Shown one piece after another: positions 1-22,589 of a stretch of 22,589 nucleotides of DNA (position 1 is its first letter; each line of letters starts with the position of its first letter). Where the stretch lies: assembly GCF_002105155.1 (NCBI RefSeq), contig NW_019028993.1, positions 806,001 through 828,589 on the forward strand, written 5' to 3'. The notes beneath the pieces were generated by a model. The model was not told where the DNA came from, ran no database searches, and saw only the letters and a list, made by a program, of their open reading frames with translations. This DNA comes from Lobosporangium transversale. Lineage: Eukaryota. The translations under genes were made by a program, and so were the position numbers.

Positions 1-11708: not shown

Positions 11709-13904
11709 CTAATTCAAAAGCAGATGCACAGCTACTGAAGGCACACCGTTGTTCAGGACATGGATGTAGTGTGGACCTGGAGGCATCAAGTTGGCATTAG
11801 GAGGCATGGCTACGGAGTAAGTGATCTTGGTACCATCCTCACTCGACTTTGTTGCCACCAACTTGATCATTCTCTGTGACATGTGAGTGCTATGGGTCAC
11901 AAAGCCACGTCGGCCCAATATAAAGGTGATCTCGGGCTCGTACTTGTCCGTGGCCTTGATGTCGATGGTAATATCGAGCTTTTGATCATAGGTCACCATC
12001 TCTGGGATCTGGCTCACAATCTCGGGTCTGTCCAGATCAGTGGTCAGATAAGGAGGAGTGAAGGATTCAACACGATATTCAGTAGGGAAGGGGACGTTCT
12101 CATATCGGACCTCCGAGTTCTGGTTGGATCCGGCCACAAAGACAGTACCGTCGGGCAAAAGTGTAGCAACGGAGTGATACATACGTGCAATATTGCTAGG
12201 CACCCATTCTGTGAAACGCTGACCGAGAGGAGCCTCAGGATCGTAGACAACGGGAGTGTAGATTGGGTTTGAGGCACGAAGGAAACCAGCGTAGCCCTGT
12301 TGAGCACCGTTGAGGAGCATGATCTTTCCATCTGCCAGGATGACTGCATCGGACATGAGACGGGGGGTGGGCATCTGATCCATCTCCCATTGAGGGTCAT
12401 CCGCATGGAGATTGATACGACCACAAGATTGCAGAGCGTTAGCACGTGTGGACATGGCCTCGGATCCACCGCAGACCAGGATCTCGTGTTGATAGTTCTT
12501 TGCGGGATCCAGGGGCAAGAGGACATGGGATCCTGTGAGGGGATAGGAACGGGGACCACCAGGAATATCGGGCAACCGTTTGACCTCTTGTTGGGTTTGG
12601 ACATTGTAGATGACTGATTTCTGATTGGCAAAGATGTAAAGATTACCATCGGGCAAGGTGTAGACATTAGGGTACAAGTTGTTGGGCATGGCATCGATCA
12701 TGAACTGCATCAGAACAGGTTTGTAATCCAATGGTTTGGGGTAGAGTTCCCAGGTCGGGTTATTGGTCGCCTGTCGGTTGATCGCCAGGGATTCGTTGCT
12801 TCCTCCGAGGACAAAGAGATCTCCAGAGGGCAAAGTGGTGATGGAGACATACCAACGGTTACCGGTCATTTGCCATGCAGGATCTGCAGGGTTCTCAATA
12901 AAGGTGCAAGAACCATCATCGCACGGTTGCCACATTCGAAGAGATTGGAAGCCTGCCGAAGTCTCGAACGTACGGGAATTCTAACAGCCAAAAAAAAAAA
13001 AAAGTCAAGTCTAAATTAATTGGATACAAGAAATAGTATAATAAATAAATAAATAAAAATAAACAACTTACGCGAGATTCAGCACCACCAGCACTGATCA
13101 AGGTACCATTGGGTAAAAAGCCTCCACCGGAGCAGAAGGTATTTGTGGCTACGTCGACAACTCTGTAGTCATTCTTGATGAGATCATATTCGACTACATG
13201 AGCGGCTTTACCGCTGGGGAGTTTTGCAGGGTTGTTCTCGGCCTTGTCAATGATGAGCATCTTTGTGGGTGTGACAAGGGCGATGTGTTGAGCCGCTACT
13301 CCAGAACTGTTACTCACGATCTTGAAAGAGCCCTTGGGTAGGGTAGGGACGGGTTTTGGTTTTGGTTGAGTGCCATTGTCGTTGGAGTTATTATCGTTGT
13401 TGTTGTTGTTGGCTGAAGGAGCTCCATAGTTGTAACGAACACATGCACCGTTGAAACTGGCTTCTGCATCACAGCCAGCTCCGCAGGCTAAGGCAGAGTT
13501 TCCACAGTGACCATGCTATTTTTGTATTTGAATTAAAAAAGTTTTTTTTTTTTTTTTTTTTTTTTTTTGACTGGTGAGTTGGATATTGCTACTGACTATT
13601 TCAGGAACCATTAAAAAAAAAAAAAAAAAAAAAAAAACTTTTGAAGAGGACAATAGAATAGGATTGGAGAAGAGAGACAGAGAAAGAGAAGGAAAAGAAA
13701 AGAAAAGAAAGGATGAAGGGAAGGATTCAAAAAAGAAAAGTTGATTGGAGTAAAGGAATGAGTAGTGCTTACAAGACTGCAACAGGGAGTTTCCATTGGA
13801 CAGGCAAGACCGTTGTTGTATCTGCAACCAGCAGCATCAGCGGTCCAGGTCAGGGACAGGACCGAGGCCGCGACCAAGAGAGAGATGGTGCGGAATAAGA
13901 CCAT
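11709..13904 (-). CDS. Secreted copper radical oxidase (glyoxal oxidase-like, CAZy AA5) with N-terminal hevein/CBM18 chitin-binding domain; 3 exons, ~615 aa
   Basis: Exons 13904-13773, 13515-13072 and 12980-11709. Signal peptide MVLFRTISLLVAASVLSLTWTADA; CBM18-like CPMETPCCSLHGHCGNSALACGAGC; Asn/Pro linker; AA5 motifs TNTFCSGG, RWY, GGPRSYP, RMYHS, FVTHS, PPGPHYIHVLNNGVPS. Confidence 0.92.
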
Positions 13905-14778
13905 GATGAACACTCTGTGAGAAATAGAGGATTAAATAATAGAGTGAATGCGATTAGGCGGTTGGAGAAGTGGCTGTGTGGGTTGCGTCGATGTAGTTTG
14001 TCGTGAGGAAAGGAATGGAATGGAATGAATATATGCCGTGAGAGAAGAAATAAAGTAGATTGATTAGATGAATGGGATGGAATGCAAATAAATGAAAATG
14101 AATGATGATTGAATCAGTCTATGGTGTCGAGTGGATGGAAACACAGAGGAGTGAAGGAAAGAAAAGAAAAGAAAAGAAAAGAAAAGGAAAGGAAAGGAAA
14201 GGAAAAGGAAAAGGAAAAGGAAAAGGTAATGGGAAAAAAGGATGTTAAGCAAAGTGAAGATTAGATATTTATATATCTTATGCTATACATGTTTAGTTAT
14301 AAAAATATTCATCAATGTGGACCAACAAGAGACCAGCAAATGGACTAAAATGATGGAGGGATGACTATGGCGTTCTTCTTCTTTAGCTTTGAGGCGCTGC
14401 TGGTCCCACATGTTTAAACTCGGCTGAGCAACATTAAAAAGCAGACGGGACTATTTTTAACTCCTCCATTCAAACATGTCTTTATATACTTTTACTTGTT
14501 GTTATTCTTACATGTATGTATATATATATATACATGGACATGTTGTAGGGAAAAAGATCTTCGAATTTGTTCCTTTTCTTTTCCTCTGTTCTTCTAGACA
14601 TGTCCAAAAAAGAAACGCCCAAAAGACTCTCTTTCTTACTCATCATCAAAGGGTCGGTTCTTTGTGTCAAAGGATTATTTTTACTTGTAAAACAAGGAAG
14701 ATCCTTTGCCCGATCCTAGATATAGAAATGAACTGATATGCTGATTATACCGATTGACTGATTGTACTGATATGATGT

Positions 14779-14806
14779 GGCACGGGCACGGGCACGGGCA
14801 CGGGCA
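14779..14806. repeat. (GGCACG)n hexanucleotide microsatellite, ~4.7 copies
   Basis: ggcacgggcacgggcacgggcacgggca, located near the left edge of the CRN island. Confidence 0.85.
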
Positions 14807-15022
14807 TTATCCTCGATCCCCGTCATCATGACTATTTTTTTTTTTTTTTTTTTGAACCAGATTTCGTGTAGCATCAGCATCATTACTCTATACACGCCCA
14901 TTGCCTGTTCTTCAAAGGTTTCTCATGCCCCCTATTTTGTCTCCTGAACATGTTATTCTATCTTGTTCCTTGTTTATATTCTATATTCCAACTTGCAACC
15001 AGCCCATCAACATCAGCTGGAC

Positions 15023-15088
15023 ACATGTCGTTGGCGACTGTTCAGACTCCATATGATACTGTATAAACACCTGAACACTGCCACATGT
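15023..15088. repeat. Divergent palindromic element (candidate site E4)
   Basis: acatgt-cgt-tggcgactgttcag ... ctgaacactgccacatgt forms an imperfect inverted repeat. Its left part ggcgactgttcagactc matches ggcgacttttcaaattc of E1/E3 at 14 of 17 positions. Confidence 0.45.
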
Positions 15089-15601
15089 CATTGACTACTC
15101 TACGTTCCCTTAAACAATATTCTTAGGATACATCTGAACTTTTGCAAGGGATGTATTGATGCTTCGACAAACATGTAGCAATTAATGGCTATATCACAGC
15201 CCTTGGATTGTGGAAGCGCTGAAATTATGCGGAAAACGGGAACCATTTGTGTTTTTACTAGCAACAAGCGTGCTTTCAAAAAGTTTGCTCCAAAGAACAG
15301 ATCCTATATCCTTCATTGCTCAAAAGTAACAATCTTGTCTTTTCTGCACCCTAAAAGCGCCCCATAGTCCCATTGAGGCGTTCAGAGGCATTATTTGCCT
15401 CATGGCTTGAGGATTAGCAGACTTTCAGTCAAGTTTTATTGGTTTGAACATCCTGTCCATTCGAAGTTGTCTCTCTGGATGGCAGCACCTATTCAGGGCT
15501 AATCAATTCCGCTAGATACGATTAAATCAAGGGGGATTTGGAAAACCAACAGGCATCGAACAATCGCCTTAGCAAGTGAGTGAGGACCTTCTCTGTGGCG
15601 C

Positions 15602-15668
15602 GCACGGACCATGGGGGCGACTTTTCAAATTCTTTTATAGAGATGAAATCCAAAGTCGCCCCAGTTAA
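15602..15668. repeat. Palindromic cassette-boundary element E3 (GGGGCGACTTT-N27-AAAGTCGCCCC)
   Basis: Arms at 15614-15624 and 15652-15662. 15614-15668 is identical to 21170-21224, and the flank gcacggaccatgg is also similar. It lies ~95 nt past the stop codon of the module ending at 15762. Confidence 0.92.
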
Positions 15669-15761
15669 TATTTTAGCGTGTTATTAAATTTCTATGACAA
15701 GCCTTTTTATAGGATTAAGAACTATATATATTATGTATTACTGTATACTGTGACGAAAATT

Positions 15762-17165
15762 CTAAGTTGGGATATTTTTAAAAAGTTTCTCTTTGAGCTC
15801 GTCGAAGCTGACATGAAGAAGATCTTTGTAATCCTTGATTAATCCAGTGTGGTTTGCTGCACCAGGGGAACCACGCATGTAAACTATTTTAAATCCAGTT
15901 ACTGGCTCTCCATCCTTTTTGACAACAAAATGCCCATCGTCAATTATGGCGGAATGATTACCTCCAAATACTTCGTCCAAATAGCTTTCAATCTGATTTC
16001 TGCCGTCGGGACCTCTCTTATCAAAAGCGTTCTGGATTTGCTTAATTTGTTTCTTCTCGTGTTCTTGGAAATTACTTATGGACACCTGGATAAACATTGT
16101 GTCGAGTATGAAATCAAAGCGAGGATAAGTCGAATGACAATGGCTCAGTACATGTCCATAGCCACGTCCAAGAGAAGTCATGCCTTGATGGATTGTCCCA
16201 TGATCCTTAAAGTCCACTATAATCTCCGTTGGATTCACGCCGATAAGGTTTGTTGCTTTGAGAACGATTGGCTTGGTTAAAGTCAAAAGCCGGACTAGCA
16301 GTGCCAACTCGAAATCATCTCCACTCATCTCTCCAAGAATAACTCCCCTCAGGATATGCTCATGATGAGGCATATTTGTAAACGCCTGAAAGAGTGCTTT
16401 CTGCGCTGGGAGGCACAAGACATAGTTTATGGCTCCGCGGTTCTTGTTGAGACGATAAATAAGCCCTAGGTCACGGAAATCCCATTCAAAATCACTACTC
16501 TGCGAGTTGTTGCCAAGGAAGACTGTTGCAAGGCTTTTAGCGAACTTCTTCTTCGATTCATCGCTGCAAGATCTGTAGTACGTCCAAACTACAGTGTGAA
16601 ACTCGCCTGTTCTCTCAGTTACATACGAATCAATGCTATTTCTTGTGAGTGGTCTTTCCTCAATTGACCGGATGAGGAACATAAACTCTCGTGGCACACG
16701 GTTTGTAATCCTCATTATATCCTGGACAATATCGGGTTGGTTCAGGTGGACCTCCAACCATTTTGAAAACACTGTCTCGGATAGTGGGCCAACAAAGTAC
16801 AATAAGGTATTTCGAAGACTGCCTGGCATAATCTCCAATTCATATTTGGCATGGGCTGTTCCTGTAAATATCGCTCTAGATCCTTTGGATTCAGCTTCCC
16901 ATCGAGTGAGATCCTTTAGATGGTTCAAGAACAGGTATTTATCTGGCACGTACGGCTCTTTTTGGAATAACTTTCCATGTTCGTCGATAATGAATAGTGT
17001 TTTGCGCTCCTTCTGTTTGAATAGGTCGAATAATGCGCGACCAGCCGCAATTGAGCAATCTATAACTTCAGAAGCGTCGAGGAGACTTTCCAGATCAGAT
17101 GCCGTCAAGATATCCCTGTTGAGAGCGAAGAAGATCCTTAACAGTGCCTTTGCCGATTTTATTTC
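15762..17165 (-). pseudogene. CRN C-terminal module C: 5'-truncated P-loop NTPase plus REase-like domain (uninterrupted ~467-aa frame, no Walker A, no own start or header)
   Basis: EIKSAKALLRIFFALNRDILTASDLE...LFIIDEHGKLF (Walker B)...FTGTAHAKYE...TNRVPRE...GDDFE...YPRFDFILDTMFIQVSISNF...HVSFDELKEKLF. Clearly paralogous to module A. Confidence 0.8.
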
Positions 17166-18403
17166 CTAGAGCTTGACGAGTAATTGGTTGGAATATCGGT
17201 TCAATTTTACTATAACAGTTCTTCAAAGTCTCCAAGAATTGTTCTTTGCGATCCTCCTCATAATCCTTTAGTCGTTGCTTAATCCCATTAGCCGCGAGCT
17301 CAATGCCTTCAATGTCGTCGCCAAAAAAAAATATTGAATTCCCGTGGCACACATCCGGTGGCTTTTTGAATCTCGCCTCGTAGCTCATTCAATTGTTGGC
17401 GGGCTGTTGGGTGGACCTTATTTATGATCACATCCAGTAGCTTATTGAAAATATCAGGCGACAGTGGACCAACATACTCGACATAGTGTGGTGCGTCTCT
17501 GAGAATGAGCTTTGCAAATCTTACCGTACTGCTAAACACTACTCTCGCATTATTTGAATTGTTCCAAGAGTTGAAAGTCTTTAGAGGCCATAAAACTGGG
17601 AACCTGTCGGGCGCAGACTTACTATTTTTCTGGAAATAATGCACCATGCTCATCCACGACAAATAATGCCTTCTGACTTCTTGACTGGAGTAGGTCACCC
17701 AAGATACTGCTGGCGCTACTCACAAAAAGATTTTCCGATGTTTCAATTTCGACCATTTCCTCGAGCTCTGAGGCTGTCAAAGTATCTTTGTTGTTGGATA
17801 AGAAGAGTTGACAGATCAGTCGTGATGCGTCAGTATTAGTGTCACAATTGTTAAGTTGATTAGCATCCGCAATATAAAGCACTGGCCAACCATGTGCATA
17901 TGCCTTGGCCGCAAGGAACCATGAAATGTATGATTTGCCGACGCCCATTGGACCGTAAACATTTCTTGACAGACGACTCACTGTTCTCGAGTTCATTCCA
18001 TAGCTTCATCATCTATTCAGACATAAAAAAACTCGCGACCTTGATAGCCTCTCGCAAAGAATATTGGGTTCTGACCAAGATCCATTGAAGTAATTCGATT
18101 CCCAGCCTGCACCATCAAAAGCGATTGGAACTCGGCGCGAGGTTCTGGTGCACACTTGTTATTTTCGCTCAAATTCAGTATATGTTGGGGTAAAACTACG
18201 AGTTCGCCATCGACTGCAATATATCGCTTCAAGGAACGACAGCGCTTCGTAAGGTGCTCTTTGAGCATATAAGAATAGCGAGACTGACGTGAGTATGGAA
18301 TAAATAAATTTTCTCAAGAATCATCAAAACTATGAATGGAATAAACTCACTTTCTAAATCTTCGTCTTCTGTGTCTTCTAGGCTCCTTTGGGACTTCTTG
18401 GGG
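17166..18403 (-). pseudogene. CRN C-terminal module B: decayed and 3'-truncated NTPase module with its own acceptor and micro-exon
   Basis: Micro-exon 18403-18351 (tag|...|gtgagt), main exon from ~18258. Homology to module A runs across ORFs 18017-18268, 17622-17996, 17309-17698 and 17095-17388 (GPMGVGKS, FVVDEHG, VGPLS, TGCVPRE), with several frameshifts and a TAG at 18015-18013 where Gln is expected. Confidence 0.8.
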
Positions 18404-18550
18404 CTATTTAAAATCCACGCAATAAACTAACAAGAGGATAGTTAGATAGGAGGCTTTGATAAAAGTACTTGTATGCGATAGAGCAGTGGGGAGCCGAAAT
18501 AAGCTCAAGCAAAAAGCCTCGCGAGAGGACAGTGGAGAGTCAGAGTATAC

Positions 18551-18593
18551 GCACGCACCATGGAGGCGACTTTACAAATTCTTTTTACAGATC
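18551..18593. repeat. Half-site E2a of the boundary element
   Basis: gcacgcaccatggaggcgactttacaaattctttttacagat aligns with the left half of E1/E3 (gcacggaccatgggggcgacttttcaaattcttttatagagat). It precedes module B in transcript orientation. Confidence 0.85.
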
Positions 18594-18705
18594 AAACTGT
18601 GCATTTAACAATTAAGCACCATTTACCACTATGCCTACTACCGCCCTCTGAATAATTCTCTACAAATAGCAAGACTGGATATTTTTGGCTATTCTAGAAT
18701 GATTT

Positions 18706-18750
18706 GGGCGATCTAAAAGTCCCATAAATATAAACAGATCTAAAGTCGTC
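18706..18750. repeat. Degenerate site E2b carrying the right arm of the boundary element
   Basis: gggcgatct...agatctaaagtcgtc versus gggcgactt...aaatccaaagtcgcc in E1, with similar overall length. It lies ~140 nt past the module A stop. Confidence 0.55.
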
Positions 18751-18891
18751 AAGCCGCATCTGCGTATTTATCTCAATCTGGTCTCTCATCTCATCTACAA
18801 CCCGACGCGGCACCCTTTGATAGGATGACGCTTAAAGTTAGAAGATGAATGGAGTAGAAGCTTCCTTTATTGATAACACTATCCAACACTA

Positions 18892-20920
18892 TCAAACAAT
18901 GTTTGCAAAGAATAGGCTTTTGAGGTCGTTGAAGCTTACATGTTCTACATCTGGCAACTCTGTAACGAGCTGGCGGTGATTCCCTAGGTTAATATCTCTA
19001 CCACAAATGTAGACGATTCGGAATCCAGGAAACAACTTCATCAATACCTGTTGTCGGGTCTTTTTTTGGTGACAATAAATCCATCCTTTCCAAAATCAGC
19101 TCTATGCTTTCCACCATACATTTCATCCAAGTAACACTCAATCTGATTCCTATCATTATACACCACTTTGGGTGTCTTGTACGGTCGCTTAAATGCTTTC
19201 CTTAAATCACTTGAATCTCTGTTATGCACTCCAAACTCGCTGACAGACACCTGGATGAATATTGGTCCAACCATAAAGTCAAATCGAGGATATCCTGGAT
19301 AGCCACGGGCCAAGAATTTATCTTTTCCCGGGCCAAGAGAATGTCGTTGCCTGCTTATAACTCGGTAGTCATCGAAGTCCAACACGATCGAGCCCTTAGG
19401 ATCACCAACGAGGTTCGTTGTAGGGAGCACTATTGGCCTAATACTAGTGCAAATAAATGCATGAAAAATTGCTTGCTCAAATTCATTTCCACTGAACCTA
19501 TTAGCCTTGAGCCGATTCTTTAGATCTTCTGGCATTCCCATTGTCTTGAACTGATCCAAAAGTGCTCTGAAGGCTGTATTGCATAAAGGGCGGAATAAAA
19601 TTACTCCATCTCTCCTTAGACGGAACAAAAGACCCAGATCTATGAAATCCCACTTGAACTCTCCTTCGACAGAACCATGTAAGAACGCCGAGGCAAGGCC
19701 ATTATAAAAATTTGTACGGGTCGTCTCGGATTTTTCGATGCTTTTGTAGTAGTTCTGGATGTTGTGAGAAAAATCCAACCTTCGGCAGTCTTCAAACTTC
19801 TCGAATGCCTCCTTAATGGGTAACTCTGGATTCTCTTCAATATAGGTTGACAAGTTCATCAGCTCTCGTGGTACAAGGTTCGTGATACTCCGTATATCCT
19901 CGTAGTCCGTGGATTGGAGATTGGGAGTATGCTTCAACAGATTCTTGAAAGCGTCATCCAACAAAGGTCCCACGAATACCACTGTTTTAAAGTCCTCCTT
20001 AAAGCTCGATTCCATGATCTCCAATTCGAATTTTGCATGCGCTGTGCCAGTGAGAATCAAACGAGATCCAGCCAAGTCTTCAGTCCAACTGGAAAGGTCC
20101 ATCAGAGGTTTTAAAGATTTAAATTTTTCTGGTACTGGTTTGTCGAATCTGAAGAGTTTCCCATGTTCGTCAATAATAGTTAGAGTCTTCCGTTCCTTCT
20201 GCATGAGCATGTTAAAAACGCGTATGATAGCAGTATTCCATATGCCACCTTGAACACCATAGCCGGATACAAGCGTCTCCAGTTCGGCAGCAGTTAAAAC
20301 ATCCTTGTTCATCACAAGGAAACGCTCGATCACTTCCATATATGAGTCCGCTTTCTCACTAGTATCCAAAGTACCCGCATCTGATATGTAGAGGGTAAGC
20401 CATCCTTCAGCATATGCTCTTGCTGTCAAAAAATAGGAGAGAAAGCTCTTGCCAATACCCATTGGACCAGACAAGACTCGTCTGTATACGCACCTTTGTT
20501 CTTCTTCCATCTCGTTCCAAAGCTCCAGCATTTGGTGCGTGACGAGAATTTCAGAGACTCTATAACCCTTTGGGACTTGACCCAGGGATGGTATATCGAC
20601 CCAACTACCAGCCTTCAGATCGTCTTTGAGATGTTCAAACTCATTACGTGGTTTTGGAAGGTATCTAGAATCCTCTAGCATTGCGATCCAAGAGGGTGGT
20701 AACGTGACCATTTTGCCATCAGAAGCCCTGTATTCTCTCCACCCTTCCTCAATGCGATCTTCTTTGAAGGTGAAATATACTGTGGATCTAATTATGATAT
20801 CGTACACATACACAGTTGGTTAGTACCATAACATAAGCAGTCATCAAGTCAATCTATTAAACAGCAAAAAACAAATTATTACCTTCGTCCATTTTTCTCT
20901 TGAGAATCTGTTCCGATGCT
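18892..20920 (-). CDS. CRN C-terminal module A: P-loop NTPase plus REase-like domain, adjacent to the header exon; nearly intact, with frameshifts at both ends
   Basis: Micro-exon 20920-20883, main exon from 20787. Walker A SGPMGIGKS, Walker B IIDEHGKLF, TGTAHAKFE, TNLVPREL, GNEFE, YPRFDFMVGPIFIQVSVSEF. After a frameshift near 19030-19067 the homologous tail PGFRIVYICG...HVSFNDLKSLFFANIV* ends at 18892. Confidence 0.8.
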
Positions 20921-21155
20921 CTAGAAAGATAAGAGAGCGCGCAATGGCAGAAATGTTAGCATTTTGATCAGATCAAAGAATATATTGCTGTCAATGAGAT
21001 ATGAACGCCAGCTAATGGAGAGTCAGAGCATGTGTGCGAAACGCGAAACAGATTCAATCAGAAAAACTAACAAATGCATCAATGTAAAAGGTCAAATAAA
21101 AATAAAAATAAAAATGAAAACTGTGTTCTCAGACAACAGTGAGAGTCTGAGATGT

Positions 21156-21224
21156 GCACGGAGCATGGAGGGGCGACTTTTCAAATTCTTTTATAGAGAT
21201 GAAATCCAAAGTCGCCCCAGTTAA
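21156..21224. repeat. Palindromic cassette-boundary element E1, inside the first intron of the CRN gene
   Basis: Arms at 21170-21180 and 21208-21218. It sits between the header donor (21346) and the module A acceptor (20921). Confidence 0.92.
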
Positions 21225-21346
21225 ATAGTGTTGCCGAGATTCATCTCAACAACATAAAAAAGGGATAGATACACGTGACCGTGATGAGATAGCTTCATCA
21301 ATTGAACAATTGAAATATCATCAGTCCATCAAGAGCTAATACATAC

Positions 21347-21781
21347 CTCGCTGCGGTGGCTTGACAAAAACATGGATCGTTTTCCTTGGAAGTTCAGAAT
21401 TAAATATCTCCCAAAGCTCCATTGACGCGACTGAAGAGCCTCTTTTGACTCGATTTCTGACTCAACGACGATCTTGCCTTTGTCAGGGATGGAAACTTTA
21501 TAGAGGGTGAGGTCCTTGGGCTTAACGCTTGGATCCACAGTAATATTGGGATAGATTGCTTGCTTGAGTTCATCGACAGAACTATTGGAAAGAATCTTTA
21601 CAGAAAAACATGAAGCTTCTCCATCAACAATACAATAAATCTGTAGGCTGGTTGGTTCGAGGATTTCAGGGTCATTGGTGCTTGAAGACTCTTCCTTCGC
21701 TTCCCCTTTTCTTTCTTCTTTCCTTTCATACGGTTTAGTTCGAGGTGATAGGCATCGTGGTGATGTTCTGTCGCTTCCCAT
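21347..21781 (-). CDS. Crinkler (CRN) effector N-terminal ubiquitin-like header exon
   Basis: LQIYCIVDGEASCFSVKILSNSSVDELKQAI...DLTLYKV (LFLAK-equivalent). In a shifted frame from ~21435 it reads VASMELWEIFNSELPRKTIHVFVKPPQR (HVLVxxP motif), followed directly by the donor gtatgt at 21346. Confidence 0.88.
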
Positions 21782-22589
21782 TGTGATTTCAAAAACAAGG
21801 CGTAAATGGACGGAGGACAGAAAATAGGGAAAGGTTGATAAAAATGCTAAAGGATGATAATTCAGTAGCAGGATGGTTCAAAATTGTCTAGAGATGAAGT
21901 TGAGGGAGGAAAAGAAAAAAAGAAAAAAAGAAAAAAAAAAAGGAAAGGAAAGGAAAGGAAAGGCAATGAATGAAGGCTTGGAATAAATAAAAGAGCAAAA
22001 TTGATGGGAGCAAAACTGGGGGAAATAAGAAAAAAGTGAAAAGAGGATAAAGGAAGAAAAGGAAGAGGAGAGTGCAAAAATGAAGTGAAGCAAGTTAAAG
22101 AAAGGAGCGACAATTGATAAATCTGTTCCTTTATTTCAAGGTTGGGCTATGCTGTGTGTGTGTGAGAAATTTTTTTTTTCTTGTTGCACAAGACGCCATG
22201 CGATTAAAGATTGAATTGGCCCCCAAGTGTGACGTAACATGTATCATTTAAATACACAAACACTATTCATTCTCTTTAACTCTCTTGTTTTAACCACACA
22301 ATCGAAAGTATGCACACATTCACCCTACATTCATCCCACTATGTACAAGTCAAATACTCCCTCATTCCAAGAACAAGAAGCTGTTACTGATATTGTAAGT
22401 GTTCAAACGCGAATAATAATTTTTTTGTATCAGTGCTTTCTTGGTGATATCTAAGCAAAATTATGCTTTAGAGAAAACCCTTGACGCGTCAAACTTTAGG
22501 AAGGATGGGGAGAATGACAGCAAAGAAAGAAAAGATGGCAATGAAGAAAAAGAGGAGGATGATCAAGTAGATATCCCAGCAATTATATT

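What the first reader, a model, noticed from the sequence alone, without database searches (positions are those of the whole stretch)
15023..21781. Integron-like CRN effector cassette array: one header exon, several header-less toxin modules separated by conserved palindromic sites
Seen in the sequence, in transcript (-) order: CRN header exon and donor; site E1; acceptor, micro-exon, module A, stop; sites E2b/E2a; acceptor, micro-exon, module B fused to module C, stop; site E3; a decayed ~0.5-kb segment; possible site E4. Only one header is present, and cassette B has no recognisable start or header of its own but begins with a splice acceptor. Established: CRN/CR effectors diversify by exchanging C-terminal domains after the HVLVxxP motif. 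Inference: recombination between the intronic sites would place any module behind the single header, and splicing would remove the scar. This would be a eukaryotic analogue of integrons or bacterial polymorphic-toxin orphan cassettes. I know of no description of such a dedicated site, but I cannot search the literature.
Basis: partly seen in the sequence, partly recalled or inferred. Interest (0 to 1): 0.93.

Follow-up and report, generated by a model that had tools for sequence, protein, structure and literature searches.

The report
Hairpin-bounded Crinkler cassettes in fungal repeat
In a soil fungus, a repeated DNA unit carries one Crinkler front exon followed by stacked predicted-nuclease modules separated by copies of one 45-base hairpin site, which is likely the end of a mobile element that would stack and swap modules behind the front exon; the modules stored behind the first one here are broken, and active shuffling is untested.

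Summary
The anatomy is real, but it is not yet a working integron. The window is Lobosporangium transversale. E1 (CRN intron 1) and E3 (after the last module) share an identical 45-bp hairpin. E2a is a half-site; E2b is at background level. The '0.5-kb decayed segment' is a high-copy non-coding tail, and single-copy DNA starts at the outer arm of E4 (one run). Three further contigs keep E behind a header donor while the intron between has diverged. Genome-wide, CRN headers and modules swap at intron 1, and the micro-exon travels with the module. Against live shuffling: A, B and C are paralogues of one NTPase-REase family. B is dead and fused to truncated C without a site. The A-to-B junction is the same in about 7-8 copies and in a second assembly. 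One crossover lies in coding sequence, no recombinase is in the window, and four CRN loci of other fungi lack E. Best reading: a mobile composite element whose terminal hairpin marks where modules were stacked, probably moved by a rolling-circle (Helitron-type) enzyme acting in trans. No description was found in ten literature searches.

The parts
21782..22589 (-). Multi-copy upstream region (promoter/5' UTR inferred); the far end of the repeat is not in the window
   Evidence: Summed contig depth far above the flank in 3 of 3 DNA runs; no Pfam match at E<0.1
21347..21781 (-). CRN header exon ending in the HVFVKPP (HVLVxxP-type) motif, phase-1 GT donor; one frame break near 21434 in the window
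   Evidence: PF20147; 100% to P0127/P0128 residues 1-116; RNA joint
21170..21218 (-). Site E1 in intron 1: 11-bp inverted arms, 27-bp spacer, 130 nt after the donor
20883..20920 (-). Micro-exon of cassette A (A/C type), preceded by branch point and acceptor
18892..20787 (-). Module A: STAND/CDC6-like NTPase plus predicted restriction-endonuclease-like domain; about 7 near-identical copies
18706..18750 (-). E2b, degenerate candidate site 142 nt after the stop of A (not above background)
18565..18597 (-). E2a, right half of site E, 160 nt before the B acceptor
18351..18403 (-). Micro-exon of header-less cassette B (type shared with B/F/G modules)
17167..18258 (-). Module B: pseudogene, 3'-truncated NTPase paralogue; a stretch spanning one of its breaks is identical in about 8 copies (run X1)
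15762..17165 (-). Module C: 5'-truncated NTPase-REase paralogue fused to B without a site
15614..15662 (-). Site E3, core identical to E1, 102 nt after the stop of C
15083..15613 (.). High-copy non-coding tail
15032..15082 (-). E4: diverged same-orientation site whose outer arm lies at the boundary to single-copy DNA (inferred terminus)
   Evidence: X1 single-copy contig ends at 15061, which places the start of shared sequence at 15032

Best explanation
The locus is one copy of a repeated Crinkler unit of Lobosporangium transversale in which one header exon and a non-coding tail frame several predicted NTPase-nuclease modules, and the 45-bp hairpin E at the junctions is likely the terminal signal of a mobile element, probably moved by a rolling-circle (Helitron-type) enzyme encoded elsewhere. 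Shown: the sites, their places in intron 1 and between modules, the multi-copy state, splicing of header to micro-exon to module, and header/module mosaics that switch at intron 1. Inferred: repeated insertion at or beside an existing E stacks modules as E-module-E-module-E-tail. Because E1 lies in a phase-1 intron and each module brings its own acceptor, any module that lands next to a header is spliced in frame. Modules pushed further back lose the header and decay, as B/C did. This is evolutionary-time reshuffling by a selfish element; regulated switching is not shown. Odds: E is a functional end or junction of a mobile element, about 0.55; the enzyme is Helitron-type given that, about 0.5.
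For: Identical E1/E3 cores in unrelated surroundings, same orientation, one at each junction except B/C. The repeat boundary falls at the outer arm of E4, not in the middle of the site as an att crossover would give (X1 contig 14239-15061, depth 116.9; the depth jump is seen in 3 of 3 DNA runs). Header and tail bins have similar summed depth (54-63 times the flank in X2 and X3; 83-135 in X1). Three contigs (joints 15635/21339 in X1 and X3, 15656/21342 in X1-X3, 15636/21319 in X7) hold a header donor and E with an unalignable intron between. Among 10 Lobosporangium CRN models: P0122/P0143 share 90% of the last 30 header residues but 37% of the module; P0122/P0127 share 47% of the header but 95% of the module; P0126/P0128 54% and 98%; P0143/P0161 48% with 86% in the micro-exon. 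Module A lies at 6 or more places in one assembly. One Lobosporangium CRN model runs into a Helitron Rep remnant (PF14214, E 1.1e-17). Fungal Helitron2 elements have terminal hairpins and short duplicated 5' termini from self-insertion (PMC5148889, sections 6 and 16). Tail-to-head CRN copies near helitrons are reported in P. infestans (PMC5289972, section 11).
Against: No transposase or recombinase in the window, and the genome could not be searched. The other end of the unit lies outside the window. The boundary at E4 rests on one contig of one run. The Helitron link is one gene model and may be a chance neighbour. The FoHeli spacing of the 3' inverted repeat (20-51 bp from the end) is not matched at E3. 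Header swaps at the HVLVxxP end occur in Phytophthora (PMC3726527 passages), and the same exon layout occurs without E in 4 of 4 metagenome CRN loci, so E is not needed for swapping. The A versus C-type switch lies in coding sequence. The A-E2-B order does not vary. Summed depths are rough, and the runs may include the sample behind the window.
Confidence: 0.45

Rival explanations
1. E is a passive relic: an old transposon end caught in intron 1 of an ancestral CRN. Segmental duplication, gene conversion and ordinary homologous recombination across shared header, E, micro-exon and tail sequence made the arrays and mosaics.
For: A and C-type modules share the micro-exon and about 52 residues and switch in coding sequence. 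The A-E2-B/C block is amplified as one unit. Neighbouring accessions ORZ18369-72 and ORZ18376 point to a local CRN cluster. Duplication and fragment recombination explain Phytophthora CRNs (PMC3726527 passages).
Against: It does not explain why the same 67 bp stands both in intron 1 and after modules, why E survives where the intron around it has diverged, or why the repeat ends at an E-like arm.
Confidence: 0.28
2. Integron- or shufflon-like system: a tyrosine or serine recombinase excises and re-integrates E-bounded cassettes so that different modules are brought behind one header, possibly within the life of a colony.
For: Directly repeated sites around header-less, acceptor-led cassettes. 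An X7 contig joins an intact E right half to a B-type intron (joint 18561/21170, depth 99.8, only 23 nt on the short side). All 4 intact or near-intact B-type models in one cluster lack a header. Crypton-type recombinases exist in related fungi (PMC13465315, abstract and passages; Mortierellaceae not mentioned).
Against: A 27-bp spacer is long for a tyrosine-recombinase core (6-8 bp, recalled). E2 is decayed, B/C is dead, the order is invariant, cargo in the window is one family, and the repeat boundary lies outside the E4 arm. The X7 joint is equally explained by a paralogue and was not listed for the DNA runs (5 joints were not shown).
Confidence: 0.14
3. The CRN NTPase-REase is itself the transposase (TnsC/TnsA-like) and E is its recognition end, so the unit is a self-mobilising CR element.
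For: The model of A matches STAND/CDC6 NTPases including TnsC (Z 11.2, rmsd 5.2, 271 aligned). The C-terminal domain retrieves mainly restriction-type nucleases (best Z 5.4, rmsd 4.4, 120 aligned). A transposon link of this domain pair is summarised in PMC5289972. It is the only enzyme type in the unit.
Against: mS29/DAP3 and archaeal ATPases score higher than TnsC. Close homologues in other fungi lack E. No binding data.
Confidence: 0.08
4. No DNA rearrangement is needed: E is an RNA hairpin that governs alternative splicing of one header to several terminal exons.
For: Each cassette has a branch point and acceptor; E folds strongly as a single strand.
Against: No header-to-B joint among the joints shown (5 not shown). 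E3 and E4 have no downstream exon, B is dead, and DNA-level mosaics exist.
Confidence: 0.05

Closest known systems
CRN/CR effectors with Ubl header plus NTPase-REase (Zhang et al. 2016, seen only through the review PMC5289972); header/C-terminus recombination in Phytophthora (PMC3726527)
   Same: Header ending in an HVLVxxP-type motif, NTPase plus REase-like module, header/module mosaics, many pseudogenes
   Different: The exchange point coincides with an intron that carries a conserved hairpin, and header-less modules are stacked behind one header between copies of that hairpin; the passages read describe no such site
Helitron2 / FoHeli elements (PMC5148889) and helitron-associated tail-to-head CRN copies of P. 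infestans (through PMC5289972)
   Same: Hairpin at the inferred terminus, short internal duplicates of the terminal hairpin, cargo genes, a Rep remnant beside another CRN in this species
   Different: Hairpin is much longer (45-50 bp), no RepHel in the unit, second terminus not seen, FoHeli spacing not matched
Bacterial integrons and polymorphic-toxin orphan modules (recalled; search listing only)
   Same: Promoter-less cassettes between directly repeated hairpin sites; only the first is joined to the expression and delivery part
   Different: No integrase, no attC core motif, in-frame joining is by splicing, stored modules are dead, reordering not shown
Cryptons / Glomhoppers (PMC13465315)
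   Same: Fungal mobile DNA that could supply a tyrosine recombinase in trans
   Different: Cryptons are bounded by 4-6 bp direct repeats and encode the recombinase; neither is shown here

Membership tests
CRN/CR protein (header + NTPase-REase) | Crinkler N-terminal domain ending in an HVLVxxP-type motif | tested here: met
   PF20147 E 8.5e-13, 49.4 bits, cut-off 24.6; motif HVFVKPP
CRN/CR protein (header + NTPase-REase) | STAND/CDC6-like P-loop NTPase | tested here: met
   Model pLDDT 83.5; NLR, archaeal ATPase, CDC6 and TnsC matches
CRN/CR protein (header + NTPase-REase) | C-terminal restriction-endonuclease fold with acidic and Gln catalytic positions | tested here: inconclusive
   Most of the 50 rows are restriction-type nucleases but best Z is 5.4; conserved E, D, Q and S positions in 58 sequences; no Pfam match
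CRN/CR protein (header + NTPase-REase) | Delivery into a target cell and toxicity | not testable with these tools
   No assay; 'toxin' is inferred from the family
Integron | Tyrosine integrase beside the array | tested here: not met
   None among the window's long ORFs and flank genes; genome not held
Integron | Promoter-less cassettes between directly repeated hairpin sites | tested here: met
   E1, E2a, E3 in one orientation around acceptor-led cassettes; absent at the B/C joint
Integron | attC core (RYYYAAC ... GTTRRRY; motif recalled) | tested here: not met
   By eye, the site sequences do not carry it
Integron | Excision, circles or reordering of cassettes | tested here: inconclusive
   A-to-B order invariant; one X7 joint fits a deletion or a paralogue; contigs drop rare forms
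Helitron2 | Hairpin and short inverted repeat at the 5' terminus | tested here: inconclusive
   E4 hairpin (z -1.9 and -1.2) starts at the inferred boundary (one run)
Helitron2 | 3' inverted repeat 20-50 bp from a T-rich 3' terminus | not testable with these tools
   Far end lies outside the window; an AT-rich run 7 nt beyond E3 resembles the FoHeli end but the spacing differs and E1 lacks it
Helitron2 | RepHel protein in an autonomous partner with the same termini | tested here: inconclusive
   Rep remnant in one other CRN model; its DNA could not be read
Helitron2 | Insertion without target-site duplication at a T-rich site | not testable with these tools
   Only one flank is visible
MITE (E alone as a 49-bp element) | Target-site duplication and unrelated flanks | tested here: not met
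   No duplication around E1 or E3, and homology continues beyond both arms
Crypton | Tyrosine recombinase ORF within the element | tested here: not met
   None in the part of the unit inside the window
Crypton | 4-6 bp direct repeats at both ends | not testable with these tools
   Second end not in the window

The most novel reading that the evidence does not exclude
A eukaryotic integron: a dedicated enzyme recognises the intronic hairpin E and excises, circularises and re-inserts header-less nuclease cassettes behind dozens of Crinkler headers, with splicing erasing the scar, so that a free-living fungus actively rotates its toxin arsenal.
Probability: 0.17. Interest if true: 0.93.

Novelty: new variant of a known kind. 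Interest (0 to 1): 0.68.

Why it matters
CRN domain swapping after the HVLVxxP motif is long known, but its DNA-level mechanism is open; helitron mediation is a hypothesis in the review read. Here a defined 45-bp site marks the swap point and the end of a large repeat family in a culturable saprotroph with public assemblies, so the question becomes directly testable: list all E sites, find the second terminus and empty sites, and look for circles. Even in the modest reading it links effector-domain shuffling to a specific mobile-DNA signal and shows an intron used as a frame-preserving landing pad.

Tried and rejected
Whole genome not held, so no genome-wide count of E. Site pattern in viral contigs: 12 stretches, 0 of 12 with CRN or window similarity. 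Right-half pattern in prokaryote genomes: 3 stretches, 0 of 3 with the full palindrome or a CRN. CRN alignment against viral contigs (0 of 104 candidates) and prokaryote genomes (0 of 40) found nothing; metagenomes gave 4 of 83, none with E. No RNA holder was on record; X7 is RNA by guess, and its depths and contig ends are not used as evidence of level or transcript end. No loose-end view of the flanks at E3/E4 was obtained. The tail as a decayed exon was rejected: no Pfam, Rfam or tblastn match, and its one candidate acceptor AG is not shared by the laid contigs. Assembly artefact was rejected: contigs of 3 DNA runs span A's end through E2 into the B intron, and a second assembly has A beside the B/C fusion. 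Prokaryotic promoter scan uninformative. Solved-structure sequence search gave only mS29/DAP3. The protein atlas did not complete. Four look-ups of earlier findings were empty. Zhang et al. 2016 was not held; its supplements and those of the other papers were not seen and may list Mortierellaceae loci.
Full report
Source. Module A matches a Lobosporangium transversale protein at 100% over 93% of the query, and the other 119 listed hits are mostly from Mortierellaceae and related fungi where a name is given. The left part of the window holds ordinary genes: DHHC palmitoyltransferase, Dsc3, a ubiquitin-conjugating enzyme and a glyoxal oxidase.

The sites. Similarity runs over 67 bp at 96%, the arms are 11 bp and perfect, and both fold as hairpins better than all 200 shuffles. 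Scoring the core along both strands gives E1 and E3 90, E2a 47, E2b 36 and E4 34, against unrelated best scores of 35-36. So E2a is a real half-site and E2b is unproven. E4 matches the outer 18 nt at 14 positions, which 18 of 200 shuffles also achieved, so sequence alone does not establish it. Its position does: the single-copy contig of run X1 ends at 15061, which for 31-letter words puts the start of shared sequence at 15032, one base outside the E4 arm, and depth rises more than 50-fold in the next bin in all three DNA runs. The exact base rests on one contig.

The genes. The header is a Crinkler domain, identical over 116 residues to two annotated proteins. Both A and B are preceded by branch point, acceptor, micro-exon and a second intron. 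The probable RNA run shows the joints 21347/20918, 20883/20787 and 18352/18259. A folds as a STAND/CDC6-type NTPase. The C-terminal domain retrieves mostly restriction-type nucleases at low Z. A, B and C are paralogues (A/C 39-45%). B has several frame changes and a stop, and is cut off and joined to a C that lacks its start. A stretch spanning one B break is held without difference by an X1 contig at about 8 times flank depth, so that damage is real, whereas the breaks at the end of A are in none of the four runs.

The unit is a repeat. Long, difference-free contigs of A stand at 6.7-7.4 times the flank, the A-end/E2 contig at 7.4-8.1 and the B-intron contig at 6.5-8.3; thus essentially every A is followed by E2 and B. 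Module A is annotated at six or more places in one assembly. A second assembly has A and the B/C fusion as neighbours on one 5046-bp contig. Header and tail bins have summed depths of roughly 54-63 times the flank in two runs and 83-135 in the third. The tool warns that such sums are not copy numbers, so I read them only as 'tens of copies, similar for both ends'. The tail codes for nothing recognisable.

E elsewhere in the genome. Three contigs carry a header donor and E with intron sequence between them that does not align at 90%: two at single-copy depth in DNA runs (one in X1 and X3, one in X1-X3) and one in X7. One X7 contig joins an intact right half of E to a B-type intron, on 23 nt. 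In other fungi, 4 of 4 metagenome CRN loci keep the two-intron layout as far as their contigs reach, and none has E (best core score 27-33); the three first introns that could be read whole are about 80-125 nt by eye, against about 430 nt here. E is therefore lineage-limited and not required for the gene layout.

Header/module exchange. Of the Lobosporangium models fetched, 10 with a recognisable header end were compared (P0152 was dropped as a partial model). Similar headers lead to unrelated modules and unrelated headers to near-identical modules. In the pairs listed above the switch falls at the end of the header exon and the micro-exon follows the module. Unnamed representatives add further headers in front of the A/C-type micro-exon. 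One exception matters: A and C-type modules are alike for about 52 residues past the header and then diverge, which is a coding-sequence crossover. These are gene models, not DNA breakpoints.

Mechanism. A site repeated in one orientation at each junction, with a diverged copy at the very end of the repeat, is what repeated insertion of a mobile element at its own terminus leaves. An att-type crossover would put the boundary inside the site. Fungal Helitron2 elements have terminal hairpins and short duplicated 5' termini ascribed to self-insertion (PMC5148889: passages, sections 6 and 16). A Lobosporangium CRN model continues into a Helitron Rep remnant, and helitron-linked tail-to-head CRN copies are reported for P. 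infestans (PMC5289972: passages, section 11). I therefore favour a rolling-circle enzyme in trans, without having tested it. Passive homology-driven exchange, a site-specific recombinase, self-mobilisation by the NTPase-REase and alternative splicing remain as rivals, with the odds given.

Literature. Ten full-text searches showed no paper, by listing, on a dedicated intronic site or cassette arrays in CRN genes. One search had no hit; none of the 20 listed of 606 papers contained 'crinkler'. Also seen: PMC3726527 and PMC6131194 (passages), PMC13465315 (abstract, passages), PMC12957317 (abstract: a Crinkler-like gene spread by adjacent hAT elements in fish). Zhang 2016 and Haas 2009 were not read and are cited through the review; the library lacks most subscription papers, and no supplements were read.

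Verdict. Observation partly confirmed, interpretation partly supported. This is a new variant of known CRN shuffling with a previously unremarked DNA signal; interest 0.68. The integron reading stays open at about 0.17.

Noticed in passing
protein P0130 (ORY96028): A CRN header closely related to two others leads into an unrelated RHSP-like NTPase module and then a Helitron Rep remnant in one gene model.
   Followed up: partly
window 15022-15039 and 15082-15099: An 18-nt direct repeat (83%, 60 bp apart) brackets E4; the outer copy lies partly in single-copy DNA. Target preference or an old duplication.
   Followed up: no
window, just beyond the right arms of E1, E2a, E3 and E4: CATG follows the arm within 1-5 nt in four of five sites, including the single-copy flank of E4.
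   Followed up: no
window 18565-18750: The outer arms of E2b and E2a form an 8-nt perfect inverted pair 166 nt apart, and a 10-nt direct repeat lies in their centres, as if a short piece had been inserted into one site.
   Followed up: partly
window 18890-21790: Several one-base frame breaks are absent from all or part of the read contigs, so gene models from this assembly may overstate pseudogenes.
   Followed up: partly
L014:1-2350: A Mortierellaceae-like CRN locus with a header and module start on one strand abutting a start-less module on the other strand: an inversion or a chimeric contig.
   Followed up: no
L001-L003, L005, L008-L011: Eight GC-rich viral contigs share a related inverted-repeat element that matches the E arm pattern but has a different spacer and no CRN.
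   Followed up: no
accessions ORZ18369-ORZ18372, ORZ18376, ORZ18432: Near-consecutive accessions suggest a cluster of header-bearing and header-less CRN models, most of them on an 829-kb contig: a good place to look for a longer array.
   Followed up: no

Follow-up and report, generated by a model that had tools for sequence, protein, structure and literature searches.

The window, that is the whole stretch of 22,589 nucleotides that was analysed, carries a Crinkler (CRN) gene array of the soil fungus Lobosporangium transversale. Read from the header, the array opens with a ubiquitin-like header exon and an intron containing a 55-bp site. Module A, which is headerless and NTPase/nuclease-like, comes next, followed by a half-site, the broken fusion of B and C, a second full site and a conserved tail. 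Every module start in the window is preceded by such an element, with a full site before A, the half-site before B and a full site before the tail. The features are as follows.

21782..22589, no strand: region upstream of the header, multi-copy to the window end; the outer end of the element lies beyond the window
21347..21781, minus strand: Crinkler header exon (Pfam PF20147, E 1.4e-12)
20921..21346, minus strand: header intron with site 1; two run X7 contigs show it removed by splicing
21229..21254, minus strand: second hairpin of 11 pairs (G-U pairs included) on the header side of site 1, from folding
21170..21224, no strand: site 1, 55-bp element within the header intron (arms 21170-21180 and 21208-21218, 27-bp spacer)
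18892..20920, minus strand: module A, headerless cargo (short exon, intron at about 20788-20883, long exon)
18559..18608, same orientation as the full sites: half-site before module B (module-side arm and most of the spacer)
17170..18430, minus strand: module B, truncated 5′ part of a paralogous cargo
15762..17165, minus strand: module C, comprising the 467 codons at the 3′ end of a cargo of the third type
15614..15668, no strand: site 3, identical 55-bp element (arms 15614-15624 and 15652-15662)
15030..15613, no strand: conserved multi-copy tail, single contigs of which reach about 35 times the depth of the unique flank in X3
15019..15058, minus strand: weak degenerate match to the module-side half-site (a hint only), at the edge of the multi-copy region
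14240..15061, no strand: unique flank on one contig, used as single-copy reference

Direct comparison bore out the original observation of two identical 55-bp sites, whose starts lie 5,556 bp apart; the chance expectation of such a repeat in the window is roughly estimated at 1e-23. Both full sites contain the perfect 11-bp inverted arms around a 27-bp spacer that had been described, giving a palindrome of 49 bp, followed by the six bases AGTTAA. Site 3 is located 94 bp downstream of the module C stop and upstream of the tail. The rapid loss of similarity in the flanks, also proposed, held for identity, which ends at once (no matching base on the left and none to the right of base 55), but gapped similarity extends about 25 bp past the site on the module side. 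Folded as RNA, the 55-mer gave z-scores of −5.4 and −4.6 on the two strands (−4.6 for the sense strand), and none of 200 shuffles folded as well on either strand. A CTGG motif occurs 12 nt downstream of the header-side hairpin of site 1; in the window this second hairpin is missing beside site 3, and the CTGG of both full sites is followed by G. Between the tail edge and the right end of the window there were no convincing long-range inverted repeats (best 8 bp), and the two Rfam matches were both far below the gathering score.

A third, half-degenerate copy at about 18559-18608 was absent from the earlier list of sites. It has two mismatches in the module-side arm and no header-side arm, scores 71 against a maximum of 24.7 in the window background, and is bridged by one contig in each of two runs (18518-19311 in X1, 18519-19311 in X2). 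For the weak match at 15019..15058, an equal or better score was reached by 2 of 208 background stretches and 2 of 300 shuffles. The match of a diverged contig to the site stops at 15635, short of the header-side arm. As the half-site lacks this arm too, not all copies retain the palindrome.

The header exon ends in an HVLVxxP-like motif (HVFVKPP) and a phase-1 GT donor, and variants of the motif occupy the header end in 20 L. transversale proteins. The window header has a frame break near 21434 that the annotated proteins P0129 and P0130 do not share. In the two X7 contigs the header is spliced over site 1 to an A-type exon, the joint (20918-21347) having CT..AC ends with three letters between; that X7 is RNA is our guess, backed by the spliced joints. 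Upstream, an open frame at 22435-22587 (51 codons) gave seven candidate relatives, none at E<=1, and no Pfam family. The intronic position and the sense-strand fold would also suit an RNA structure steering splicing or 3′-end choice from the header to alternative modules, in an array produced by ordinary tandem duplication. Three loose ends at 21347 in X7, where header ends are joined to another first exon, point the same way. However, the joints listed for X7 include none from the header to B or to the tail, no Rfam family reached its gathering score, and such a structure would not explain why identical cargo stands behind unrelated headers at other loci. We regard this explanation as very improbable.

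Module A is predicted to encode a P-loop NTPase together with a second domain that probably has the restriction-endonuclease fold. Among aligned relatives the Walker A residues G82 (82/82) and K88 (81/81) and the Walker B residue D181 (83/83) are invariant. The model of the NTPase domain (pLDDT 92.8) matched AAA+/STAND/DAP3 NTPases in Foldseek (best E 1.9e-7). For the C-terminal domain (pLDDT 93.3) Foldseek returned nothing at E<=0.001; the VIA-align rows listed were mostly PD-(D/E)xK-type nucleases, all with Z below 8 (best 5.4, rmsd 4.4, 120 aligned). Residues E412 (72/79), D478 (71/76), Q487 (74/76) and S489 (75/78) are conserved in this domain. The window frame of module A breaks near 19030 and 19061, and the runs' contigs are free of both breaks. 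Module B is interrupted by stops and by frame breaks near 18010, 17625 and 17310; its segment 17869-18279 is matched by X1 contigs with no differences. Module C, which lacks a start and Walker A, is 84% identical to P0024/P0031 and patchy against P0024 (60-100% across 40-residue blocks). It is fused out of register to module B, and an X7 contig (17093-17423, depth 8) covers the junction. The modules between the sites are indeed diverged, A and C being about 41% alike in local alignment. The original "module C" corresponds to the 3′ portion of a module, joined to the broken B. The tail begins like a module start; we dropped it as a splice-ready exon, since it has no protein match and the runs' contigs differ at that acceptor. 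Nine ORFs of B, C and the tail were compared with the protein collection, which contained none of them as an exact sequence.

Copy number was estimated from contig depth relative to the unique flank (depth 116.9 in X1; 9.9 for 14240-14820 in X3). Module A, the half-site and the broken B reached 7.0-8.3 times this flank in X1 and 6.9-7.5 times in X3. The A-B/C block is therefore present in about seven to eight near-identical copies, in support of its being a multi-copy unit; for module A the estimate agrees with at least six listed accessions on several contigs. In X3 the depth of the header intron, the site flank and the tail is about 29-37 times that of the unique flank (roughly 30 copies). 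Because the site flanks are this abundant, a recent integration that duplicated a unique site, one option raised earlier, is too narrow a reading. Run X8, which carries the same species label, matched one repeat fragment only.

The runs' contigs were built on 31-letter words, so phasing across an identical 55-bp repeat is impossible with them. No listed contig spans a whole site with both flanks, none bridges the header-side and C-side junctions of the window, the X3 sequence differs from the window left of 15677, and from about 18500 to the window end there are many single-base indels relative to the contigs. The missing spanning contigs and the indels would fit an assembly artefact of a collapsed repeat family. 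Against this, X7 contigs carry both module-side flanks into the site (15412-15631 and 20919-21191), the end of A, the half-site and the start of B form one contig in both X1 and X2, and header-cargo mixing is also seen in independent gene annotations, which leaves an artefact extremely improbable. Two contigs of single-copy depth have matches at both the site and the header donor, separated by letters that do not align (joints 15635-21339 in X1 and X3; 15656-21342 in X1, X2 and X3). Since the intervening letters are unknown and one of the contigs also has A-like exons, these joints were set aside as diverged paralogues rather than excised alleles.

Comparison of annotated proteins related the site to the exchange of headers and cargos. 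P0001 and P0124 both carry module A with 605/605 identical residues, behind a header 46-47% identical to the window-type header of P0129; similarly, the C-type cargo is identical at 618 of 628 residues between P0128 and P0130, with headers 54% alike. The A/C-type first exon follows the header in 9 of 20 L. transversale header proteins, with headers 38-100% alike; six others lead into three other cargo types and five have no cargo. The break between identical cargos and unlike headers falls at the end of the header exon. The identical module A behind a 46% header and the first exon shared by nine of 20 proteins therefore place the exchange point in this intron, which supports the proposal that the site lies where headers and cargos are exchanged genome-wide. 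Crossovers occur inside the coding sequence too: P0129 and P0130 have the header and the first cargo exons in common and then diverge into different cargo, and headers appear mosaic. Together with the patchy module C, these crossovers indicate that homologous recombination is active in this family, and it could also homogenise the site.

At vlsE, VSG and yeast MAT loci, silent modules are copied behind an expression site via conserved flanks. By this logic of silent-cassette conversion, the site could be a passive anchor that, along with the tail and the first exons held in common, provides flanking homology for ectopic gene conversion or unequal crossing-over among about 30 dispersed copies. 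No dedicated enzyme would be involved, the hairpin may make the DNA more fragile, and the identity of the sites would reflect recent homogenisation. The likeness lies in silent modules with conserved flanks, the differences in the many expression sites, the swapping of whole multi-exon cargos and the short palindromic flank. The coding-sequence crossovers, the mosaic cargos and headers, the 29-37-fold depth in X3 and an arm that the half-site can dispense with all favour a passive anchor, and the available portions of PMC3726527 report ectopic "fragment recombination" of CRN genes in Phytophthora sojae. It leaves unexplained, however, why the island is a perfect 11-bp inverted repeat retained in diverged single-copy contigs. 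Moreover, A, B and the tail have in common only the 55-80 bp at and around the site, a short stretch for homologous exchange to be efficient. We consider this explanation possible, while leaning against it.

The array shares with Phytophthora Crinklers a ubiquitin-like header with an HVLVxxP-like end, cargo with an NTPase and a putative restriction-endonuclease-like domain, similar headers on dissimilar cargos and vice versa, tandem copies and pseudogenes. Header-cargo shuffling with HVLVxxP as a recombination hot spot is known there, as far as the accessible parts of PMC5289972 and PMC3726527 describe it. Here, in contrast, the junction is an intron with a palindromic DNA site that is repeated before headerless modules and a tail. 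In the portions of the literature at hand we found no report of a DNA site at the Crinkler junction or of headerless cassette arrays (Zhang et al. 2016 may bear on this).

The architecture also resembles that of integrons, in which, according to the consulted sections of PMC2727003, one expression platform is followed by promoterless cassettes bounded by imperfect palindromes of about 50-60 bp. The headerless modules and the header-A splicing in X7 correspond by analogy to promoterless cassettes, and by the same analogy the proximal cassette would be expressed, the distal ones silent, and conserved segments would flank a variable array. In contrast to integrons, the host is a eukaryote, no integrase was found among the scanned ORFs, the proximal site 1 is the same as the distal site 3 with no distinct attI and attC, and expression proceeds via splicing to a coding exon. 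The R′′/R′ boxes of attC follow the consensus GTTRRRY; paired boxes are absent here, as GTTRRRY occurs once at site 1 and once, pointing the other way, at the half-site, and does not occur at site 3. The length of attC is given as 57-142 nt in those sections (PMC2727003), against 49 bp for the palindrome here.

Simple tyrosine-recombinase sites have 11-13 bp arms and a 6-8 bp spacer in the available text of PMC3212892. The 11-bp arms resemble those of loxP/FRT, whereas the spacer is 27 bp and the half-site lacks one arm, so a simple loxP-type form of the directional recombinase target first envisaged is not supported. Cryptons, for which the same text proposes a circular intermediate and lists Rhizopus (PMC3212892), likewise have direct-repeat flanks, but of 4-6 bp rather than 55 bp, and the block here encodes only CR cargo, with no recombinase inside. 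In metagenome contigs the arm pattern occurred at ten loci, all bacterial-looking REP-like doublets with other spacers; they had no blastn or tblastn match to the window and were rejected as look-alikes, since the query itself imposes the 11-bp match. Viral contigs yielded 11 loci, and later one, which apart from the pattern matched neither the cargo family nor the flanks; the site pattern was found in none of the genome contigs and had no match in plasmids. Protein-based searches for relatives of the locus found none in viral contigs (0 of 115 candidate stretches) or in prokaryote genome contigs (0 of 22).

Helitron1 (hairpin, CTRR end, insertion between A and T) does not fit, given the G after CTGG at sites 1 and 3 and the missing hairpin at site 3. 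For Fusarium Helitron2-like elements, joined ends and tandem copies are reported in the accessible parts of PMC5148889, with the 3′ inverted repeat about 20-40 bp from the end. The site could thus represent the joined 3′ and 5′ ends of head-to-tail rolling-circle elements, where an asymmetric terminal inverted repeat, placed 20-40 bp short of one end, adjoins the repeat with which the next element starts, and the modules would be non-autonomous elements inserting side by side. Such joined ends would give arm, spacer and arm, with tandem copies and gene capture as in Helitron2/Helentron; the half-site (one arm and about 23 bp) and the hairpin with its CTGG at site 1 agree with this, and Helitron-linked, tail-to-head CRN copies of P. 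infestans are reviewed in the available portions of PMC5289972. However, no Rep-helicase gene was found in the window ORFs scanned, the terminal hairpin is present at site 1 only, CTGG is followed by G and not by a target T, and an intact end junction in the header intron demands that the header be a second element. We consider this origin unlikely.

Our preferred reading, to which we attach about an even chance, is that the site is a dedicated cassette recombination junction recognised by a putative enzyme, with integron-like logic although not an integron. It draws on the exact 55-bp identity amid otherwise unalignable neighbourhoods, the half-site before B, the header-A splicing, the mismatch of cargos and headers, the seven- to eightfold copy depth and the retention of the site in single-copy-depth contigs. 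Counting against it are the lack of a recombinase or transposase gene among the window ORFs scanned, the lost header-side arm, the coding-sequence crossovers, a spacer length and motifs unlike loxP-type or attC sites, the unbridged window junctions and the X3 difference left of 15677.

At such a junction, recombination between two sites would set free a cassette, or a block of cassettes, that has no promoter and is probably circular; recombination at a header-proximal site would supply it with a new promoter and header. Older cassettes would move outward, become separated from the header and decay, as B/C may have done, while the intron would conceal the scar and the common phase-1 junction would preserve the frame. 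The agent might be a trans-acting tyrosine recombinase or an HUH/Rep transposase working on a folded single strand; alternatively, the cargo's own NTPase-nuclease might cut the site and host repair finish the swap. In its boldest form, which we advance tentatively and think rather doubtful, this would be a eukaryotic integron-like system in which dozens of platforms (promoter, header exon, intronic site) have headerless NTPase-nuclease cassettes captured, stacked and exchanged by an enzyme at a folded palindrome, splicing erasing the scar. It would then be the missing mechanism of the Crinkler HVLVxxP hot spot, possibly driven by the transposon-derived ATPase-nuclease of the cargo.

For the mixing of Crinkler fronts and backs at one motif, ectopic recombination and Helitrons are the only hypotheses offered in the accessible sections of PMC5289972 and PMC3726527. 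A discrete short DNA site at the junction makes the mechanism directly testable by a reporter in a culturable soil fungus. If an enzyme acts on the site, this would be cassette capture of the bacterial type in a eukaryote, and possibly a new recombination tool whose scar is spliced away. Even on the passive reading, the site defines the unit and the boundary of effector-gene shuffling in an early-diverging fungus.

The two 55-bp elements at 15614-15668 (site 3) and 21170-21224 (site 1) are identical, as the original prediction had stated, with an offset of 5,556 bp. Its inverted arms and rapid loss of flank likeness also held: in each copy two inverted 11-bp arms enclose a 27-bp spacer, with AGTTAA after the second arm, and identity stops sharply on either side of both 55-mers. 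By a rough estimate, a 55-bp repeat is expected by chance at about 1e-23. The 55-mer folds as RNA with z values of -5.4 and -4.6, none of 200 shuffles being as good, and as DNA at about -13 kcal/mol; the reading to which the RNA folding speaks, that the site is an RNA element, is very improbable. In a scan of both strands with the three half-sites as queries, the three copies scored 71-74, against a best background of 24.7. The third copy is a half-site that lacks the header-side arm. A degenerate fourth match, whose score was reached or exceeded by 2 of 208 background stretches and 2 of 300 shuffles, provides only a hint of a further half-site. TTAA is found at the header-side edge of all three site copies, half-site included (15663-15668, 21219-21224 and 18605-18608).

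Features of the Crinkler array
21781-21347, minus strand: header exon, Pfam Crinkler (E 1.4e-12), with HVFVKPP and then a GT donor at its end
Header intron, minus strand: contains site 1, which starts 122 bp past the donor
20920-18892, minus strand: module A, between the header intron and the half-site
About 18559-18608, oriented as the full sites: half-site (third copy), keeping the module-side arm with 2 mismatches and the spacer for the most part
About 18430-17170, minus strand: module B, carrying stops and frame breaks
17165-15762, minus strand: module C, beginning mid-NTPase
94 bp beyond the stop of module C: site 3
After site 3: tail of ~580 bp, with a module-like start
15019-15058: degenerate fourth match (score 24.5), at the edge of the multi-copy region

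Since module C begins within the NTPase, modules B and C are fused out of register. The tail had no protein match despite its module-like start. Judged from its encoded proteins, the window is of fungal origin: module A is 100% identical to one Lobosporangium transversale protein, and among the 120 relatives listed out of 129 the named ones are fungal, mostly from Mortierellaceae, with some from Glomeromycota and Endogonales. Module A conserves its Walker motifs, and its confident model (pLDDT 92.8) has AAA+/STAND structural neighbours. A model of the C-terminal domain type, made with the C-type protein P0127, shows only a weak resemblance to restriction-endonuclease folds (best Z 5.4, rmsd 4.4, 120 aligned), and Foldseek with this domain model returned no match at E<=0.001. 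The architecture of module A is probably that of the NTPase-plus-REase class of CR proteins, as set out in the review PMC5289972. Upstream of the header, a possible divergent gene start (22341-22589, plus strand) falls in the multi-copy region, with its ATG at 22341, a GT donor close to 22395 and an acidic frame that stays open until the window stops; the 51-codon open frame at the window end had no relative and no Pfam family. A glyoxal/galactose-oxidase-like gene (11709-13910, minus strand; Pfam PF07250, PF09118) lies some 1.1 kb away from the edge of the tail, and 3700-11442 holds housekeeping genes (a DHHC palmitoyltransferase, a Dsc3-like protein and a ubiquitin-conjugating enzyme).

Read evidence was taken from contigs; seven of the eight listed runs, from four studies, contain at least half of the region's words, and one run may be the source of the window sequence. 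Two contigs of run X7, presumed RNA, connect 21347 with 20918 with ends CT..AC, and another X7 joint takes out the next intron. If X7 is RNA, as we guess, these joints indicate that splicing removes the site and unites such a header with an A-type exon. In three other X7 contigs the header end is followed by a different exon. The window's frame breaks near 21434, 19061 and 19030, each of a single base, are absent from contigs of four runs (at 21434, from part of the depth) and from the annotated proteins, and are therefore probably errors of the window. The breaks in module B are matched by contigs of run X1, with no difference over 17869-18279, which shows that this module is truly broken. 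Many single-base indels against the run contigs at 18500-22420 suggest a low consensus quality toward this window end. In run X8, which bears the same species label, the element and the unique flank both went unmatched at 98% likeness (14240-22589); X8 is either a diverged strain or wrongly labelled.

Copy number was estimated from the depths of single contigs relative to the unique flank, because summed depth does not equal copy number. The flank (14240-15061; in run X3, 14240-14820) formed one contig, with a depth of 116.9 in X1 and 9.9 in X3. Relative to it, module A contigs stood at 7.1-8.1 times in X1 and 7.3-7.5 in X3, module B at 7.0-8.3 and 6.9-7.4, and module C at 8.7 and 9.9-16.3, the X3 value including paralogues. 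One X1 contig at 8.1 times runs from the end of A through the half-site into the beginning of the B flank. We infer that a single unit, made up of A, the half-site and the broken B/C, was copied about 7-8 times. Annotation agrees with the depth: module A is listed in at least six accessions, which share a locus-tag series and lie on several contigs. In X3 the tail reached 35-37 times the flank, a header-intron variant 29 and the header-side flank of the site 34, and the multi-copy state persists to the window's end.

Headers and cargoes are shuffled. Two annotated proteins, P0124 and P0001, are identical over module A (605/605), and the P0124 header matches the window type at 46-47% identity. 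In P0128 and P0130, 618 of 628 cargo residues agree and the headers are 54% alike; P0129 and P0130 differ in their cargo bodies but not at all in their headers. We compared 20 L. transversale header-bearing proteins, those returned by the searches rather than a census. Nine run into an A/C-type first exon (headers 38-100% alike; six in frame, three in a shifted frame, with the P0136 header partly shifted), six into three other cargo types, and five lack cargo. By protein comparison, the switch falls in each at the header exon end, where in the window the site-bearing intron lies. Contigs of single-copy depth match the site to 15635 (X1, X3) or 15656 (X1, X2, X3) and then a header donor, the letters in between being unaligned; in X7 one contig connects a B-like start with an arm of the site-1 type (23 letters), and contigs of about 5-7 times depth link an A-type flank with one of the site-3 type. 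This indirect evidence suggests that other header-cargo loci may hold the site too. None of the listed contigs spans a site from flank to flank, and the X3 letters left of 15677 differ from the window and resemble the header-side flank of site 1, so that the C-to-site junction of the window is provisional. We consider an assembly artefact scarcely credible.

Our preferred reading, held at even odds, is that the site is a cassette junction recognised by an enzyme. Three observations favour it. Modules A and B and the tail have no DNA in common at their starts other than the site island; this island forms a perfect inverted repeat; and the layout of the array is what one would see if new cassettes entered beside the header and older ones decayed outward. 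Cassette excision, circles and the acting enzyme are all steps that we infer. The main rival, a passive anchor for conversion or unequal crossover, is a serious if minority possibility. Homologous exchange is evidently active, since P0129 and P0130 switch inside coding sequence, the likeness of the window's module C to P0024 is uneven (0.6-1.0 per 40 residues) and the headers have a mosaic appearance. Moreover, one arm is dispensable in the half-site, perhaps also in one diverged contig, and no recombinase gene was seen among the scanned window ORFs. The excised allele would create no new 31-letter word, so contigs built on such words are silent on its presence. Joined Helitron2-like ends, whose geometry agrees with the description in PMC5148889, are an improbable origin.

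The original prediction likened the site to a directional recombinase target; the spacer length does not fit a loxP-type target, nor does the repeat length fit a Crypton (PMC3212892). The locus logic resembles that of an integron, but the locus does not qualify as one: proximal and distal sites are the same, attC boxes are inconsistent and no integrase was seen among the scanned ORFs. That a eukaryote here has a genuine integron-like system driven by an enzyme is somewhat unlikely. Among look-alike loci from arm-pattern scans, ten (L001-L010) have outer arms equal to the fungal arm, yet are bacterial-looking REP-like doublets and were judged coincidental. Seven GC-rich viral contigs (L011, L012, L013, L015, L018, L019 and L020; position 3001) have in common a conserved ~45-47 bp palindromic element, bordered on one side by conserved sequence, and an AT-rich 114-kb viral contig (L017, 3001-3543) carries two near-identical units 500 bp apart with tandem 10-bp repeats.

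The array proteins are members of the Crinkler/CR family, for which header-cargo recombination at HVLVVVP is already published in Phytophthora (PMC3726527 and PMC5289972). The open literature searched yielded no paper on site-specific recombination of Crinkler genes, on Crinklers of Lobosporangium transversale or on intron-linked Crinkler gene conversion in fungi. Among the papers listed for Crinkler palindromes and cassettes or for Crinkler recombination in Mortierella, none looked relevant, and none of those listed dealt with an integron-like system; the available part of PMC13465315 mentions neither Mortierellaceae nor Crinklers. The feature is real and unusual: the point at which this actively amplified and shuffled family of Crinkler cassettes exchanges its parts carries a palindromic site within an intron.
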